64,000 nucleotides of DNA. It comes from Alphaproteobacteria bacterium (GTDB lineage: Bacteria > Pseudomonadota > Alphaproteobacteria > Micavibrionales > UBA2020). A program made the position numbers and the translations under genes. The notes below the pieces were generated by a model. That model saw nothing but the letters and a program-made list of their open reading frames with translations. It did no database searches and had not been told where the DNA came from. Positions 1 to 64,000 of this stretch are shown here, piece by piece (positions within the stretch are counted from its first letter, which is position 1; every line of letters begins with the position of its first letter). The DNA is taken from NCBI GenBank assembly GCA_016124645.1, contig WGNE01000019.1, positions 25,699 through 89,698 on the forward strand, given 5' to 3'.

Positions 1-878
1 AGCACGAAGGCGCCCTTCGTGGTATAGACGATGAGGATCGCGTGCGGCAGGTTCTTGACCTTGTCCTGCACGATGGCGATGCGCATGTTTTCCGCCGAAA
101 AGCCCAGCGCGCGCAGCGAGGCGTATTTGGCGATGGCGTAATCCTCGCAGTCGCCGCCGCGCTTCAGGAACTCGATGGGCGTCGCCCAGTAGTCCGACTT
201 GCGGTAGTTGGCGCTGTCCTCGACGTAGTGCACGCTGTTGATGTAATCGTTCACGCCCTCGATCTGCTCCATCATCGTGCGGCCCTTCAGCAGCTCGAGA
301 TGCGCCTTCCACGCCTGCACGACGGGCGAATGGCCCTGCGTTTGCATCTGCGCGTCGAAGCGCGTCATGACCGAGGTCCATTTGGTGAAGACCGAGATAT
401 TGTTGGATTTCACTTCGAGCGAGCCGAAGAGGCGGGGGTAGCTGACCCCCGGGTTGACGGTGCGCACGGCCGCCGGCGAAAAGGCCGAGGCCAGCCTGAC
501 CTGGTGCCCGCCGTCCGCCGCGCGGGCGACGGAGGGGCTCATGACCTGCATCATCAGCGCGACGCCGGCGGTGGAGGCCTTGATGCACCACTGCTCGGCC
601 AATTTGCGGTAAAGCTGCACGGCGGTCAGCGAGCCCTGCTGCATCAGGATCCTGCCCAGCTGTTCGCCGGTTTCCTTTTGCTTGAGCAGCGCGTCCTTCA
701 GTTCCTTGCGCGAAATCGCGCCACTGACGACCAGCAGGTCGCCCAGCTTGTAGCTCTTCATTTTATGGCTGACGGCGCGCAGGAAGCTGCGCTGCAGCGG
801 GGCTTTGCCGTCGAAAGGGGCGGCATCCGCCTGCGCTGATTCTGCTCTGCCCTCTTTTGCTATCATTTTGTTCGACAT
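1..878 (-). CDS. Transglutaminase-like cysteine peptidase (BTLCP / LapG family) with an N-terminal T2SS-E-N / MshEN-like domain. The C-terminus runs off the window.
   Basis: Absent from the ORF track because there is no stop in the window. Hand translation of the reverse strand from ATG (876-878) gives MSNKMIAKEGRAESAQADAAPFDGKAPLQRSFLRAVSHKMKSYKLGDLLVVSGAISRKELKDALLKQKETGEQLGRILMQQGSLTAVQLYRKLAEQWCIKASTAGVALMMQVM... It continues to the BTLCP signatures ...SDYWATPIEFLKRGGDCEDYAIAKYASLRALGF...LPHAILIVYTTKGAFV. The plus-strand ORF 42-839 is its antisense shadow. Confidence 0.75.
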   Translation of the reverse strand, partial: MSNKMIAKEGRAESAQADAAPFDGKAPLQRSFLRAVSHKMKSYKLGDLLVVSGAISRKELKDALLKQKETGEQLGRILMQQGSLTAVQLYRKLAEQWCIKASTAGVALMMQVMSPSVARAADGGHQVRLASAFSPAAVRTVNPGVSYPRLFGSLEVKSNNISVFTKWTSVMTRFDAQMQTQGHSPVVQAWKAHLELLKGRTMMEQIEGVNDYINSVHYVEDSANYRKSDYWATPIEFLKRGGDCEDYAIAKYASLRALGFSAENMRIAIVQDKVKNLPHAILIVYTTKGAFV

Positions 879-1009
879 AGGTTTTTTACCCTTTTTCACC
901 CGGCTTGGCCGCTTGTTCCGACAGCTCCAATTATTATGCATAAGCATTAACAAATCGTGAAATATGGGAAGGAATCCGACATTTTCCGGCTTGATAGTCC
1001 TTATGTAAT

Positions 1010-2545
1010 ATGTTAGACAGGGAGGCTCAAAACGCCACACCACCGCCCACAAAGCCAAGAGATTCCCAAATGGTTGAAAATTCAGCACTTTTCGAAGACC
1101 TGCGCCGACTGCAAGGCGCGCGGGTGCTCTGCATCGGTGACGTCATGCTGGACCGCTTCGTCTATGGCGCGGTGGACCGCATCTCGCCCGAGGCGCCGAT
1201 TCCGGTGCTGCTGGTCAAGCACGAGAAGCACATGCTGGGCGGGGCGGGCAACGTGGTCGCCAATATCGCCGCCCTGGGCGCGAAGGCCGAGCTGGTCGCC
1301 GTGACGGGCGACGACATGGCCGGGCGCGAGGTCGCGCAGCAGCTCGAACAGCTGGGCATCGCCGCCTCCCTCGAAAAGGACGCTTCGCGCGCGACCATCG
1401 TGAAAAGCCGCTTCATTTCCGCCAGCCAGCAGATCTTGCGCGTGGACCGCGAAAAAGCCGAAGCGGTCTCCAAGGACGTCGAGGACCGCGTGGCGGCCCG
1501 CGTCGAAGCCGCGCTGCCGGGTTGCGGCGCCATTATATTGTCGGATTACAAGAAAGGCCTGCTGACCGATACGCTGGTCCGCCGCGTCATCGAGATGGCG
1601 CGGGCGGCGGATGTGCCCGTCATCGTCGATCCCAAGGGGCAGGATTTCGCGCGCTACCGCGGCGCTTCGGCCATCACCCCCAACCGCAAGGAACTCGAAG
1701 CCGCCAGCGGCATGAGCGTTGGCAGCGACGACGCGGCGCGCGCGGCGGCCATGAAGATCGTCATCGAGTGCAGCATTCCCGCCGTGCTGGCGACGCGCAG
1801 CCAGGACGGCATGTCGCTCGTCACCCTGAACGACGCGCCCGCGCATATCCCCGCCAACGTGCGCGAGGTCTATGACGTTTCCGGCGCGGGCGATACCGTC
1901 ATCGCCACCTTCGCCTCCGCCGTCGCGGTGGGCGCGACGATGCGCAACGCCGCCCTGCTGGCCAATATCGCCGCGGGCATCGTGGTCGGCAAGTCCGGCA
2001 CCGCCACCGCAAGGCCCGAGGAAATCGAGCAGGCGCTGGATACCGGCTACGCCGTCGAAAAACAGGATTACCGCCGCAAGTCCAAAAGCGTGACCAAGCA
2101 GGCCGCCGCCGAGCGCGCCGACGCATGGCGCGCGCGCGGCTTCACCGTCGGCTTCACCAACGGCTGCTTCGACCTTCTGCACCCCGGCCATATCGCCACG
2201 CTGCGTCAGGCGAAGGCGGCCTGCGACTACCTCGTCGTCGGCGTCAACAGCGATGCTTCGGTCAAGCGGCTGAAGGGGCCCGAACGCCCCGTGCAGGATG
2301 AAACCGCAAGGGCCGCCGTGCTCTCGGCCATGGAAATGGTCGATCTCGTCGTCGTCTTCGAGGAAGACACGCCCATGGCCCTGCTGGAAGCCATCCGCCC
2401 CGAGGTGCTGGTCAAGGGCGGCCAGTACAAGCTGGAAGAAGTCGTCGGCTACGAGCTGGTCACGTCATATGGCGGCAGGATCGTCCGCGCCGAGATGGAA
2501 GACGGCTTTTCCACCACCAACACCATCGCGAAAATGGCGGGCTGA
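1010..2545 (+). CDS. hldE: Bifunctional D-beta-D-heptose 7-phosphate kinase / D-beta-D-heptose 1-phosphate adenylyltransferase
   Basis: 511 aa. The N-terminal half is a ribokinase-like sugar kinase (VLCIGDVMLDRFVYG, DVSGAGDTVIA). The C-terminal half is a cytidylyltransferase (GFTNGCFDLLHPGH). The start is uncertain: the alternative is ATG at 1070. Confidence 0.9.
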   Translation: MLDREAQNATPPPTKPRDSQMVENSALFEDLRRLQGARVLCIGDVMLDRFVYGAVDRISPEAPIPVLLVKHEKHMLGGAGNVVANIAALGAKAELVAVTGDDMAGREVAQQLEQLGIAASLEKDASRATIVKSRFISASQQILRVDREKAEAVSKDVEDRVAARVEAALPGCGAIILSDYKKGLLTDTLVRRVIEMARAADVPVIVDPKGQDFARYRGASAITPNRKELEAASGMSVGSDDAARAAAMKIVIECSIPAVLATRSQDGMSLVTLNDAPAHIPANVREVYDVSGAGDTVIATFASAVAVGATMRNAALLANIAAGIVVGKSGTATARPEEIEQALDTGYAVEKQDYRRKSKSVTKQAAAERADAWRARGFTVGFTNGCFDLLHPGHIATLRQAKAACDYLVVGVNSDASVKRLKGPERPVQDETARAAVLSAMEMVDLVVVFEEDTPMALLEAIRPEVLVKGGQYKLEEVVGYELVTSYGGRIVRAEMEDGFSTTNTIAKMAG

Positions 2546-3450
2546 TGCCGGGCGGAAAGAAACCGCCGGCAAAAAAAGACAACGCCGTCTTCCGGCTCGA
2601 CATGCCGCAGGGCCCCGCCCTTTGCATCATCGCCGACAGCCCGCACAGCGGCACGGTCTATCCCGGTGATTTCGGCTATGCCTGCGATCTGCACGAGCTG
2701 CGCAAGGCGGAAGACAGCCATGTGGACAAGCTTTACGATTTCCTGCCCTCGCTCGGCATCCCGTTTTTGCAGGCGAAGGTCGCGCGGTCATACGTCGATA
2801 CCAACCGGCGCGACCGGATAACCGCGCGCTATAAAAAAGACGGCGACGGGCCTTACGTTCCCGCGCAGATGGGCATCCTGCGCGACAAATGCACCCCGCG
2901 TTCGGAGCAGCAGGTCTATGACCGCCCGCTGCGCCTGAAGGAAGTCTTCAACCGCGTCGCGCGCTATCACAAACCCTATCACACAAGATTGAAGAAGCTG
3001 GCCAACGCCACGCGCGACGCGCAGGGGCGGGTGGTGCATCTCAACTGCCATTCCATGCCCTCCCGCCTGCGCAAGGGCACGGTCGAAAACCCCCATGACG
3101 TCATCCTCGGCACGCGCGGCGGCACGACCTGCGCGCCTGAAATGACGCAAAAGCTGAAAGAGCTCTTCGCGCAAAAGGGCTACCGCGTGGGCATCGACGT
3201 GCCGGGCTTTTCAGGCGCGGAGATCGTGCGCCGCAACGGAAACCCGAAAGAGCGCCGCCACAGCATCCAGATCGAGCTCAACCGCAAGCTCTACATGGAC
3301 GAGGAAACGCTGGACCTGCTGCCCGAAGCACAAAAATTGAAAGCGGATTTGAAGGACATCGTCGCGGATTTCGCGCAGTGGTGCGAGGGCAACATACCCG
3401 CCGCGCAAAATTCCCCCGCATCGAAAGCGCAGAAGCCGCCAGCGCCATAA
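2545..3450 (+). CDS. N-formylglutamate amidohydrolase (FGase) family protein
   Basis: 301 aa with family-like motifs ADSPHSGTVYP, ARSYVDTNR and HLNCHSMP. Its ATG overlaps the hldE stop (TGATG at 2543-2547). Confidence 0.7.
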   Translation: MPGGKKPPAKKDNAVFRLDMPQGPALCIIADSPHSGTVYPGDFGYACDLHELRKAEDSHVDKLYDFLPSLGIPFLQAKVARSYVDTNRRDRITARYKKDGDGPYVPAQMGILRDKCTPRSEQQVYDRPLRLKEVFNRVARYHKPYHTRLKKLANATRDAQGRVVHLNCHSMPSRLRKGTVENPHDVILGTRGGTTCAPEMTQKLKELFAQKGYRVGIDVPGFSGAEIVRRNGNPKERRHSIQIELNRKLYMDEETLDLLPEAQKLKADLKDIVADFAQWCEGNIPAAQNSPASKAQKPPAP

Positions 3451-3458
3451 CTTTCTTT

Positions 3459-3486
3459 TCGTCATGCCCGCGAAAGCGGGCATCCA
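3459..3486. repeat. REP-like GC-rich hairpin element, family A, copy 1
   Basis: Sequence tcgtcATGCCCGCgaaaGCGGGCATcca: an 8-bp stem with a GAAA loop. It lies in the 100-bp gap between convergent genes. Confidence 0.6.
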
Positions 3487-3513
3487 TGCCGCCGCACAAG
3501 CTGATATGCCGTC

Positions 3514-3541
3514 TGGATTCCCGCTTTCGCGGGAATGACGA
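3514..3541. repeat. REP-like GC-rich hairpin element, family A, copy 2 (inverted relative to copy 1)
   Basis: Sequence tggATTCCCGCtttcGCGGGAATgacga. Its reverse complement differs from copy 1 at only 2 positions. Confidence 0.6.
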
Positions 3542-3550
3542 TACAGAGGG

Positions 3551-3985
3551 TTACCGCCCGCGCCGCCTGACCTGCAGGGGCTGCTTGAAAATGGCGAGGG
3601 GCTTTTTCACGGAAAGATCGGCCAGTTCCGCGTCCAGCTGTTTTTTCGCCGCTTCGGTCAAAATCTTTATTGCCGGTTTCTGTTTTTTCGCGCGGGCGTG
3701 GTCGAGCGCGGTCTTGCCCGCGTTGTCGCGGTCGTGCAGCTTCGCGCCGCGCGCGACGAGTTCGGTGACCAGCCGGTGGCGGCAGTGGTAGGAAGCCCAC
3801 ATCAGGGGCGTCATGCCCTCCCCGTCGCGGGCGTCCAGCGGCGCCCCTTGTTCCAGCAGGGCCATCACGCGGGCTTCCAGCCCGGCGTTGCCGCTCGCGC
3901 CGTTGCGCGGCGTGCCGAGCTCCTTCAGCAATTCGCGGCCCAGCGGGTCTTCGGCCATCTGGTTGAAATCGTCCTTTACCGTCAT
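3551..3985 (-). CDS. Ankyrin-repeat protein
   Basis: 144 aa. ANK consensus stretches: GMTPLMWASYHCRHRLVTELVARGAKLHDRDNAGKTALDHA. Confidence 0.8.
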   Translation of the reverse strand: MTVKDDFNQMAEDPLGRELLKELGTPRNGASGNAGLEARVMALLEQGAPLDARDGEGMTPLMWASYHCRHRLVTELVARGAKLHDRDNAGKTALDHARAKKQKPAIKILTEAAKKQLDAELADLSVKKPLAIFKQPLQVRRRGR

Positions 3986-4031
3986 GGGGGTATTATATCA
4001 CCCGCGGGCAAAGGAACGGTTAACGGGGAAA

Positions 4032-4790
4032 TCAGCGGTTATAGCCGGACCGCCGCGGCGCGGGGGCCGTTTCCTTGGGCGCGGCCTGCGCGTCCGGTTC
4101 TTTCTGGCCGTTCTTGTACTTGTTGATCTCGTCTTCCAGCTCGTCTTGCTCCTGGCAGTCCATCGCGCCGCAGACCATGCGGATGACCTGCAATTGCTCG
4201 AGCGCGCGCGAAAGGTCGCCGCCGCGCAGGAAGAGGGAGGCGAGGTAGCGGTTCGCGCCCAGGTGCCGGGGGTCGATGAGCAGGGCGCGGCGGTAGTCGC
4301 GCTCCGCGCTTTTCAGGTCGCCCAGCTTCTCGTAGGCGTAGCCGCGATAGGCGAAAGCGTCCGCGTCGTCCGGGTGGCGGGCCAGCACGCCTTTCAGCAC
4401 GCTCAAGGCCTCGGCGTATTTGCCGACGGCGAGGTAATATTCGGCGGAGGTGAGCCCTTCGTCGGTGCGGAAGGGCACGTCCGCCTTCTTGGGCAGCACG
4501 GGCGCGTCCGGCGTGGCGGCCGCGCTTCCCGCATGGCCGCCGGGGTAGGCGGCGGGCGGCTTGTAGTTATAGTGATAGGAATGCGCCTCTTCCTGTCCGG
4601 CGGGATCTTGCATGCCCTGCATTTCCGTCGGTGGGGTGTAGTGGTAGGAATGCGTGCCGTCCTCGTTCTGCGCGCGGGCGGGCGCGGGGGCGAGCGTCAG
4701 GGCAAGCAGGCAAAACGCCAGCAGCGTGACGGCGGCCAGAAAAGGGCCGGTGATCTTGCAGGAGGCCGGACGGGACGTGACGCGTGGCAT
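4032..4790 (-). CDS. Secreted TPR-repeat protein
   Basis: I place the start at ATG 4790 (MPRVTSRPASCKITGPFLAAVTLLAFCLLALTLAPAPARA, a signal-like N-terminus). The longer track ORF would overlap acyP. TPR-like repeats include YYLAVGKYAEALSVLKGVLARHPDDADAFAYRGYAYEKLGDLKSAERDYRRALLIDP. A HSYHY motif occurs twice near the N-terminus. Confidence 0.7.
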   Translation of the reverse strand: MPRVTSRPASCKITGPFLAAVTLLAFCLLALTLAPAPARAQNEDGTHSYHYTPPTEMQGMQDPAGQEEAHSYHYNYKPPAAYPGGHAGSAAATPDAPVLPKKADVPFRTDEGLTSAEYYLAVGKYAEALSVLKGVLARHPDDADAFAYRGYAYEKLGDLKSAERDYRRALLIDPRHLGANRYLASLFLRGGDLSRALEQLQVIRMVCGAMDCQEQDELEDEINKYKNGQKEPDAQAAPKETAPAPRRSGYNR

Positions 4791-4815
4791 GACGGGGGGT
4801 TCCTGTTCTTGAAAA

Positions 4816-5142
4816 CTAGACGGTGCTTTCGATGCGAAAGCTTTCCAGCCCGTCGTACTCTGCGGGTTCGCTGTGCACTTTGTCAACCCGCGCCATCATC
4901 GGCCCGTGGCGGCAGGCGCGCAGGAGGTCATCGACCGCATGGGCCTCCCCGTGCAGCAAGGCCTCCACGCTGCCGTCGGCGCGGTTGCGCACCCAGCCGT
5001 GGATCTCGCGCTCCAGCGCCTCGCCCTGCAGCCAGCGGCGATAGCTCACCCCCTGCACGAAGCCGTGGACGAAGACGCGCACGGTCTCGCGCGGCGCGGC
5101 GGCGGCGGTGGCGTCCTGGTTATCGGATGTCGTCGTGTTCAT
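4816..5142 (-). CDS. acyP: Acylphosphatase
   Basis: 108 aa with the acylphosphatase signature VRVFVHGFVQGVSYRRW...GWVRNRADGSVEALLHG. Confidence 0.85.
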   Translation of the reverse strand: MNTTTSDNQDATAAAAPRETVRVFVHGFVQGVSYRRWLQGEALEREIHGWVRNRADGSVEALLHGEAHAVDDLLRACRHGPMMARVDKVHSEPAEYDGLESFRIESTV

Positions 5143-5174
5143 GTCCCTACACCTCCTTCAAAAGGAGCGGTGCG

Positions 5175-6599
5175 TCACTGAACCGCCAGTATCAGGCAGT
5201 TCCCCTGCAATACGCGGCAGACGTAGGCGGCCTGCGCGCGGTCGAAACCGGCGAGGCGGGCGCGGTAAATCACGCCCCGGTTGGTCATCAGCGGCGCGAT
5301 GACGTAAACGCTGTTGTTGGAAAGATGGTCGGGCAGCTGCTCGCGCGCGTTGCGCAGCGCGAAAAGGCTGGCGTCATGGCTGGAAAAGGCGCCGACCTGC
5401 ACGGCCCATGTGCCGGCCGCCTGCTGCGCGCCGCGCGCCGCGTCCAGCATCCCGACGGGGGCGCGGTAGGCGGTGCGGATGCGCTTGGCCGGCATGATGC
5501 GGTTGGCGGCGATGGAATCGTCCTCGGCCGCGCCGTCGCCCTGTTCGTCCGCGGGCACGAGGCTCATGGCGTCAAACGGCGTTTCCCCCCGCGCGACCTG
5601 CGTTGCGGAAGCATCCGCCGTATCGGCGGCTGTCGCCACTTCGGCCACGGTCGCGGCGTGGCGCAGGCCGACGGGCGTCGCCACCGGCTTGTGGCGCGGC
5701 ACCGCGTCGTTGGCGGCAAGGCGCAGGTTGTTGGAAATCAGGCGGGCGATGCGCGGCTCGTTGATGCGCGCGAAGCCGGTATCCAGCAGGCGGGCCATGG
5801 TCTTGTTGCGGCTGGCGGCCGTCTTGCCGCCGAAGACCACGCCGATGATCCGGTGGCCGTTGCGGCGGGCGGAGGACACGAGGTTGTAGCCCGAGGCGTA
5901 GATATAGCCGGTCTTCATCCCGTCCGCGCCGGCATAGGTTTCCAGCAGCTTGTCGTGGTTGGGGTATTCGATGCCCGCATAGGTGAAGCTGGGCGTGCTG
6001 AAGTAATGGTAATAGCGCGGGAAGTCGCGGATGAGCGCCTGGGCCAGGTGCGCCATGTCGCGCGCGGTGGTGTATTGCGATTTGTCCGGCAGGCCCGAGG
6101 CGTTGCGGAAATGCGTGTGGCTCATGCCCAGCTGGCGCGCCTTGCGGTTCATCATGTCGGCGAAGGATTTTTCGCTGCCGTTCGCCAGCGACTCGCCCAG
6201 AACGACGGCGGCGTCATTCGCGGATTTGGTGACGAGAGCGAGGATCGCGTCTTCCGCGCGGATGGTATAGCCCGCCTTCAATCCGAGTTTGGAGGGCGAC
6301 TGGTATTGCGCATGGGTGGAAATGCTCAGGCGCTGGTTCTTGGTCAGGGTGCCGTTTTCCAGCGCCTCGAAGGTCAGGTAGAGCGTCATCAGCTTGGTGA
6401 GCGAAGCGGGGTAGCGGCGCGCATCGACGTTGTGGGACAAAAGAATGGTGCCGCTGGAGGCGTCCATGACCAGCTCGGCGGAACGGTCGGGGCGCGGTTT
6501 GTGGTAGCGGTGGCGCGCCTCGGCGCTGTTCACCGGCGCGACGGCGAAAAAAATCACGGCGGCCAGCAAGGTGGCCTTGAAGAAATTTTTCAATTTCAT
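5175..6599 (-). CDS. D-alanyl-D-alanine carboxypeptidase (PBP5/6, S11 family) with a C-terminal SPOR domain
   Basis: Start chosen at MKLKNFFKATLLAAVIFFAVAPVNSAEA (signal peptide, ATG 6599). Motifs: SxxK (ASLTKLMT), SxN (KSANDAA) and KTG (MKTGYI). The C-terminal region is SPOR-like (WAVQVGAFSSHDASLFAL...YRARLAGFDRAQAAYVCRVL). Confidence 0.85.
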   Translation of the reverse strand: MKLKNFFKATLLAAVIFFAVAPVNSAEARHRYHKPRPDRSAELVMDASSGTILLSHNVDARRYPASLTKLMTLYLTFEALENGTLTKNQRLSISTHAQYQSPSKLGLKAGYTIRAEDAILALVTKSANDAAVVLGESLANGSEKSFADMMNRKARQLGMSHTHFRNASGLPDKSQYTTARDMAHLAQALIRDFPRYYHYFSTPSFTYAGIEYPNHDKLLETYAGADGMKTGYIYASGYNLVSSARRNGHRIIGVVFGGKTAASRNKTMARLLDTGFARINEPRIARLISNNLRLAANDAVPRHKPVATPVGLRHAATVAEVATAADTADASATQVARGETPFDAMSLVPADEQGDGAAEDDSIAANRIMPAKRIRTAYRAPVGMLDAARGAQQAAGTWAVQVGAFSSHDASLFALRNAREQLPDHLSNNSVYVIAPLMTNRGVIYRARLAGFDRAQAAYVCRVLQGNCLILAVQ

Positions 6600-6724
6600 A
6601 TGCCTTTTCCGGTCGGTTTTTGGCTGGACATAATAAAAAACATCGACAGCTTCTTCTCCCCTCAGAAGAAAATCCCCCTCTAAATATGGTATTCTTACCG
6701 ATGGTGTTTGTCCAGCAAGCATTG

Positions 6725-6739
6725 TTAAATTTTCATTAA
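6725..6739. promoter_or_regulatory. CtrA-box-like motif TTAA-N7-TTAA
   Basis: Exact ttaaATTTTCAttaa in the AT-rich part of the 411-bp divergent dac/clpS intergenic region. A chance occurrence in AT-rich DNA is plausible. Confidence 0.25.
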
Positions 6740-7010
6740 AATTCAAGGCTAATTTTACAATCCCGCTTCGAAAAAACATAAAACGGGAGAGACGGCGCAA
6801 ACGCGGTGTCATCGTGCCGCGCTGCGAATTCAAGAGGATGCATGGGCAAGCGTCCGGCGGCGCGCTTGCCCGCGCTTGCGGACATGGAAGGGGGGTACCG
6901 CTCTTAACGGCAATGTACTATATTGAAAGAAGATATTTTGCGCGCGCGGATTTCGCGGGTTTCGCGGGCCGTTTTGCCCGCGCCGGGGTTTTCCGCCCGT
7001 TTTGGGGGAT

Positions 7011-7403
7011 ATGGTGACTCAACGCTTTGATATAAAAAGGATTTCAGGCGAATCTGCGCCCGTCACGGGCGGGGAAGGCGACGACGACCGGCGCCAGCCG
7101 CCCGGCCGCACCGACGTCGGCGTGCTCACCCGCACGCGCACGCGCACGAAAAAGCCCTCCATGTACCGCGTGCTTTTGCTCAACGACGATTTCACGCCGA
7201 TGGATTTCGTCGTCCACGTGCTGGAAAAATTCTTCGCCAAGAACCGGCAGGAGGCGACGGAGATCATGCTCAACGTCCACCGCCGCGGCGTGGGCGTCTG
7301 CGGCGTCTTCACCTACGAGGTCGCGGAAACCAAGGTCAACATGGTCATGGACTACGCCCGCAAGAACGAACACCCGCTGCAATGCACGATGGAAAAGGAA
7401 TAG
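7011..7403 (+). CDS. clpS: ATP-dependent Clp protease adaptor ClpS
   Basis: Core sequence [24 protein letters not shown]...[27 protein letters not shown]. The start is either ATG 7011 or TTG 7002. Confidence 0.9.
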
Positions 7404-7439
7404 CGCGAAACGCGCAGGAAAAGGAATAAGGGAAGCCGC

Positions 7440-9761
7440 ATGCTGTCACGCAATCTCGAACAGACCCTGCACCGCGCGCTGGCCTATGCCAATGCGCGCC
7501 ATCATGAATTCGCCACGCTCGAGCACCTGCTGCTCGCGCTGACGGAAGATCAGGACGCCGTCGCCGTCATGCGCGCCTGCGGGGTGGATCTCGACCTTTT
7601 GCGGCAGGAGCTGCAGCACTACGTGGACGTCGAGCTGCAAAACCTCGTCCACCCGGCCTCGGACGAGGCCAAGCCGACCTCCAGCTTCCAGCGCGTCCTG
7701 CAGCGCGCCGCCATCCACGTGCAGTCCTCCGGCCGGGAAGAGGTGACGGGGGCCAACGTGCTCGTCGCCCTGTTCTCCGAGCGCGAGAGCAACGCCGTCT
7801 ATTTCCTGCAGGAACAGGAGATGACGCGCTTCGACGCCGTCAACTACATCTCCCACGGCATCGCCAAGGTGCCGGGCCAGACCGAAAGCCGCCCCGTCCA
7901 CGGCGCGGACGAGGAGATGGGCGAGGAAAACGTCATCAAGAAGGGGCGCGAGGCGCTGGACGCCTATTGCATCAACCTCAACAACAAGGCGATCAAGGGC
8001 CGGATCGACCCGCTCATCGGGCGGGAGGAGGAGGTCGAGCGCACCATTCAGGTGCTCTGCCGCCGTTCCAAGAACAACCCGCTCTACGTCGGCGACCCCG
8101 GCGTGGGCAAGACCGCCATCGCCGAAGGGCTCGCCCGCCGCATCACGGAGGGCAAGGTGCCCGAGGTGCTCAAAGACGCCACCATCTACGCGCTCGACAT
8201 GGGCGCGCTGCTGGCCGGCACGCGCTACCGCGGCGATTTCGAGGAACGCATCAAGTCGGTGCTGACCGAGCTCGAGGGCATCGAGCACGCGGTGCTCTTC
8301 ATCGACGAGATCCATACCGTCATCGGCGCGGGGGCGACCTCGGGCGGGGCGATGGACGCGTCCAACCTGTTGAAGCCTTCGCTTTCCAGCGGCACGCTGC
8401 GCTGCATCGGCTCCACCACCTACAAGGAATACCGCAACCACTTCGAGAAGGACCGCGCCCTCGTGCGCCGCTTCCAGAAGATCGACGTGAAGGAGCCCTC
8501 GCTCGACGACGCGGTGCGCATCCTGAAGGGGCTCAAGCCCTATTACGAGGAACACCACAAGGTGAAATACACCGACGAGGCGCTGCACGCCGCGGTCGAT
8601 CTTTCCGCGCGCTACATCGGCGACCGCAAGCTGCCCGACAAGGCCATCGACGTCATCGACGAGGCGGGCGCGGCGCAGATGCTGCTGCCCGAGGACAAGC
8701 GCAAGAAGACCATCGGCCTGAAGGACATCGAGGCGACGGTCGCGAAGATCGCGCGCATCCCGCCCAAGACGATGAACAAGGACGACCGCGAGGCGTTGTC
8801 AAACCTCGAGCGCGACCTGCGCACCATGGTTTTCGGGCAGGATCAGGCGATCGAGGCGATTTCCTCGGCCATCAAGCTGTCGCGCGCGGGGCTGCGCGAG
8901 CCGGAAAAGCCCATCGGCAGCTATCTGTTCTCCGGTCCGACGGGCGTGGGCAAGACGGAAGTCGCAAGGCAGCTCGCGAAAACGCTGGGGCTCGAGCTCA
9001 TCCGCTTCGACATGTCGGAATACATGGAGCGTCATTCGGTTTCCCGCCTCATCGGGGCGCCGCCGGGCTACGTCGGCTTCGACCAAGGGGGGCTCTTGAC
9101 CGACAAGATCGACCAGCACCCGCACAGCGTCGTGCTGCTCGACGAGATCGAGAAGGCGCACCCCGACCTCTACAATATCCTCTTGCAGGTCATGGACTAC
9201 GGCAAGATCACCGACAACAACGGCAAGACCATCGATTGCCGCAACATCATCCTCATCATGACGACCAACGCGGGCGCGGCGGAGCTGGCGAAGGCCTCCA
9301 TCGGCTTCGGCCGCACCATGCGCGACGGCGACGACGAAGAGGCGATCAACCGCACCTTCTCGCCCGAGTTCCGCAACCGGCTGGACGCCATCATCCCCTT
9401 CCGCGGCCTTTCGCCCGAAACCATCGGCCGCGTGGTGGACAAGTTCATCATGCAGCTCGAGGCGCAGCTGGGCGACCGCGGCGTGAGCATCGAGCTGACC
9501 GAGGCCGCCCGCCGCTGGCTGGGCGAAAAGGGCTACGACGCCGCCATGGGCGCCCGCCCGCTGGCGCGCACGATACAAGAGCACGTCAAGAAGCCGCTGG
9601 CCGAAGAACTTTTGTTCGGCCGCCTGACCAAGGGCGGCGCGGTGCGGCTGGACCTGAAGGACGGCAAGCTCGTCTTCGACTACCCGCCGCAGAAATCCGG
9701 CAAGCCGGGCAAGAAGTCCGGCGCGGCGAAAAAGCCTTCCGAACCCGAACACGTAAAGTAG
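7440..9761 (+). CDS. clpA: ATP-dependent Clp protease ATP-binding subunit ClpA
   Basis: 773 aa. Clp_N repeats at the N-terminus and two AAA+ modules (GDPGVGKTAI, GPTGVGKTEVARQLA). Confidence 0.95.
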   Translation: MLSRNLEQTLHRALAYANARHHEFATLEHLLLALTEDQDAVAVMRACGVDLDLLRQELQHYVDVELQNLVHPASDEAKPTSSFQRVLQRAAIHVQSSGREEVTGANVLVALFSERESNAVYFLQEQEMTRFDAVNYISHGIAKVPGQTESRPVHGADEEMGEENVIKKGREALDAYCINLNNKAIKGRIDPLIGREEEVERTIQVLCRRSKNNPLYVGDPGVGKTAIAEGLARRITEGKVPEVLKDATIYALDMGALLAGTRYRGDFEERIKSVLTELEGIEHAVLFIDEIHTVIGAGATSGGAMDASNLLKPSLSSGTLRCIGSTTYKEYRNHFEKDRALVRRFQKIDVKEPSLDDAVRILKGLKPYYEEHHKVKYTDEALHAAVDLSARYIGDRKLPDKAIDVIDEAGAAQMLLPEDKRKKTIGLKDIEATVAKIARIPPKTMNKDDREALSNLERDLRTMVFGQDQAIEAISSAIKLSRAGLREPEKPIGSYLFSGPTGVGKTEVARQLAKTLGLELIRFDMSEYMERHSVSRLIGAPPGYVGFDQGGLLTDKIDQHPHSVVLLDEIEKAHPDLYNILLQVMDYGKITDNNGKTIDCRNIILIMTTNAGAAELAKASIGFGRTMRDGDDEEAINRTFSPEFRNRLDAIIPFRGLSPETIGRVVDKFIMQLEAQLGDRGVSIELTEAARRWLGEKGYDAAMGARPLARTIQEHVKKPLAEELLFGRLTKGGAVRLDLKDGKLVFDYPPQKSGKPGKKSGAAKKPSEPEHVK

Positions 9762-9767
9762 GACACC

Positions 9768-10685
9768 ATGATCGCAGAAAGCCGCAGCCATATATTGGTC
9801 GTGGAGGCCAACGACGTCACGCGCAAGCTGATCATCGGCATCCTCAACAACAAGGGCTATGAAACCTACGAGGCCACCAACGGCGACGAGGCGGTGAACT
9901 TCCTCGCGAAAAAGCCGCTGCTCGTCATCCTCGACGTCGAGGGCGAGAACGTCGATAACATCGGGTTCATCCGCAAGATGCAGATGGAGCACCGCAAGGT
10001 GCCGCTCGTCGCCATGCTGGAGGGGGCGGACCGCGAATCCGTCCGCGCGCGGCTCGACATGCCCAACGTCTCCTTCCTTGAAAAGCCGGTCATGCCCAAC
10101 ACGCTGCTCGAGAACATCGAGGGCCACCTGATGCCCGGCGTGGAAGAGGCGATACGGGCGGAGGAAGAGGCGAAGTTCCTGCCCGAAACCGTGGCCGCCA
10201 CGGCCGAAGTGCAGGCGCAGCGCGAAGGCTTCATGCGCCGCGCCATCGACCTCTCGCAGATCAAGATGGACGAGAACTGCGGCGGGCCCTTCGGTGCGGT
10301 CATCGTGCGCGCGGGCAAGATCATCGCCGAGGGCTGGAACTGCGTGACCTCCACCAACGACCCCACCGCGCACGCGGAAATGGTCGCCATCCGCGCCGCG
10401 GCGAAGGAAGTCGGCGACTTCACGCTGGAAGGCTGCGAGATCTACACGAGCTGCGAGCCCTGCCCGATGTGCCTCGCCGCCATCTACTGGGCGCGGCTGG
10501 ACCGCATGTTCTACGCCAATATGCGCGAGGACGCCGAGCGCATCGGCTTCGACGACGCCTTCCTCTACAACGAAATTTCCCTGCCGGAACACAAGCGGCA
10601 GCTTCCCACGCAGCGCATGCTGCGCGAGGAGGCGCGCATCGTCTTCGACAACTGGATGAAAAAGCCGGACAAGACGGATTACTAG
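9768..10685 (+). CDS. Response-regulator receiver domain fused to a guanine deaminase (CDA-fold, Bacillus GuaD type)
   Basis: 305 aa. REC part: HILVVEANDVTRK...LLVILDVEG...FLEKPV. Deaminase part: GGPFGAVIV, TNDPTAHAEMVAIR (HAE zinc/catalytic motif), YTSCEPCPMCLAAIYWAR (PCxxC), GFDDAFLY. It starts 6 nt after the clpA stop. Confidence 0.85.
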   Translation: MIAESRSHILVVEANDVTRKLIIGILNNKGYETYEATNGDEAVNFLAKKPLLVILDVEGENVDNIGFIRKMQMEHRKVPLVAMLEGADRESVRARLDMPNVSFLEKPVMPNTLLENIEGHLMPGVEEAIRAEEEAKFLPETVAATAEVQAQREGFMRRAIDLSQIKMDENCGGPFGAVIVRAGKIIAEGWNCVTSTNDPTAHAEMVAIRAAAKEVGDFTLEGCEIYTSCEPCPMCLAAIYWARLDRMFYANMREDAERIGFDDAFLYNEISLPEHKRQLPTQRMLREEARIVFDNWMKKPDKTDY

Positions 10686-10712
10686 CGGTCTGCCGAAAAG
10701 CGCCCCTTCGTT

Positions 10713-10736
10713 CCCTCTCCCGCAGGCGGGAGAGGG
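10713..10736. repeat. GC-rich palindromic element, family B, copy 1
   Basis: Sequence CCCTCTCCCGCagGCGGGAGAGGG, followed by the related arm ttagggagcgggga. Confidence 0.55.
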
Positions 10737-10817
10737 TTAGGGAGCGGGGATCGGAAAAACGGAAAAGTTGAAAAATGCTTGCAGGTACCGAACATCTTGA
10801 AAACCACCCTCTCCCCC

Positions 10818-10850
10818 GCCCTCTCCCGCAAGCGGGAGAGGGGGCTTTTT
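10818..10850 (+). terminator. GC-rich palindromic element, family B, copy 2, with a T-tract (terminator-like)
   Basis: Sequence CCCTCTCCCGCaaGCGGGAGAGGG followed by ggcttttt. It is preceded by the related arm ccctctcccccgc. It has the same stem as copy 1, 105 bp upstream. Confidence 0.5.
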
Positions 10851-10917
10851 GCGCGTTTTTCCTGTTTTGCGGCGGACTGCCGGGGATTTTCACCATACCG
10901 AACCGGAGGACTGAAAC

Positions 10918-11610
10918 ATGAAATGCGAAATCATCGGCGACACCGCCTTTCCCATGCTGCGCGCCGAACTCGGCAAGGGCGAGAGCATCAAGGCCGAATC
11001 CGGCGCGATGGTCGCGATGTCGGACACCGTCCACCTGACGGGCAAGGCCGAGGGCGGCATCGGCAAGGCGCTGGGGCGCATGCTTTTGACGCGCGAGAGC
11101 TTCTTCTTGCAAAACCTGCACGCCAAGGAAGGCCCGGGCTGGTGCCTGCTGGCCAGCGCGACGCCGGGCGAGATCGCGGCGGTCGAGGTCGAGCAGGGAC
11201 GCCACCTCGTCGTGCAAAAGGGCGGCTTCCTCGCCGGCACGACGGGCATCGAGGTCGCGAGCAAGATGCAGGGGCTCGGCAAGGGGCTGATGTCGGGCGA
11301 GGGCTTCTTCGTCGTGAAGATCGGCGGCCACGGCACGGTCTATCTGGCCACCTACGGCTCCATCTACCCCCTGACGCTGGGCAAGGGGGAGGAGGTCGTC
11401 ATCGACAACGGCCACCTCGTCGCCTGGGACGGCGACATGCAGTACAAGATCACCAAGGGCGCGAAAAGCTGGATGGGCGCGATGTTCACCACCGGCGAGG
11501 GGCTGGCCTGCCGCTTTTACGGGCCGGGCCGCGTGCTGATCCAGACGCGCAACCCGCAACAGCTGGGTGCGTGGATATCGCCCTATATCATCTTCCCGCG
11601 GCGCGGATAG
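10918..11610 (+). CDS. AIM24 / TIGR00266 (DUF124) family protein
   Basis: 230 aa. Family-typical N-terminus MKCEIIGDTAFPMLRAELGKGESIKAESGAMVAMS and a glycine-rich core. Confidence 0.8.
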   Translation: MKCEIIGDTAFPMLRAELGKGESIKAESGAMVAMSDTVHLTGKAEGGIGKALGRMLLTRESFFLQNLHAKEGPGWCLLASATPGEIAAVEVEQGRHLVVQKGGFLAGTTGIEVASKMQGLGKGLMSGEGFFVVKIGGHGTVYLATYGSIYPLTLGKGEEVVIDNGHLVAWDGDMQYKITKGAKSWMGAMFTTGEGLACRFYGPGRVLIQTRNPQQLGAWISPYIIFPRRG

Positions 11611-11727
11611 GGCGCGAAAGCGCCGTTGCGAAACAAGTATTTGAAAACAATAATTTTTATCACTAGAATGAAACGCAAAGGGTCAGAAAGCCGCCGTCGC
11701 GGCGGCGCCGTTTTTCAGGGGGATTGC

Positions 11728-12942
11728 ATGCACAGGTTTTTCGGACGTCAGGTCATCGCGGCGGCGCGCGGCGCGTCGCGCATAAGAACGGCCGGTATCG
11801 CCGCCGTCTTTCTTGCGCTGGCCTTCTGCCCGCAGGCGCAGGCGGCGGGCAACGCGCCCTCGACGGCGGCCCCCGCCCAGCCCGCCGCCCAGCAACAGGA
11901 CCAGCCCGCGCCCGTCCGTTTCCGCGAATTCGACATCACCCGGCCCTTCCGCGCGGTGGATCCGCAGACGCTCAGGGCCGAGGGGCTGTTCATCCACCTC
12001 TGGGGCATCCGCCCCGCGCAGACCTCCGAAACGCCGCTGCAGCTCAAGGCGCTGGACCTCATGGACAGCCTCATTCAGGAACAGCGCGTGACCTGCCACG
12101 TCGTCGGCGGCGCCATGCCCGAGCTCGTCGCGCGCTGCGCCACGCAGAACAACCAGGACCTCGCGCTCGAGCTTTTGCGCGCGGGCTTCGCGGTGGTCGA
12201 TCGCCGCCAGACCTATGATTCCGTCTTCGCCACCGCCTATGAAAAGGCGCAGGAAAGCGCGCGTCTGGCCAGCAAGGGCGTCTGGACCTACGTCAACCAG
12301 GAAAACAGCGACAAGAACAGCCTCATCCCCGCGTGGCTCAAGCCGCATATGGACGTGCTGCTGCCCGTCGCCATCATCTTCTTCCCCTTCGGCGGGATGA
12401 TGATCGTGGCGCTCATCATGTGGTACTGGCTGAAACGCATGGCCGACCTGCAGCAGATGGAAGCCGAGCAGTCGAGCCGCAAGGAGGAGATGCTCCAGAC
12501 CCGCGAGCGGCAGGTGCTGGTCTCCACCCTCGAGGGCGAGCTCATCGAGAACAAGAACAAGATCGAGGCCTTCCTCGTCATCTACGGCGACATGCTGCGC
12601 TCGCTGCAGGACAGCAGCGAAGTGCCCAAATACCAGCAGGGCGGCGACATCGTGCAAAAGCACCCCGGTTTCGGCCGCACGGTGTTCGAAACGAACGTCG
12701 GCAAGCTGTCCCTGCTCGACATCAAGCTGGCGGGGCTGATCTCCAAGCTCTACAGCTCGATGCCCAAGGAGCAGGAATACATCAACCTCGAGCCCGACGT
12801 GCCGCTGGACACCGCCATCAAGCTGGTGGAAAAGGTGCTGAAGGAGGCCGAGGAGCTGCTCAAGCCGATCAACCTCGTCATCGAGCGCCTGCAGGGCGGC
12901 GGGTCGGAACGCAAGGCCCGCGCGCCGCAGCCGCCGCAATAA
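11728..12942 (+). CDS. Membrane protein with an N-terminal exported thermonuclease (SNase)-like domain, one TM helix and a C-terminal coiled-coil region
   Basis: Start at ATG 11728, with AGGGGG 6 nt upstream. Signal-like AAVFLALAFCPQAQA. SNase-like pattern LFIHLWGIRPAQ...RVTCHVVG...ARCATQNNQDLALELLRAGFAVV...YEKAQESARLASKGVW. TM segment VLLPVAIIFFPFGGMMIVALIMWYWL. The domain call rests on pattern only. Confidence 0.5.
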   Translation: MHRFFGRQVIAAARGASRIRTAGIAAVFLALAFCPQAQAAGNAPSTAAPAQPAAQQQDQPAPVRFREFDITRPFRAVDPQTLRAEGLFIHLWGIRPAQTSETPLQLKALDLMDSLIQEQRVTCHVVGGAMPELVARCATQNNQDLALELLRAGFAVVDRRQTYDSVFATAYEKAQESARLASKGVWTYVNQENSDKNSLIPAWLKPHMDVLLPVAIIFFPFGGMMIVALIMWYWLKRMADLQQMEAEQSSRKEEMLQTRERQVLVSTLEGELIENKNKIEAFLVIYGDMLRSLQDSSEVPKYQQGGDIVQKHPGFGRTVFETNVGKLSLLDIKLAGLISKLYSSMPKEQEYINLEPDVPLDTAIKLVEKVLKEAEELLKPINLVIERLQGGGSERKARAPQPPQ

Positions 12943-12964
12943 GCCGTTTTTCCGGGGAAATCCC

Positions 12965-13639
12965 TTACGCCGCCTTGCGCGCGGCGTCAACCGTTTCGCG
13001 CGCCTTTTGCACCACGTCCTCGAACATCTGCGTCGTCAGCCGCCCGGTGTTCACGTTGTAGCGCGAGCAATGATAGCTGTCGATGAGCGTGACGGGATGC
13101 TTCAGCCCCTTTTCGGGGCGCAGCGCGTGGATATTCGCATGGCCGAACTTGTACGCCGTCGCCTTGAGCCCCAGCGCGCGCAGCAGGCTGTTGTGCGCGA
13201 TGGTGCCGAGCGCGATGACCGCCGAGAGATTGTCAAGGCTTGCGAATTCCGCCGTCAGGAAGGGACGGCAGGCGTTGATCTCCGCGCCCACCGGCTTGTT
13301 TTGCGGGGGCACGCAGCGCACGGCGTTGGTGATGCGCGCGTCGATGAGCGTGAGTCCGTCGTCGATGCGGCGGTCGAATGTTCCTTTCGCGAAACCGTAT
13401 TTGACCAGCGTGGGGTAAAGCAGGTCGCCCGCGTAGTCGCCCGTGAAGGGGCGCCCGGTGAAATTCGCCCCGCGCAGCCCCGGCGCCAGCCCCACGACCA
13501 GCAGCGCGGGAGCCTTGTCGCCGAAGGACGGCACAGGCGCGTTGAACTTGTCCGGGAAGGCGCGGCGGTTTTCCTCGCGGAATTGCGCGAGACGCGGGCA
13601 GAGCGGGCAGTTTTTATCCGGTGATGTGCAAGAAGCCAT
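12965..13639 (-). CDS. Uracil-DNA glycosylase, Fe-S type (family 4/5, UdgB-like)
   Basis: 224 aa. N-terminal Cys motif CPLCPRL. Active-site region GLAPGLRGANFTGRPFTGDYAGDLLY. Confidence 0.8.
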   Translation of the reverse strand: MASCTSPDKNCPLCPRLAQFREENRRAFPDKFNAPVPSFGDKAPALLVVGLAPGLRGANFTGRPFTGDYAGDLLYPTLVKYGFAKGTFDRRIDDGLTLIDARITNAVRCVPPQNKPVGAEINACRPFLTAEFASLDNLSAVIALGTIAHNSLLRALGLKATAYKFGHANIHALRPEKGLKHPVTLIDSYHCSRYNVNTGRLTTQMFEDVVQKARETVDAARKAA

Positions 13640-13699
13640 AAGTGTTCCTTATGGCTTCCTGAATAACAATTGCCCCGCGTCAGGGCAAGGATGTTTTAT

Positions 13700-13751
13700 T
13701 TATGCGCGGATGCGCAGGGTTTTGATTATGCGCGGATGCGCGCGGTGTTGT
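13700..13751. repeat. 26-bp tandem duplication spanning the stop codon of the NYN gene
   Basis: Units 13700-13725 and 13726-13751. The first 16 nt (ttatgcgcggatgcgc) are identical, and overall identity is about 22/26. Unit 2 encodes the ...ARIRA-stop end of the gene. Unit 1 lies in the 3' UTR. Confidence 0.6.
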
Positions 13752-14352
13752 CGTCCGCGTTCTGGTTGCCGTTGCCGGTGTTGTTGTTGCCCGTGCGCTC
13801 GATGTATTCCATGAGATCGACGAGGTCGATGAAATGGTCGGCCTGACGGCGCAGCTCGTCCGCCACCATCGGGGGCTGGGTGCGGATGGTCGAGACCACC
13901 GTGATGCGCGCGCCCTTGCGCTGCACCGATTCCAGCAGGCGGCGGAAATCGCCGTCGCCCGAGAACAGCACGATGTGATCGACGTGGTCGGCCAGTTCCA
14001 TCATGTCGATGGCCAGCTCGATGTCCATGTTGCCCTTGACCTTGCGGCGGCCGCTCTGGTCGGTGAATTCCTTGGCGGGCTTGGTGACCATGGTATAGCC
14101 GTTGTAGTACGGACAGTCGGTGAGCGGGCGGATGGGGGAATATTCCTGGTCCTCCATCAGCGCGGTGTAGTAGAAGGCGCGCACAAGGCGGCTCTGGCTG
14201 GAAATCCAGCTCAGCAGGCGCTTGTAGTCGATGTCGAAATCGAGGCTCTTGGCCGCGGCGTAAAGGTTCGCTCCGTCGATGAAGACCGCCAGTTTTTCTT
14301 CGTCATAAAAGAATTTCGAGCCGAAAGGCTCCGAATTGTCCTTGTTTTTCAA
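13726..14352 (-). CDS. NYN / LabA-like domain protein
   Basis: 208 aa: KLAVFIDGANLYAAAKSLDFDIDYKRLL ... IVLFSGDGDFRRLLESVQRKGARITVVS. Confidence 0.75.
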   Translation of the reverse strand: MKNKDNSEPFGSKFFYDEEKLAVFIDGANLYAAAKSLDFDIDYKRLLSWISSQSRLVRAFYYTALMEDQEYSPIRPLTDCPYYNGYTMVTKPAKEFTDQSGRRKVKGNMDIELAIDMMELADHVDHIVLFSGDGDFRRLLESVQRKGARITVVSTIRTQPPMVADELRRQADHFIDLVDLMEYIERTGNNNTGNGNQNADDNTARIRA

Positions 14353-14502
14353 GATTATTTACTCCCGGTGCTCTTCCGGCGTTCCTCCGCCGGGTTCTTC
14401 GTTATTATTTTTCGGTCGCCGCGCCTGCCGCGATTGTGTTAGATGAACACCAGAGACTCGCAGCCCAACATACGGGACGATGATTTTTTTAGTATGATTA
14501 AG

Positions 14503-14515
14503 TTGACAGTGTCAA
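14503..14515. promoter_or_regulatory. Perfect palindrome TTGACAgTGTCAA (face-to-face -35-like hexamers or an operator)
   Basis: Seen directly in the 333-bp divergent NYN/rpoZ intergenic region. It reads TTGACA on both strands. Confidence 0.25.
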
Positions 14516-14579
14516 GCTGTTTTATTAAAAATACATCTGGATTTCATCCCGCGGAAATCAAGGGTTGCAGGAAAAAATC

Positions 14580-14608
14580 TTGCAAAATAAAGCTTTGGGT
14601 TTTATAAA
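14580..14608 (+). promoter_or_regulatory. Candidate sigma70-type promoter for rpoZ
   Basis: TTGCAA, a 17-nt spacer, then TATAAA, about 78 nt upstream of the rpoZ ATG. Confidence 0.3.
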
Positions 14609-14685
14609 AAATCCCGTTCCGTCGCGGCGGACATAAACGGCAGACGATTCTCTTGTTCAAACGAAGACACCACAGGTGAGTACAT

Positions 14686-15162
14686 ATGGCACGCGTCACA
14701 GTTGAAGACTGCATCCTGAAAATTCCCAACCGCTTCGAGCTGGTGCTGGTCTCCTCCCAGCGCGCGCGCGAAATCGGTTCCGGCGCCCCCCTGCTGGTCG
14801 ATCGCGACAACGACAAGAACCCCGTCGTCTCGCTGCGCGAAATCGCGGATACCGACATTTCCCTCGAGGATCTGGGCGAAACCCTGATCAAGAACCACCA
14901 GAAAGTCATCGAGCTGGAAGAGGACGAAGAGGAAATCCTTGACGTCATGGAAGGCGAAGCCGAATGGGCGCAGGTCGCCAACCAGGCCGCCGAGGGCGAG
15001 CTGGAAGGCGCGGGCATGAGCGAGGACACGGGCGAAGACGCCGGTGCAGAGACCGCCGCCGCGGATTCGGAAGAGACCGAAGACCAGAGCGTGGAAGATT
15101 CTGTCGCGGAAGACATGGCTTCCGGTATGGATATTGCGGATTTGGGCGAAGAAGACCTCTAA
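14686..15162 (+). CDS. rpoZ: DNA-directed RNA polymerase subunit omega, with a long acidic C-terminal tail
   Basis: [30 protein letters not shown]. It is 158 aa because of a D/E-rich extension. Confidence 0.9.
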
Positions 15163-15201
15163 GCCCGCTTTCCCGTCTAAAGACGCTACCAAAATTCGAA
15201 A

Positions 15202-15236
15202 AGCCGCCTATAATTAAACCCTTAGGCGGCTTTTTC
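15202..15236 (+). terminator. Rho-independent terminator-like hairpin between rpoZ and spoT
   Basis: AGCCGCCTA, a 12-nt loop, then TAGGCGGCT followed by TTTTT. Confidence 0.55.
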
Positions 15237-15372
15237 ATTGTCCTCCTTCCTTCAAGCGCCGTCTTGGCCAGCGCCGCGCGCGCCGGATGCGAAAACCGCC
15301 CCTGAAAAAAGCCGCCCCCGGGCATCGCGCATGCCGCGCCCGGCGGGGCATAAAAAAGAACAAGGTGGGTCA

Positions 15373-17559
15373 TTGATCCGGCAGTACGAACTGGTTGAAC
15401 GCATCAAGTCATACGATCCCGAGATGGACGAGGATCTGGTCAACCGCGCCTATGTCTATGCGATGAAGATGCACGGCGCGCAGACCCGCGCCTCGGGCGA
15501 TCCCTATTTCTCCCACCCGCTGGAAGTGGCCGGCATATTGACCGAGATGAAGATGGACACGGCTTCCGTCTGCACCGCGCTGCTTCACGACACGGTCGAG
15601 GACACCGACGCCACGCTCGAGGACATCCGCAAGCACTTCGGCGAGGAAGTTGCGCGGCTGGTCGATGGCGTGACCAAGCTGTCCAAGATCGAGTTCCAGA
15701 GCGCGCAGGAAAAACAGGCGGAAAACTTCCGCAAGCTCGTCCTCGCCATGTCGGAGGACATCCGCGTGCTGCTGGTCAAGCTGTCCGACCGGCTGCACAA
15801 CATGCGCACGCTGCACCATATCCCCAAGCCCGACAAGCAAAGGCGCATCGCGCTCGAGACGCTGGAGATCTACGTGCCGCTCGCCGAGCGCATCGGCATC
15901 CACAAGATCAAGGAGGAGCTGGAGGATTTGTCCTTCTCCGTCCTCAACCCCGAGGCGCGCGAAAGCATCAACACCCGCCTCAACTACCTGCGCGCGGAAG
16001 GCGGGGAGGCGATCGTCGCCCGCATCATCGAGGAACTGAAGAAGAAGCTGCTCGAAGCCGGGCTGGACGCCGACATCTACGGCCGCGAAAAGACCAAATA
16101 TTCCATCTGGAAGAAGATGCAGCGCAAGAACATCTCCTTCGAGCAGCTCTCGGACATCATGGCTTTCCGCATCATGGTGCCCGGCGTGGCGGATTGCTAC
16201 CACGCGCTGGGCGTCATCCACGGGCTCTACCCCACCGTGCCGGGCCGCTTCAAGGACTACATCTCCCTGCCCAAGCCCAACGGCTACCGGTCGCTGCACA
16301 CCACCGTCATCGGCCCCGAAAACCACCGCATCGAGGTGCAGATAAGAACGCCGCAGATGCACGAGGAAGCAGAGCTCGGCGTGGCCGCGCACTGGGCCTA
16401 CAAGCAGGGCGACGGCAAGGAGGCGGGGGCCAAGGGCGGCAAGAAGACGGACGGGCGGCAATACCGCTGGCTGCGCGAGCTGATGGACATCGTCGAGCAC
16501 GCCCAGCGGCCGGAAGAGTTTCTTGAAAACACCAAGCTGGAGCTTTACCAGGACCAGGTTTTCTGCTTCACGCCCAACGGCGACCTCATCTCCCTGCCGC
16601 GCGGGGCGACGCCGGTGGATTTCGCCTATGCCGTGCATTCCGACCTCGGCGACAAGACGGTGGGCGCCAAGATCAACGGGCGCATCGTGCCGCTCAACAC
16701 CCAGCTCGGCAACGGCGACCAGGTCGAGATCACCACCTCGAAAAGCCAGACGCCCAGCCCCAACTGGGAACGCTTCGTCGTCACCGGCAAGGCCAAGGCG
16801 CGCATCCGCCGCTTCGTGCGCATGCAGCAGCGCGAGCAATACATGGACCTCGGCAAGCAGATGCTGCAAAGGGTTTTGCGGCAGGAGGGCCACGAGCTCA
16901 ACGAGCGCAACTTCAACCACGAGATTTTCCGCCAGTTCCGCACCGACAACTACGAGGACATGCTGACCGGCATCGGCTCCGGCCATATCGTCGCGCGCGA
17001 GGTCTTCTACGCTCTGCACCCCGACAGCCGCCCGCGCGAGAACCAGCCCGGCCCGCAGCAGATCGTCGTGCCGGAAAAGAAGACGCACCAGAAGGGCAAG
17101 TCAGCCCCCATGCCCATCAAGGGGCTCATCCCCGGCATGGCGCTGCATTTCGCGCGCTGCTGCCACCCGCTGCCGGGCGACCGCATCGTCGGCATCGTCA
17201 CCACCGGCAAGGGCGTGACCATCCACACCATCGACTGCGACACGCTGGAAAGTTTCGCCGACACGCCGGAACGCTGGCTGGACGTGAGCTGGGACGAGGG
17301 CGAGGACAGCCCGGAATCGCACGTCGGCCGCTTGCTCGTCACCATCTCGAACGAGCCGGGGGCGCTGGGCACGCTCTCCACCGTCATCGGCAAGAACGGC
17401 GGGAACATCAACAACCTGAAGATCATGAACCGCGCGCTCGACTTCTGGGACATGATGATCGACGTCTATGTGCGCGACAGCCGGCACCTCAGCGATATCA
17501 TCGCCGCCTTGAGGGCCACGCCCGAAATCACCTCCGTCAACCGCGCGCGCAGCCGTTGA
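15373..17559 (+). CDS. spoT: Bifunctional (p)ppGpp synthetase/hydrolase (RelA/SpoT homologue)
   Basis: HD domain (HGAQTRASGDPYFSHPLEVA), synthetase domain (YRSLHTTV), and TGS and ACT regions. I prefer the TTG start at 15373 (LIRQYELVERI), with AAGGTGGG upstream. The track ORF starts at 15238. Confidence 0.95.
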   Translation: MIRQYELVERIKSYDPEMDEDLVNRAYVYAMKMHGAQTRASGDPYFSHPLEVAGILTEMKMDTASVCTALLHDTVEDTDATLEDIRKHFGEEVARLVDGVTKLSKIEFQSAQEKQAENFRKLVLAMSEDIRVLLVKLSDRLHNMRTLHHIPKPDKQRRIALETLEIYVPLAERIGIHKIKEELEDLSFSVLNPEARESINTRLNYLRAEGGEAIVARIIEELKKKLLEAGLDADIYGREKTKYSIWKKMQRKNISFEQLSDIMAFRIMVPGVADCYHALGVIHGLYPTVPGRFKDYISLPKPNGYRSLHTTVIGPENHRIEVQIRTPQMHEEAELGVAAHWAYKQGDGKEAGAKGGKKTDGRQYRWLRELMDIVEHAQRPEEFLENTKLELYQDQVFCFTPNGDLISLPRGATPVDFAYAVHSDLGDKTVGAKINGRIVPLNTQLGNGDQVEITTSKSQTPSPNWERFVVTGKAKARIRRFVRMQQREQYMDLGKQMLQRVLRQEGHELNERNFNHEIFRQFRTDNYEDMLTGIGSGHIVAREVFYALHPDSRPRENQPGPQQIVVPEKKTHQKGKSAPMPIKGLIPGMALHFARCCHPLPGDRIVGIVTTGKGVTIHTIDCDTLESFADTPERWLDVSWDEGEDSPESHVGRLLVTISNEPGALGTLSTVIGKNGGNINNLKIMNRALDFWDMMIDVYVRDSRHLSDIIAALRATPEITSVNRARSR

Positions 17560-17591
17560 CGGCCGGGCGCGAAAGGCCGTAGGAAAACGCC

Positions 17592-18281
17592 ATGTTCAAA
17601 AGACGCACGCCAAGGACAAGGGGCGAACGCCTGCGCGAGATGATCTGGCCCTCCATGGGCCTGCGCCGCCTGACGCGCTATTACAAGCACCGCATGGGCC
17701 GCCTGCCGGGCACGCCGCAGTATATCGCCAAGGGCATGGCCATCGGGGCCGCGCTGTCCTTCACGCCCTTCGTCGGGCTGCACATGATTCTGGGCACCTT
17801 CTTTTGCTGGCTGCTGCGCGGCTCGCTGCTGGCCATGCTGCTGGGCACGCTTTTGACCGGCAACATCTGGACGCTGCCCGTCATCTGGATCGGCACCTAC
17901 AAGCTGGGCCACCTCATGCTGGGGCATCTGCACGCCAGCACGGCCTCGGCCATGCGCGCGGGCGTGGTGCCGGAAAAATTCTCGATGGAGCTTCTCATCC
18001 ACAATCCCATGCGGCTTCTGGTGCCCATGACGCTCTCGGGCGTGCCGCTGGCGCTCATCTCGGGCGCGGCCATCTATTACCTCACCTTGCAGATCGTGCG
18101 CCGCTACCAGAAGATCCGCCGCGCGCGCATCGCCCAGCGCCACCATGGCCGCCACAACGCCGACCATCCGCCGCATGAAAAAAGCCGCAAGCCGAAAAAG
18201 CCGCTCAAGAAACTGCCGAAGAAGAAAAAGCGGGTGAGGGCTTCCCACGCGCGCGAAAACTTGCCGGAGGACACGGCATGA
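17592..18281 (+). CDS. DUF2062 domain membrane protein
   Basis: 229 aa: IAKGMAIGAALSFTPFVGLHMILG. It has a basic C-terminal tail. This is the conserved position between spoT and acpS. Confidence 0.7.
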   Translation: MFKRRTPRTRGERLREMIWPSMGLRRLTRYYKHRMGRLPGTPQYIAKGMAIGAALSFTPFVGLHMILGTFFCWLLRGSLLAMLLGTLLTGNIWTLPVIWIGTYKLGHLMLGHLHASTASAMRAGVVPEKFSMELLIHNPMRLLVPMTLSGVPLALISGAAIYYLTLQIVRRYQKIRRARIAQRHHGRHNADHPPHEKSRKPKKPLKKLPKKKKRVRASHARENLPEDTA

Positions 18282-18709
18282 TCCTGGGCATCGGCACGGA
18301 CATGGCCGCCGTCGCGCGCATCGAGGACGTCCTGCAACGCCACGGCGAGCGGTTCCTTGACCGCTGCTTCGCGCCCGAAGAGCGCGCATGGGTGGAAAAG
18401 GCCGCCGCCGGGGACGCGCGCCGCCGCGCGGCGGGTTATGCCAAACGCTGGGCGGCGAAGGAGGCCTGCGCCAAGGCGCTGGGCCACGGCATCCGCGACG
18501 AGATTTTCCTCAAGGATATCGCGGTGATAAACGATTCCATGGGCGCGCCTTCGCTCGCGCTTTCCGGCGGGGCGAAAGAGCGTTTGACCCAAATCACCCC
18601 AAAGGGTATGACTCCCTATATACATATCAGCCTGAGCGACGAGGCAGAAACGGCTCTTGCTTTTGTGGTGATCTCCGCCGGGAGGGGCGCGGCGGAAGAC
18701 CCCGCATGA
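18278..18709 (+). CDS. acpS: Holo-[acyl-carrier-protein] synthase
   Basis: MILGIGTDMAAVARIE... with an ATGA overlap with the upstream gene. Confidence 0.9.
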   Translation: MILGIGTDMAAVARIEDVLQRHGERFLDRCFAPEERAWVEKAAAGDARRRAAGYAKRWAAKEACAKALGHGIRDEIFLKDIAVINDSMGAPSLALSGGAKERLTQITPKGMTPYIHISLSDEAETALAFVVISAGRGAAEDPA

Positions 18710-18743
18710 CGAATTTCGCAGATTTTAAGGACACCGTGACAGC

Positions 18744-19640
18744 ATGACGCAGGAAAAGACCATGATGGATTCCGCCGAAGGGGAAGAAAGCAAAGAGAAA
18801 CAGGACAACCAGCCTCTCAGCCCAGAAGAGGAAGCGAAGAAAAAAGAGGCCGTGGAGGCCAAGCGCGAGCAGGACGATTTCACCGAGCTGGTCAAGGCGA
18901 TGCTCTTCGCCGCCGTCATCGCGCTCTTCATCCGCTCCTTCCTTTTCGAGCCCTTCAACATCCCCTCCGGCTCCATGTTCCCGACGCTGCTGGTCGGCGA
19001 CTATCTTTTCGTCGAAAAATACGCCTACGGCTACAGCAAGTATTCCTTCCCCTTCGGCCTGCTCAGCTTCGAGGGGCGCGTGATGGACGACAAGGTCACC
19101 CGCGGCGACGTCGTGGTCTTCCGCCAGCCCAAGCGGCCGGACATCGACTACATCAAGCGCATCGTCGGCCTGCCGGGCGACACGATACAGGTGACCGAGG
19201 GGCGGCTTTACATCAACGGCAAGATCGTGCCGCGCGACCTCGTCGGCACGGAGGTCTATGACGACGAGGGCCGCCCGACCACCTACCACAAGTACATCGA
19301 AACCCTGCCGAACGGCGTGAAGCACGACATCTACGAGATTTCCGACCACGAGGCGCTGGACAACACGCAGGTCTATAAGGTGCCCAAGGGCTATTACTTC
19401 GCCATGGGCGACAACCGCGACAGCTCGCTCGACAGCCGCGTGCAGTCGGACGTCGGCTACGTGCCCGAGGAAAACCTCATCGGTCGCGCGGTCATCATCT
19501 TCTTCTCGACCAAGGGCATCGGCGACAAATGCGAGCGCGACGGCTTCCTCTCTTCCGTGCGCCGCGTCGGCTGCGATGTCTATGAGGGCGTGAAGCAGGT
19601 TCGCTACAGCCGGATGTTCAAGCGTGTCGCAGGCTACTGA
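18744..19640 (+). CDS. lepB: Signal peptidase I
   Basis: IPSGSMFPTLLVGDYLFV, KRIVGLPGD, GDNRDSSLDSR. Confidence 0.9.
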   Translation: MTQEKTMMDSAEGEESKEKQDNQPLSPEEEAKKKEAVEAKREQDDFTELVKAMLFAAVIALFIRSFLFEPFNIPSGSMFPTLLVGDYLFVEKYAYGYSKYSFPFGLLSFEGRVMDDKVTRGDVVVFRQPKRPDIDYIKRIVGLPGDTIQVTEGRLYINGKIVPRDLVGTEVYDDEGRPTTYHKYIETLPNGVKHDIYEISDHEALDNTQVYKVPKGYYFAMGDNRDSSLDSRVQSDVGYVPEENLIGRAVIIFFSTKGIGDKCERDGFLSSVRRVGCDVYEGVKQVRYSRMFKRVAGY

Positions 19641-20310
19641 CCCATACGCCGTACTGGAAAAAGCCCTCGGCCACCGGTTTTCCGACCGGGGGCTGCTGGA
19701 AACCGCGCTGACCCACGCCAGCCTGCGCAAGAAGAAATACAACAACGAGCGGCTGGAGTTTCTGGGCGACCGGGTGCTCGGCCTCGTCGTCGCGGAAATG
19801 CTCTACAGCCTCTTCCCCGATGAAAAGGAAGGCGCGCTGGCGAAAAGGCTGACCGCGCTGGTGCAGCGAAACGCGCTGGTCGTGGTGGCGAAGGATTTAT
19901 CGCTGGCCGACTACATGAAGCTTTCCGCGGGCGAGCAAAAGGCGGGCGGGCTGCGCAAGGACACGATTCTGGCGGACGCGGTCGAGGCGCTGATCGGCGC
20001 CGTCCACCTCGACGCGGGCTTCAAGGCGGCGGAAAAATTCGTGCGCGCGCGCTGGGAAAAACTGCTGGAGCGGCAGGACGCGCCGCCCGAAGACCCCAAG
20101 ACCCTGCTGCAGGAATGGGCGCAGCAGCGCGGGCTGCCGCTGCCGGTCTATAAGGTGGTGTCGAAGTCCGGCTCCGACCATAGCCCGGAATTCGAGGTCG
20201 AGCTTTCCGTCGAGGGCATGGGCCGCACGCAGGCCAAGGCCGCCAACAAGCGCGGCGCGGAAAAGGAAGCGGCGAAGAAAATGCTGAAGAAAATAGGGGG
20301 CGCTGCGTGA
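19624..20310 (+). CDS. rnc: Ribonuclease III
   Basis: GTG start. LLETALTHAS, NERLEFLGDRVLGL, and a C-terminal dsRBD. Confidence 0.92.
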   Translation: MSQATDPYAVLEKALGHRFSDRGLLETALTHASLRKKKYNNERLEFLGDRVLGLVVAEMLYSLFPDEKEGALAKRLTALVQRNALVVVAKDLSLADYMKLSAGEQKAGGLRKDTILADAVEALIGAVHLDAGFKAAEKFVRARWEKLLERQDAPPEDPKTLLQEWAQQRGLPLPVYKVVSKSGSDHSPEFEVELSVEGMGRTQAKAANKRGAEKEAAKKMLKKIGGAA

Positions 20311-21227
20311 CGGAAAAAGAAACAGGGACCGAGACAACGCGCTGCGGCTTCGTCGGCGTCATCGGCGCGCCCAACGCGGGAAAATCGACGCTGGTCAACC
20401 GTCTCGTCGGCGCCAAGGTCTCCATCGTCAGCCCCAAGGTGCAGACCACGCGCACCCGCGTCATGGGCATCGTCAACCGGGGCGCGTCGCAGATCGTCTT
20501 CGTCGATACGCCCGGCATCTTCGCGCCCAAGCGCCGCCTTGAAAAGGCGATGGTCGCCGCCGCATGGCAGGGGGCGCGGGACGCGGAGGCGGTCTTGCTC
20601 ATCATGGACGTCTCGCGCGGGAAGCTGAACGCGGAAACAGCGGCCATCATCGAGAAGCTGAAAAAGACCGAACGCAAGGCGATCGGCGTGATGAACAAGA
20701 TCGACCTCGTGAAAAAGGAAAAGCTGCTGGAAATGGCCGCCGCGCTGGACGCGGAAGGCGTCTTCACGCAGATCTACATGATCTCCGCCCTCACCGGCGA
20801 CGGGGTGGAACGGCTGATGGACGACCTCGCCCCGCGCATGCCCGAAGGGCCGTGGATGTTCGGCGACGAGCAAATCTCGGACATGCCGCTGCGCCTGCTG
20901 GCGGCGGAAATCACGCGCGAGAAAATCTTCATGCAGCTGGGCGACGAGCTGCCCTATTCTTCCACCGTCGAGACCGAAAGCTGGGAGGAATTCGACAACG
21001 GCAGCGTGAAAATCTCCCAGACCGTCTATGTCATGCGCGACACGCAAAAGGCCATCGTGCTGGGCAAGGGCGGGGCGCGCATCAAGAAGATCGGCGCGGC
21101 CGCAAGGCTGGAGCTGGAGGAAATTCTGGGCCGGCGCGTGCATCTCTCGCTCTTCGTCAAGGTGCGCGAAAAATGGGTGGACGACCCCGCGCGCTACAGC
21201 ACCTGGGGGCTGGATTTCAACGCCTGA
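20307..21227 (+). CDS. era: GTPase Era
   Basis: GTGA overlap with rnc. G1 GAPNAGKST, G3 DTPG, NKID, and a KH domain. Confidence 0.95.
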   Translation: MTEKETGTETTRCGFVGVIGAPNAGKSTLVNRLVGAKVSIVSPKVQTTRTRVMGIVNRGASQIVFVDTPGIFAPKRRLEKAMVAAAWQGARDAEAVLLIMDVSRGKLNAETAAIIEKLKKTERKAIGVMNKIDLVKKEKLLEMAAALDAEGVFTQIYMISALTGDGVERLMDDLAPRMPEGPWMFGDEQISDMPLRLLAAEITREKIFMQLGDELPYSSTVETESWEEFDNGSVKISQTVYVMRDTQKAIVLGKGGARIKKIGAAARLELEEILGRRVHLSLFVKVREKWVDDPARYSTWGLDFNA

Positions 21228-21294
21228 AACGGGGCGTAAACCCGCATTTATAGACTGTCTTTCAATATCAAGCGGTTAGAGCCTTCGGTCTTGG

Positions 21295-21323
21295 TTGACA
21301 AGTCGCGTCGCGGTCGTTATTGT
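21295..21323 (+). promoter_or_regulatory. Candidate sigma70-type promoter for the ankyrin gene
   Basis: TTGACA, a 17-nt spacer, then TATTGT, about 45 nt upstream of ATG 21368. Confidence 0.3.
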
Positions 21324-21367
21324 CATAACCCGACCCGTAACCAGCAAGGCGCAGGCGCGACACCTCC

Positions 21368-22135
21368 ATGCTCAAAAAGATATTCAGCAAAGTCAGCGGC
21401 AGGCCGGAGCAGCAGCTCTGGAACGACGCGCTGCGCGCCGCCGCCATCAAGGGCGACCTGAAAAAGGCCCAAAAAGCCATCGCCAAGGGGGCGGAGATCG
21501 ACTGGAAGGACGTCAACGGCCTGACCCCGTTATACTTCGCCGCCACCAACGGGCATCTTGCCGTGGCCAAGCTGCTGCTCGAAAAAGGCGCGGCGGTCGA
21601 TACCGGCAAGCCGTGCGAGAACACCGGCACGGGGCTCACGCAGGCCGCCTATAACGGCGACGCGGAAATGCTGAAGCTGCTCATCGAACACAAGGCGGAT
21701 ATCAATGCGGGGTCTTACACCCGCTGCGCCATCCATGACGCGGTCTGGCGGAACAACGCCGAAGCCGTGGAGGTGCTGGCCGAAGCGGGCGCGAAGCTGG
21801 AAACGCGCGACCGCATGGGCCACACGCCGCTGATGGACGCGGTCGCCTTCAATTACCGCGAGGTCGCCCTTATCCTCGTGCGCCACGGGGCGGATGCTTC
21901 CGTGACCGACAAATACGGCGACGACATGCGCAAGGCCATGGTGCGCAAGGTCTGGCTGGACGTGGTCGAGGCCATCGATACGTACAAGGCCGAGGCCGCC
22001 GCGCGCGAGGCCGCCCGCCTCAAGGCAGAAGAGCAGGCCGCCGCCGCGCGCGAAAAGGCGCTGGACGAAGCGGCCACCCTGCAGCGCGACGTGAAGGTCA
22101 GCCGCCCGCTGGTGGTGAAACGCCGCCAGCCGTAA
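21368..22135 (+). CDS. Ankyrin-repeat protein
   Basis: 255 aa with several ANK units (NGLTPLYFAATNGHLAVAKLLLEKGAAVD; GHTPLMDAVAFNYREVALILVRHGAD) and a C-terminal Ala/Glu-rich helix. Confidence 0.8.
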   Translation: MLKKIFSKVSGRPEQQLWNDALRAAAIKGDLKKAQKAIAKGAEIDWKDVNGLTPLYFAATNGHLAVAKLLLEKGAAVDTGKPCENTGTGLTQAAYNGDAEMLKLLIEHKADINAGSYTRCAIHDAVWRNNAEAVEVLAEAGAKLETRDRMGHTPLMDAVAFNYREVALILVRHGADASVTDKYGDDMRKAMVRKVWLDVVEAIDTYKAEAAAREAARLKAEEQAAAAREKALDEAATLQRDVKVSRPLVVKRRQP

Positions 22136-22276
22136 CGCCCCTTTGCGCGTTTTCCCCCGCGCGCTGCCGAAAATCCCCGAAAACTTTGCGTTTATCCTGC
22201 TTTTTTTCGCGCGAATCGGTGATATATTCCATGGGACAGGAACGCGCGAAACATTATGTAATACAGGGATTTCTCG

Positions 22277-22903
22277 ATGAGCTGGACAGACGAACGCATC
22301 GCCGTACTCAAGAAGATGTGGAAAGAAGGCAAGAGCGCCGCCGAAATCGCCAAGACGCTCGGCAAGGGCGTGACGCGCAACGCCGTCATCGGCAAGGCGC
22401 ACCGCATGGGCCTGTCGGGCCGCCCGTCGCCCATCAAGAAGCCCGCCGCTTCCAAGAAGGAGCCGGCCAAGAAAAAAGCCGCGCCCAAGGCCGCGACCGC
22501 CAAGAAGTCTTCCGCGCCCGCCGCCGCGCCCGCGCGCGAAAAGGCCAGCCCCGCCGTCGCCAAGGAAGCGGAAGAGCTGAAGAAGATCGAGAAGGAAGTC
22601 GTGCCCGTCGGCGGCGGCGTTTCCCTGCTGGAGCTGACCGAGCGCATGTGCAAATGGCCCATCGGCGACCCGCGCGAGGCGGATTTCACCTTCTGCGGCC
22701 TCGCCATCCGTCCCGGCACGCCCTATTGCCCGGAGCACGCGGCCATGGCCTACCAGTCCTCCAGCCGCTCGCGCACCGCGGCCGCCAACCAGGACAAGAA
22801 CAAGAAAGCCGTGGAAGCGGAAGACGAGGATGATGTCGATGTCGATGTTGATGACGTCGATGATGTCGATGACGATGATGATGATGCCGTCAGCGCGGGC
22901 TGA
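22277..22903 (+). CDS. gcrA: Cell-cycle transcriptional regulator GcrA, with a poly-Asp/Val tail
   Basis: MSWTDERIAVLKKMWKEGKSAAEIAKTLGKGVTRNAVIGKAHRMGLSGR ... CKWPIGDP ... FCG. The tail is EDEDDVDVDVDDVDDVDDDDDDAVSAG. Confidence 0.9.
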   Translation: MSWTDERIAVLKKMWKEGKSAAEIAKTLGKGVTRNAVIGKAHRMGLSGRPSPIKKPAASKKEPAKKKAAPKAATAKKSSAPAAAPAREKASPAVAKEAEELKKIEKEVVPVGGGVSLLELTERMCKWPIGDPREADFTFCGLAIRPGTPYCPEHAAMAYQSSSRSRTAAANQDKNKKAVEAEDEDDVDVDVDDVDDVDDDDDDAVSAG

Positions 22904-23017
22904 GCCTCCCGGCCCGTCTTCGTGAATTGCCCCGTTTTCAGTGATTTAGCCCGCCGTTCGCAGGGGATTTGGCGGGCTTCAAGGCTATTTTAACGCTTTT
23001 CGGGTATTATTCTGGGA

Positions 23018-23803
23018 ATGGACGACGAGCAGGAGGACGAGCCTTTCATGACGCAGCCGCCGGCAACGGATGCCTTCGCGCAAACGCAGCAGCCCAGCCC
23101 GATCGCGCTGGAAGCGCAGCAGCAGTTTTCCGCCCATATCGCGCAGACGGGGCTGGAAGGCTATCTGGAGGTGCTGGGCGCGCATGTCGCCGCCTGGCAC
23201 AAGACCACGCTCTCGCTGGCCGCCGCGGCGGACGACAAGGCCGTGAACTTCCTGCAGGGCACGGCGGAAGAATACCTGACGGAGGATATTCGCGCGCGGC
23301 TGGACGAGGTCCGTCTGGGCGGGACGTCGCGGGACATCGCCGCGGCCTATCATGACATGCGGCCCGACGTGCCCCTGTCCGACAAATCCGCGACCGTCGT
23401 CGCCGGCATGAACGTCTGGAGCCCGAAGAAGCAGGAGGCGGGACAGCTTTTCGTCTTGGCGCAGCAATTGCCGCAGGAACAAAGGGAGCAGGCCTTCGAG
23501 GCGCTGCGGACCTCCGCCGCGCTGGTGACGCAGGAAATGGGCGCGATGCAGGCGGTCGAGAACGAGCTTTTGCTGCTGAGCCGCGGCAACGGCAATGTGC
23601 CGGATATCGAAATCAGCAAGCTGGCGCGCAACGTCGAATATCACGCGAGCGTGCGCGACGACTGGAAGGTGCTGGCCGCGCAGGCGGAAAAGACGATGCA
23701 TGTCTCCCCCGCGCCCGACGCCGCCGCAACCGCCGCGCCGGGCGGGACGCAAAAACCCGCAGCCAAAACCACGGTCAATCCCTCATCCCCCGGTCTCGGT
23801 TGA
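23018..23803 (+). CDS. Hypothetical protein (no family recognised)
   Basis: 261-aa ORF whose amino-acid composition looks like a real protein (not the Arg/Gly/Ala-rich shadow type). No motif recognised. The start could be M11. Confidence 0.5.
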   Translation: MDDEQEDEPFMTQPPATDAFAQTQQPSPIALEAQQQFSAHIAQTGLEGYLEVLGAHVAAWHKTTLSLAAAADDKAVNFLQGTAEEYLTEDIRARLDEVRLGGTSRDIAAAYHDMRPDVPLSDKSATVVAGMNVWSPKKQEAGQLFVLAQQLPQEQREQAFEALRTSAALVTQEMGAMQAVENELLLLSRGNGNVPDIEISKLARNVEYHASVRDDWKVLAAQAEKTMHVSPAPDAAATAAPGGTQKPAAKTTVNPSSPGLG

Positions 23804-23815
23804 GGTTCTTTCCTG

Positions 23816-25015
23816 TTATTTTTCCGGTGAATCCTTCGCGTCCGCGCGCTTGAGCTTGTAGCGCGGGATGGCGGCAAGGTAGGGCGCGGCCGTATGTTCG
23901 GCGAGCGCCTTGCGGCTCGGCGGCAGCGTGTCGCCCAGCGCTTCCCGCCGTCCTTCATAACGCGGGTCGATATAGGCGGCGATCGTGTACCAGAAATAGG
24001 CGTCGAAGGGGCTTTTGGCGTCGCCCAGCCCGCGTTCGAACAGCTTGGCCAGCAGGGCCGCCGCGGGCGCGCTGTCGCCCGACAAGCCCGCGGGCGCGAG
24101 CAGCCGGTGGGCCTTGCTGTAGTCTTGCGGCACGTTCCTGCCCTCGATATAGGCCTTGGCAAGGGCGAATTGCGCTTCGTGCTGGTTGGCGTCCGCCGCT
24201 TGCTCCCAGTATTCGACGGCTTTCTTTCCGTCCTGCTTCAGCCCGCCGCGCCCTGCGTCGTAATAAAGGCCGAGGCGGTAGAGCGCGTCGCCGTCGCCCG
24301 CGCGCGCCGCCCGGTCGTACCAGCTGGCGGCGAGGCTTTCGTTCGCCGTCACGCCTTCGCCCTTTTCGAACATGCCGCCGACGGCGGTATCGGCCGGCAC
24401 GAAGCCGAGGGTGGAAGCCGTCTGGTAATCCTTCATCGCCTCCGCCGCGTCGGGCGCGGTGCCCAGCCCCTGTTCATAGCAGCGGCCGAGGTGGTAAAGC
24501 GCGAGCCGGTCGCCCTTTTTCGCCGCGGCCTGGTAAAGCGCGAAGGCGGTGTCGAGGTCGCGCGCCAGCACGGTGCCGTTCTCGTACATCGTGCCCAGCA
24601 CGGCCTGCGACATGGGCTCGCCCGCTTTCGCGGCCCTTTTCAGCCAGCGGGCCGATTCCCTGAAATCCTTCCTCACGCCAAGGCCGATGGCGTAGATGAA
24701 GCCGAGCTCTCGGTCGGCCATGAAGAACCCCTGCGCGGAGGCCTTCTTGTACCATTTGATCGCCTCGCCCATATTCGGCTGCGTGCCCGCGCCGGTCTTG
24801 TAGTCGCTGGCGAGGTTGTATTGCGCCTCGGGGTCGCCGTCCTTCGCGGCTTTTTCGTCGAGCCTGAACATCTCGTCCCGCTGCCGGCCAAGAAGGGCGA
24901 TTTTGTGCCGGCAGGAATACGCCTGCTCGTCGCAGCCGTAGATATTCGCGCGCGCGCCCGTGGCGGCGCCGCACAGCAGCATGATGACGGATAAAGACAA
25001 AAACGCGCGCCGCAT
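23816..25015 (-). CDS. Secreted Sel1-repeat (SLR) protein
   Basis: Start at MRRAFLSLSVIMLLCGAATGARA (ATG 25015, AGAGGGGA upstream). Multiple Sel1 units are present, e.g. GDPEAQYNLASDYKTGAGTQPNMGEAIKWYKKASAQG and GEPMSQAVLGTMYENG. Confidence 0.8.
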   Translation of the reverse strand: MRRAFLSLSVIMLLCGAATGARANIYGCDEQAYSCRHKIALLGRQRDEMFRLDEKAAKDGDPEAQYNLASDYKTGAGTQPNMGEAIKWYKKASAQGFFMADRELGFIYAIGLGVRKDFRESARWLKRAAKAGEPMSQAVLGTMYENGTVLARDLDTAFALYQAAAKKGDRLALYHLGRCYEQGLGTAPDAAEAMKDYQTASTLGFVPADTAVGGMFEKGEGVTANESLAASWYDRAARAGDGDALYRLGLYYDAGRGGLKQDGKKAVEYWEQAADANQHEAQFALAKAYIEGRNVPQDYSKAHRLLAPAGLSGDSAPAAALLAKLFERGLGDAKSPFDAYFWYTIAAYIDPRYEGRREALGDTLPPSRKALAEHTAAPYLAAIPRYKLKRADAKDSPEK

Positions 25016-25104
25016 GGCAATTCCCCTCTCTGCTTCAAGGCTAGGGGCGGGGGGCGCGGCTGTCAATCTTGGAAAGCCCCGGTGTTGAAAGCCCCGGCCG
25101 GACC

Positions 25105-25674
25105 CTAGTTCACCGCCCGCACTTCGCTGACTTCGGGAACGAAGTGCTTCAAAAGGTTCTCGATGCCCAGCTTCAGCGTGGCGGTGGAAGAGGGGCAGCC
25201 CGCGCAGGCGCCGCGCATGTGCAGGAAGACGACGCCGTTCTCGAAGCCCTCGAACACGATGTCCCCGCCGTCCTGCGCCACCATCGGGCGTACGCGGGTG
25301 TCGAGCAGCTCTTTTATCTGCAGCACGATCTCGCTGTCGCCGTCCTGCGCGCTGGAGGCATTGGCGGCGGCCTGTTCGAGGTGCTCGTCGTTCATCACCG
25401 GTTCGCCGCGGGTGAAATGCTCCATCAGGGCGGCCAGCACCAGCGTTTTCAAATCCGCCCAGTCGGTGTATTCGTTCTTGCTCACGGTCACGAAATCCGC
25501 GCCGAGGAAGACGCCCGTCACGCCGTTCAGCTCGAACAGCCGCGCGGCGAGGGGGGAAGCTTCGCCCGCCTTTTCCTTGTCCGTGAATTCGGCGTTGCCG
25601 GAAACCATGACTTCGCAGCCGGGCAGGAATTTCAGGCTGGCGGGGTTCGGTGTCTCTTCGGTCTGGATGAACAT
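25105..25674 (-). CDS. NifU/Nfu-type Fe-S cluster assembly scaffold protein
   Basis: Start MFIQTEETPNPASLKFLPG (Nfu_N). The C-terminal part is NifU-like with CxxC (GACAGCPSS). Confidence 0.85.
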   Translation of the reverse strand: MFIQTEETPNPASLKFLPGCEVMVSGNAEFTDKEKAGEASPLAARLFELNGVTGVFLGADFVTVSKNEYTDWADLKTLVLAALMEHFTRGEPVMNDEHLEQAAANASSAQDGDSEIVLQIKELLDTRVRPMVAQDGGDIVFEGFENGVVFLHMRGACAGCPSSTATLKLGIENLLKHFVPEVSEVRAVN

Positions 25675-25675
25675 G

Positions 25676-26683
25676 TCAGGGTACGCCTTTCGTGGTTGAA
25701 TATACAAAATGGAGCGCCTCCCCCGGAAAAACAAGGGGGTGGATCGCATGGGCGGCCATCGCCACCTCCGAAAACCCGGTCAGGATGAGCTTGAGCTTGT
25801 TGGGATAAGTCGCGATGTCCCCCGCCGCGAAGATGCCGGGCACGTTGGTTTCCTGCGTCGCGGGGTTGACGGGGATATGATGCTGGTCGATGTTTATGCC
25901 CCAGTTCGAAAGCGGCCCCAGCTGCGGCGTGATGCCGAAGAAGGGCAGCAATACGTCCGCCTCCAGCGTCTTTTTGTTGCCGTCGAGGTCCGCGACCTCC
26001 ACGCCCGAAAGATTGCCGTTCGCGCCTTGCAGGGCGTGCAGCTGGTAGGGGATGACCATCTCGATCCTGCCCTGCGCGGCCAGCCCCTGCATCTTCGCCA
26101 CGCTTTCGGGCGCGGCGCGGAATTTCTCCCGCCGGTGGACGACGCTGATTTTTCCGGCGACCTCGGAAAGCGACAGCGCCCAGTCCACCGCGCTGTCCCC
26201 GCCGCCGGCGATGACGACTTTCTTGCCCGCGAAATCCTTGCGCTGTTTCACCATGTAGAAGACCGAACTGCCTTCATAGTCGGAAAGCCCTTCCAGCGGC
26301 GGGCGGTTGGGGCCGAAAGCCCCCGCGCCGGCGGCGATGATGATCGCCTTCGCGTGGATGGTGGTGCCGGTGCCGGTGGTGACGGTGAAGCCGTCGTCGG
26401 TTTTAAAGACGTCCTGCGCCTGCTGGTTGAGGTGATAGACGGGCGCGAAGGGCGCGGCCTGTTCTTCCAGCCGCGCGATGAGCTCGCCCGCCGACACGAC
26501 GGGGCAGCCCGGAATGTCGTAGATCGGCTTTTCCGGGTAGAGCGCGGTGCATTGCCCGCCCGACTGCTCGAGGCTGTCGATGACGTGGCATTTCATTTTC
26601 AGCATGCCGCATTCGAAGACGGCGAAGAGCCCGACGGGCCCGGCGCCGATGACCACGACATCTGTTTTATGTGTCTTTTCCAT
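25676..26683 (-). CDS. Ferredoxin-NADP(+) reductase (thioredoxin-reductase-like type)
   Basis: Start MEKTHKTDVVVIGAGPVGLFAVFECGMLKMKCHVIDSLEQSGGQCTALYPEKPIYDIPG, with a second GGGDSA nucleotide-binding motif. Confidence 0.8.
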   Translation of the reverse strand: MEKTHKTDVVVIGAGPVGLFAVFECGMLKMKCHVIDSLEQSGGQCTALYPEKPIYDIPGCPVVSAGELIARLEEQAAPFAPVYHLNQQAQDVFKTDDGFTVTTGTGTTIHAKAIIIAAGAGAFGPNRPPLEGLSDYEGSSVFYMVKQRKDFAGKKVVIAGGGDSAVDWALSLSEVAGKISVVHRREKFRAAPESVAKMQGLAAQGRIEMVIPYQLHALQGANGNLSGVEVADLDGNKKTLEADVLLPFFGITPQLGPLSNWGINIDQHHIPVNPATQETNVPGIFAAGDIATYPNKLKLILTGFSEVAMAAHAIHPLVFPGEALHFVYSTTKGVP

Positions 26684-26730
26684 CGAATTCCCTTTAAAAT
26701 CGCCTTTAGGTTTACACAAAAGGGGCGGTC

Positions 26731-27195
26731 ATGTCATTACGTACCCTGCGCATAAAGGACGAAGAGGATATGCGGGTTCTCGCCGTGCGCCTCGCCCAGA
26801 TATTGAAAATGGGCGACGTGCTGGCCCTGCGCGGCGACCTCGGCGCGGGCAAGACCAGCTTCACCCGCTCCCTCGTCAACGCGCTGGCCCCCTCGGAGGA
26901 GGAGGTGCCGAGCCCCACCTTTACATTGGTGCAGGTCTATGAGCGGCAAAAGCCCGCCATCTGGCATTTCGACCTCTACCGCATCGAGGAAGAGCAGGAT
27001 ATTCTGGAATTGGGCTGGGAGGACGCCATCCGCTTCGGCGTGACGGTCGTCGAATGGCCGGAAAGGCTGGGTAGCCTTATGCCGAAAGATCGGCTAGAAA
27101 TAGACATCCAGTTCGTCCCTGATTCTGAAAATGAGCGGGATGTGAGCTTCGTCCCCCACGGCCGCTGGGTCACGCGCCGGATGACGGACGAATAA
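26731..27195 (+). CDS. tsaE: tRNA t6A37 biosynthesis ATPase TsaE
   Basis: GDLGAGKTSFTRSLV, PSPTFTLVQVY, HFDLYRI. Confidence 0.85.
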   Translation: MSLRTLRIKDEEDMRVLAVRLAQILKMGDVLALRGDLGAGKTSFTRSLVNALAPSEEEVPSPTFTLVQVYERQKPAIWHFDLYRIEEEQDILELGWEDAIRFGVTVVEWPERLGSLMPKDRLEIDIQFVPDSENERDVSFVPHGRWVTRRMTDE

Positions 27196-27214
27196 AAACG
27201 ACGAGGATTTTGAC

Positions 27215-27955
27215 ATGAGCAAGCTTCCCGAAAAAGCCTTCGTGCTGGCCGCCGGCCAGGGGCAGCGCATGCGTCCGCTGACGGACAATTGCCCGAAGCC
27301 GCTTTTGTATGTCGGCGAGCGCACCATGCTCGACCGCGCGCTCGACGCGCTGGAGGAAGCGGGGGTGGAGGAAGCCGTCGTCAACCTGCATTACCTCGGC
27401 GACATGATCGAGGAGCACCTGAAAGCCCGTCCGCGCCCGCGCATCATTTTCTCGCGCGAGGAACAGGCGCTGGAAACCGGCGGCGGCGTGCAAACGGCGC
27501 TTTCGCATTTCGGGGACGAGCCGTTCTTCGTCCTCAACGCCGACGTCGTCTGGACCGACGGCGAAAAAGGCAGCGTGCTGCGCCGGATGGCGGAGATGTG
27601 GGACGGCGATAAAATGGACCTCATCCTGCTGCTGCACCCGGCGGCGGAAGTGCCCGCCTATGCCGGCAAGGGGGATTACTACCTTGCCGAAGGCGCGGAC
27701 AAGCCCGTGTTCAAGACCCGCGCGCAGGAACCCGCGAATTACATCTTCGCGGGCCCGCGCCTCGTCCACCCGCGCCTTTTCGAGGGCGTGGAGCCCGGCA
27801 GCTATTCCTTCCTCGACCTGTTCCACAAGGCCGAGGCGGCGGGCAGGCTCTACGCCCTGCGCCATGACGGCGACTGGTATCACGTCGGCACGCCCGAGGC
27901 GCTGGAGGACACCAACCGCCTTCTCGCCGCGCGGGAGAAAAAGCGCGCGCCATGA
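27215..27955 (+). CDS. Sugar-phosphate nucleotidyltransferase (MurU-like)
   Basis: AFVLAAGQGQRMRPLTDNCPKPLL. It sits between tsaE and addB, as is common in alphaproteobacteria. Confidence 0.7.
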   Translation: MSKLPEKAFVLAAGQGQRMRPLTDNCPKPLLYVGERTMLDRALDALEEAGVEEAVVNLHYLGDMIEEHLKARPRPRIIFSREEQALETGGGVQTALSHFGDEPFFVLNADVVWTDGEKGSVLRRMAEMWDGDKMDLILLLHPAAEVPAYAGKGDYYLAEGADKPVFKTRAQEPANYIFAGPRLVHPRLFEGVEPGSYSFLDLFHKAEAAGRLYALRHDGDWYHVGTPEALEDTNRLLAAREKKRAP

Positions 27956-30954
27956 GCGGCGGCAAAAATCCTTCCGTCGTCGCCATCCCCGCGGGCCAGT
28001 CCTTCGCCGATGCGCTGGCGCAGGGACTGCTGGACGAAGCCGCGCATGACCCCGCCGTCCTTGCCGACAGCCTGATTTTATTGCCCAGCCGCCGCGCCTG
28101 CCGCACCCTGCGGGAGGCTTTTTTGCGTCTTTCCGGCGGCGACGCGCTCTTGCTGCCGCGCATGCAGCCGGTGGGCGACGTGGATGCGGACGAGGTCGCG
28201 TTGCTGCTCGCCTCCGAAGAGGACGTGGCGGGGGTGATGGAGCTGCCGCCCGCCGTTTCCCCGCTGGAGCGGCAATTGATGCTGGCGCGCGCGGTCATGG
28301 CGGCGAAGATGGCGCAGTCCTTCGACCAGGCCGTCGCCCTCGCGCTCGACCTCGGTCGTTTCCTTGACGAGGTGCAGACGGAGAACCTCGACTTCGCGGG
28401 CCTCGCCGACCTCGTGCCCGAGGAATTCGCAGGCCACTGGCAGCAGACGCTGGAATTTTTGAAGATCATCACCGAACGCTGGCCGGAGATTCTGGCCGAG
28501 CGCGGCGTCATCGACGTCGCCGAACGCAGGAATTTGCTGGTCGAAGCGCAGATACGCGCGTGGCAGGCCAATCCGCCCGCGCATCCCGTCATCGCCGCGG
28601 GCTCGACCGGCATCGTGCCTTCCGTCTCCGATTTGCTGAAGACGGTCGCGCAATTGCCGAAAGGCCGCGTGGTGCTGCCCGGGCTCGACCGCCGCATAGA
28701 CGAGGACAGCTGGGACAAGCTGGGCGATGACCACCCGCAATATACGCTGAAACGCCTTTTGTCCCACATGGGCGTCGCCCGCGCCGATGTCGGCGAATGG
28801 AAACTTCAAAAACAGCCCGCGCTCAACCACGCGCGCGTGACCCTGCTCTCCGAGGCGCTGCGTCCGGCGGAAACGACGGAGAACTGGCGCGCGCTCACCC
28901 CCACGGATATTCCCGCGCAGGCGCTGGACGGTTTCGCGCGCATCGACTGCGACACGCCCCAGCAGGAGGCGGAGACCATCGCCCTTATCATGCGCGAAAC
29001 GCTTGAGGAACCGGGCAAGACCATCGCCCTCATCACGCCGGACCGCAGGCTCGCGCGGCGCGTCGCCGTCAGCCTGCGCCGCTGGGGCATCGACATCGAC
29101 GATTCCGGCGGCCAGCCGCTGACCGAGCTGCCCATCGGCACATGGCTGATGCTGACGGCGGAAATGGCGGAGGAAAACCTTTCCCCCGTCACGCTGCTGT
29201 CCTTCCTGAAGCACCCGAACATGGCGGCCAGCCTGCCCGCGGAGGAGCTGCGCGGCATGGTCTATCTGCTCGACAAGCTGGTGCTGCGCGGTCCGCGCCC
29301 CACGGCGGGCTTCGAAGGGCTGCGCGACGCGGTGCTGGCGCTGGACGACAAGGTCGAGACGCACCGGCAAAGGCTGCTGACGTGGCTCGAAAACATGAAA
29401 AGCCAGATGGCCCCCTTCGTCGAGGTCATGACGGCGGAGAAGACCGTTCCTTTCAAGTCCCTGCTCGAAAAGCACATCCGCATGGCCGAAACGCTGGCGG
29501 CGACGGAAGAGCTTCACGGCTCCCAGCGCCTCTGGCAGGCGGAGGCGGGGGACATGGCGGCGGGCTTCCTCTCCGACCTCTACCTTGCCGCGCGCGACGT
29601 GCCGGAGCTTTCCCCCGGCGATTACGTCGCGCTGCTGAAAACGCTTTTGAAATCCGTGACCGTGCGCCCGCATTACGGCGCGCACCCGCGCCTGAGCATC
29701 CTCGGCCTCATCGAGGCGCGGCTTTACAGCGCGGACAAGGTGATACTGGGCGGCGTGAACGAGGGCACATGGCCCGCGCTGCCCGCGCATGACCCGTGGA
29801 TGTCGCGCCCCATGCGGCGCAATTTCGGCCTGCCCGCGCCCGAGCGCGCCATCGGCATCACCGCGCATGACTTCGCGCAGGCGGCCTGCGCGCCCGAAGT
29901 CATCGTGACCCGCGCGCGCAAGGTCGATGGCACGCCCACCGTGCCCGCCCGCTGGCTGTTGCGTCTGGAAACGGTCTTGCAGGCGCTGGGCTTCGAGCTG
30001 CCGGAAAGCCGCGCGCAAATCTACCGCCAGTGGGTGCAGGACATGGACCGGCCCGCCGCCGTCGTCCCCGTTGCGCGCCCCGCGCCCGCGCCGCCCGCCG
30101 AAGCGCGGCCCAACAAGCTTTCCGTGACGCGCATCGAGGCGTGGATGCGCGACCCGTACCAGATCTACGCGCAATACGTGCTTGACCTTCGCAAGCTGGA
30201 AGACATCGACGCCGACCCCGGCGGGGCGGAGCGCGGCAACTTCATCCACACCGCGCTGGAAAAATTCATTCAGGCCTTCCCGGACCGCCTGCCGGACGAC
30301 GCGGCGGCGCAATTGCTGGGCTTCGGCCGCGCCGCGCTCGAGGACATGCGCATCCCCGAGGAGGTCGAGGCCTTCTGGTGGCCGCGCTTCGAGAAAATCG
30401 CCGGTGAATTCGTGCGGCAGGAGCGGGCATGGCGCGAAAACGCGACACCCCACAGCACGGAGGCGGGCGGAGAGTGGAGTTTCGAGACCGAAGCGGGCGG
30501 CTTCACCCTCACCGGCAAGGCCGACCGCATCGACCGTTTCACGGACGGCAGCTATGCGGTCATCGACTATAAATCCGGCGGCGCGCCCAACAAGGGCGAC
30601 GTGCTGCAGGGGCTTTCCCCGCAATTGCCGCTGGAGGCGCTGATGCTGTCGCACGGCGGCTTTCCCGGCATCGAGGCGGGCGCGACCTCGTCGCTCGTCT
30701 ATTGGAAGGTCACGGGCAGCGGGCAAAAGCCCGTGGAGCTGAAAGAGGTGATCAAGGACCCCGAACAGCTCGCCCATGTGGTGGAGGAAGCGGAAAAAGG
30801 CCTGCGCGCCCTGGTCGAGAAATTCGCCGACCCCGCCACGCCCTATATCTGCCAGCCGCGCGCGGTCGCCAGGCCGCGCTTTTCGGATTACGAGCACCTC
30901 GCCCGCGTAAAGGAATGGGGTCTTTCCGGCGACGAGGAAGGGGAGGCGGCATGA
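27952..30954 (+). CDS. addB: Double-strand break repair protein AddB (alphaproteobacterial type)
   Basis: 1000 aa, directly upstream of and overlapping addA, with a C-terminal PD-(D/E)xK-like region (DRIDRF...AVIDYKSG). Confidence 0.85.
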   Translation: MSGGKNPSVVAIPAGQSFADALAQGLLDEAAHDPAVLADSLILLPSRRACRTLREAFLRLSGGDALLLPRMQPVGDVDADEVALLLASEEDVAGVMELPPAVSPLERQLMLARAVMAAKMAQSFDQAVALALDLGRFLDEVQTENLDFAGLADLVPEEFAGHWQQTLEFLKIITERWPEILAERGVIDVAERRNLLVEAQIRAWQANPPAHPVIAAGSTGIVPSVSDLLKTVAQLPKGRVVLPGLDRRIDEDSWDKLGDDHPQYTLKRLLSHMGVARADVGEWKLQKQPALNHARVTLLSEALRPAETTENWRALTPTDIPAQALDGFARIDCDTPQQEAETIALIMRETLEEPGKTIALITPDRRLARRVAVSLRRWGIDIDDSGGQPLTELPIGTWLMLTAEMAEENLSPVTLLSFLKHPNMAASLPAEELRGMVYLLDKLVLRGPRPTAGFEGLRDAVLALDDKVETHRQRLLTWLENMKSQMAPFVEVMTAEKTVPFKSLLEKHIRMAETLAATEELHGSQRLWQAEAGDMAAGFLSDLYLAARDVPELSPGDYVALLKTLLKSVTVRPHYGAHPRLSILGLIEARLYSADKVILGGVNEGTWPALPAHDPWMSRPMRRNFGLPAPERAIGITAHDFAQAACAPEVIVTRARKVDGTPTVPARWLLRLETVLQALGFELPESRAQIYRQWVQDMDRPAAVVPVARPAPAPPAEARPNKLSVTRIEAWMRDPYQIYAQYVLDLRKLEDIDADPGGAERGNFIHTALEKFIQAFPDRLPDDAAAQLLGFGRAALEDMRIPEEVEAFWWPRFEKIAGEFVRQERAWRENATPHSTEAGGEWSFETEAGGFTLTGKADRIDRFTDGSYAVIDYKSGGAPNKGDVLQGLSPQLPLEALMLSHGGFPGIEAGATSSLVYWKVTGSGQKPVELKEVIKDPEQLAHVVEEAEKGLRALVEKFADPATPYICQPRAVARPRFSDYEHLARVKEWGLSGDEEGEAA

Positions 30955-33900
30955 CGCGCGAGAACGCCGCCACCAGAAAAATAGAACCCGCCGTGACGGC
31001 GAACGAGCGGCAATCCGCCGCCGCCGACCCGCTGCGCAGCGTCTGGGTCGGCGCTTCCGCCGGCACGGGCAAGACGAAAGTCCTCATCGACCGCGTGCTG
31101 CGCCTGATGCTGCCCCGTGCAGGACAGGCGGAAGCCGGCGCGACGCGGCCGGATAAAATCCTTTGCCTCACCTTCACCAAGACGGCGGCGGCGGAAATGT
31201 CCAACCGCATCTACGAAAAGCTCGGCGACTGGGCGGTCATGCCCGACGCGGAGCTGGAAGAGGAACTGTTCAAGCTCGTCGGCCAAAGACCGGACGAGGC
31301 GCTGGTGCGCGCCGCCCGCCGCCTTTTCGCGCGGGTGCTGGACACGCCGGGTGGACTTAAAATAATGACCATCCACTCCTTTTGCCAGTCGGTGCTGAAA
31401 CGCTTTCCGGTCGAGGCGGGGCTGCCGCCGCATTTCGAGCTGATGGACGAGGAAGACGCGGTCGAATACCTGCGCCGCTGCCTCAACGACATCATCGCCG
31501 TCGCCAGGAAGGAACCCGCGCAGCCGCTGGCGCAGGCCTTCAGCAGTCTCGTCCTGCTGCTCAACAGCGCGGACATGAACAGCCTGATGGCCAAGATCAT
31601 GGCGAAACGCAACCACCTCGCCCGCATCCTGAAAAGCCACGGCGATAGCGAGGGCAAGGCGGAAAAGACCATCGCCGGCGTCTATGCCCATCTCGGCCTC
31701 GCGCCCGACGACACGGAAGAGAAAATCCGCCGCAACGCGGGCCATCTGCCGCAGGAGGAGGAAGCCGCGCTGCGCCACGCCCTTGCCGCCCTGCTGGAGG
31801 GCAGCGCGAACGACCAGAAGGCCGCCGCCTGCCTGCAGCCGTGGCTGGAACGTCCCGCCGACCGCGCCTTTTTGTACGGCCAGTACCGCGGCGCGTTTTT
31901 CACCACGACGGGCGATTTGCGCAAGAGGTTTTCCACCAAAAAAGCGCAGGAAGCATATCCCGATATCGAGGACGTCATGCGGCGCGAGGCCGAAAGGCTG
32001 GAAAAGGTCGAGGACAGCCTGCGCGCCGTGCGCCTTGCCGCGCTTAACGGCGCGCTGCTCACCCTTGGCTCCGAAATGGTCGGGCGGTACGAGAAATACA
32101 AGCGCCAGACCGACCGGCTGGATTACGACGACCTGATCCTGAAGACCTGCGACCTGCTGGCGGAAAAAGACATGGTCAACTGGGTGCTGTTCAAGCTGGA
32201 CGAGGGCATCGACCATATCCTCGTCGATGAGGCGCAGGACACCAGCCCCTACCAGTGGCGCGTCATCAAGGCGTTGTCGGACGAGTTCTTCTCCGGCCGG
32301 GGCCGCAGCGAGGACAGCGCGCGCACGCTTTTCGTCGTGGGGGACGAAAAACAGTCCATCTTCAGCTTTCAGGGCGCGGACCCCGCCGAGTTCTCGCGCA
32401 TGCAGCGTTATTTCGGCGACCGCGTCGCGCAGGTGCAGGAAGGCTGGGACGTTTTTCTGGAGCATTCCTTCCGCTCCACCCGCGCGGTGCTGGAAGTGGT
32501 GGACGCCGTTTTTTCCGACCCCGCCGCGCGGCAGGGCGTGGTGAGCGACGTCGCGCGCGGGGTGCGCCACCTTGCCTTCCGCGAAGGGCAGGCGGGGCGC
32601 GTCGAGCTCTGGCCGCTCATCCGCCCGCCCGCGCCGGAACCGCAGGATGCGTGGAAAATGCCGCTGGAAGTCGAGCCCGGCGAGAACGCCGCCAGCAAGC
32701 TCGCCCGCAAGATCGCCGAGACGGTGCGCGGCTGGCTGGATGGCGGCGAGATGCTTGAATCGCGCGGGCGGCCCGTGCGCGCGGGGGACATCCTCATCCT
32801 CGTCCAGTCGCGAAGGGGGCTGGTCGAAATGCTCATGCGCGCGCTGAAGGAAAAGCACGTGCCCGTCGCGGGCATCGACCGCATGACGCTGACCGAGGAA
32901 ATCGCGGTCATGGACCTGCTGGCGCTGGCGGGCTTCGCCCTGCAGCCGCGCGACGATTTGACGCTGGCTACGCTTTTGAAATCCCCCCTCGTCGGCATGG
33001 AGGAGGAAGAGCTTTTCGGCCTGTGCCACGCGCGCAAGGGCACGCTTTACGACGCGGTCAAGGCGCAGCGGCCGGATATCTACGCCTATCTCGAAAAATG
33101 GATCAGGAAGGCCGGGCACGACACGCCCTATGAATTCTTCGCCGAGGCGCTGGGCACGCCCTGCATCGCCGACGCGGTGAGCGGACGGCGCGGCTTTCAC
33201 GCGCGGCTGGGCGGGGATATTCAGGACGCGCTCGACGAATTCCTGAACAGTGCGCTGCATTACGAGCAGTCGCACACCCCCTCGCTGCAGAAATTCGCCG
33301 ACTGGTTCCTGCGCGGCAAGACCGAGATCAAGCGCGAGCAGGAGCAGCACGACCTCGACCAGGTGCGCATCATGACGGTCCACGCCTCGAAAGGCCTGCA
33401 GGCGCCCATCGTCTTCCTGCCCGATGCCGCGAAACGCCCGCATGACTTCAACCACGCGCGCGTGCGCCTCATCTGGCCGCCGGAAACGGAGGAAGACAAG
33501 AAGGGCGTGCCGCTCTGGTCGCCGCGCGCGGAATTCGACGCCGCCGCCTATGCCGAACCGCGCGACGCCGCCCGCGCGGGGCAGGAGGAGGAATACCGCC
33601 GCCTGCTCTACGTCGCGCTGACAAGGGCGGAAGACCGGCTTTACATCTGCGGCCACCAGTCGGGCAGGTCCGTGCCCGCGGGCTGCTGGCACGAACTGCT
33701 GGAAAGCGCCTTCCCGAAAGGGGCGGAGACCATGCCTTTCATCGTCGATGGACAGGCGGTGACGGATGACGACGACAAGCCGTTCATGGTGCGCGCGCAT
33801 AGCTGCCCGCAGGAAAAGCCGCCCGAAGACCGCGCCGCCGCAGCGAAAGAGGCCGCGCCCGCGCGCAAGCCGCTGCCGTCATGGGTTTTCGAGCCCGCGC

Positions 33901-34514
33901 CGGAAGAGCCCGCGCCCGCCGTCCCGCTCGCTCCGTCGAAACCGGGGGAAGACGAGCCCGCCGCGCGCGGCCCGCTGGCGCAGGACGAGGACTGGCGTTT
34001 CCGCCGCGGCATCATCGTGCACCAGATACTCGAAGTCCTGCCGCAACTGCCGCAGGCGAAATGGGACGGCGCGCTCGCCGCCTATCTCGCCCGCCCCGCG
34101 CTCGCCATGACGGGCGAGCAGCAGGAAATGCTGGGCCGGGAGATATTGGCCGTGCTGCGCCACCCGGATTTCGCGCCCATCTTCGGCGCGGGCTCGCGCG
34201 CGGAGGTGCCGGTCGTGGGGCTGCTCGGCGCGAAAGCGGGGGCGGACAGGAAGCTTTCGCATGTTCTGTCCGGGGAGATGGACCGGCTGCTGGTGACGGA
34301 TGAGGAAATCCTCATCGTCGATTACAAGACCAACCGCCCGCCGCCGCAAAGGCCCGAGGACGTGCCGGTGCTCTACCTCAAGCAGCTCGCGGCCTATAAA
34401 TCGGTCATGCGCCACATCTACCCCGACCGGCCGGTGCGCTGCGCCCTGCTCTGGACCGACGGGCCGGACCTGATGCCGCTGCCGGACGGGATGCTGGAAA
34501 AATACCTGCTTTAG
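30951..34514 (+). CDS. addA: Double-strand break repair helicase AddA
   Basis: Start at ATG 30951 (ATGA overlap with addB). UvrD-type motifs GASAGTGKTKVL and VDEAQDTS, plus a C-terminal nuclease motif (IVDYKTN). The upstream 83 codons of the track ORF are judged non-coding. Confidence 0.9.
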   Translation: MTRENAATRKIEPAVTANERQSAAADPLRSVWVGASAGTGKTKVLIDRVLRLMLPRAGQAEAGATRPDKILCLTFTKTAAAEMSNRIYEKLGDWAVMPDAELEEELFKLVGQRPDEALVRAARRLFARVLDTPGGLKIMTIHSFCQSVLKRFPVEAGLPPHFELMDEEDAVEYLRRCLNDIIAVARKEPAQPLAQAFSSLVLLLNSADMNSLMAKIMAKRNHLARILKSHGDSEGKAEKTIAGVYAHLGLAPDDTEEKIRRNAGHLPQEEEAALRHALAALLEGSANDQKAAACLQPWLERPADRAFLYGQYRGAFFTTTGDLRKRFSTKKAQEAYPDIEDVMRREAERLEKVEDSLRAVRLAALNGALLTLGSEMVGRYEKYKRQTDRLDYDDLILKTCDLLAEKDMVNWVLFKLDEGIDHILVDEAQDTSPYQWRVIKALSDEFFSGRGRSEDSARTLFVVGDEKQSIFSFQGADPAEFSRMQRYFGDRVAQVQEGWDVFLEHSFRSTRAVLEVVDAVFSDPAARQGVVSDVARGVRHLAFREGQAGRVELWPLIRPPAPEPQDAWKMPLEVEPGENAASKLARKIAETVRGWLDGGEMLESRGRPVRAGDILILVQSRRGLVEMLMRALKEKHVPVAGIDRMTLTEEIAVMDLLALAGFALQPRDDLTLATLLKSPLVGMEEEELFGLCHARKGTLYDAVKAQRPDIYAYLEKWIRKAGHDTPYEFFAEALGTPCIADAVSGRRGFHARLGGDIQDALDEFLNSALHYEQSHTPSLQKFADWFLRGKTEIKREQEQHDLDQVRIMTVHASKGLQAPIVFLPDAAKRPHDFNHARVRLIWPPETEEDKKGVPLWSPRAEFDAAAYAEPRDAARAGQEEEYRRLLYVALTRAEDRLYICGHQSGRSVPAGCWHELLESAFPKGAETMPFIVDGQAVTDDDDKPFMVRAHSCPQEKPPEDRAAAAKEAAPARKPLPSWVFEPAPEEPAPAVPLAPSKPGEDEPAARGPLAQDEDWRFRRGIIVHQILEVLPQLPQAKWDGALAAYLARPALAMTGEQQEMLGREILAVLRHPDFAPIFGAGSRAEVPVVGLLGAKAGADRKLSHVLSGEMDRLLVTDEEILIVDYKTNRPPPQRPEDVPVLYLKQLAAYKSVMRHIYPDRPVRCALLWTDGPDLMPLPDGMLEKYLL

Positions 34515-34655
34515 CCTCTATATTTTTCCATAAACTCAAAACACCGTGGATTCCGGCGCCTGAATCCCTCGGGATTACAGAAACACCCTTGACCTCGCGC
34601 GGCTATCGTTTAGGGTAAACGGCGTATCACAGACCATAAGAACTTTCGCGCCTTT

Positions 34656-35093
34656 TTGACAGCAAGGGACACCTGCGCCGTGCCGCAAGACGAGAAAAAC
34701 GACCTGCCGGAAAAAAAGACCGTGCCCCGCATCCTGCGCGGCCGGCTGGAAGCTTTTTCCGAACAGGGCACGGAGGGCACGATCTGGTGTTTCTACGAGG
34801 ACGGCAAGACCGGCTACGACGCACTGTTCCCGCTGGAAAAGGGCGACGTTCTGCGCGTCTTCAACGACGCCGCGCGCAAGGACGAGGTCTGGAAGGGCGT
34901 GATTGATTTCGATTACGAGGTCGCGAAGAAACCCTTCTTCGGCGGCCACGTACAGCGGGTCGAGAACATCGGCACCGTGCACGGCGTGCAAAAGAGGGAA
35001 GACCCGGAAAACTGGGCGCAAATGTTCATTGATGAAAAACCGGCCATTCTGATCCTGCGCGATCCGGGGCGGTTCGACTTCAAGAAACGCTAA
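34656..35093 (+). CDS. Hypothetical protein
   Basis: 145-aa ORF (TTG start, alternative GTG at 34680) with real-protein-like composition (…GTIWCFYEDGKTGYDALFPLEKGDVLRVF…). No family recognised. Confidence 0.45.
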   Translation: MTARDTCAVPQDEKNDLPEKKTVPRILRGRLEAFSEQGTEGTIWCFYEDGKTGYDALFPLEKGDVLRVFNDAARKDEVWKGVIDFDYEVAKKPFFGGHVQRVENIGTVHGVQKREDPENWAQMFIDEKPAILILRDPGRFDFKKR

Positions 35094-35123
35094 CCGGCTA
35101 CATTCATTGAAAGGAAAAAAGAC

Positions 35124-35531
35124 ATGGCATTCGTAATTCCCGTTAACGAGCAGAACTTCGAAGAAGAAGTGCTCAAATCCGACAAGCTCGTCCTCATCGA
35201 CTTCTACGCGGACTGGTGCGGCCCCTGCAAGGCGCTGGCCCCCACGCTGGAAAAATTCGCCGAAGAGAATCAGGACAAGGTGAAGGTCGTCAAGATCAAC
35301 GTCGATGAAAGCCCGAACCTCGCCGGCGCCTTCAACGTGCGCTCCATCCCGACCCTCGTCACCATGAAGGGCAACGAGGCGATCTACGGCGTCACCGGCG
35401 GCGTGCCGAAAAATGTTCTCGAACAACTGCTTGAACAGTCTTTACAAGCGGTCGCCGCGAACGATATTAAGGGTGACAAGCCGGCCGCGCCGTCGAGCAA
35501 GAAACCCGGCGGCAAAGGGCCGACTCCCTGA
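35124..35531 (+). CDS. Thioredoxin with a ~29-aa Lys/Pro-rich C-terminal extension
   Basis: LIDFYADWCGPCKALAP...VRSIPTLV. The tail is ...DKPAAPSSKKPGGKGPTP. Confidence 0.85.
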   Translation: MAFVIPVNEQNFEEEVLKSDKLVLIDFYADWCGPCKALAPTLEKFAEENQDKVKVVKINVDESPNLAGAFNVRSIPTLVTMKGNEAIYGVTGGVPKNVLEQLLEQSLQAVAANDIKGDKPAAPSSKKPGGKGPTP

Positions 35532-35569
35532 TACCGGGGGTATCCCGTACAGATTGAAAGGAAAAAGAC

Positions 35570-35890
35570 ATGGGCGTTCAACAAGTTAGCGATAATGACT
35601 TCGAACAGGAAGTGCTGAAGGCCGAAGGCCCGGTGCTGGTCGATTTCTGGGCGGAATGGTGCGGCCCCTGCCGCGCCCTCGGCCCCAGCGTCGATGCGCT
35701 GGCGCAGGAAAAAGGCGCTGCCATCAAGGTCGTCAAGGTCAATATCGACGACAACCCGAACGCGCCCAGCAAATACGGCGTGCGCTCCATTCCCACGCTG
35801 CTCATCTTCAAGGGCGGCGAGGTCGTGGCGCAAACCGTGGGCTCCATGCCGAAATCCGACCTGTTCAAATGGGTCGATGGCGCGATCTGA
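35570..35890 (+). CDS. trxA: Thioredoxin (canonical, 106 aa)
   Basis: [18 protein letters not shown]...[16 protein letters not shown]. Confidence 0.92.
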
Positions 35891-35915
35891 TTATCGCGTT
35901 TATCCTTTGAAAACA

Positions 35916-35945
35916 GCGTCCTGCCGCAAGGCAGGGCGCTTTTTC
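35916..35945 (+). terminator. Rho-independent terminator after trxA
   Basis: GCGTCCTGCC gcaa GGCAGGGCGC followed by TTTTT. Confidence 0.6.
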
Positions 35946-36014
35946 ATTGACGAAATCCCGTCCGCACAGGACAATATAAAGAGCAAGGAAACGAAATAAC
36001 GAAAGGATTGCCCC

Positions 36015-36500
36015 TTGAAAACAGGGCGTTTACGGGCCGTTCTGGCCATCGCGGGCTGCCTCTCGCTGGCGGGCGCCGCGCCGTCACGGGCCGGCATGCT
36101 CGACGTTCCCGTGCCGCCGAGCGCGCAGGCGCAGGGCATCCCGACGCTCGACATGCATACTTTCGATGCGACGCTGGACGCGGAAACGCTGCCCGTCGTG
36201 GTGGAGTTCCACGCCGACTGGTGCACCTATTGCCGCGTGCTGCAGCCCTATGTGGACAGGCTGCACGTGCTGAAAAACGGCCGCATGGATTTTTACAACG
36301 TCGATGCCGACGCCTCGCCCGAGATTCTCGCCGCCTATAACGTGCGGGTGCTGCCGACGATGATGATTTTCTACAGGGGCAAGCTTATCTCCCGCGCGGA
36401 CGGCGCGACCAAGCCGGCCGAGATGATCGACTGGGTGAACAGCACCGAGCAGGACATCCGCAAACTTCCCGCCGACTTCGGCAAGAAGACGCACGGCTGA
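36015..36500 (+). CDS. Exported thioredoxin-like protein (CTYC active site)
   Basis: TTG start with AAAGGA 7 nt upstream. Signal peptide MKTGRLRAVLAIAGCLSLAGAAPSRA. Thioredoxin-fold region VVEFHADWCTYCRVLQP...VRVLPTMMIFYRGK. Confidence 0.7.
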   Translation: MKTGRLRAVLAIAGCLSLAGAAPSRAGMLDVPVPPSAQAQGIPTLDMHTFDATLDAETLPVVVEFHADWCTYCRVLQPYVDRLHVLKNGRMDFYNVDADASPEILAAYNVRVLPTMMIFYRGKLISRADGATKPAEMIDWVNSTEQDIRKLPADFGKKTHG

Positions 36501-36518
36501 CGCGGATAAACAAGCATG

Positions 36519-36552
36519 AAAAAAGCCCCGGCAGCGCGCGCGGGGCTTTTTT
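36519..36552. terminator. Bidirectional terminator between the convergent trx-like gene and infC
   Basis: AAAAAA GCCCCG (10-nt loop) CGGGGC TTTTTT. Confidence 0.6.
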
Positions 36553-36570
36553 CATGGAATGAAGGGTGCG

Positions 36571-37113
36571 TCAGGGGGCTTTCGCGGGCACCATGATCAT
36601 GACGATCGAGTTGCCTTCCTGCCTTGCGTCCATTTCGACCTTGCCCACGTCCAGCAGCTCTTCCTTGATGCGGCGGATGAGCGCGTAGCCGAATTCGCGG
36701 TGCTCGTTCTCGCGGCCGCGGAACTGCAGGGTGAAGCGCACCTTGTCGCCGTCGTCGAAAAAGCGGCGCGCGTTGCGCAGCTTGACCTGGATGTCGTGCT
36801 CCTCGATGTTGGGGCGCAGCTTGACTTCCTTGGTGGTGACGATTTTCTGGTTCTTGCGCGCGGCGGCTTCTTTTTTCTGCTGCTCGTAGCGGTACTTGCC
36901 GAAATCGCCGATCTTGCAGACGGGCGGCTCGGCGTTGGGGGAAATTTCGATGAGGTCGAGACCGGCGTCTTCCGCCTTCTCGATGGCGTCGCGCACGGAC
37001 ATGACGCCGACCATTTCGCCGTCTTCGTCGATGACGCGCACTTTTTCGGCACGGATCTGGCCGTTGGTGCGGGGGCCGACATCGCGGGGCGAGGATCTGT
37101 TGAAGTTAGCTAT
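36571..37113 (-). CDS. infC: Translation initiation factor IF-3, initiating at a non-canonical ATA codon
   Basis: The track ORF starts at an internal GTG (37041). The reading frame stays open upstream. ATA at 37111-37113 lies 7 nt after AGGAGA and adds (M)ANFNRSSPRDVGPRTNGQIRAEKVRV, which aligns with the E. coli IF3 N-terminus (…RINGEIRAQEVRL…). Confidence 0.88.
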   Translation of the reverse strand: MANFNRSSPRDVGPRTNGQIRAEKVRVIDEDGEMVGVMSVRDAIEKAEDAGLDLIEISPNAEPPVCKIGDFGKYRYEQQKKEAAARKNQKIVTTKEVKLRPNIEEHDIQVKLRNARRFFDDGDKVRFTLQFRGRENEHREFGYALIRRIKEELLDVGKVEMDARQEGNSIVMIMVPAKAP

Positions 37114-37214
37114 GGGACATTCTCCTGTTGCTGTTTTGGTAAAAACCCGCCGCGCGCCCGGCGAAGCCGGAAACCGGCGGCCGGAAAAGCGGTCGGGGGT
37201 GGTTCATGCCGCCG

Positions 37215-39185
37215 TCATTGCGGGGGCGCTGATTCATCAGAGATTTTACGGATTGCGGCGTCAAGTGCAAGCACTTCTTGCGCGCCTTGTTTCTCGCCCT
37301 CGGCGGCCAGATGGCGGATGGCGACCTTGGCTTCCTCCGCCTCGCGCTTGCCGACGACCCATATTTCGGGGATTTTCTGCAGGCTGTGCTCGCGGATCTT
37401 GTAGTTGATCTTCTCGTTGCGCACGTCGGCCACCGCGCGCACGCCCGCGGCCTTGAGTTTTTCCAGAACTTCCTGCGCGTAATCGTCCGCGTCCGAGGTG
37501 ATGGTCGCGATAACGCATTGCACCGGCGCCAGCCACAGGGGCAGCTTGCCCGCGTGGTGCTCGATGAGGATGCCGATGAAACGCTCCATGGAGCCCAGAA
37601 TGGCGCGGTGGAGCATGACGGGGCGGTGGCGCTGGCTGTCCTCGCCGATATAGCTGGCGTCGAGCCGCTCGGGCAGGTTGAAGTCGAGCTGCAGCGTGCC
37701 GCATTGCCACGTGCGGCCGATGGCGTCGGTCAGGTGGAATTCCACCTTCGGCCCGTAGAAGGCGCCTTCGCCCGGCAGTTCCTCGAATTCCAGCCCGGCG
37801 GCGGTCAGCGCGTTGCGCAGGTCGCCTTCGGCGCGGTCCCAGACCTCGTCGGAGCCGAGGCGCTCGTTCGCGCCCGGGCGCAGGGCCAGCTTGACCGAGA
37901 TGTTTTCGAAGCCGAGGTCTTTATAGACGCCGAGCTGCAGCTTGAAGTAATCGAGCGATTCCTTTTCGACCTGATCGTCGCGGCAGAAGATATGCGCGTC
38001 GTCCTGCGTGAACTGGCGCACGCGCATGATGCCGTGCATCGCGCCCGAGGGCTCGTTGCGGTGGCAGCAGCCGAATTCCGCCATGCGGATCGGCAGGTCG
38101 CGGTAGGATTTCAGGCCTTGGTTGAAGACCTGAACATGCGCGGGACAGTTCATGGGCTTCACGCCCAGCGTACGCTCGTCCGCCTTCACCTCGACCTTGA
38201 ACATGTTGTCGCCGTAAATGTCCCAGTGGCCCGAGGCCTTGAACAGCGAGCTGTCGAACAATTGCGGCGTCTTTACTTCCTGATAGCCCGCGGCGCGGAT
38301 GCGGCGGCGGATGAAGTCTTCGAGCGCGCGCCAGATGGTATAGCCCTTGTCGTGCCAGAAGACGCTGCCGACGGATTCTTCCTGCATGTGGAAGAGGTCC
38401 ATTTCACGGCCCAGCTTGCGGTGGTCGCGCTTTTCCGCTTCCTCCAGCATGTGCAGGTGGGCGTCCAGTTCCTTCTGGTCGCGCCACGCCGTGCCGTAGA
38501 TGCGCTGGAGCTGCGCGTTGTTGCTGTCCCCGCGCCAATAGGCGCCGGCCACCTTCATCAGCTTGAAGGCCGTGCCGACGTGGCCGGTGGAGGGCAGGTG
38601 CGGGCCGCGGCAAAGGTCGTACCACTTGCCCTGGCGGTAGATGCTGATCTCCTCGCTTTCCGGCAGGTCGCGGATGATCTCGGCCTTGTATTTCTCTCCG
38701 ATGCCCTCGAAGTGCCTGATGGCCTCGTCGCGCTTCCAGACCTCGCGCGTGAAGGGCTCGTTGCGGGCGACGATTTCCTTCATCTTCTTCTCGATCGCGC
38801 CGAGGTCTTCGGTGGAAAAAGGCTCGTCGCGGGCGAAGTCGTAGTAAAAGCCATTCTCGATCGAAGGGCCGATGGTGACCTGCGTGCCGGGGAAAAGCTC
38901 CTGCACCGCCTCGGCCATCACGTGGGCAGTGTCGTGGCGGATGATCTCGAGCGCGTCCGCGGATTTGCGCGTGACGATCTCGAGCGCGCCGCTGGCGGGC
39001 AGGGCGCGGTTGAGATCAATGATCTCGCCGTTCAGCTTCACCGCCAGCGCGGCCTTGGCAAGGCCGGGGCCGATGGAGGAGGCCACGTCAAGCCCGGTCA
39101 CGGGGGTCGCAAAGGTAAGTTCCTTGCCGTCGGGCAGGGTCAGCTTCAGCTCTTTTTGCGATTTGTCGTGGCTTGCGGGTTGCAT
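37215..39185 (-). CDS. thrS: Threonine-tRNA ligase
   Basis: TGS domain, editing domain, class II core (…[30 protein letters not shown]…) and anticodon-binding domain. I prefer the ATG start at 39185; the alternative is TTG at 39209. Confidence 0.95.
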
Positions 39186-39395
39186 GGTTTTCGGCGTCCG
39201 TCCTTTCAAGGGGTTGAAAACAGTATATTAATGTCGTCTTCCCCCTTGCCTGAGTCAAGCGCGATTAAGGGAATTTCACTGGAAATCCCCGCGATTTGGC
39301 GGTAAAAGCAGGGGGTAGCGGATTTTAAAGGGCTTTTGCGCCCGCCGCGCAGGCCCAAGAGGCGGCCTGCAAGAAGCAATTTGGAAGACAATATC

Positions 39396-40697
39396 ATGAT
39401 CAGAACATGGGATACGGGCAGCATCGCCTTTCGCCAGTTTGTCGGCGGCCATCACGCGCCGGTCATCATGCAGGTCGTGCCTGCGCTCAACTCCGGCGGG
39501 GTCGAGCAGGGCGTCATCGACATCAACGCGGCCATCGTCGCGGCGGGCGGCCATTCCATCGTCGTTTCCAGCGGCGGGGCGCGGGTGCATGAAATCGCCA
39601 AGGCGGGCGGCGTGCATATCGAATTGCCGGTCCATTCCAAGAACCCGCTGACCATGGCGGCCAACACGGGGCGCCTGCGCCGCATCATCCGCGAGCAGAA
39701 CGTCGATCTCGTCCACGCCTGCTCGCGCGCGCCGGCCTGGAGCGCGCGCCGCGCCGTGAAGGGCACCGCCGCGCATTACGTCACCAGCTGCCACGCGGCC
39801 CACGCGCTGGGCGGCAAGTTCAAGCAGTTCTACAATTCCGCCATTGCGGGGGGCGAGCGCGTCATCGCGGTGTCCCACTTCCTCGCCGATTACCTCGAGC
39901 AGAACTACAAGATCGACCCGAACATCGTGCGCGTCGTGCACCGCGGCGTCGCGATCGAGCGTTTCCATCCCAATTCCGTGACGCCCGAGCGTCTCGTCGC
40001 CCTCGCGCGCAAGATGCGCATCCCCGACGGCGCGGCGGTCGTTCTGCTGCCCGCGCGGCTCACCCGCATCAAGGGCCATATGTTCCTGCTCGACGCGCTG
40101 GAGCAATTGCAGCGCAAGGACGTCTTCTGCCTCTTCGTCGGCTCGGACATCGGCAACGAAAGCTACCGCAAGGAGCTGGAGGCCTATATCGAATCCAAGG
40201 ACATGGGCGGCGCGGCGCGCATCGTCACCGACTGCAACGACATTCCCGCCGCCTACATGATCGCAACCGTCGTCGTGGTGCCCTCCTTGGTGCCCGAAGG
40301 CTTCGGCCGCGTGCCGATCGAGGCGCAGGCCATGGGCCGCCCCGTCATCGCCACCGACCACGGCGGCGCGCGCGAGACGATTTTGCGCGACGAGACCGGC
40401 TGGCTGGTCGCGCCCGGCGACGTCGGCGCGCTGGCCGCCGCGCTGAACGAGGCGATGGGCCTCGACCTGCGCGGCCGCGCGATGCTGGCGACAAGGGCGA
40501 TGGCGCATGTCGCCGCCCATTTCACCAACGAGCAGATGTGCCAGGGCACGCTGGACGTCTATGCCGAGCTGCTGGGAACCGGCACGGGCGTGAAGGCGTT
40601 GCCCCCCGCGGCGAACGCGGCGCAGGACAACGAAGGCCCGCGCGCCATCCGCGCCCTGCCGCTGCACGCGGCGACCGTCGAACACGCGGCCGAGTAA
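39396..40697 (+). CDS. Glycosyltransferase family 4 (GT-B, RfaG-like)
   Basis: MQVVPALNSGGVEQGV...; the C-terminal region has an EGFGRVPIEAQAMGRPVIATDHGGARE motif. The start is uncertain (39396 or 39468). Confidence 0.8.
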   Translation: MIRTWDTGSIAFRQFVGGHHAPVIMQVVPALNSGGVEQGVIDINAAIVAAGGHSIVVSSGGARVHEIAKAGGVHIELPVHSKNPLTMAANTGRLRRIIREQNVDLVHACSRAPAWSARRAVKGTAAHYVTSCHAAHALGGKFKQFYNSAIAGGERVIAVSHFLADYLEQNYKIDPNIVRVVHRGVAIERFHPNSVTPERLVALARKMRIPDGAAVVLLPARLTRIKGHMFLLDALEQLQRKDVFCLFVGSDIGNESYRKELEAYIESKDMGGAARIVTDCNDIPAAYMIATVVVVPSLVPEGFGRVPIEAQAMGRPVIATDHGGARETILRDETGWLVAPGDVGALAAALNEAMGLDLRGRAMLATRAMAHVAAHFTNEQMCQGTLDVYAELLGTGTGVKALPPAANAAQDNEGPRAIRALPLHAATVEHAAE

Positions 40698-40709
40698 AGC
40701 GCGCCGCGG

Positions 40710-41684
40710 ATGGGGACAGATACGGATACGGGCAGCGCGGAAAACATCCTTGTCATCAAGCTTTCGGCGCTGGGCGATTTCATGATCGCGCAGGCCTCGA
40801 TGGCCGCCATCCGCCAGCATCACCCCAAGGCGCATATCACTCTTTTGACCACCGCGCCCTTCGTCGATATGGGCCAGCGCAGCGGCTATTTCAACGACGT
40901 GAAGGCGATCGCCCGCGCGCCTTTTTACAACATCCCCGCATGGGCGAAGCTGCGGCGTTTCCTGAACGGCGGGAATTTCACCCGCGTCTATGACCTGCAG
41001 CTCAACGACCGCACGGCGTTTTTCTACCTGCTGTTCCGTCAAAAGCCGGAATGGTCGGGCGTGGTGCCGGAGAGCAAGCTTTACTACCCCAACCCGAAAT
41101 GGCGCGACATGCACGCCTTCGAGCGGCACAGGCAAATCCTCGCCGTCGCGGGGATCGAGGTCGGGATGCCGGATTTGTCGTGGATGACGTCCGACGTCTC
41201 CCTGCTGGGCGTCGCCGCGCCCTATGTTCTTTTCGTGCCGGGCTCCGCCCCGACATGGCCGCAGAAACGCTGGCCCGCGCTGAAATACGGCGCGCTGGGA
41301 CTGAAGCTCATGCAGCAGGGCTACGCCATCGCCGTGCTGGGCACGAATGCGGAGCGCGAAACGATAGACCGCGTGCTGAAATCCTGCCCGGGCGCCATCG
41401 ACCTGTGCGGCAAGACCTCGCTCTACGACATCGCGACGCTGGCGCGCGGCGCGGCGGGCGCGGTCGGCAACGATACCGGCCCCACGCATCTCATCGCCAT
41501 GTCGAACTGCCCGACCCTCGCACTGTTTTCCGGCGCGACCCACCCCGAGCTTTCCGCCCCGACCGGCGAAGCCGTGACCGTCCTGCAATGCGACAGCCTC
41601 GACGATCTCTCGGTCGAGGACGTGATGAAGGCCTTCAACCCTCATCCGCCTTCGCAAAAAAAGACGGAAGGCAAGACGGCATGA
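40710..41684 (+). CDS. Glycosyltransferase family 9 (LPS heptosyltransferase-like)
   Basis: ILVIKLSALGDFMIAQASMAAIRQHHPKAHITLLT ... GNDTGPTHLIA. Confidence 0.8.
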   Translation: MGTDTDTGSAENILVIKLSALGDFMIAQASMAAIRQHHPKAHITLLTTAPFVDMGQRSGYFNDVKAIARAPFYNIPAWAKLRRFLNGGNFTRVYDLQLNDRTAFFYLLFRQKPEWSGVVPESKLYYPNPKWRDMHAFERHRQILAVAGIEVGMPDLSWMTSDVSLLGVAAPYVLFVPGSAPTWPQKRWPALKYGALGLKLMQQGYAIAVLGTNAERETIDRVLKSCPGAIDLCGKTSLYDIATLARGAAGAVGNDTGPTHLIAMSNCPTLALFSGATHPELSAPTGEAVTVLQCDSLDDLSVEDVMKAFNPHPPSQKKTEGKTA

Positions 41685-41914
41685 GCGCCCATCACCTCGA
41701 CGCAAGGGGCCTCATCTGCCCGCTGCCGGTCCTGAAGGCGCGCAAGGTCTTGCTGAAGCTCGCGCCCGGCGCGGTGCTGACCGTCCGCGTCACCGACGAC
41801 CATGCGCCCAAGGACTTCTCCCTGTTCTGCGAAGAGGCCGGGCACCGCCTGCAATCCGTCGCGCCCGGCGCGGACGAGGGCGAGGTGCTGGTGACCATCG
41901 AGCGCGGCGCGTAG
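41681..41914 (+). CDS. TusA/SirA-family sulfurtransferase
   Basis: 77 aa, MSAHHLDARGLICPLPVLKARK (CPxP motif). ATGA overlap with the GT9 stop. The long track ORF 41051-41914 is N-terminally spurious. Confidence 0.8.
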   Translation: MSAHHLDARGLICPLPVLKARKVLLKLAPGAVLTVRVTDDHAPKDFSLFCEEAGHRLQSVAPGADEGEVLVTIERGA

Positions 41915-42002
41915 TCGTAAAAACGCCAATATTTTCAATGACCTGAACTTGGTTCGCCGAAAAGATTGTCTTTTTGGAAAAGACAGGCTAAACACGCTTT
42001 CC

Positions 42003-42028
42003 GGCCGGTTTCATTCCGGCCTCTTTTT
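42003..42028 (+). terminator. Possible terminator downstream of tusA
   Basis: GGCCGG tttcatt CCGGCC followed by TCTTTTT. The stem is short. Confidence 0.35.
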
Positions 42029-42062
42029 AATGGATGAACAGATCGGAGTCGCTGCATAAATC

Positions 42063-43539
42063 ATGACAAGCGTGGAAAAAAACGGGACTGAAGCGGGCGC
42101 GCAAAACGCGTCTTTTGAAAAATATGCGCGCATCGACGGGCCCGTCGTCATGCTGGGCTTCGGCTCCATCGGGCGCGGCACCCTGCCGCTGATCGAGCGC
42201 CATTTCGACTTCGACCCGAAACGGCTTGTCGTGGTCGATCCCGACGATTCCAACAAGGAACTGGCCGAGCAGCACGGCGCGCGCTTCATCAAGCAGGCGA
42301 TCACCAAGGACAATTACCGCGAAGTCCTCACCCCCCTGCTGACCGAGGGCGGGGGGCAGGGCTTTTGCGTGAACCTGACCGTCGATGTTTCCTCCCTCGA
42401 CCTCATGCGCCTCTGCCGCGAGCTGGACACGCCCTATATCGACACGGTGGTCGAGCCTTGGCTGGGGTTTTACTTCGATGAAAGCCTCGACCCGTCCGAG
42501 CGTTCCAACTACGCACTGCGCGAGGCGGTGCTGGAAGAACGCCGCAAGAACCCCGGCGGCACCACCGCCGTTTCCTGCTGCGGGGCCAATCCCGGCATGG
42601 TGTCGTGGTTCGTGAAGCAGGCGCTGCTCGACGTCGCGAAGGATACGGGCGCGGGCACGGAAGTGCCGAAGACCCGCGCGGACTGGGCGAAGCTGATGCA
42701 GAAGGCGGGCGTGAAGGGCATCCACATCGCCGAGCGCGACACGCAGCGCGCGCCACCCCAAGCCGTTCCATACCTTCGTCAACACATGGTCGGTCGAGGG
42801 TTTCATCTCCGAAGGCATGCAGCCGGCGGAGCTGGGCTGGGGCACGCATGAAAAATGGATGCCGCCCAGCGCGCGCCGCCATGAAAAGGGCTGTCAGGCC
42901 GCCATCTTCCTGATGCAGCCGGGCGCGGATACGCGGCTTTACAGCTGGTGCCCCACGCCGGGCCCGCAGTTCGCGTGGCTGGTCACGCATAACGAGTCGA
43001 TCTCGATCGCCGATTATTTCACCGTGGGCGAGGGCGCGCAGCCCGACTACCGCCCCACCTGCCACTACGCCTACCACCCGGCCAACAACGCCGTGCTCTC
43101 GCTCATCGAGATGTTCGGTTCCGGCAAGCCGCAGGAAAAGCACCACATTCTGGACGAGGCCGAGATCGTGAACGGCAAGGACGAGCTGGGCGTCTTGCTC
43201 TTCGGCCATGCGAAGAACGCCTATTGGTACGGCTCGCAGCTTTCCATCGAGGAAACGCGCGCGCTGGCCCCCTACCAGAACGCGACCGGCCTGCAGGTGA
43301 CATCCGCCGTGCTGGCGGGCATGGTCTGGGCGCTGGAAAACCCGAACGCCGGCATCGTCGAGGCGGATGAAATGGATTTCGCGCGCTGCCTTGAAGTGCA
43401 AAAGCCCTACCTCGGCCCCGTCAAGGGCTACTATACGGACTGGACGCCGCTGCAGGGCCGCCCCGGACTTTTCCCCGAGGACATCGACCCCGAAGACCCC
43501 TGGCAGTTCCGCAATATCCTCGTGCATCCGGCGGCCTGA
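42063..43539 (+). pseudogene. hss: Homospermidine synthase split by a single-base frameshift (pseudogene or sequencing error)
   Basis: ORF 42063-42851 carries the N-terminal half (RIDGPVVMLGFGSIGRGTLPLIERHF...IHIAERDTQRA). The homologous sequence continues in the +1 frame (…PKPFHTFVNTWSVEGFISEGMQPAELGWGTHEKW…) to 43539. The switch lies near 42745-42760 (gcgcgcgccacccc). The total span is 1477 nt, which is 3n+1. Confidence 0.85.
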
Positions 43540-43553
43540 TTTTAAAAGCGGCT

Positions 43554-43579
43554 GTCATGCCCGGCTTGCCCGGGCATCC
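43554..43579. repeat. REP-like hairpin, family A-related copy
   Basis: gtcATGCCCGGcttgcCCGGGCATcc, with the same GTCATGCCCG...CGGGCATCC flanks as 3459-3486. It lies between convergent genes. Confidence 0.5.
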
Positions 43580-43683
43580 GGGGTTGCTTCAATGAGCAGT
43601 GACTTCTTTGTGCTGCCCCCGGACCCCCGCGCGGGGGCGGGGGTGACGCTGTGGCTTGGAAGGGGCTCTCTGGTTTTTAAAAC

Positions 43684-44625
43684 TCAGGCCGCTTTCGGGC
43701 CGGAGGGTTTCGGCTTGTTCCTGATGACGGGCGTCTGCGTCCCGTTGTCGTTCGCGCTTTCGACCTCCGGCGCGGGCGGGCGCAGGTGCATGTCGCGGCG
43801 GTAGGCGGGGTCGGTCAGGATATCCGCCGCGCCCGGCTGCAAAAGATAGGGCAGCGGGCAGATGCCGTGCAGCTTTTCCAGCCATTCCGCGTCCAGCGGC
43901 GCGTTCACCATCCCGTGGTCCTTGAAAATCTCGTCCCGCCCCTTGGCGAGGAAGGGGACCATGAGGTCCACGGTATGCTGGTTGTAATGCGCAAGGCGCG
44001 AGTCCTTGGCGAACCACGCATCGAAAGCCACGCGTTTCGCGCGGCCGTCGTCGAGGGACGACGGGTCTTGCGTGGCGATCTTTTCAAAAGCGTCGCAGAT
44101 GCCTTCGTAGCCCACCTGTTTCGCGGCTTCCCACGGCGCGTCGTCGCCCGCCAGCTTCAGCCGCCAGGCGACCTGCGTCGCCGCGGCCTGCGCGTCGGCT
44201 TCCTGCAGGCGGTAGAACAGGATGGCGTCGGCTTCATCCAGGATGCGGTCGGGGTTGCCCACGCCGCTCAGGTGCTGGCGGATGTGCTGCGCCTCATGGA
44301 CGAGGGCTTGCAGGATGTTGTCGTCGCTCAGCTCTGACTGCAGGATGACTTCCGGCGTCTTGTAGCTGTACCGCCCGTTCTTCACCCCGGTGATGAGCAG
44401 AGTGGAGGCGGCGGCGTGGTTGCGGGTGTCGTCCTTCAGGTGGATCTGGACCTTGTGCGCGGCGAGGAAATCGGCGACCTCCTTGCCCTCCGGCACGCGG
44501 GCGAGGCGTTGCAGGATGGCGTCCAGACGGGCGGTATGGCCGCCCGGCGGGGATGCGTTGTTGAACTCTTCTTTCAAGCGCGGGTCGCTTTTTGTTGTTT
44601 TTGGATAGCAAGCGGATTGTATCAC
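43684..44625 (-). CDS. Hypothetical protein with an HExxH zinc-metallopeptidase-like motif
   Basis: 313 aa. LVHEAQHIRQH, followed by acidic residues about 19-30 aa downstream (DEADAILFYRLQEADA). No N-terminal signal peptide is evident. The C-terminus is Pro/Lys-rich. Confidence 0.5.
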   Translation of the reverse strand: MIQSACYPKTTKSDPRLKEEFNNASPPGGHTARLDAILQRLARVPEGKEVADFLAAHKVQIHLKDDTRNHAAASTLLITGVKNGRYSYKTPEVILQSELSDDNILQALVHEAQHIRQHLSGVGNPDRILDEADAILFYRLQEADAQAAATQVAWRLKLAGDDAPWEAAKQVGYEGICDAFEKIATQDPSSLDDGRAKRVAFDAWFAKDSRLAHYNQHTVDLMVPFLAKGRDEIFKDHGMVNAPLDAEWLEKLHGICPLPYLLQPGAADILTDPAYRRDMHLRPPAPEVESANDNGTQTPVIRNKPKPSGPKAA

Positions 44626-44825
44626 CCGCGCTTTGGGTCATAAAAGGCAAATCGACCGCTGCGTTGCAGCATAAGTCTTTCAAATATATGGAAAAAATTG
44701 GAAGTTAATCACCTGAAAAAGAGGGGGAAAGATTGCAAAAATATAATATGGAAGTGGCATTCCGGTTTCGGGAATCTCTCTATAATGGGATGCATCGACT
44801 ATCAAACCCCCTTGGAGTAACAACC

Positions 44826-45107
44826 ATGACCATGACGAAAAACCTGCTGGCCGTTGCCGTTATCGCGGGCCTGCTGTCCACTGCGGCCCCCGTTATCGCC
44901 TCGGCGCAAGACGGCGGTACGCCTGCCGCTTCCGCTACGCAGGCGCATGAAAAACACCACGTGAAGACAACGGAAAAAAAGGCGGAGAAGTCCGTCAAGA
45001 AATCGGCGAAGAAGCACCACAAGAAAAAGCATCATCACCACAAGAAAAAAACCGAGACGAAAAAATCCACGAAGAAGGGTAGCTCCGCTTCCGGCGTGAA
45101 CCAGTAA
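44826..45107 (+). CDS. Small secreted His/Lys-rich protein
   Basis: Start at ATG 44826, with GGAG upstream. Signal peptide MTMTKNLLAVAVIAGLLSTAAPVIASA. The mature part is ...HEKHHVKTTEKKAEKSVKKSAKKHHKKKHHHHKKKTETKKSTKKGSS. Confidence 0.55.
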   Translation: MTMTKNLLAVAVIAGLLSTAAPVIASAQDGGTPAASATQAHEKHHVKTTEKKAEKSVKKSAKKHHKKKHHHHKKKTETKKSTKKGSSASGVNQ

Positions 45108-45122
45108 TACTTGCACGCATCG

Positions 45123-45158
45123 AAAAACCCCGGCCGGAAAATTCCGCCGGGGTTTTTC
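45123..45158. terminator. Bidirectional terminator between the convergent His/Lys-rich gene and the SDR gene
   Basis: AAAAA CCCCGGC...GCCGGGG TTTTT. Confidence 0.6.
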
Positions 45159-45176
45159 TTTTGTTTTATTCTTCGC

Positions 45177-45941
45177 TCAATTCTTTTTCGGTGCTTTCGC
45201 CACCAGCATGTCGCCGAGGCGGCGGGGCAGGGCGCAGACCAGCATCATCGTCATGCGGAACGACAGGGGGAAGGCGATGACGGGCTTGCCGCGCGCGATG
45301 CCGTCGCGCATTTTGTGCGCGGCGTCTTCCGGCTCCATCAGTCCCGGCATGGCGAAATTATTCGCGTCGGTCAGCGGCGTCTTGATGAAGCCCGGGAAGA
45401 TGGCGCTGACCTTCACGCCGTCGGCCGCCAGCAACGGGCGCAGCGCCTCGGCATAGGCGCGCACGGCGGATTTGCTGACGCTGTAGGCGGGGGCGGAGGG
45501 CAGGCCGCGAAACCCCGCCATCGAGCTCATCAGCACGATATGCCCGCTTTTGCGCGCGCGCATGCGCGGGATGAGCGGGTTCACGGTATTGAAGGTGCCG
45601 TCGAGGTTGGTGGCCATGATCTCGCGGAACTGCGCCTCGCTCTCCCCGCCCGCCTTGCCGGTGCCGCCGGAAATCCCCGCGTTGGCGATGACGGTGTCGA
45701 TGGGCGTCTCGTCGTCCCATGCGGCGAGCTGCTTTTCCCAGCCCTCGCGCTCGGTTACGGGCAGGGCGGCGGTTTTGACGACGGCGCCCTTTTGCGCGCA
45801 GGCGGCGCTGACCTCTTCCAGCCGGGCTTTGTCGCGTCCCGCCAGCAAAAGGGTGACGCCGGGGGCTGCGTATTCCAGTGCCAGCGCGCGGCCGATGCCG
45901 CTGGTGGCCCCCGTGATGAAGATGACGCTTTCTTTTTTCAT
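45177..45941 (-). CDS. SDR-family NAD(P)-dependent oxidoreductase
   Basis: IFITGATSGIGRALA, NAGI, YSVSKSAV. Confidence 0.85.
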   Translation of the reverse strand: MKKESVIFITGATSGIGRALALEYAAPGVTLLLAGRDKARLEEVSAACAQKGAVVKTAALPVTEREGWEKQLAAWDDETPIDTVIANAGISGGTGKAGGESEAQFREIMATNLDGTFNTVNPLIPRMRARKSGHIVLMSSMAGFRGLPSAPAYSVSKSAVRAYAEALRPLLAADGVKVSAIFPGFIKTPLTDANNFAMPGLMEPEDAAHKMRDGIARGKPVIAFPLSFRMTMMLVCALPRRLGDMLVAKAPKKN

Positions 45942-46030
45942 ATTCCGGCTTTCCGGTCTTGTATCGGGCCGATGGCCGCGTTATAAAGTCTGACACAGAT
46001 TCGACACGGTTTATTCATAGCACGCGAAAG

Positions 46031-46711
46031 ATGATGACAGCTGAAAAAATCAGCCCTCTTGCCGCAAGGCCTTTGCCGACCCTGAAACGCAGGGGGGTTA
46101 TGCTTGTGCTGGCCTCCCCGCCGGGCGGCGGCAAGACCACGATTTCGCGCGAGATCATGCGGCTCGACCCCGCGACGACCATTTCCGTTTCCGCCACCAC
46201 CCGCGCCAAGCGCCCGGGCGAGGTCGAGGGCCAGCATTACTATTTCGTCGATCGCCCCGAATTCGAGAAGATGATCGAGGCCGGCGACATGCTGGAACAC
46301 GCGATGGTCTATAACCAGCACCTCTACGGCACCCCGCGCGCGCCGGTCGAAAAGGCGCTGGAAGAAGGGCGCGACGTTTTGTTCGACATCGACTGGCAGG
46401 GCAACCGCAAGCTGGCCGAAATGGCGCCGGACGACGTGGTTTCCGTCTTCCTGCTGCCGCCGAGCTGGGACGAGCTGGCGCACCGCCTGCACAACCGCGC
46501 GCAGGACAGCGAGGAAGAGATCGAGCGTCGCCTCGGCAAGGCGCAGGACGAGATCGCGCATTACAAGGAATTCGACTACGTCATCGTCAACAACGATTTG
46601 CAGGACAGCATCGCCGCCGTGCGCGCGATACTGGAGGCCGAGCGCCAGAAACGCCGCCGCCTGACCGACCTCGACGGGTTCATCGCCACGCTCAAGCCGG
46701 GCGGGCAGTAA
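46031..46711 (+). CDS. gmk: Guanylate kinase
   Basis: Start at ATG 46031. SPPGGGKTTI, SATTRAKRPGEVEGQHYYFV. Confidence 0.9.
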   Translation: MMTAEKISPLAARPLPTLKRRGVMLVLASPPGGGKTTISREIMRLDPATTISVSATTRAKRPGEVEGQHYYFVDRPEFEKMIEAGDMLEHAMVYNQHLYGTPRAPVEKALEEGRDVLFDIDWQGNRKLAEMAPDDVVSVFLLPPSWDELAHRLHNRAQDSEEEIERRLGKAQDEIAHYKEFDYVIVNNDLQDSIAAVRAILEAERQKRRRLTDLDGFIATLKPGGQ

Positions 46712-46732
46712 ATATAAAATTTCCGATAGCGT

Positions 46733-47608
46733 TTAAGACGTCAGCTCGCGGTAGGCGAGGGCGAGGCGCACGAAGCCCGCGACGTCGATTTCCTCCGCCC
46801 GCGCGGTTTCGGGCAGGGCGGCTTTTTCCAGCAACGTCTGCGCATCCAGCCCGTGCGATTTCAAATCCAGCGTCTTCAGGCTTTGCCGCAGCATCTTGCG
46901 CCGCTGGCCGAAGGCCGCGCCGGTGATCTTCTCCATCAGCGAAATCTCGACGTCGTCCGTGCGCGCGCGGGGCGTGAGATGCACGATGCTGGAGGTCACC
47001 TTGGGCGGCGGGGTGAAGGCCTCGGGCGGCAGGTCGAAGACCTTTTCCGCGTGGCACAGCCATTGCGAAAGGACCGAGAGCCTGCCGTAATCCTTCGTGC
47101 GCGTGCGCGCGACGATGCGCTCGGCGACTTCCTTTTGGAACATCAGCGTCAGGCTCTCGAACAGCGGCAGGGTTTTCAGCCAGCCGACCAGCAGGGGGCT
47201 CGCGATGTTATAGGGCAGGTTGGCGACCACCACGCGCGGCGCGGCGCAAATCGCCTCGTAATCCGTCTTCAGCGCGTCGTCGGCGTGCAGCGCCAGCCGC
47301 CCTTCCGCCGCCGCCACCACGTCCTGCAGGGCTTCCACGCAACGGTCGTCGCGCTCGATGGCGTGGACGACATTGGCGTCCGTCATCAAAAGCGCGCGGG
47401 TGAGTCCGCCGGGACCGGGCCCGACCTCGATGACGTTGCGGCCCGCAAGGTCGCCGCAGGCGCGCGCGATCTTGGATGTGAGGTTGAGGTCGAGCAGGAA
47501 GTTCTGGCCGAGGCCGCGCTTGGCCATGAGCCCGTGCTGCGCGATGACCGCGCGCAGCGGGGGCAGCTGTTGCAGCGCTTCGGCCGCTTTATCCCCGACG
47601 GAGGTCAA
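46733..47608 (-). CDS. rsmA: 16S rRNA (adenine1518/1519-N6)-dimethyltransferase
   Basis: TTG start overlapping the surA stop (TTGA). KRGLGQNFLLD, VIEVGPGPGGLT, NLPYNI. Confidence 0.9.
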   Translation of the reverse strand: MTSVGDKAAEALQQLPPLRAVIAQHGLMAKRGLGQNFLLDLNLTSKIARACGDLAGRNVIEVGPGPGGLTRALLMTDANVVHAIERDDRCVEALQDVVAAAEGRLALHADDALKTDYEAICAAPRVVVANLPYNIASPLLVGWLKTLPLFESLTLMFQKEVAERIVARTRTKDYGRLSVLSQWLCHAEKVFDLPPEAFTPPPKVTSSIVHLTPRARTDDVEISLMEKITGAAFGQRRKMLRQSLKTLDLKSHGLDAQTLLEKAALPETARAEEIDVAGFVRLALAYRELTS

Positions 47609-48822
47609 AGGCGCTTGTCGATGAAGGCGCTGGCGCGCAGGTCGCTCAAATATTGCTCCTGCATCTGGCCGAGGCGGTGCATGCCGATCTGCTGGGCGAG
47701 GGCGGCGCGGGTGGCGTCCTCCTTGGAGGGTTTTTTCGCCGCGTCCTGCGTATCGTCCGTACCGCCGTCCTTGCTGTCGCTCTTGTTGTCGTTCTGGGCG
47801 TCATCCTTCGGCGCGTCTTGTGTCTTGTCCTTCGGGGCGTCCTGCGCGGCATCCCCGGTCCCGTCCTGCGCGGCGGCGGCGTCTTCGTCCGCCGACGGCT
47901 TTTTGCCGTTCACCGTTTCGCCGACGATGCGGATGTTGCGCAGGAACAGGATGTCATAGCCCTTTTCGGTGCGGATGGGGTTGCTGATCTGGCCGGGATG
48001 CATCTTGTGCAGCGCGGCGTCGAGCTTGGGTTCCAGCTGGCCTTCCTGCACCCAGCCGAGGTCGCCGCCGTTGCCCGCGCCCGGCGCTTGCGAGAACTGC
48101 CGCGCGACGGCGGAGAAGGGCGCGCCGTGCTTGATCTGATCGATGAGCTTTTCCGCGCCGTGCCGCACCTCGGATTCATGCGCCGCGCCCGGCACGGTCA
48201 GCAGGATTTCCGCGACCTGATAGACGGGCTTGCCCTTGTTCTTGTCGATCATGCTGACCGCCGTGTTGATGTCGCTTTCCGAGACGTTGACCTGCGGGCC
48301 CAGCTTGCGGCGCACGACCTGCGACCAGGCGATTTCCGCGTGGATCTGGTCGCGCAGCGTGCCGAGGGACACGCCGGTTTCCTTCAGTTTCTCCTTGAAC
48401 TGGTCGGCGGTGAGGTGGTTTTGCTCGGCGATATTGGCGAAGCCGCCGTCGATCTGCGCCTTGTCGATGACGATGCCGAGGTTGCGCGCCTCCTGCAATT
48501 GCAGTTTCTCGTCGATGAGCTTGTCCAGCACCTGCTTTTCCATCTTCACGCGCACGGCGGGCGGCGGCTTGCGCGGGTTGCCGGCAAGATAGAGGGCGAG
48601 GCGATTTTCCACGTCCTCCTTGGTCACCACGTCGTCGTTGACGGTGGCGGCGATGGTGAAGCTGCGCGTTTCGGCCTGCGCGGGCGTCGGGGCGGCGGTG
48701 AAAACAGGCGCGGCGGCGAAAAACGCCAGCAGGGCGAGCGGCAGGGTGAAAAGAGCGCTGACCGTTTTTTCCGTTTTGTTCGGCACGGGGTTCTTCCTTT
48801 TGAAGTCTTGTCGAATGACCAT
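47605..48822 (-). CDS. surA: SurA-like periplasmic chaperone / peptidyl-prolyl isomerase with a low-complexity acidic insert
   Basis: Start MVIRQDF... (48822) with signal FTLPLALLAFFAAAPVFTAAPTPAQA. SurA_N-like region. Parvulin domain (GGDLGWVQEGQLEPKLDAALHKM...GYDILFLR). The insert is ...DAAQDAPKDKTQDAPKDDAQNDNKSDSKDGGTDD... Confidence 0.8.
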   Translation of the reverse strand: MVIRQDFKRKNPVPNKTEKTVSALFTLPLALLAFFAAAPVFTAAPTPAQAETRSFTIAATVNDDVVTKEDVENRLALYLAGNPRKPPPAVRVKMEKQVLDKLIDEKLQLQEARNLGIVIDKAQIDGGFANIAEQNHLTADQFKEKLKETGVSLGTLRDQIHAEIAWSQVVRRKLGPQVNVSESDINTAVSMIDKNKGKPVYQVAEILLTVPGAAHESEVRHGAEKLIDQIKHGAPFSAVARQFSQAPGAGNGGDLGWVQEGQLEPKLDAALHKMHPGQISNPIRTEKGYDILFLRNIRIVGETVNGKKPSADEDAAAAQDGTGDAAQDAPKDKTQDAPKDDAQNDNKSDSKDGGTDDTQDAAKKPSKEDATRAALAQQIGMHRLGQMQEQYLSDLRASAFIDKRL

Positions 48823-48887
48823 GAAAATACACCCGTAACGCGCGAAATGCACGTTATTTTCAGGCAATTTTCAGGTTTCGTAAGTCC

Positions 48888-49859
48888 TTACGAAACTTTC
48901 TTTTTTTCGCCGAAAATCCCGCCCGGGCGATAGCTGCAAAGATAGGAAGGCACCACGGATTCGACCGCCGTGGGCGTGACGCCCAGCGCTTCCAGCCGCC
49001 GGCTGGAGAGATGCAGCACGTTGTCCGTGCCGAGGCTGCGGACCTGATCGACGGTCAGCGGCGGCTGCGGCAGCATGCAGGCGGCCGCCCCGATGACCTT
49101 GGCGACAGGCACGGGCAGGGACATCAGGCAGGCGTCCTGCCGCGTCTGTTCCTTCACGATCTGCATCAGCTCGCGGAAGCTATAGACATGCGGGCCGCCA
49201 AGCTCGAAAACGCCCTGCGGGTTCTCGCCCGCGGGCAGCTTGCCGGCGACGAGGTTATAAATCGCCTGCGCGACGTCGCCGACATAGACCGGCTGCATCT
49301 TCGTCTTGCCGCCGCCGATGAGCGGCAGGCAGTGGCTGCGCCGCGCCATCGCGCCGAACATGTTGAAGAATTTGTCGTCCGGCCCGAAGATGACGGAGGG
49401 GCGCAGGATGGTCGCGGCGGGGAAGGCCGCCAGCGCTTTTTCCTCGCCCGCCGCCTTGGATTTCAGGTATTTCGACGGGCCGGTGGAAGACGCGCCGAGC
49501 GCGGAGACATGGATGAGCTGGCGCACGCCCGCCTTCGCCGCTTGTTTCGCGATGCGGCTTGCGAATTCGACATGCACGCGCTCGAAGCTCGCCTTGCCCT
49601 TCTGGTTGAGAATGCCGACGAGGTTGACCGCGACGTCCGCGCCCGAAAGGGCGAGGGCGACGGAAGCGTCGTTATCGAGATCGCAGCCCAGCGGCACGAC
49701 CTGCCCGACGTTGCCCGCGGGGCGCAGGAAATAGGCGCGGCGCGGCATGCGCGTCGCGACCCTGATCGTCGCACCCGTTTTCGCCAGCGCATAGACGACG
49801 TGGCGGCCCAGAAAGCCGGTGCCGCCGAAGACCGTGATGGTTTTGCCGTCGAGTTTCAT
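48888..49859 (-). CDS. NAD(P)H-binding epimerase-like protein (complex I NDUFA9 subunit family)
   Basis: ITVFGGTGFLGRHVVYALAKTGATIRVATR. Confidence 0.75.
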   Translation of the reverse strand: MKLDGKTITVFGGTGFLGRHVVYALAKTGATIRVATRMPRRAYFLRPAGNVGQVVPLGCDLDNDASVALALSGADVAVNLVGILNQKGKASFERVHVEFASRIAKQAAKAGVRQLIHVSALGASSTGPSKYLKSKAAGEEKALAAFPAATILRPSVIFGPDDKFFNMFGAMARRSHCLPLIGGGKTKMQPVYVGDVAQAIYNLVAGKLPAGENPQGVFELGGPHVYSFRELMQIVKEQTRQDACLMSLPVPVAKVIGAAACMLPQPPLTVDQVRSLGTDNVLHLSSRRLEALGVTPTAVESVVPSYLCSYRPGGIFGEKKKVS

Positions 49860-49892
49860 TTTTTCACCTTCGCAGAAAAAGCTTTTTTATTT

Positions 49893-52163
49893 TCACACAT
49901 CATCCGCCAGCGAAACGAAGCTGTCGATGACTTTTTTGCGTCCCGCCTTGTCGAACTTGATGTCCAGCTTGTCGTGGTCGGCGGAAACCACGGTGCCGTA
50001 GCCGAATTTCTGGTGGAAGACCCGCGCGCCGGGGGCGTAGCCGCCTTCAGATTCCTGCGCCGCGCTCACCCGCGGCATGCTGTTGTCGATCAGGGGCGCG
50101 CGGCGGCCGCGCGGGGAATAGCTGTCGTATTCCTGATGCCCGCCGCCATATCCCCTGTTGTCGCGTTGGGGCTGGTAGAGGCCGTTTTCGACCAGCGTCT
50201 CGATATGCTCCTTGGGCAGTTCCTCGATGAAGCGCGAGGGCAGGCTGGCCTGCCAGTTGCCGTAGATCTGGCGGTTGGCGGCGAAATAGATATAGGCCTT
50301 CTTGCGCGCGCGGGTGATGCCGACATAGGCGAGGCGGCGTTCCTCCTCCAGCCCCGTCACCCCGTTTTCGTCCATCGTGCGCTGGCTGGGAAAGACGCCT
50401 TCCTCCCAGCCGGGCAGGAAGACGGCGTCGAACTCCAGCCCCTTCGCGCCGTGCAGGGTCATGATGGAGACCATCTCCGTCTCTCCCGCCTTCTCGTTGT
50501 TCTCCATGACGAGGGCGACGTGCTCGAGGAAGCTTTCGAGGCTCTCGAACTCCTCCAGCGCGTTGACGAATTCCTTCAGGTTCTCGAGCCTTCCGGCGGC
50601 CTCGGGCGATTTGTCCTTCTGCCACATGTCGGTATAGCCGCTTTCGTCCAGCACGATCTGCACCAGCTCGACATGCGATATCCGCCGCGCTTCCTCGCGC
50701 CAGCGGTCGAAGTCGCGCATCAGGACCTGCATGGTCTTGCGCACCTTGGGCTTGAACTCCTCCGTCTCCAGCAATTGCCGCAGCGTGGAATGGAGCGAGA
50801 GGCGCTTGTCGCGCGAGACCGCGTGCAGCACCTGCATCGTCGCGTTGCCGATGCCGCGCTTGGGCGTGTTGATGATGCGCTGGAAGGCGAGATCGTCGTC
50901 CGGCTGGGCGACGACGCGCAGATAGGCGATGGCGTCGCGGATTTCCTGCCGCTCGTAAAAGCGCAGCCCGCCCACGACCTTGTAGGGAATGCCCTCGCGG
51001 ATGAAGCGTTCCTCGAACTCGCGCGTCTGGAAACCGGCGCGCACGAGGATGGCGATTTCGCTCAAGGACCATTTCTTGCGGTGCAGGTCTTCGATCTCCG
51101 CGGCGATCATCTCCGCTTCCTGCGGCCCGTCCCAGACGCCGCGCAGCGCGACTTTCTCCCCCGCGCCGTATTCGGGGTGTTCGGGGCTCCACAATTCCTT
51201 ACCCAGCCGCGCGCTGTTGTGGGAGATGACGCCGTTCGCGGCGGCGAGGATGTGCTGGGTGGAGCGGTAGTTCTGCTCCAGCCGCACGATGGTCGCGCCC
51301 GGAAAATCCTTCTCGAACTTCAGGATGTTCCCGATCTCCGCCCCGCGCCAGCCGTAGATGGACTGGTCGTCGTCGCCCACGCAGCAGATGTTCTTGTGCT
51401 TCTGGGCCAAAAGGCGCAGCCACATGTATTGCGCGACGTTGGTGTCCTGATACTCATCGACGAGGATGTATCTGAACCTTTCCTGCCAGCCCGCCAGCAC
51501 GTCGGCGTTTTCGGGGTCGCGGAAGATGGAGATCATGTGCAAAAGAAGATCGCCGAAATCGCAGGCGTTCAAGACTTTCAGCCGCGACTGGTATTCGGCG
51601 TAAAGCTTGGGCAGCTTGCCGTCCGCCATGTCGCCCGCGTCGGCGGCGGTGAGGTCGCACGGCAGGCGCGCGCGGTCTTTCCAGCGCTGGATGACGGCCA
51701 TGAGGACGCGCGGCGGCCATTTCTTGGCGTCGATGCCCTCCGCCTCGATGAGCTGCTTTAAAAGCCTCACTTGATCGTCGTCGTCGAGGATGGTGAAGTT
51801 GGATTTCAGCCCGGCGAGTTCCGCATGACGCCGCAGCATCCGCGCGGCGAGGGAGTGAAAAGTGCCCAGCCACCAGCCCTCGACCGGACGGGGGCCGTCG
51901 GGCCCGGCCAGCATCTCCGATACCCGGCGTTTCATTTCCATCGCCGCCTTGTTGGTGAAGGTGACGGACAGGATCTGCCCCGGGGCTGCGCGCCCGGTGG
52001 TCAAAAGATGGCCGAGGCGGGTGGTCAGCACGCGGGTCTTGCCCGTGCCCGCGCCCGCCAGCACCAGCACCGGCCCGTCCAGCAGCTCGACCGCCTGACG
52101 CTGGGCGGGGTTGAGGCTGTCAAGATATGTCAAATTTTCTGTCGGTCGGGGTGCGGGCATCAT
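49893..52163 (-). CDS. uvrD: UvrD/Rep-family DNA helicase II
   Basis: Start MMPAPRPTENLTYLDSLNPAQRQAVE (52163). AGAGTGKTRVL, VDEYQDTN, and the typical C-terminal FHQKFGYGTVV region. Confidence 0.9.
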   Translation of the reverse strand: MMPAPRPTENLTYLDSLNPAQRQAVELLDGPVLVLAGAGTGKTRVLTTRLGHLLTTGRAAPGQILSVTFTNKAAMEMKRRVSEMLAGPDGPRPVEGWWLGTFHSLAARMLRRHAELAGLKSNFTILDDDDQVRLLKQLIEAEGIDAKKWPPRVLMAVIQRWKDRARLPCDLTAADAGDMADGKLPKLYAEYQSRLKVLNACDFGDLLLHMISIFRDPENADVLAGWQERFRYILVDEYQDTNVAQYMWLRLLAQKHKNICCVGDDDQSIYGWRGAEIGNILKFEKDFPGATIVRLEQNYRSTQHILAAANGVISHNSARLGKELWSPEHPEYGAGEKVALRGVWDGPQEAEMIAAEIEDLHRKKWSLSEIAILVRAGFQTREFEERFIREGIPYKVVGGLRFYERQEIRDAIAYLRVVAQPDDDLAFQRIINTPKRGIGNATMQVLHAVSRDKRLSLHSTLRQLLETEEFKPKVRKTMQVLMRDFDRWREEARRISHVELVQIVLDESGYTDMWQKDKSPEAAGRLENLKEFVNALEEFESLESFLEHVALVMENNEKAGETEMVSIMTLHGAKGLEFDAVFLPGWEEGVFPSQRTMDENGVTGLEEERRLAYVGITRARKKAYIYFAANRQIYGNWQASLPSRFIEELPKEHIETLVENGLYQPQRDNRGYGGGHQEYDSYSPRGRRAPLIDNSMPRVSAAQESEGGYAPGARVFHQKFGYGTVVSADHDKLDIKFDKAGRKKVIDSFVSLADDV

Positions 52164-52342
52164 TATGTCAGCTGTCGCCTTCCTCGCGGTTGTACGGAAA
52201 TCACATGACTGTATAGCAAAGATAGGCGGAACCATCCGCAAAAAAAAGCGTATGCATATCATAACGGTCTTGTGCTTGCTGCGGCGCAGGTATAAATATG
52301 AAAGCAGTGAATTTTTACCTGTCTTTCCAAAGGAGTTATGAC

Positions 52343-52837
52343 ATGGGTGCCCGTATTATCAGCCTTCTCGCCGTTCTCGTCCTCGTTGCCGGCTGCTCGC
52401 ACCAGCCGAAAGACACGGGCACGGTCTCGACCAACGGCGACATGACCTCCACCATGGCGCCCGCCGGCGCCGGCCCCGCCGCGGGCACGGAGCAGGACCT
52501 CGTCGTCAACGTGGGCGACCGCGTTTTCTTCGGCTACGACCAGTACGACCTGACGCCCGACGCCCGCGCGACGGTCGAAAAGCAGGCGCAGTGGCTGAAA
52601 TCCTATCCCAACGTCAACGTCATGGTCGAAGGCCATTGCGACGAGCGCGGCACGCGTGAATACAACCTCGCCCTCGGCGAGAAGCGCGCGACCACGGTCC
52701 GCAACTACCTCATCGCCAACGGCGTGGCGCCCAACCGCATCCAGACCATCAGCTACGGCAAGGAACGCCCCGCCGTGCTGGGCTCGGACGAAACCGCCTG
52801 GGCGCAGAACCGCCGCGGCGTGCTGGTCGTCCAGTAA
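52343..52837 (+). CDS. pal: Peptidoglycan-associated lipoprotein Pal (OmpA-like domain)
   Basis: Start at ATG 52343, with AAAGGAG upstream. Lipobox LVAGC. VEGHCDERGTREYNLALGEKRA. Confidence 0.9.
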   Translation: MGARIISLLAVLVLVAGCSHQPKDTGTVSTNGDMTSTMAPAGAGPAAGTEQDLVVNVGDRVFFGYDQYDLTPDARATVEKQAQWLKSYPNVNVMVEGHCDERGTREYNLALGEKRATTVRNYLIANGVAPNRIQTISYGKERPAVLGSDETAWAQNRRGVLVVQ

Positions 52838-52857
52838 CGGCTTGATGTAGCGACGTT

Positions 52858-53802
52858 ATGCGCAAGACAATCGTCAAACACGCCAAATCAGGGCTCCTGC
52901 CGGCAAGCGCAGGGGCCCTGCTGGCGTTTTCCGTCTTCTTCACGGCCGCGCCCGCGCAGGCGGGCTTCAGCCAGAACCAGGACAACGCCCAGCTCGTCGC
53001 GCGCATCAACCAGCTTGAAAACCAGGTCCAGACCTTAAGCCGCGCGGTCTATCGCAGCGGCGCGGTCTCCATGACCGGGGGCGGCGCAAGCGCGGGCGGC
53101 GGCGATTCCGCTTCCGCCAGCATCATGACGAATTTCGAGGACCGCCTCAGCCAGCTCGAGCAGCAGCAGCGGCAGATGACCGGCCAGCTCGAGCAGATGA
53201 CCTATCAAATCCAGCAGATGCAGCAAAAGCTGGACAAGGCGCAGGCCGACAATGAAATGCGCCTGCAGCAGCTGGAAGGCGGCGGCCATGCTTCTTCCGG
53301 CAGCGCATCGTCCTCGACGTCTTATGCCGAGCCCCCCGTCACCGCCTATCAGGGCGGCGCCCATACCGCGCAGCGCGGCAAGCTTTTGGGGACGATGAGC
53401 TCCTCGGGCGGGCCGGACAATGCGGAAACGCTCTACCAGTCGGCCTTCGCCGACGTGCGCGCGGCGCATTACGAGACCGCGGCGGGCAAGTTCCGCGACT
53501 TCATGGGCAAGTACCCGACGCATCCGCTGGCCTCCAACGCGCAATACTGGCTGGGCGAGACCTATTACGTGCGCGGCGACTACCACGAGGCGGCCAAGCT
53601 TTTCGCGCAGGACTACCAGAACTACCCGCAGGGCGGCAAGGCCTCGGCCAGCCTGCTCAAGCTGGGGATGTCGCTGGCCAAGCTGGGCAAGAAGGGCGAC
53701 GCCTGCCTGTCCTTCAAGCAGCTGAAGAAGGAATTCCCGGCCGAGCGCTCGCCGGAGAACCGCGCCGCGGACGAGGAAATGCGCAACCTCGGCTGCAACT
53801 GA
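52858..53802 (+). CDS. cpoB: Tol-Pal system protein YbgF/CpoB
   Basis: Signal peptide, Gln-rich coiled coil, and a C-terminal TPR region (YQSAFADVRAAHYETAAGKFRDFMGKYPTHPLASNAQYWLGETYY). Confidence 0.85.
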   Translation: MRKTIVKHAKSGLLPASAGALLAFSVFFTAAPAQAGFSQNQDNAQLVARINQLENQVQTLSRAVYRSGAVSMTGGGASAGGGDSASASIMTNFEDRLSQLEQQQRQMTGQLEQMTYQIQQMQQKLDKAQADNEMRLQQLEGGGHASSGSASSSTSYAEPPVTAYQGGAHTAQRGKLLGTMSSSGGPDNAETLYQSAFADVRAAHYETAAGKFRDFMGKYPTHPLASNAQYWLGETYYVRGDYHEAAKLFAQDYQNYPQGGKASASLLKLGMSLAKLGKKGDACLSFKQLKKEFPAERSPENRAADEEMRNLGCN

Positions 53803-53806
53803 TAAA

Positions 53807-55222
53807 TTGTCCGCCGTCCGAAAACGCGCGGGTATGATCGCGAAGCCCGTCATGAACAACGAAACATTCACGCAGACGATGCGCGCGCTTTTGCCGCCTG
53901 AAGGCGCGAAGCCGCACGGGGAACCGCCGCGCCTCGCCGTCGCCGTCTCGGGCGGGGGGGACAGCATGGCGCTTTGCCTGCTCGTGCATGACTTCGTGCG
54001 CGCGCAGGGCGGGGAGATGGTCGCCCTCACCGTCGATCACGCGCTGCGGCCCGGATCGCGCGAAGAAGCGGAAGCGGCGGGTGCGCAGCTCGCCGCGCGC
54101 GGCATCCGCCACCGCATCCTGACGTGGGAAGGGAAAAAACCAAAGACCCGCTTGCAGGAACGCGCCCGCATCGCGCGCTACCGGCTTTTGAAGCAGGCTT
54201 GCCGGGAGGAGGGGATGGATATTCTCTGCCTCGCGCATAACCTCGAGGACCAGGCGGAAACCTTCTGGATGCGCCTCGCGCACGGCAGCGGGCTCGACGG
54301 ACTGGCGGGCATGACGTCTTCGCGCGCGGAAGGCGGGCTGCGCATCCTCCGCCCGCTTTTGTCCGTGCCGCGCGCGGAACTGCGCGATTATTGCCGCGCG
54401 GCGGGCGTCGAATGGGCCGAAGATCCTTCCAACGAAAACGAAAAATTCCTGCGCGTGAAGCTGCGCGGCTTCGAGGAACTGCTGGCGCAGGAAGGGCTCA
54501 CGCCCCAAAGGTTGTCGCTGGTGATGGAAAAGCTCGCCCGCGCGCGCGGCGCCTTGCAGGACATCGCGCGGGAAAGTTTCATGCGCTGCGTCACCTTGCA
54601 TGAAGAAGGCTACGCCACGCTCTCGCGCAGCGAATTCGCCGCCCTGCACCGCGAAGTACAGCGGCGCGTTCTGGCCGGCGCGATCGCCGCCTGCGCCCCG
54701 CCGCCGGACTACCCGCCCGGCGCCGCGCTGGATAGCTTGCTGGACGACATGCTGGCTGAAGGTTTTTCCGGCCGCACGCTGGCGGGCTGCGTCTTTTCCG
54801 ACGCCGGACCACGCGAAATCCTGCTCACCCGGGAAGAGGCGGCCATCGCCCCCCTCAGTCTTTCCGCCGTGTTGCAGGGCAGCGCGGTCTGGGACGGGCG
54901 TTTCGAGGTTTCATGGCCCGACTCCGGCGGCGCAGCGGCGCAAGGCCTTGCCCTCGCCCCGCTGGGGGAGGCGGGGGTCGCGGATTTAAGAAAAATGCTG
55001 GCGCAGGCGGGCGCGGGCGGGCTGGAAGCCTCCCGCCGCTTCGAAGCCCTGCCGGCAAGGGTGCGGCGCGGGTTGCCCGCCGTGAAGGATGCGGCGAAAG
55101 GGGCGGAAAATATCCTTTATATTCCGCATCTTGGCTGGGTTTCGCCGGAAGCGGAACCGGGGCTGAAAAAATCGCTGGAAAAACTGGCCCTGCGCCATTG
55201 CGCGGCGGGCAATCCGGCATAG
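53807..55222 (+). CDS. tilS: tRNA(Ile)-lysidine synthase
   Basis: PP-loop AVAVSGGGDSMAL. The start is uncertain: TTG 53807, ATG 53834 or ATG 53852. Confidence 0.85.
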   Translation: MSAVRKRAGMIAKPVMNNETFTQTMRALLPPEGAKPHGEPPRLAVAVSGGGDSMALCLLVHDFVRAQGGEMVALTVDHALRPGSREEAEAAGAQLAARGIRHRILTWEGKKPKTRLQERARIARYRLLKQACREEGMDILCLAHNLEDQAETFWMRLAHGSGLDGLAGMTSSRAEGGLRILRPLLSVPRAELRDYCRAAGVEWAEDPSNENEKFLRVKLRGFEELLAQEGLTPQRLSLVMEKLARARGALQDIARESFMRCVTLHEEGYATLSRSEFAALHREVQRRVLAGAIAACAPPPDYPPGAALDSLLDDMLAEGFSGRTLAGCVFSDAGPREILLTREEAAIAPLSLSAVLQGSAVWDGRFEVSWPDSGGAAAQGLALAPLGEAGVADLRKMLAQAGAGGLEASRRFEALPARVRRGLPAVKDAAKGAENILYIPHLGWVSPEAEPGLKKSLEKLALRHCAAGNPA

Positions 55223-55278
55223 ATACTCTCTGAACGGCTTTATGAAGGCAAGGGACGCTTGCCCGCCCGCCGTAAAGA

Positions 55279-55308
55279 TTGTTTAACCTTGGCATGGCAC
55301 TATATAAT
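55279..55308 (+). promoter_or_regulatory. Candidate promoter for ftsH
   Basis: TTGTTT, an 18-nt spacer, then TATAAT, about 32 nt upstream of ATG 55340. Confidence 0.25.
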
Positions 55309-55339
55309 TGAAGTATGGGAATTTTAGAGGATTGCGTGC

Positions 55340-57313
55340 ATGAGAGACGGTAACGACAACAACAACCGCGGCGACCGGGGCGGCAACGACGGGACCGGCA
55401 ACGGGCCGCCGGGCCGCAGCAACATCATCATCTGGCTCATCATCCTCATGCTCTTCATCGGGGTGGCCAATATCCTGAGCCACGGCTCGGGCGAGATGGC
55501 GGGCCATACCGTCGCCTACAGCGACTTCCTCTCCAGCGTCGATGCGCACAAGGTTTCCGCCATCACCATTACCGGCGACCATGTCGTCGGCACCGGCAAC
55601 GACGGCAGCCAGTTCGGCGTGGTCGTGCCTCCCAATACCTCCGTCACCGACGACATCAAGGGCAAGGGCGTGAAGATCACCGCCGTTTCCGACAGCCCGG
55701 GTTTCCTCGGCTACCTGATTTCCTACGCGCCGATGATCTTGCTCATCGGGGTGTGGATATACTTCATGCGCCAGATGCAGGGCTCGGGCAACAAGGCGAT
55801 GGGCTTTGGCAAGTCCAAGGCCAAGCTGCTGAATGAAAAGAACGGCCGCGTCACCTTCGCCGACGTCGCCGGCGTCGAGGAAGCGAAGGAGGAGCTGCAG
55901 GAGGTCGTGGAATTCCTGCGCGACCCGCAGAAGTTCCAGCGTCTCGGCGGCAAGATACCCAAGGGCGTGCTGCTCGTCGGCCCGCCGGGGACGGGCAAGA
56001 CGCTCATCGCGCGCGCCGTCGCGGGCGAGGCGGGGGTTCCCTTCTTCACCATTTCCGGCTCCGACTTCGTCGAGATGTTCGTCGGCGTGGGCGCGAGCCG
56101 CGTGCGCGACATGTTCGAGCAGGGCAAGAAGAACGCCCCCTGCATCGTCTTCATCGACGAGATCGACGCGGTGGGCCGCCACCGCGGCGCGGGTCTCGGC
56201 GGCGGCAACGACGAGCGCGAGCAGACCCTCAACCAGCTGCTGGTCGAGATGGACGGCTTCGAGGCGAACGAGGGCGTCATCCTCATCGCCGCCACCAACC
56301 GCCCCGACGTGCTGGACCCGGCGCTGCTGCGCCCCGGCCGTTTCGACCGCCAGGTCGTGGTGCCCAACCCCGACGTGGGCGGGCGCGAGAAGATTTTGAA
56401 GGTCCATATGCACAAGATCCCGCTGGCGCAGGACGTGGAAGCCCGCGTCATCGCGCGCGGCACCCCCGGCTTTTCCGGCGCGGACCTCGCCAACCTCGTG
56501 AACGAGGCGGCGCTGCTGGCCGCGCGGCGCGGCAAGCGCGTCGTCGGCATGGCCGAGCTGGAGGACGCGAAGGACAAGGTCATGATGGGCGCGGAGCGCA
56601 AGTCGATGGCCATGTCCGAGGAGGAAAAAAGGAATACCGCCTACCACGAGGCGGGGCACGCCATCGTCGCCCTGCACGAGCCGGCGTCGGACCCCATCCA
56701 CAAGGCGACCATCATCCCGCGCGGGCGCGCGCTGGGCATGGTCATGCGCCTGCCCGAAGGCGACCGCTATTCCATGACGCGCGAAAAGATCCACGCGGAC
56801 CTTTCCGTCTCCATGGGCGGGCGCATCGCGGAAGAGCTCATCTTCGGCCACGACAAGGTGACGACCGGCGCGTCCGGCGACATCAAGATGGCGACCGACA
56901 TGGCGCGGCGCATGGTGACCGAATGGGGCCTGAGCGACGAGATGGGGCCGATCAACTACGGCTCCGACCGCGAGGAGGTCTTCCTCGGCTACAGCATGGG
57001 CCAGCAAAAGAGCATCTCCAGCTCCACCGCCGCCAAGGTGGACGCGGAGGTCAAGCGCATCGTGGAGGAATCCTACACCCGCGCCAAGGCCATCCTGACG
57101 GAGAACATCGACGAGCTGCACACGCTCGCCAAGGCGCTCATCGAATACGAGACGCTCAACGGCGACGAAATCCCGAAGGTCATCAAGGGCGAGCCGATCG
57201 ACCGCATCTCGGCCGAGGAAGAGGCCGCCGAGCGCAAGAAACGGCAGAAATCGGGCTCCGTCCCTTCCGCGGGCGGCGTGGACCTCGGATCGCCCGAGCC
57301 CAGCAGCGCCTGA
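55340..57313 (+). CDS. ftsH: ATP-dependent zinc metalloprotease FtsH
   Basis: [18 protein letters not shown], the SRH region, and HEAGHAIV. Confidence 0.95.
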
Positions 57314-57341
57314 TAGATAAACTTTTAAATTCAAGAGATTG

Positions 57342-57370
57342 CGGGCCCCTCACGGAGCCCGTTTTCTTTT
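57342..57370 (+). terminator. Rho-independent terminator after ftsH
   Basis: CGGGCCCC tcac GGAGCCCG (one mismatch) followed by TTTTCTTTT. Confidence 0.55.
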
Positions 57371-57471
57371 GTGCCGTGCCCGAAAACCTTTGACGGAATA
57401 TTGACCTTCGCGCCCTCGGGGCGTATGAAGGGGCATTATGCAATACGGAACAAGAACAGGACGGGGCTGAC

Positions 57472-58323
57472 ATGGCTTACGTTTTCATGGGCAAGGCCCG
57501 CATGAACACCGCGATCAGCCGCGGGGAGATCGACAAGATGAGCGCGTTGCTCAGCCGCGGGCTCAACATCGAGCTGACCGACGATTACGGCGACAGCTTC
57601 CTCATCAACGCCATTTACGCCAACAACCCCCGCGCGGTGGCGCTGCTGCTGGAAAAAGGCGCTTCGACCGTCACCAGCGCCGTGCGCCACGGCTCGCCCC
57701 TCTTGCTGGCCGCGCAAAAAGGCAACCTCGAGATCTGCGAGAAGCTGGTGGAAAAAGACCCCGCGCTGCTGACCCTGCGCGACCGCGACGGCAACACCCC
57801 GCTGCACAAGGCCGCCGAAAGCGGGCACGAGGAAGTGGCCGCCTTCCTGCTGCACAAGGGCGTCGATCCGCATGCGAAGAACAAGGCCAACCGCACGCCG
57901 CTCTTCCTCGCCCAGTCGAAGAACAACTTCAACGTCGCAAGCATCCTCGAAGCCCTGCCCAAGCCGCCCACGGCCTATGCGGTTCCGCAGGCGGCGGAAA
58001 CGGCGCAGCCCGAAACGGAAACGGGCTGGCGCAAGCTGGCCGACGACTGCGTCGCGCATGTGAAGGACGCACCCGCCATCGGCTACCGCATCACCGAGAT
58101 TTTTAATTTCGCCGCGCGCGAGCGCGTGACGCTCTACCGCAACCTCGAAACCGGCGCGGAAAGCGTGGACGTGAAGGATTTCGCGCGCATCGCGCAAAAG
58201 GCGCCGCTGGAGCGCGCTCTGGCCGAGCTGCAAAAGCGCGGCGGCCATGCGGGCGCGGATTGCATCACCGGCATCGACAAGCCCCGCACCCTGCCCCCCG
58301 GTCCCGCCGCGCCCGGCGGCTGA
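57472..58323 (+). CDS. Ankyrin-repeat protein with an unrecognised C-terminal domain
   Basis: N-terminal ~160 aa of ANK units (GNTPLHKAAESGHEEVAAFLLHKGVDPHAKNKANRTPLFLA). The C-terminal ~110 aa has no recognised motif. Confidence 0.75.
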   Translation: MAYVFMGKARMNTAISRGEIDKMSALLSRGLNIELTDDYGDSFLINAIYANNPRAVALLLEKGASTVTSAVRHGSPLLLAAQKGNLEICEKLVEKDPALLTLRDRDGNTPLHKAAESGHEEVAAFLLHKGVDPHAKNKANRTPLFLAQSKNNFNVASILEALPKPPTAYAVPQAAETAQPETETGWRKLADDCVAHVKDAPAIGYRITEIFNFAARERVTLYRNLETGAESVDVKDFARIAQKAPLERALAELQKRGGHAGADCITGIDKPRTLPPGPAAPGG

Positions 58324-58414
58324 CGGGACGGCGCGTTTTCGCCGCCCTCTTTAAACCTTCCTTAACCCCGCTGTCCTAGGATAAATCCGGCGCGTTTTTT
58401 TACAGGGGTTTTTC

Positions 58415-59326
58415 ATGGACGGTTCCTCGATTTTCGGCTGGGTGATGTTTCTGCTGGCCGCGATTCTCGTTCTCGGCAGCTTTTTCACCGTCAATACGGC
58501 GCAGGCCGCGGTCATCACGCGCTTCGGCAAGTTTTTGCGCATCGCCTCGCCCGGGCTGGGCTGGAAATGGCCGATCATCGATTCCGTGGCCTCCAAGGTC
58601 AGCCTGCGCGTGCAGCAGATCACCCTGACGATGGAAACCAAGACCAAGGACAACGTCTTCGTCACTATTCCCATTTCCGTGCAGAACCGCGTGCGGCCCG
58701 AGCGGGTGTTCGACGCCTATTACAAGCTCGCCAACCCGGTCGCGCAGATCCAGTCCTACGTCGAGCAGGTCATCCTCGGCCATGTGCCGGGCATGACGCT
58801 GGACGAGGTCTTCGCCAGCCAGTCCGGCATCGCCGCCGCCGTCAAGAAGGAGCTGGATTCGGACATGTCGGAATTCGGCTATGAAATCGTCAACGTGCTG
58901 GTGACGGACATCGTGCCCGATTCCAAGGTGAAATCCGCGATGAACGACATCAACGCCGCCCAGCGCGAGCAGGTCGCCGCCAATGCGCGCGGCGAGGCGG
59001 ACAAGATCCTCGTCGTGAAAAAGGCCGAGGCCGAGGCGGAAAGCAAGGCGCTGCAGGGCCAGGGCATCGCCAACCAGCGCAAGGCCATCGTCGAGGGGCT
59101 TCAGGCCTCCATCGAGCAGTTCCAGAAGGTCGTCAACGGCGCGACCGCGCAGGAGGTCATGCAGCTCGTCATGGTCACGCAGTATTTCGACACGCTGAAA
59201 TCCATCGGCGAGAGCGACAAGACCAATACCCTGTTCCTCTCCCACGCGCCGGGTGCCGTGGGCGATATTTCTGAACAGATACTGACCTCGATGATGGGGG
59301 CTGACAAGGCGAACGCGGCGCGCTGA
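58415..59326 (+). CDS. SPFH/band-7 (prohibitin/stomatin-like) family protein
   Basis: N-terminal TM helix, then AAVITRFGKFLRIASPGLGWKWPIIDSV and an Ala/Glu-rich coiled coil. Confidence 0.85.
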   Translation: MDGSSIFGWVMFLLAAILVLGSFFTVNTAQAAVITRFGKFLRIASPGLGWKWPIIDSVASKVSLRVQQITLTMETKTKDNVFVTIPISVQNRVRPERVFDAYYKLANPVAQIQSYVEQVILGHVPGMTLDEVFASQSGIAAAVKKELDSDMSEFGYEIVNVLVTDIVPDSKVKSAMNDINAAQREQVAANARGEADKILVVKKAEAEAESKALQGQGIANQRKAIVEGLQASIEQFQKVVNGATAQEVMQLVMVTQYFDTLKSIGESDKTNTLFLSHAPGAVGDISEQILTSMMGADKANAAR

Positions 59327-59332
59327 CGGGCC

Positions 59333-59743
59333 TCACTTGTGCTGCTGAGCCTGCAGCAGCCCCGGCGCGGGCACGAAGGGCGGAGGCGCCTTTTCGAAGG
59401 CGATAAAGAGGCCGAAGGCGGACAAGACGAAAATCAGGAACATCGCGACCGCGAAACCGTGGCTGGGCTTTTTCAGCAGCTCCGCCTTTTCCGCCGCCGG
59501 GGCCTCCGGCATCATGGCCTGATGCGACAGCCGGAACAGGTAGGCGGGCAGGGTCAGGAACAGAATCCGCACCGTGCGCCGCTGCTGGTAGTCCATATGG
59601 TCTTTCATGAGGTAGGGAAACAAGATCCAGTCCAGCAAAAGCAGCGAGATCCCCGCGATGAAGAACATCACGGCGGCGAAGGTGAAGAGCCTGCGTTCCG
59701 ATGGCGTTTCGCCGTTGTCTTGCGTGTCGTTCGTTTCGTCCAT
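59333..59743 (-). CDS. Hypothetical membrane protein (about 3 TM segments)
   Basis: Start MDETNDTQDN (59743). Hydrophobic segments: LFTFAAVMFFIAGISLLLLDWILFPYL, ILFLTLPAYLF, FAVAMFLIFVLSAFGLFIAF. Confidence 0.45.
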   Translation of the reverse strand: MDETNDTQDNGETPSERRLFTFAAVMFFIAGISLLLLDWILFPYLMKDHMDYQQRRTVRILFLTLPAYLFRLSHQAMMPEAPAAEKAELLKKPSHGFAVAMFLIFVLSAFGLFIAFEKAPPPFVPAPGLLQAQQHK

Positions 59744-59941
59744 GTTCTGATGATAGCGGCAAAAAGGCGCAATATCAGCATATTGTCGCAAAGTTAAACA
59801 TTTTGTGACTGTATTTCCTTAAATTATGGTAATGAAATCCGGCCTGTTTTCTTGATGCCCCCCGCGCGATTCGCTACCAATGAAGGGGCGGGGCGTAACC
59901 TGAAAAACGACAAGACCAACAAGCGCAGGATATCAGCACAG

Positions 59942-61327
59942 ATGACACGCAAGTATTTCGGCACCGACGGCATTCGCGGCAAGGCCAACGAGGGCGCCAT
60001 CACAGCGGAAACGGCCATGCAGGTCGCCATGGCGGCGGCGGCGGAGCTGAAACGCGGCGCGCACCGCCACCGCGTCATCATCGGCAAGGACACGCGGCTG
60101 TCGGGCTATTTGCTCGAGCCCGCGATGACGGCGGGCTTCATTTCCATGGGAATGGACGTCATGCTGCTGGGCCCCATGCCCACGCCGGCGGTCTCCATGC
60201 TTACGCGTTCGCTGCGCGCGGACCTCGGGGTCATGATCTCCGCCTCGCACAATCCCTATCAGGATAACGGCATCAAACTGTTCGGCGCGGACGGCTACAA
60301 GCTTTCCGACGACGTCGAGCTCGCGATCGAGGCGCGGATGGAGGGCGATCTTTCCGCCCTGCGCGTGCCTTCCGCCGATCTCGGCCGCGCCAGCCGCCTC
60401 GACGACGAGCGCGGGCGCTACATCGAGAACGTCAAGAGCACCTTCCCCCGCAACCTGCGCCTCGACGGGCTGAAGATCGTCGTCGATTGCGCGAACGGCG
60501 CGGCCTACAAGGTCGCCCCGCGCGTGCTCTGGGAGCTGGGGGCGGAGGTCGTGCCCATCGGCGTCGCCCCCGACGGCACCAACATCAACAAGAACTGCGG
60601 CGCGACCGCCCCCGGCATCATGCAGGAAATGGTGGTCAAGCACGGCGCGCATCTCGGCATCGCGCTCGACGGCGACGCGGACCGGCTCATCATGTGCGAC
60701 GAGAACGGGCAGATCATCGACGGCGACCAGATCATGGCGCTCATCGCCGGCGCCTGGCACAGGGAAGGCCGGCTGAAGGGCGGCGGCGTGGTCGCGACGG
60801 TCATGTCCAACCTCGGCTTCGAGCGTTTCCTGCACGCGCAGGGGCTGGAGCTGAAACGCATGCCGGTGGGCGACCGCTACGTCGTCGATCACATGCGGGC
60901 GAACGATTACAACCTCGGCGGCGAGCAGTCCGGCCATATCATCCTCGGCGATTACTCGACGACCGGCGACGGGCTGACCTCCGCCCTGCAGGTGCTGGCC
61001 GTCATCCAGCAGGCGCAGAAACCGGCCAGCGAGGTCTGCCGCGTCTTCACCCCGGTGCCGCAATTGCTCAAGAACGTGCGCTACAAAACCGCCATTTCCC
61101 TCGACGACGCGCCCCTGCAGGACGCCATCCGCGGCGCGGAAGGGCGGCTTGGCGGTTCCGGCCGCATCCTCGTGCGCAAGTCGGGGACCGAGCCGTTGAT
61201 CCGCGTCATGGCCGAAGGCGACGATGAAAAACTGGTGGCCGACGTGGTCGCCGGCATTTGCGCCACGGTCGAGGCGATGGACGCAGGCGGCGCGGACATC
61301 CCCGAAAAGAAAGCGGCCAGCGTCTGA
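59942..61327 (+). CDS. glmM: Phosphoglucosamine mutase
   Basis: Start [16 protein letters not shown] (59942). Active-site sequence [13 protein letters not shown]. Confidence 0.95.
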
Positions 61328-62085
61328 TGAAAGCCCATTTCTTCGCGGCGGATACGGAACAGGCGCAGGCGGCGCGCAAGAAGCTCGTCTCCATCTACGG
61401 CGACACGCCGCTGGAAGAGGCCGACGCCGTGGTCGCGCTGGGCGGGGACGGTTCCATGCTGCGCGCGCTGCACGACAGCCTCGAGCACAAGAAGCCGGTC
61501 TTCGGCATGAACCGGGGCTCCATCGGGTTTTTGCTCAATGCCTACCGCGAAGACGGGCTGGCGGAACGCCTGAAAGCGGCGCAGGCCGTCACCCTCAACC
61601 CGCTGCGCGCGCGCGTCACGACCATGGCGGGCGAGACCAGCGACGCGCTGGCGATCAACGAAGTGTCTTTGTTGCGCGAAACCCGGCAGGCGGCGAAGCT
61701 GAAGATCACCATCGACGGCATCGTGCGGCTGGACGAGCTGATCTGCGACGGCATCATCTTCTCCACCCCCGCGGGTTCCACCGCCTACAACCTTTCCGCC
61801 CACGGGCCGATCATCCCCTTAAGCGGCGGCATCCTCGCGCTCACGCCCATCAGCGCCTTTCGCCCCCGCCGCTGGCGCGGCGCGCTTTTGCCGCATACCA
61901 GCCGCCTTTCCATCGAGGTGCAGGAGGCGGAAAACCGCCCCGTCAGCGCGGTCGCCGACTTCACCGAAATACGGGATGTGCGCAGGGTCGAGGTCTGGGT
62001 CGATCACGACATCGGCATCACCCTGCTCTTCGACCCCGAAATGAACCTTGACGAGCGCATGATCAAGGAACAGTTCATGCCCTGA
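61327..62085 (+). CDS. nadK: NAD kinase
   Basis: Start at ATG 61327 (TGATG overlap with glmM). [31 protein letters not shown]. Confidence 0.9.
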
Positions 62086-62112
62086 CCTGACCGGTCGGGA
62101 ACGGGGAATATC

Positions 62113-63000
62113 ATGCGTCGCAAACCTTCTTTTACGGGCCTTCTGGCCGCCCTGCTGTTTCCGTTCTTCCTGGCGGGCTGCTCGGGCCTGCAGGCGCTCG
62201 ACCTCGTCGTGCCGCACACGGGCTACAGCCTGAAAAGCGACATCGCCTACGGTCGCGGGCCGCGCCAGAAGCTGGACGTCTATGTACCCGCGCAGCCGGA
62301 CGCCTCGCGCGCCGTCGTCGTTTTCTTCTACGGCGGCAGCTGGCAGGACGGGGAGAAAGACCTCTACCGTTTCGCCGGGCAGGCCTTCGCCGAGAAGGGC
62401 TTCGTCGCCGTGCTGGCCGATTACCGCCTTTATCCCGACGTCTATTTCCCTGCCTTCATGGAAGATTGCGCGGGCGCGCTGCGCTGGACGCGCCGCCACA
62501 TCGCGCAATACGGCGGCGACCCCGCCAATATCTTCGTCGCGGGCCATTCGGCGGGGGCGTATAACGCGGTGATGCTGGCGCTGGATACGCGCTACCTGCA
62601 AGACGCGGGGGAGAGCCCAGCGGATATCCGCGGCGTCATCGGCCTTTCCGGCCCCTATGATTTTCTGCCCTTCGACGAGGAGCCGATACGCGCGCTCTTC
62701 AGCAAGGCGCCCGCCGCGCGGACCCAGCCCGTGAACTTCGTGCGCCGGGGCGCGCCGCCCATGCTGCTGGCCTGGGGAGATGAAGACACGCGGGTGAAAC
62801 GCCGCAACATCGCCAGTCTTTCAAGGAAGCTGCGCGCGGCGGGGGATGCGGTGGAGGTGCATATCTACAAGGGGCTCGACCACCCCGATACGGCCCTCGC
62901 GCTCGCCAGCGGCTTTCGCGACCGCGCGCCGGAGCTGCGCGACATCGTGAATTTCATTCACCGCAACGCCCGCCGGACGCGGGAAAAAGCGGCCAGGTAA
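62113..63000 (+). CDS. Alpha/beta hydrolase (esterase/lipase-like) lipoprotein
   Basis: Lipobox FFLAGC. VVVFFYGGSWQDG and the nucleophile elbow GHSAGA. Confidence 0.75.
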   Translation: MRRKPSFTGLLAALLFPFFLAGCSGLQALDLVVPHTGYSLKSDIAYGRGPRQKLDVYVPAQPDASRAVVVFFYGGSWQDGEKDLYRFAGQAFAEKGFVAVLADYRLYPDVYFPAFMEDCAGALRWTRRHIAQYGGDPANIFVAGHSAGAYNAVMLALDTRYLQDAGESPADIRGVIGLSGPYDFLPFDEEPIRALFSKAPAARTQPVNFVRRGAPPMLLAWGDEDTRVKRRNIASLSRKLRAAGDAVEVHIYKGLDHPDTALALASGFRDRAPELRDIVNFIHRNARRTREKAAR

Positions 63001-63057
63001 GTCACTGTTTTTATTGGATTAAGACGGAAAATTGCGCCGTGGCCTAAGAATCTTTCA

Positions 63058-63086
63058 TTGACAGAATCATCATATCGCCACATAGT
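63058..63086 (+). promoter_or_regulatory. Candidate sigma70-type promoter with a long (~170 nt) leader
   Basis: TTGACA, a 17-nt spacer, then CATAGT, in the lower-GC 261-bp intergenic region. Confidence 0.3.
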
Positions 63087-63261
63087 CTTCACATGACAAA
63101 AGCGGCAAACATCGCTGTTCTTCCCTTCCATCCGCGCCATCACTGGCGCTGAGCCAGTATAGTTTTGCCGGCAGAGCGCAGCCTGCCATACCCCGACATC
63201 ACCGCAATAAAAGCCGCCCGCCAAAGTGCAGGGCGCACCGGAACCCCAAGGTATTTTTGTC

Positions 63262-64000
63262 ATGACGGATGTTTCAAAGACCAATACGGATAAAATCGCG
63301 ACGCGCGAGGACGCGCTGCCGCTCTACGCCCCGCCGCCCGCCGCCTATACGGGCAAGATCGGCGTGGAGGTGGAAATGGCCTTCGTCAAGCCGGGCAAGG
63401 GCAAGCCCGCCATTCCCGGTGCGGATGAAATGCAGGCGTTGCAAACGACGCTGAAGGACAAGGGCTATGACGCGCAGCTGGAGCCCGCAGGGGTGCTGGA
63501 ATACGCGAGCCCGCCAGCAAGCCTCGATGAAATCCCCGCGCTGCTGCAAAAAGTGAAGACGGACCTCGGCGCTTTCGAGGAAGCGGGCAGTGACGCGGGC
63601 TTCATCCGCAGTCCTTTTTCCATCGTGCCGACGACGACGCGCGAAGAGGCGCTCTCCAACATGGTCTCGCGCGAGCGGCTGCAGGTCAGTTTAAAAGCCA
63701 TGCAGGAACTTTTCAGCCCCGAGACGCTGCGCCTGCCCATGCTGACCACCAGCGTGCAGACCAGCTTCAGCCCGAAAGACGCGGAAGAGATGTTCCGCAT
63801 GGCCTACCGCGCCTATGCGATGACCCCACTGTTGATGGCGGCGACGAACGCATCATCCAACTTCATCGTGAACGAAGACGCGCCGCTGGATTACCTGCCG
63901 CGCGGCAAATATTACCTCGGCTACGGCGATGCGGGCGGCATCTCGCCCGCTTTCCTGAAATCGGGCAACGGGGAGGAATTCGTCAGGAACCACATCGACG
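63262..64000 (+). CDS. Glutamate-cysteine ligase-like / carboxylate-amine ligase (GCS2-superfamily-like) protein; the C-terminus runs off the window
   Basis: Not in the ORF track because there is no stop in the window. Hand translation from ATG 63262 gives MTDVSKTNTDKIATREDALPLYAPPPAAYTGKIGVEVEMAFVKPG... The GxExE-type N-terminal strand resembles this superfamily. The family call is tentative. Confidence 0.45.
   Translation, partial: MTDVSKTNTDKIATREDALPLYAPPPAAYTGKIGVEVEMAFVKPGKGKPAIPGADEMQALQTTLKDKGYDAQLEPAGVLEYASPPASLDEIPALLQKVKTDLGAFEEAGSDAGFIRSPFSIVPTTTREEALSNMVSRERLQVSLKAMQELFSPETLRLPMLTTSVQTSFSPKDAEEMFRMAYRAYAMTPLLMAATNASSNFIVNEDAPLDYLPRGKYYLGYGDAGGISPAFLKSGNGEEFVRNHID

Follow-up and report, generated by a model that had tools for sequence, protein, structure and literature searches.

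A predicted c-di-GMP-binding motif pair fused through a signal-peptide-like segment to a LapG-fold cysteine protease in Micavibrio-like bacteria

Bacteria that use periplasmic BTLCP cysteine proteases to place their surface adhesins under c-di-GMP control provide a textbook example of inside-out signalling, and in all circuits of this type known to us the signal is received by a separate transmembrane receptor, either LapD or DvhD. The NfrB protein of Escherichia coli is a c-di-GMP-activated glycosyltransferase that carries a C-terminal MshEN domain. A stretch of 64,000 nucleotides from contig WGNE01000019.1 of a member of the Micavibrionales, referred to as the window, contains a gene that encodes an MshEN_N-type motif pair, a signal-peptide-like segment and a BTLCP domain in one polypeptide.

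The fusion protein resembles LapD/LapG of Pseudomonas fluorescens and Legionella in two respects: its protease domain shows 30-35% identity to LapG structures, a Cys-His-Asp triad and a D-C-E-D calcium-type motif, and a cytoplasmic c-di-GMP receptor is predicted to be connected with periplasmic proteolysis. In the Lap system, however, these functions are distributed over two proteins and the receptor is a degenerate GGDEF-EAL protein, whereas the fusion unites them in a single polypeptide with an MshEN_N bundle as the receptor-like part. Moreover, no LapD-type receptor, LapA-like adhesin or type I secretion system is encoded beside the fusion gene, as judged from 8-10 kb around the orthologue at seven Pfam-annotated metagenome-contig loci. 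The protein scored 105.1 bits with the NCBIfam LapG equivalog model NF045674, far below the equivalog cut-off of 320 bits, and orthology to LapG was ruled out by this value together with the lack of Lap-type neighbours. The BTLCP domain of the fusion is closer to the signal-peptide-only BTLCPs recovered from Alphaproteobacteria such as Dongia and Rhodospirillales than to LapG proper.

The only characterised alphaproteobacterial BTLCP is the capsule inhibitor HvyA of Caulobacter crescentus (PMC4241560), to which the fusion is likened here by description. HvyA possesses a Sec signal sequence and the Cys-His-Asp residues, is encoded outside any Lap operon and blocks capsulation, and its gene adjoins envelope-polysaccharide genes (PMC4241560), while the fusion gene adjoins either hldE or GT2/DegT genes. 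Unlike the fusion, HvyA carries an ordinary signal peptide without a fused c-di-GMP module, and it is regulated through cell-cycle-dependent transcription and through proteolysis (PMC4241560). DvhG of Desulfovibrio vulgaris is likewise a LapG-like BTLCP, with an N-terminal hydrophobic helix at the inner membrane and a long disordered linker, but it has no c-di-GMP-binding domain of its own and depends on the separate HD-GYP/dCache protein DvhD as receptor (PMC13090378).

With respect to the N-terminal module, NfrB provided the best match outside the ATPases (PRK11234 residues 474-543 versus query residues 35-105). NfrB is a membrane-associated enzyme under the control of a fused MshEN, as is predicted for the fusion, but in NfrB output and receptor are both cytoplasmic and no signal has to cross the membrane. 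Proteins containing the 53-residue motif pair without MshEN_C or T2SSE_N1 were catalogued by Wang et al. 2016, with MshEN_N-Peptidase_M23 (Acaryochloris NlpD AM1_1153) and MshEN_N-AAA_31 (EpsG) as examples (PMC5013675). In these proteins, as in the fusion, the pair is located N-terminal to an output domain, which in one catalogued case is a cell-envelope peptidase; a Peptidase_C93/BTLCP partner, however, is absent from the table of Wang et al. 2016 (PMC5013675). The literature searched yielded no description of an MshEN_N-BTLCP architecture or of an MshEN_N junction with a retained signal peptide and a signal-peptidase site, no paper combining MshEN with the term 'transglutaminase-like', and no experimental study of the catalogued MshEN_N peptidase fusions. 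Publications naming both MshEN and LapG were reviews in which the two are handled separately.

The fusion gene lies on the reverse strand; it begins with an ATG at nt 878 and is open at nt 1, the start of the window. Because it is open-ended, it is absent from the list of open reading frames, which contains at this locus solely a spurious antisense ORF of 265 aa (42..839). The sequence-only reading of this DNA had noted a reverse-strand gene that runs off the edge and is missed by the ORF track; this proved to be the case, and its coordinates and sequence strings were all found to be correct when re-read against the window translation. The missing C-terminus, which it had recommended recovering, was obtained from the 100% identical protein P0001, resulting in a full-length protein of 329 aa whose 37 final codons, including that of the catalytic Asp294, lie past the window start. 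The gene, its parts and its upstream region are as follows:

1..878, reverse strand: MshEN_N / signal-like segment / BTLCP fusion gene, 292 of 329 codons within the window (from translation)
798..878, reverse strand: variable disordered N-terminal tail, residues 1-27 (pLDDT <50; mean pairwise identity 0.17 among 120 homologues)
750..797, reverse strand: basic helix α0 before the motif pair, residues 28-43 (AlphaFold2 helix H28-41)
678..749, reverse strand: MshEN_N motif 1, residues 44-67, KLGDLLVVSGAISRKELKDALLKQ (NF053729 profile positions 1-24)
663..677, reverse strand: spacer KETGE, residues 68-72 (read directly from the sequence)
591..662, reverse strand: MshEN_N motif 2, residues 73-96, QLGRILMQQGSLTAVQLYRKLAEQ (NF053729 profile positions 30-53)
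519..590, reverse strand: signal-peptide-derived segment, residues 97-120, WCIKASTAGVALMMQVMSPSVARA (predicted cut after A120)
435..518, reverse strand: flexible linker, residues 121-148 (pLDDT <50 for residues 114-143; pairwise identity 0.38)
3..434, reverse strand: part of the BTLCP domain (Peptidase C93, LapG-fold) within the window, residues 149-292 (Pfam PF06035)
914..963, reverse strand: conserved block in the hldE/BTLCP intergenic region (alignment with four orthologous loci)
1070..2545, forward strand: hldE, bifunctional heptose kinase/adenylyltransferase, divergent neighbour (ORF)

Residues 44-96 (nt 591-749) read KLGDLLVVSGAISRKELKDALLKQ-KETGE-QLGRILMQQGSLTAVQLYRKLAEQ and comprise two 24-residue motifs separated by a 5-residue spacer, which is extended to 7 residues in Micavibrio aeruginosavorus. 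Apart from A54 and S83, both motifs conform to the pattern xLGxx[LVI][LVI]xxG[LVI][LVI]xxxxLxxxLxxQ. The NCBIfam profile NF053729 ('c-di-GMP_motif, MshE-related') matched from end to end (profile positions 1-53 of 53; E = 1.3e-14) with 53.7 bits, the curated cut-off being 38 bits, so that the match is far beyond chance. This result bears out the earlier recognition of two MshE-type 24-residue repeats with a 5-residue linker, and the deviations named at that time stand as well: the motifs begin with K44 and Q73, and one of their hydrophobic positions is occupied by A54 and S83. The profile was also matched by each of the 120 closest homologues (E <= 0.001) and, with 39-67 bits, by divergent orthologues including that of the cultured M. 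aeruginosavorus HCB189. A phmmer search against the PDB identified the GSPII-B domain of Thermus PilF, which binds c-di-GMP (6f8l, E = 5e-13; 8pdk, E = 2e-9), as well as MshE of Vibrio (5htl, E = 1.3e-6).

The AlphaFold2 model of residues 41-100 (pLDDT 83-97) predicts a four-helix bundle that can be superposed on the ligand-bound MshE and PilF structures, with 0.6-1.5 Å rmsd to 5htl, 8pdk and 9gl5 over approximately 55 columns and 45-54% identity. Basic residues are common in the preceding helix α0, where R34 occurs in 112 of 120 homologues and lysine or arginine at position 41 in 98. Within motif 1, L45 is present in 118 of the 120 homologues, G46, L60 and L64 in all of them and Q67 in 119; the respective numbers for motif 2 are 118 (L74), 120 (G75), 109 (L89), 120 (L93) and 120 (Q96). 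The putative contact residues L45, G46, L60, L64, Q67, L74, G75, L93 and Q96 are thus 98-100% conserved, corresponding to L10, G11, L25, L29, Q32, L39, G40, L58 and Q61 of MshE, and L89, the counterpart of MshE L54, is 91% conserved. The first-position arginine of the motifs is replaced by lysine in motif 1 and by glutamine in motif 2, and glutamine lies outside the relaxed first-position set [RKPN] of Wang et al. (PMC5013675). K44 aligns with K167 of PilF GSPII-B, a domain that was crystallised as wild type, with this lysine at the first position, with c-di-GMP bound; Q67 and Q96 align with its residues Q190 and Q218.

The profile searches proposed by the sequence-only reading had a divided outcome: NF053729 scored above its cut-off, whereas Pfam T2SSE_N (PF05157) gave no match at E <= 10 with the whole protein or with N-terminal fragments. 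The latter result is explained by the fact that the protein contains only the MshEN_N sub-domain and not a whole MshEN domain, since MshEN_C is absent and the hydrophobic segment comes directly after motif 2. In MshE, the MshEN_N sub-domain is sufficient for c-di-GMP binding when isolated, the KD being 0.35 µM (PMC5013675). On the basis of profile, alignment and residue conservation, residues 44-96 are a complete MshEN_N c-di-GMP motif pair, and binding of the nucleotide is predicted.

The last helix of motif 2 (α4) continues without a break into the hydrophobic segment (AlphaFold2 helix H86-113). The segment carries a signal-peptidase-I-type motif, consisting of P115 (-6), A118 (-3) and A120 (-1) followed by two acidic residues (D/E D/E), i.e. 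an A-R-A site, and these three residues are each conserved to at least 97% among the 120 homologues. W97 and K/R100 occur in all 120 homologues, P115 and A118 in 117 each and A120 in 119. The short relatives P0125, P0148, P0204 and P0208 have ordinary N-terminal signal peptides, the ends of which align with A120. The putative export signal of the fusion is thus a signal-peptide-like stretch inside the chain that bears an AxA motif and is homologous to the signal peptides of the short relatives, but it is weakly hydrophobic. In the clade of the window the best 19-residue Kyte-Doolittle window amounts to 1.03 and a crude Hessa-scale sum to +8.7 kcal/mol, so that membrane insertion or export is not assured from the sequence alone. 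The h-region comprises approximately 13-14 residues. The divergent fusion members display values of 1.6-2.7 in a 15-residue Kyte-Doolittle window, and an AxA-type motif follows each of their segments. Pairwise identity within the segment is 0.63, which is unusually high for a signal peptide.

A segment that the sequence-only reading had described as moderately hydrophobic is present, but it looks like a retained signal peptide and not like a plain transmembrane anchor, an assignment that was downgraded in view of the low hydropathy, the homology to cleavable signal peptides and the conserved AxA motif. The charge distribution, approximately +2.9/-0.9 on the N-terminal side of the segment and +1.5/-1.9 after it, fits the positive-inside rule and favours an N-in/C-out orientation. 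It is quite possible that the N-terminal module is removed by signal-peptide cleavage, an outcome that the sequence-only reading had counted as refuting; in our view, such a cleavage would leave the coupling of the two modules intact and would mean that release or export is controlled instead of the protease being regulated allosterically.

The linker that follows varies in length from 24 to 92 residues across the fusion family. It holds a conserved V-R-L-A-[AS]-A-F sequence (residues 127-133), which was rejected as a LapG-type self-cleavage site since it does not match [T/A/P]AAG. The BTLCP domain spans residues ~149-329 of the full protein. Its presence, already named in the earlier reading, was confirmed by Pfam PF06035 (Peptidase_C93; 64.2 bits and E = 1.6e-17 for the truncated window copy, gathering cut-off 27 bits), by phmmer matches to the LapG structures 4u65_E and 4fgo (E ~1e-20) and by Foldseek (E = 2e-11; target-normalised TM-score to the LapG fold 0.7). 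The codon of Cys244 is located at nt 147-149 and that of His279 at nt 42-44. C244, H279 and D294, which align with the triad region of LapG, are invariant in the 120 homologues, as is the D243-C244-E245-D246 sequence, which represents a putative calcium-type site. The equivalent residues of DvhG, D316 and E318 on either side of the catalytic cysteine, are required both for binding of calcium and for activity (PMC13090378). A periplasmic location has been determined experimentally for HvyA (PMC4241560) and LapG (PMC13090378).

Both modules are present in all of the 120 closest homologues and the fusion also occurs in the cultured M. aeruginosavorus, which confirms the earlier view that receptor-like module and protease form one polypeptide and shows that the fusion is real and not a frameshift or start-codon artefact. 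The N-terminal domain and the protease domain are conserved alike, with pairwise identities of 0.60 and 0.66. The divergent fusion members share synteny, with hldE or GT2/DegT genes upstream and pyk downstream, which shows them to be orthologues. Down to 35-45% identity the fusion is kept at the same locus, with a BTLCP partner each time, and this persistence argues for a functional coupling. The fusion family is characteristic of Micavibrio-like epibiotic predators.

The divergent hldE neighbour (PfkB plus CTP_transf_like) was found in six more loci (L001, L004, L005, L006, L020 and L087), and in locus L088 its place is taken by GT2/DegT genes. The conserved intergenic block is overlapped by a sigma-70-like promoter (-35 TTCACG at 961, -10 CATAAT ending at 933), the promoter scan yielding one site versus 0.2 expected. 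On inspection by eye, the block contains a TTAA half-site and no full CtrA box. A scan of 88 loci (~1 Mb) detected no ORF with a GG[DE]EF motif; together with the seven annotated loci, this gives no separate LapD or GGDEF gene near the fusion over the 6-10 kb covered. Pfam analysis of approximately 54 ORFs of the window revealed housekeeping genes only, no c-di-GMP-metabolising gene was detected within the 64-kb window, and no linked substrate gene was found near the fusion gene. M. aeruginosavorus carries a cNMP/EAL homolog of the phosphodiesterase Bd1971 (PMC6717892). It also encodes, next to a type I secretion system, the LapA-like RTX/vWA giant protein GMV0107, whose expression falls in the attachment phase (PMC3189940).

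We regard it as moderately probable that one polypeptide couples cytoplasmic c-di-GMP to a periplasmic BTLCP cysteine protease. According to this proposal, the first ~96 residues would reside in the cytoplasm and comprise the tail, the basic helix and a four-helix MshEN_N bundle holding one c-di-GMP. Helix α4, which would contribute the contacts L89, L93 and Q96, would run on into residues 97-120 as a retained Sec signal peptide, and the calcium-type Cys-His-Asp protease domain would be situated outside the inner membrane behind the flexible linker of 24-92 residues. A disordered linker of variable length is unlikely to relay a rigid allosteric signal to the active site; our proposal is therefore that the location of the protease depends on whether the bundle, apposed to the membrane, is occupied by c-di-GMP. 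In one state the protease might stay bound to the inner membrane through its uncleaved signal anchor, as a precursor, or remain unexported, and in the other state cleavage by signal peptidase might free it into the periplasm. The 'sequester versus release' logic of LapD/LapG would then be reproduced inside one protein. Candidate substrates are GMV0107 of Micavibrio or, as for HvyA, an envelope-polysaccharide factor.

If the cut by signal peptidase were constitutive, receptor and protease would be separated and regulation would be possible only before cleavage. A more specific and tentative version of the proposal, which we consider possible rather than probable, is a ligand-gated signal peptide, in which c-di-GMP on the bundle decides on Sec translocation or on cutting by signal peptidase I. 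If this were true, a second messenger would directly set the amount of free periplasmic protease, a case of second-messenger control of export or signal-peptide processing, and such gating might extend to other exported MshEN_N proteins, for instance those of the MshEN_N-Peptidase_M23 type.

The continuity of α4 with the segment could also serve as a direct mechanical link in a protease that is permanently tethered to the membrane by an uncleaved type II signal anchor, c-di-GMP shifting the transmembrane helix or the dimerisation state and thereby activity or substrate reach. This allosteric or oligomeric control corresponds to the literal model of the sequence-only reading. The unusual conservation of the segment and its small residues A104-G105 and A107 are compatible with a specific helix packing, and a transmembrane-anchored BTLCP has a precedent in DvhG (PMC13090378). 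Nevertheless, permanent tethering seems rather unlikely to us, because the nearly invariant proline at -6 and alanines at -3 and -1, with the acidic residues behind them, have no obvious role in a pure anchor, an h-region of 13-14 residues is short for a stable transmembrane span and the disordered linker should not pass on a conformational change.

The same conserved signal-peptidase site would split the protein into two halves, and MshEN_N is found in many unrelated architectures (PMC5013675). Both observations are in agreement with an N-terminal module that binds c-di-GMP without regulating the protease, acting either as a separate membrane-anchored binder after cleavage or in the targeting of the precursor to the cell pole or to a local cyclase. 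Such an independence of the modules is nevertheless improbable, as a separable function could easily be provided by a separate gene, whereas in diverged orthologues the fusion persists at an unchanged locus and its partner is a BTLCP every time.

A similarly low probability is assigned to the view that the MshEN_N bundle is degenerate, has lost c-di-GMP binding like Xanthomonas XpsE and serves only as a structural extension of the signal peptide. Non-binding MshEN domains have been documented (PMC5013675), motif 1 of the fusion starts with lysine instead of arginine and motif 2 with glutamine, proline or arginine, and the turn residue G53 is replaced by arginine in 19 of 120 homologues, as is the matching turn residue of motif 2 in M. 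aeruginosavorus. The proven binder PilF GSPII-B, however, likewise has lysine first in motif 1 and even leucine first in motif 2, no disabling substitution of the XpsE type is present at the glycine, leucine and glutamine positions, and the motif pair scores above the curated NCBIfam cut-off. Finally, a wholly cytoplasmic protein or an untranslated N-terminal extension arising from misannotation, to which the weak segment in the clade of the window might point, is scarcely credible, as there is no alternative in-frame start just before K100, the N-terminal region is conserved as protein in every homologue, the orthologues have strongly hydrophobic segments and the characterised BTLCPs are periplasmic.

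If the coupling of both modules holds true, a conserved protein with its own c-di-GMP module of the high-affinity type would represent a minimal form of the Lap circuit and would offer a simple system for studying how a cytoplasmic nucleotide signal gets to the periplasm. The unusual part of the protein is the junction, where the receptor helix leads straight into a retained and cleavable-looking signal peptide, and given this continuity, export or signal-peptide cleavage might be gated by a second messenger. Attachment to and release from prey are central to the behaviour of Micavibrio-like epibiotic predators, and to our knowledge the c-di-GMP effectors of these organisms are essentially unstudied. 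The fusion gene thus offers a concrete starting point for studying how predator attachment is regulated.

The receptor-type module and the protease sit in one conserved reading frame, carried by the following gene of the window:

1-878, minus strand: fusion-protein gene, with its ATG at nt 878, open at the window start, 292 codons inside the window

Translation of the minus strand reproduced all sequence strings and coordinates of the sequence-only reading: residues 44-96 are encoded by nt 591-749, residues 101-118 form the hydrophobic stretch, and the region from GDCED to LPHAILIV is present. The C-terminus that this reading had lacked was supplied by P0001, a full-length protein of 329 residues that is 100% identical to the window copy. 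The gene is missing from the mechanical ORF list because it is open-ended, and the list shows in this region solely an antisense ORF (42..839). This antisense ORF of 265 aa (window 42-839, plus strand) is spurious and results from the high G+C content (64%). The fusion itself is genuine and conserved, and it makes biological sense.

The assignment of the N-terminal residues to an MshEN-type motif pair was borne out by profile, PDB and structural comparisons. The anticipated profile match was obtained with NCBIfam NF053729 ('cyclic di-GMP-binding domain-containing protein, MshE-related', 53 positions, curated cut-off 38 bits), which spans residues 44-96 end to end (E = 1.3e-14, 53.7 bits), whereas Pfam T2SSE_N gave no match even at E <= 10. 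The module is 'MshEN_N only', and for this reason Pfam misses it; in MshE, the isolated MshEN_N sub-domain is enough to bind c-di-GMP (KD 0.35 µM; Wang et al., PMC5013675). A phmmer search of all PDB sequences aligned residues 40-100 to full-length Thermus thermophilus PilF (6f8l, E = 5e-13), which contains the c-di-GMP-binding GSPII-B domain, to this domain in isolation (8pdk, E = 2e-9) and to Vibrio cholerae MshE (5htl, E = 1.3e-6). For the fusion protein, an AlphaFold2 model built from an alignment of 120 homologues reached a pLDDT of 83-97 across residues 41-100 and predicted helices at 45-52, 57-70, 74-81 and 86-113. Foldseek superposed it on the c-di-GMP-bound structures 5htl, 8pdk and 9gl5, with deviations of 0.6-1.5 Å across some 55 columns and an identity of 45-54%, and with a separate model of residues 28-120 the top nine matches were all (9/9) c-di-GMP-bound MshE or PilF structures.

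The ligand contacts in MshE are made by xLG backbone amides, Leu triads and two Gln residues (Wang et al., PMC5013675). Their equivalents in the fusion protein are L45, G46, L60, L64, Q67, L74, G75, L89, L93 and Q96, which are 98-100% conserved among the 120 homologues, with the exception of L89 (91%). Motif 1 starts with Lys and motif 2 with Gln, which departs from the consensus, as the sequence-only reading had noted. In the PilF GSPII-B domain the counterpart of K44 is K167, and motif 2 of PilF starts with Leu; according to this alignment, deviations at both first positions are tolerated in PilF, a proven binder. The positions mutated by the authors of the PilF structures, as named in the PDB titles (K167, Q190 and Q218), correspond to K44, Q67 and Q96. 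The N-terminal module is likely to bind c-di-GMP.

The C-terminal part matches Peptidase_C93 of Pfam with 64.2 bits (cut-off 27), and in a phmmer search of the PDB residues 187-325 hit the LapG structures 4u65_E and 4fgo at E values of about 1e-20. For the protease part, Foldseek yielded E = 2e-11 and a TM-score of about 0.7, normalised to the target. C244, H279 and D294 as well as the motif D243-C244-E245-D246 are invariant in the homologue alignment; DvhG, a LapG-like protease, needs the acidic residues on either side of its catalytic Cys for calcium binding and activity (PMC13090378). Identity as LapG proper is ruled out by the NCBIfam LapG equivalog, which scored 105 bits and thus remained below its cut-off of 320. 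The protease domain shares 40-55% identity with short BTLCPs recovered from Alphaproteobacteria such as Dongia and Rhodospirillales and about 30-35% with LapG. Of the original designation 'LapG-family (BTLCP)', the BTLCP part stands, whereas the LapG label has to be relaxed to BTLCP. A relative of 417 aa from outside the window (P0189) contains two tandem BTLCP domains, the first of which has lost the GDCED catalytic motif.

The segment between the two modules had been taken for a transmembrane anchor. Its hydrophobicity is weak, with a best Kyte-Doolittle 19-residue window of 1.03 and a crude Hessa-scale sum of +8.7 kcal/mol. When 1.84 billion cluster representatives were searched exhaustively, close BTLCP relatives without the N-terminal module came out directly beside the fusion family, and these (P0125, P0148, P0204 and P0208) start with ordinary Sec signal peptides, whose ends coincide in a joint alignment with A120 of the fusion protein. 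The signal-peptidase-I features are kept, namely K/R100 (n-region), an h-region of 13-14 residues, P115 (-6), A118 (-3) and A120 (-1); the D/E D/E pair following A120 is about 82-88% conserved and the remaining features at least 97%. Divergent fusion members carry much more hydrophobic segments (1.6-2.7 in a Kyte-Doolittle 15-residue window), each followed by an AxA-type motif. Weak hydropathy, alignment with Sec signal peptides and the conserved signal-peptidase-I motif led us to replace the anchor by a retained signal peptide: the segment is signal-peptide-derived and probably cleavable. With a mean pairwise identity of 0.63 (receptor 0.60, protease 0.66) it is unusually conserved for a signal peptide, and in the model one unbroken helix (86-113) runs from receptor α4 (L89, L93, Q96) into it. 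The charge distribution (+2.9/-0.9 ahead of the segment, +1.5/-1.9 behind) favours an N-in/C-out topology, and the protease domain is likely to be exported.

The linker behind the segment is predicted to be disordered (pLDDT < 50, residues 114-143) and measures 24-92 residues across the fusion family. Within this otherwise variable stretch, just past the predicted signal-peptidase site, the motif V-R-L-A-[AS]-A-F is conserved (residues 127-133; window 480-500, minus strand), with A130 invariant. It is alanine-rich but departs from the consensus for LapG cleavage, [T/A/P]AAG, and could serve in self-processing or docking.

Each of the 120 closest clusters at 90% identity contains both modules and matches NF053729, and the fusion is found in about 25 of the 150 best 50%-identity representatives. 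In GTDB the fusion is found in Micavibrio species (two complete chromosomes of M. aeruginosavorus among them), in many alphaproteobacterial MAGs and in two MAGs labelled Pseudobdellovibrionaceae; the orthologue of M. aeruginosavorus HCB189 (locus L020, 5914-6891) scored 45.5 bits on NF053729. The fusion gene stands alone, divergent from hldE, and the block ClpA-ClpS-two PBP5-acylphosphatase-TPR-FGase-hldE is syntenic between orthologous loci and the window, while divergent orthologues have pyk downstream and, on the upstream side, hldE or GT2/DegT genes. Neither in seven orthologous loci nor in the window does a gene for LapD, a type I secretion system or an adhesin adjoin the fusion gene, and no GG[DE]EF-containing ORF was detected in 88 loci or in the 64-kb window. 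There is no partner receptor near the fusion gene. The hldE/BTLCP intergenic region contains a conserved block, ATTTCACGATTTGTTAATGCTTATGCATAATAATTGGAGCTGTCGGAACA (about 50 nt; window 914-963, minus strand), which recurs at three orthologous loci (L001, L004 and L005) and overlaps the sole sigma-70-like promoter match (961..933); it may be a regulatory site common to the divergent pair.

The remaining window genes are housekeeping genes, among them those for SpoT, LepB, RNase III, Era, GcrA, AddAB, ThrRS and FtsH. LepB (signal peptidase I, Peptidase_S26) is encoded at 18744-19640 and GcrA, a cell-cycle regulator that marks the organism as an alphaproteobacterium, at 22277-22903 (both plus strand). 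A 305-aa protein (9768-10685, plus strand), with a counterpart at the syntenic position in L001, combines Response_reg with dCMP_cyt_deam_1 (Pfam), and for a two-component receiver an output in the form of a cytidine/deoxycytidylate deaminase domain is unusual. Three ankyrin-repeat proteins (3551-3985, minus; 21368-22135, plus; 57472-58323, plus) and one Sel1-repeat protein (23816-25066, minus) are also present; repeat proteins of this eukaryote-like kind are characteristic of bacteria in close interaction with other cells. Four coding-like ORFs with a GC3 of at least 0.79 had no Pfam match, at a limit of 1e-5 for 11626-12942 (plus) and of 1e-4 for 23018-23803 (plus), 34656-35093 (plus) and 59333-59791 (minus).

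Both parts of the protein are already familiar; new is their combination, for which no earlier description was found, and the same holds for the receptor-signal-peptide junction. The MshEN_N proteins of Wang et al. (Supplementary Table 4, PMC5013675) include MshEN_N-Peptidase_M23, MshEN_N-AAA_31 and others but no Peptidase_C93, and DvhG provides a precedent for membrane anchoring of a BTLCP, with the receptor, DvhD, made as a protein of its own (PMC13090378). Searches of the literature library did not retrieve MshEN combined with 'transglutaminase-like', texts naming both MshEN and LapG were reviews, and those on BTLCP/Peptidase_C93 did not describe the fusion, which may be visible in InterPro architectures without having been discussed.

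We infer that the protease is under the control of bundle occupancy. Regulation of its location seems more plausible than allosteric control of catalysis, because the linker is flexible and its length varies. Under such location control, the protease would stay in the form of an uncleaved, signal-anchored precursor or else be kept from export altogether, and in the alternative state it would be set free by signal peptidase, with LepB as the enzyme to cut the predicted A-R-A site. This proposed retention and release would mirror the sequester-or-release logic of LapD/LapG; a signal peptide gated by c-di-GMP is a tentative and rather doubtful proposal. M. aeruginosavorus has c-di-GMP enzymes: it is reported to possess a cNMP/EAL homologue of Bd1971 (PMC6717892). 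A candidate substrate in this species is GMV0107, an RTX/vWA protein of 2892 aa that is encoded beside TolC/HlyB/HlyD and expressed in the attachment phase (PMC3189940). By analogy with HvyA, a precedent for such a target of a BTLCP (PMC4241560), an envelope-polysaccharide-related target may be considered as a second candidate.

Follow-up and report, generated by a model that had tools for sequence, protein, structure and literature searches.

A degenerate receiver domain fused to a predicted guanine deaminase, encoded behind clpS-clpA in Micavibrio-like Alphaproteobacteria

The gene directly behind clpS and clpA in an alphaproteobacterial metagenome bin encodes a receiver-derived domain joined to what is apparently a catalytically competent, zinc-dependent guanine deaminase of the Bacillus subtilis GuaD type. 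Taken on its sequence, the N-terminal domain is a pseudo-receiver, in which A14 stands in the place of the Mg2+-ligand Asp and L84 in that of the phosphoryl-binding Thr/Ser. We favour the reading, with a probability of roughly 0.6, in which the guanine deaminase is expressed together with ClpSA and its receiver-derived domain no longer needs phosphorylation to act. The combination of domains is rare and unstudied, but not a new kind of system.

RESULTS

Gene organization behind clpA

The features of the locus are collected in Table 1; positions are those of the window, i.e. the whole 64-kb stretch of DNA that was analysed. As the preliminary description had it, the gene is on the clpA strand and begins 6 nt past the clpA stop: the TAG occupies 9759-9761 and the ATG starts at 9768, with an AGGA that overlaps the stop codon placed 5 nt upstream of the ATG. 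A ClpA-deaminase read-through fusion (the gene is in frame with clpA, two codons past the TAG) was rejected because the frame is not conserved across the spacings of the relatives (-11, -1, 3, 4, 5, 14 nt etc.). The identical database protein comes from an alphaproteobacterial MAG and is called a 'response regulator' in NCBI naming. Two of the neighbouring starts merit a remark: that of clpS possibly lies downstream of the listed TTG, and that of the SNase-like gene is probably also further downstream, as the tblastn matches start at residue 104 in all relatives.

Table 1. Positions in the window of the receiver-deaminase gene, its parts and its neighbours
Feature	Position	Strand	Basis or remark
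clpS (ClpA adaptor)	7002..7403	+	First gene of the unit; Pfam ClpS 124.9 bits
clpA (AAA+ unfoldase of ClpAP), 773 aa	7440..9761	+	Pfam Clp_N, AAA, AAA_lid_9, AAA_2, ClpB_D2-small
Junction of clpA stop, ribosome-binding site and start, aagTAGGAcaccATG	9756..9770	+	Read directly from the sequence
Pseudo-receiver-guanine deaminase gene (predicted)	9768..10685	+	ORF, 305 aa plus stop; identical to database protein P0001
Receiver-like (beta-alpha)5 domain, residues 7-120	9786..10127	+	Pfam PF00072 42.6 bits
Receiver key codons	E13 9804-9806, A14 9807-9809, D56 9933-9935, L84 10017-10019, K106 10083-10085	+	
Variable linker, residues 121-150	10128..10217	+	Helix alpha5 extension, then disordered segment
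Guanine deaminase domain (cytidine-deaminase fold), residues 151-305	10218..10682	+	phmmer against 1wkq/1tiy
Deaminase key codons	H202 10371-10373, E204 10377-10379, C232 10461-10463, C235 10470-10472, Y305 10680-10682	+	
AIM24/DUF124-family gene, usual downstream neighbour	10918..11610	+	Pfam AIM24 223 bits
Membrane-associated SNase-like protein, conserved after AIM24	11626..12942	+	Pfam SNase 24.5 bits
Palindrome CTCTCCCGCnnGCGGGAGAG, two copies	10715-10734 and 10821-10840, within 10715..10852	+	Terminator scan

The deaminase domain

Residues 151-250 match the Pfam family dCMP_cyt_deam_1 (91.9 bits). Using phmmer, residues 152-305 align without a gap along the full length of B. subtilis guanine deaminase (1wkq/1tiy; E=2e-46, 77/154 = 50% identity), the alignment covering residues 3-156 of 1tiy (E=2.7e-46). 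The zinc and catalytic motifs are intact (HAE, with H202 and E204; PCPMC, with C232 and C235), the equivalents of F26, N42 and D114 in the substrate site of the Bacillus enzyme are present as F175, N191 and D263, and the last residue is Y305. In a homologous guanosine deaminase, a free C-terminal Tyr is needed for catalysis (PMC9739398). The full-length alignment bears out the earlier assignment of the C-terminal ~155 aa to a B. subtilis-type guanine deaminase with its zinc and catalytic residues in place, and guanine is the probable substrate. Foldseek also gave 1wkq as the best match of this domain; the rmsd of 17.7 A at a TM of 0.75 fits a crystal form with the domain swap of the GuaD homodimer being compared with an unswapped monomer model. 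Across the 113 family members the substrate and catalytic residues are near-invariant, with the HAE and PCxxC residues conserved in 109.

GSDA, TadA and NE0047 all match much less well than GuaD. Identity as TadA, dCMP deaminase or RibD was rejected: with the NCBIfam TadA model the score is 77 bits where the cut-off is 150, and TadA aligns with E=1e-19 or weaker, as against 2e-46 over the full length for GuaD. A defence or toxin deaminase was also set aside, PADLOC giving only a 26-bit zinc-motif match to a dCTP deaminase model and the neighbouring genes being housekeeping ones.

The receiver domain

The Pfam Response_reg model matches residues 9-117 (E=7.7e-11) at a score above the gathering score of 30.2, and the CheY-like receiver proposed for the N-terminus can be accepted on that measure. 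In the AF2 model (pLDDT above 90) the domain folds into five strands and five helices (E8-12, H16-28, E32-36, H39-46, E52-56, H62-74, E80-84, H89-96, E101-105 and H110-). Relative to CheY, D12/D13 map to E13/A14, D57 to D56, T87 to L84 and K109-P110 to K106-P107, which reproduces exactly the E-A, D, L and K assignment made earlier by hand. The set of five receiver residues is incomplete, with the second acid and the Thr/Ser missing and E13, D56 and K106 kept. This fits the five-residue definition of a pseudo-receiver (PMC12632262), a status already suspected in the preliminary description, and the second acid has been lost in most of the family. Many pseudo-receivers are constitutive dimers (PMC12632262).

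Because the Mg2+-ligand Asp and the Thr/Ser are lost, canonical His-to-Asp phosphotransfer is most likely gone. The retained E13-D56-K106 triad would then be structural, although Asp16, two residues past the lost ligand, could conceivably act as a substitute in metal binding. No histidine kinase or Hpt gene (HisKA, HATPase) was found among the ~45 scanned genes of the window. In locus L024, a 1.5-kb insert between the receiver-deaminase gene and AIM24 was examined for a partner kinase and none was found; in this locus it contains an unrelated 454-aa minus-strand ORF. An insert of this size at the same place is also present in L001, L003, L028 and L029.

The linker has a pLDDT of 50-63 in the AF2 model, against values above 90 for both domains, and large indels across the family. 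With a pTM of 0.58 and a disordered linker, no fixed receiver-deaminase interface is callable in the AF2 monomer model.

A narrow family with a graded loss of receiver residues

About 110 clusters make up the family, every one of them from metagenome bins of Micavibrio-like Alphaproteobacteria, and as the two-domain architecture recurs in >110 sequence clusters it is not a chance product. The preliminary description had called a receiver with a guanine deaminase output unusual. The census agrees, with only ~4-5 clusters at 50% identity out of 1.84 billion representatives; our searches of the literature for guanine deaminase with a receiver, for Micavibrio guanine deaminase and for response-regulator censuses with deaminase outputs returned nothing relevant. 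The receiver scores with a receiver HMM and the architecture is neither common nor described in that literature, the two computable points on which the original claim could be judged. Three longer database matches (P0113-P0115, 330-364 aa) were discarded; they have deaminase domains in tandem, lie on contigs with sparse gene calls and bear no relation to the fusion.

Pairwise identity differs markedly by region: 71% in the deaminase, 44% in the receiver and 19% in the linker. The second acid is missing in 105 of the 113 members, and all five receiver residues are kept in only four. By state, there are four canonical receivers, 91 without the second acid and ~10 with an internal deletion and no phospho-Asp. 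The position of CheY D13 varies (P, N, K, A, G, R, H, S) and is acidic in nine members, five of which are short forms that lack the phospho-Asp; P0009, from the core clade, has a full acidic pair (E-E). The T87 position is T or S in only about half of the family. Other positions are held more firmly: D56 is kept in 96/101 full-length members, E13, N15 and D16 are at least 90% conserved and K106-P107 is invariant. The 247-aa forms have lost alpha3-beta4-alpha4 and have the phospho-Asp replaced, but keep the ExND[IV]TR[KR]L motif of beta1-alpha1, and their N-domain is modelled with a pLDDT of 86-96.

Members with a canonical E-D/D/T/K set (P0111, P0112 and P0144, the last with a receiver score of 87 bits) adjoin the stand-alone deaminases in a neighbour-joining tree. 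Given the basal position of these canonical receivers in the tree, the family probably descends from a receiver-deaminase under normal phospho-regulation. Among the distant members, P0240 (HAE to AKA, PCPLS) and P0144 (PCALS) have dead deaminase sites. Elsewhere, stand-alone GuaD enzymes of ~155-165 aa are the norm.

Linkage to clpS-clpA

Conservation of the gene order was examined in 25 related loci. Pattern scans of genomes and metagenomes yielded 11 and 7 loci, the numbers being small because a single peptide pattern was used, and the census is accordingly a non-exhaustive sample. The position next to clpA, which the preliminary description had asked about, is conserved: clpA is immediately upstream in 23/25 loci, with a gap of -11 to +101 nt in 22 and of 646 nt in one, including four overlaps of 1 nt and two of 11 nt. 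In every related locus with enough sequence, clpS precedes clpA. ClpA is 74-89% identical in these loci, and the adjacency persists both in L012, whose downstream synteny is broken, and in L022, the largest divergence sampled (ClpA 74% identical). Oppositely oriented genes are inserted between clpA and the receiver-deaminase gene in L016 and L023, so the linkage is not obligatory. Downstream, most of the related loci have the AIM24 gene next, and in the compact loci the spacing is -1 to 48 nt.

The apparent co-transcription with clpS-clpA noted earlier is backed by this conserved tight spacing and by the several stop/start overlaps; from the spacing, we infer that the three genes form one transcript. 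A terminator scan found no + strand terminator-like site between 7403 and 10819. The second copy of the palindrome gives a 10-bp stem (10819-10842) with a T-run after it, and is terminator-like. The palindrome has only the two copies in the window, where 0.01 would be expected, and the 232-nt spacer after the receiver-deaminase gene folds with z=-4.75. There were no Rfam matches anywhere in the window.

The block clpS-clpA-gene-AIM24-nuclease-NYN-rpoZ-spoT is syntenic across the clade, as is the surrounding neighbourhood of 15 kb. The proximity of spoT/rsh (15238-17559) was correctly described, at ~4.6 kb downstream, but the relevance attached to it does not hold; with the whole block syntenic throughout the lineage, it carries no weight. 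As the loci all belong to one clade with slow rearrangement, the adjacency to clpA may reflect inheritance rather than selection.

DISCUSSION

A phosphorylation-independent N-domain

The domain identities, the residue states, the family-wide pattern of conservation and the gene order were established directly; activity on guanine, co-transcription, independence of phosphorylation and the role of the N-domain are what we infer. In the arrangement that we envisage, the receiver-derived domain would be tethered to the deaminase by a flexible linker of ~30 residues, and the free C-terminal Tyr would cap the deaminase active site. The N-domain is probably a phosphorylation-independent module for dimerisation or partner binding, with a putative role in modulating an enzyme whose activity depends on dimer assembly. 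The gene would be the third cistron of a clpS-clpA unit, given its tight and often overlapping junctions and, in this genome, the terminator-like hairpin behind it, and synthesis of the deaminase would then be tied to that of ClpSA.

In a more novel proposal, which we regard as improbable, the pseudo-receiver would have taken on a new role as a sensor or docking domain and would link guanine catabolism physically to the ClpS-ClpA machinery. It could take two forms: ClpA or ClpS might possibly bind the N-domain and control turnover or assembly of the deaminase, or the degenerate acidic pocket might possibly bind a small ligand, e.g. a guanine-derived nucleotide signal, by analogy with the ShkA pseudo-receiver, which binds c-di-GMP (PMC7010744). 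If true, either form would give signals of protein quality control or starvation a new path, independent of phosphorylation, to the guanine/GTP pool of predatory Micavibrio-like bacteria.

Alternative readings

The conservation of D56 and K106 in ~90% or more of members is also what persistent phosphorylation would predict, and counts against a phosphorylation-independent N-domain. The protein might then be a working response regulator, in which an orphan histidine kinase, a phosphorelay or acetyl phosphate phosphorylates D56 and so switches the deaminase, e.g. via receiver dimerisation, using non-canonical metal coordination (E13 plus N15/D16 or water). Besides the retained D56, the invariant K106-P107 and the strong conservation of E13, N15 and D16, this is supported by a domain score above the Pfam gathering level and by the canonical P0111, P0112 and P0144, which imply that the architecture began as a genuine response regulator. 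We nevertheless consider it doubtful. The position of the Mg2+ ligand is free to vary and is often Pro, L84 is unable to hydrogen-bond a phosphoryl oxygen, and the scanned window is without a kinase. Sublineages that have lost D56, or a third of the domain, still keep both the protein and its genomic position. Apo-CheY has a structural salt-bridge network, and one of the same type can explain the conserved E13-D56-K106. At the other extreme, the N-domain might be a decaying remnant on a constitutive housekeeping guanine deaminase, with its place behind clpA an inherited gene order without functional meaning. The clade-wide synteny is consistent with this, as are the flexible linker with no predicted interface, the much faster evolution of the receiver than of the deaminase, and the stepwise degeneration of the receiver (canonical, then loss of D13, of T87, and finally of D57 together with an internal deletion). 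What makes a remnant unlikely is that conservation is much higher in the receiver than in the linker, the alpha1 motif being almost invariant and the K-P wholly so. In addition, no sampled member at the clpA locus has lost the N-domain wholly, and even the deleted forms keep an N-domain that is confidently folded in the models. Given that stand-alone GuaD is the norm elsewhere, the keeping of 90-150 extra residues in >100 lineages implies selection.

The frequent overlap of stop and start codons with clpA, and a linkage that survives both in L012 and in L022, would also suit a module for docking to Clp, making the protein either a dedicated substrate under ClpAP/ClpS control or an adaptor or regulator of ClpA that couples proteolysis with guanine catabolism. 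The retention of P0240 and P0144 despite their dead deaminase sites suggests a non-catalytic role, and RssB receiver models are among the better NCBIfam matches for the canonical members. The similarity to RssB and CpdR is generic, however, with many unrelated response-regulator models scoring equally; two lineages tolerate genes inserted after clpA, and the neighbourhood is wholly syntenic in the clade in any case. Strong purifying selection on the deaminase site in nearly all members further implies that catalysis is the main function, and docking to Clp, drawn as it is by analogy, seems quite unlikely.

Significance

To our knowledge, nearly all receiver domains control either DNA binding or one of a small set of signalling enzymes. 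With a purine-base deaminase, this repertoire would gain an output that is directly metabolic. One locus moreover preserves a graded series from canonical receiver to internally deleted remnant, which could be used to study the origin and function of pseudo-receivers, both described as unresolved in a recent review (PMC12632262). The conserved and often translationally coupled placement after clpA offers a concrete hypothesis, that proteolysis is coordinated with purine turnover; the organisms in question, Micavibrio-like epibiotic predators, feed on the macromolecules of their prey. The finding itself is a modest one: both domains are familiar, the family has a narrow phylogenetic range and the link between its parts is drawn from sequence comparison.

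Comparison with known systems

B. subtilis GuaD/YknA (1wkq, 1tiy) shares the HxE and PCxxC zinc site, the F/N/D substrate residues and the C-terminal Tyr. It is a stand-alone enzyme of 156 aa, whereas the protein here adds a 150-residue N-terminal receiver-like domain plus linker, and its gene lies outside any clp operon, whereas the gene here is behind clpS-clpA. In the account given in PMC9739398, guaD of B. subtilis is a nitrogen-regulated purine-catabolism gene (Nygaard et al. 2000). Arabidopsis GSDA (7dbf and related) has the same fold (rmsd about 3 A) and the same capping by a C-terminal Tyr, and is nucleoside-specific and reported almost exclusively from plants (PMC9739398). A plant-type guanosine deaminase was judged less likely here, at 37-41% identity as against 50% for GuaD; the GSDA alignment covers the core only (query 20-130) and ends before the C-terminal segment, whilst that with GuaD reaches the last residue.

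The pseudo-receivers described in PMC12632262 (J Bacteriol 2025) are likewise orphans, as is the protein here with no kinase nearby, and those of the PF00072 type are nested phylogenetically among canonical relatives, as in this family. Characterised atypical regulators mostly have DNA-binding outputs, in contrast to a purine deaminase, and the word 'deaminase' occurs 0 times in that review. The order of N-terminal receiver, linker and C-terminal enzyme is that of the CheB methylesterase, the diguanylate cyclases PleD and WspR, and RpfG. The receivers of these proteins are canonical and phosphorylated, whereas the one here lacks phosphochemistry residues, and the output here, unlike theirs, is a cytidine-deaminase fold predicted to act on a free purine base. 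In PleD and WspR, the enzyme needs dimerisation, which is controlled by the receiver. Association of a receiver with a Clp unfoldase is known from RssB (ClpXP/RpoS) and, in Alphaproteobacteria, from CpdR (ClpXP), an analogy suggested by the genomic coupling to clpA. In RssB, the receiver is fused to a degenerate enzyme-like domain. Both serve ClpX rather than ClpA, however, and the deaminase here appears catalytically intact in nearly all members.

Domain composition of the predicted protein

The 305-residue product of the gene behind clpS-clpA has the two domains that the preliminary description had assigned to it. Response_reg is found by Pfam at residues 9–117 (E = 7.7e-11; 42.6 bits, gathering score 30.2), and over the N-terminal 131 residues there are matches to dozens of receiver domains of solved structure (E = 1e-10 to 1e-4). 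From alignments with the solved domains and CheY, CheY D12/D13 correspond to E13/A14, D57 to D56, T87 to L84 and K109-P110 to K106-P107; the E-A pair, the retained Asp and Lys and the Leu at the Thr/Ser switch, proposed from a hand alignment, are thus borne out. The N-terminal half is a PF00072 member by profile and fold, with an incomplete set of the five residues of a functional receiver. Because a receiver missing any one of these is defined as a pseudo-receiver in a 2025 review (PMC12632262), we class the domain as such and the protein as an atypical response regulator. On our reading of the alignments, the residues lost appear to be exactly those for which phosphochemistry is the only job.

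Residues 151–250 match dCMP_cyt_deam_1 (Pfam, 91.9 bits). In a PDB sequence search, residues 152–305 aligned without gaps to the entire Bacillus subtilis guanine deaminase, GuaD (1wkq/1tiy; E ~2e-46), with identity at 77 of 154 positions (50%), in agreement with the GuaD-type assignment made earlier. The zinc and catalytic residues (H202, E204, C232 and C235, within intact HAE and PCxxC motifs) are kept, as are the equivalents of GuaD F26, N42 and D114 and the terminal Tyr, which is the last residue of the protein; these F/N/H/E/C/C/D/Y residues are those of GuaD in nearly all family members. The catalytic half carries every GuaD-family feature that sequence can test. Catalysis in a homologous guanosine deaminase requires the C-terminal Tyr with its free carboxylate, which re-cap the active site (PMC9739398), so an accessory domain could be added at the N-terminus only.

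An AF2 model built with a 72-sequence alignment (mean pLDDT 89.4) has a receiver of the classical (beta-alpha)5 type at residues 8–120 and a cytidine-deaminase fold at 146–298. Since pTM is only 0.58, residues 121–150 have pLDDT 50–63 and the linker is hypervariable, the model points to two rigid domains joined by a flexible tether, with none of the fixed interface that structure prediction had been proposed to define. The nearest structure to the model by Foldseek is 1wkq, followed by Arabidopsis guanosine deaminase; the large rmsd to 1wkq is as would be expected for an unswapped monomer model compared with a domain-swapped crystal dimer.

Extent of the family and decay of the receiver

A search of 5.8 billion proteins gave >110 clusters (90% identity) of equal length with the same three Pfam matches, 45–84% identical to the window protein. 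The named sources are metagenome bins of 'Alphaproteobacteria bacterium' or 'Micavibrio sp.'; NCBI taxonomy places Micavibrio under Bdellovibrionota, and the window carries GcrA, which fits an alphaproteobacterium. The NCBI name of the window protein is 'response regulator', and labels across the family vary ('response regulator', 'deaminase', 'guanine deaminase', 'TadA/CheY-like'). An exhaustive HMMER census of 1.84 billion entries at 50% identity returned only ~4–5 full-length representatives (P0094, P0107, P0144, P0240 and fragments), so the family is narrow and the architecture unusual, as had been suggested. The other matches among the best 150 are stand-alone deaminases of ~155–165 residues, or deaminases extended at the N-terminus by unrelated sequence (a phosphoribosyltransferase domain, HEAT repeats).

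Mean pairwise identity among 72 members is 71% for the deaminase, 44% for the receiver and 19% for the linker. E13, D56 and K106-P107 are shared by ~90% of members or more. In 101 full-length members, the CheY D13 position (an Mg2+ ligand) is freely variable (P 57, N 15, K 12, A 4; also G, R, H and S), and the CheY T87 position holds T 38, A 21, S 18 and L 12. When five-residue states were scored across 113 members, all five were present in 4 (P0009, P0111, P0112, P0144); 48 were without the second acid only, 43 without the second acid and T/S (the window protein's state), 5 had Asn at the phospho-site, 3 were in other states and ~10 were short forms of ~247 residues in which the phospho-Asp is also lost. 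In the short forms alpha3-beta4-alpha4 is deleted and the beta1-alpha1 signature ExND[IV]TR[KR]L retained; AF2 predicts their N-domain (residues 1–80) as a confidently folded four-stranded module (pLDDT 86–96). In a GuaD-rooted neighbour-joining tree built from the deaminase domain, members with canonical receivers adjoin the stand-alone enzymes; this simple distance tree weakly suggests a canonical receiver ancestor, followed by decay.

The deaminase site of P0240 is apparently dead or altered (AKA for HAE, PCPLS, no terminal Tyr), and P0144 has an altered motif, PCALS, beside a fully canonical receiver. Both genes still lie near clpA and AIM24 and, being retained, may have a role other than catalysis in some lineages.

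Linkage to clpA and genomic surroundings

Six bases separate the clpA stop from the ATG of the deaminase gene, with AGGA 5 nt 5' of the ATG and overlapping the stop codon. Position and spacing are as first reported, and all factual statements of the preliminary description were confirmed. All ten species-representative genomes share the order PBP5-like carboxypeptidase(s) (opposite strand), clpS, clpA, the deaminase gene, AIM24, SNase-like membrane protein, (UDG), NYN, rpoZ and spoT; the proximity of spoT (4.6 kb), offered earlier as a functional hint, is part of this clade-wide synteny and adds nothing. Identity across the ten genomes is ~86% for ClpA and ~60% for the deaminase-receiver protein.

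We compared 25 related loci, comprising the ten genomes, contigs with divergent members and seven metagenome loci (L021, the window's duplicate, being excluded). The clpA-adjacent position is conserved: clpA is directly upstream in 23, with a spacer of -11 to +101 nt in 22 of them (two near-identical contigs at -11, four loci at -1 and most of the others at 3 to 59 nt) and a 646-nt gap solely in a Micavibrio MAG (L004), against 32 nt at most in relatives. In L016 and L023, clpA is 2.4 and 3.7 kb upstream, beyond an insertion of three or four genes, part of them in opposite orientation; L020, outside the 25, has no clpA within its contig's 1.6 kb of upstream sequence and is uninformative. The link is kept in L012, though everything downstream differs (rhomboid, M48 peptidase, LemA), and in L022 at a ClpA identity of 74%. 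No terminator-like site was seen in the window between clpS and the end of the deaminase gene. Given the adjacency, the small spacers and the uninterrupted interval, the putative co-transcription with clpS-clpA is well supported by gene order and spacing.

Neither a histidine kinase nor an Hpt protein turned up in Pfam scans of ~45 window genes. PADLOC showed no defence context, and Rfam, at gathering thresholds, had no match over the whole 64 kb. Besides spoT, the only guanine-nucleotide gene noticed in the window is gmk (guanylate kinase), 35 kb from the deaminase gene; nothing indicates linkage.

Because the spacer to AIM24 is 232 nt in the window and only 11–48 nt in most relatives, it looks like a REP-like or miniature insertion, also the source of the terminator-like hairpin. 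It holds the only two copies in 64 kb of the palindrome CTCTCCCGCnnGCGGGAGAG, which can form separate hairpins or pair together (MFE -109 kcal/mol, z = -4.75). The junction is a recurrent insertion point, since five related loci (L001, L003, L024, L028, L029) have ~1.5-kb inserts there, that of L024 with a 454-aa opposite-strand ORF. AIM24/DUF124 and a ~330-residue SNase-like protein with predicted membrane segments are a constant pair downstream of the gene, also in L023, where clpA lies apart. A gene for a DUF6782 putative metallopeptidase recurs, directly upstream of canonical-receiver members in L016 and L020 and 4 kb downstream in L012; in the window the distance is 33 kb. It is accompanied by Peptidase_C93 genes in L016 and L023. 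The window's saccharopine dehydrogenase is split between two overlapping ORFs; a frameshift, a pseudogene or an assembly error may be the reason. Two ankyrin-repeat proteins and a Sel1-repeat protein are encoded among the bacterial housekeeping genes of the window, and repeat proteins of this eukaryote-like kind typify bacteria associated with hosts or prey.

Coordinates of features in the window and related loci
Feature	Sequence	Positions	Strand	Detail
Ankyrin-repeat protein	window	3551-3985	-	
clpA	window	7440-9761	+	ORF; TAG stop at 9759-9761
Receiver-deaminase gene	window	9768-10685	+	ORF, 305 aa
Spacer to AIM24	window	10686-10917		
Palindrome, two copies	window	10715-10734, 10821-10840		
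Terminator-like hairpin	window	10819-10852		before AIM24; 10-bp G+C-rich stem then T-run
AIM24/SNase-like pair	window	10918-12942	+	
Ankyrin-repeat protein	window	21368-22135	+	
Sel1-repeat protein	window	23816-25066	-	
Saccharopine dehydrogenase ORFs	window	42063-42851, 42817-43539	+, +	one with NADP-binding N-domain, other with C-domain
DUF6782 gene	window	43684-44625	-	
gmk	window	45959-46711	+	
DUF6782 gene	L012	11019-12059		
DUF6782 gene	L016	1995-2903		
DUF6782 gene	L020	471-1421		
clpA-gene gap	L004	7355-8000		
P0144 gene	L022	1115-1999		
P0240 gene	L023	4504-5340		
Insert ORF	L024	4924-6288	-	

Proposed role of the N-terminal domain

Our preferred reading, to which we give a probability of about 0.6, is that an active guanine deaminase is produced together with ClpS and ClpA, and that its receiver-derived N-domain would have given up His-Asp phosphotransfer and now serve, on its flexible tether, for dimerisation or partner binding independent of phosphorylation. 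A dimerisation role is plausible, since the active sites of GuaD-type enzymes are built across a dimer and since many pseudo-receivers are, according to PMC12632262, constitutive dimers.

Residual non-canonical phosphorylation of the receiver, for which the conservation of D56, K106 and N15-D16 speaks, strikes us as doubtful. Apo-CheY has a structural salt-bridge network, and a network of this kind could account for the E13-D56-K106 triad that is retained here. That the N-domain is a functionless remnant within an inherited gene order is improbable, given that the receiver is better conserved than the linker and a folded N-domain is kept in every lineage. Least probable, in our estimate, is a docking function for ClpA/ClpS with the protein as substrate or adaptor, which the tight coupling to clpA and the persistence of variants with dead catalytic sites (P0240 and P0144, for instance) would favour.

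No description of the receiver-deaminase architecture was found in the searchable literature, and the word 'deaminase' is absent from the recent pseudo-receiver review (PMC12632262). We regard the protein as an atypical response regulator whose output, metabolic in kind, is unusual; it is restricted to a single clade of Alphaproteobacteria. The domain combination is rare, the degeneration series instructive and the coupling to clpA testable; the receiver and the deaminase are each familiar, and a functional connection between them is putative.
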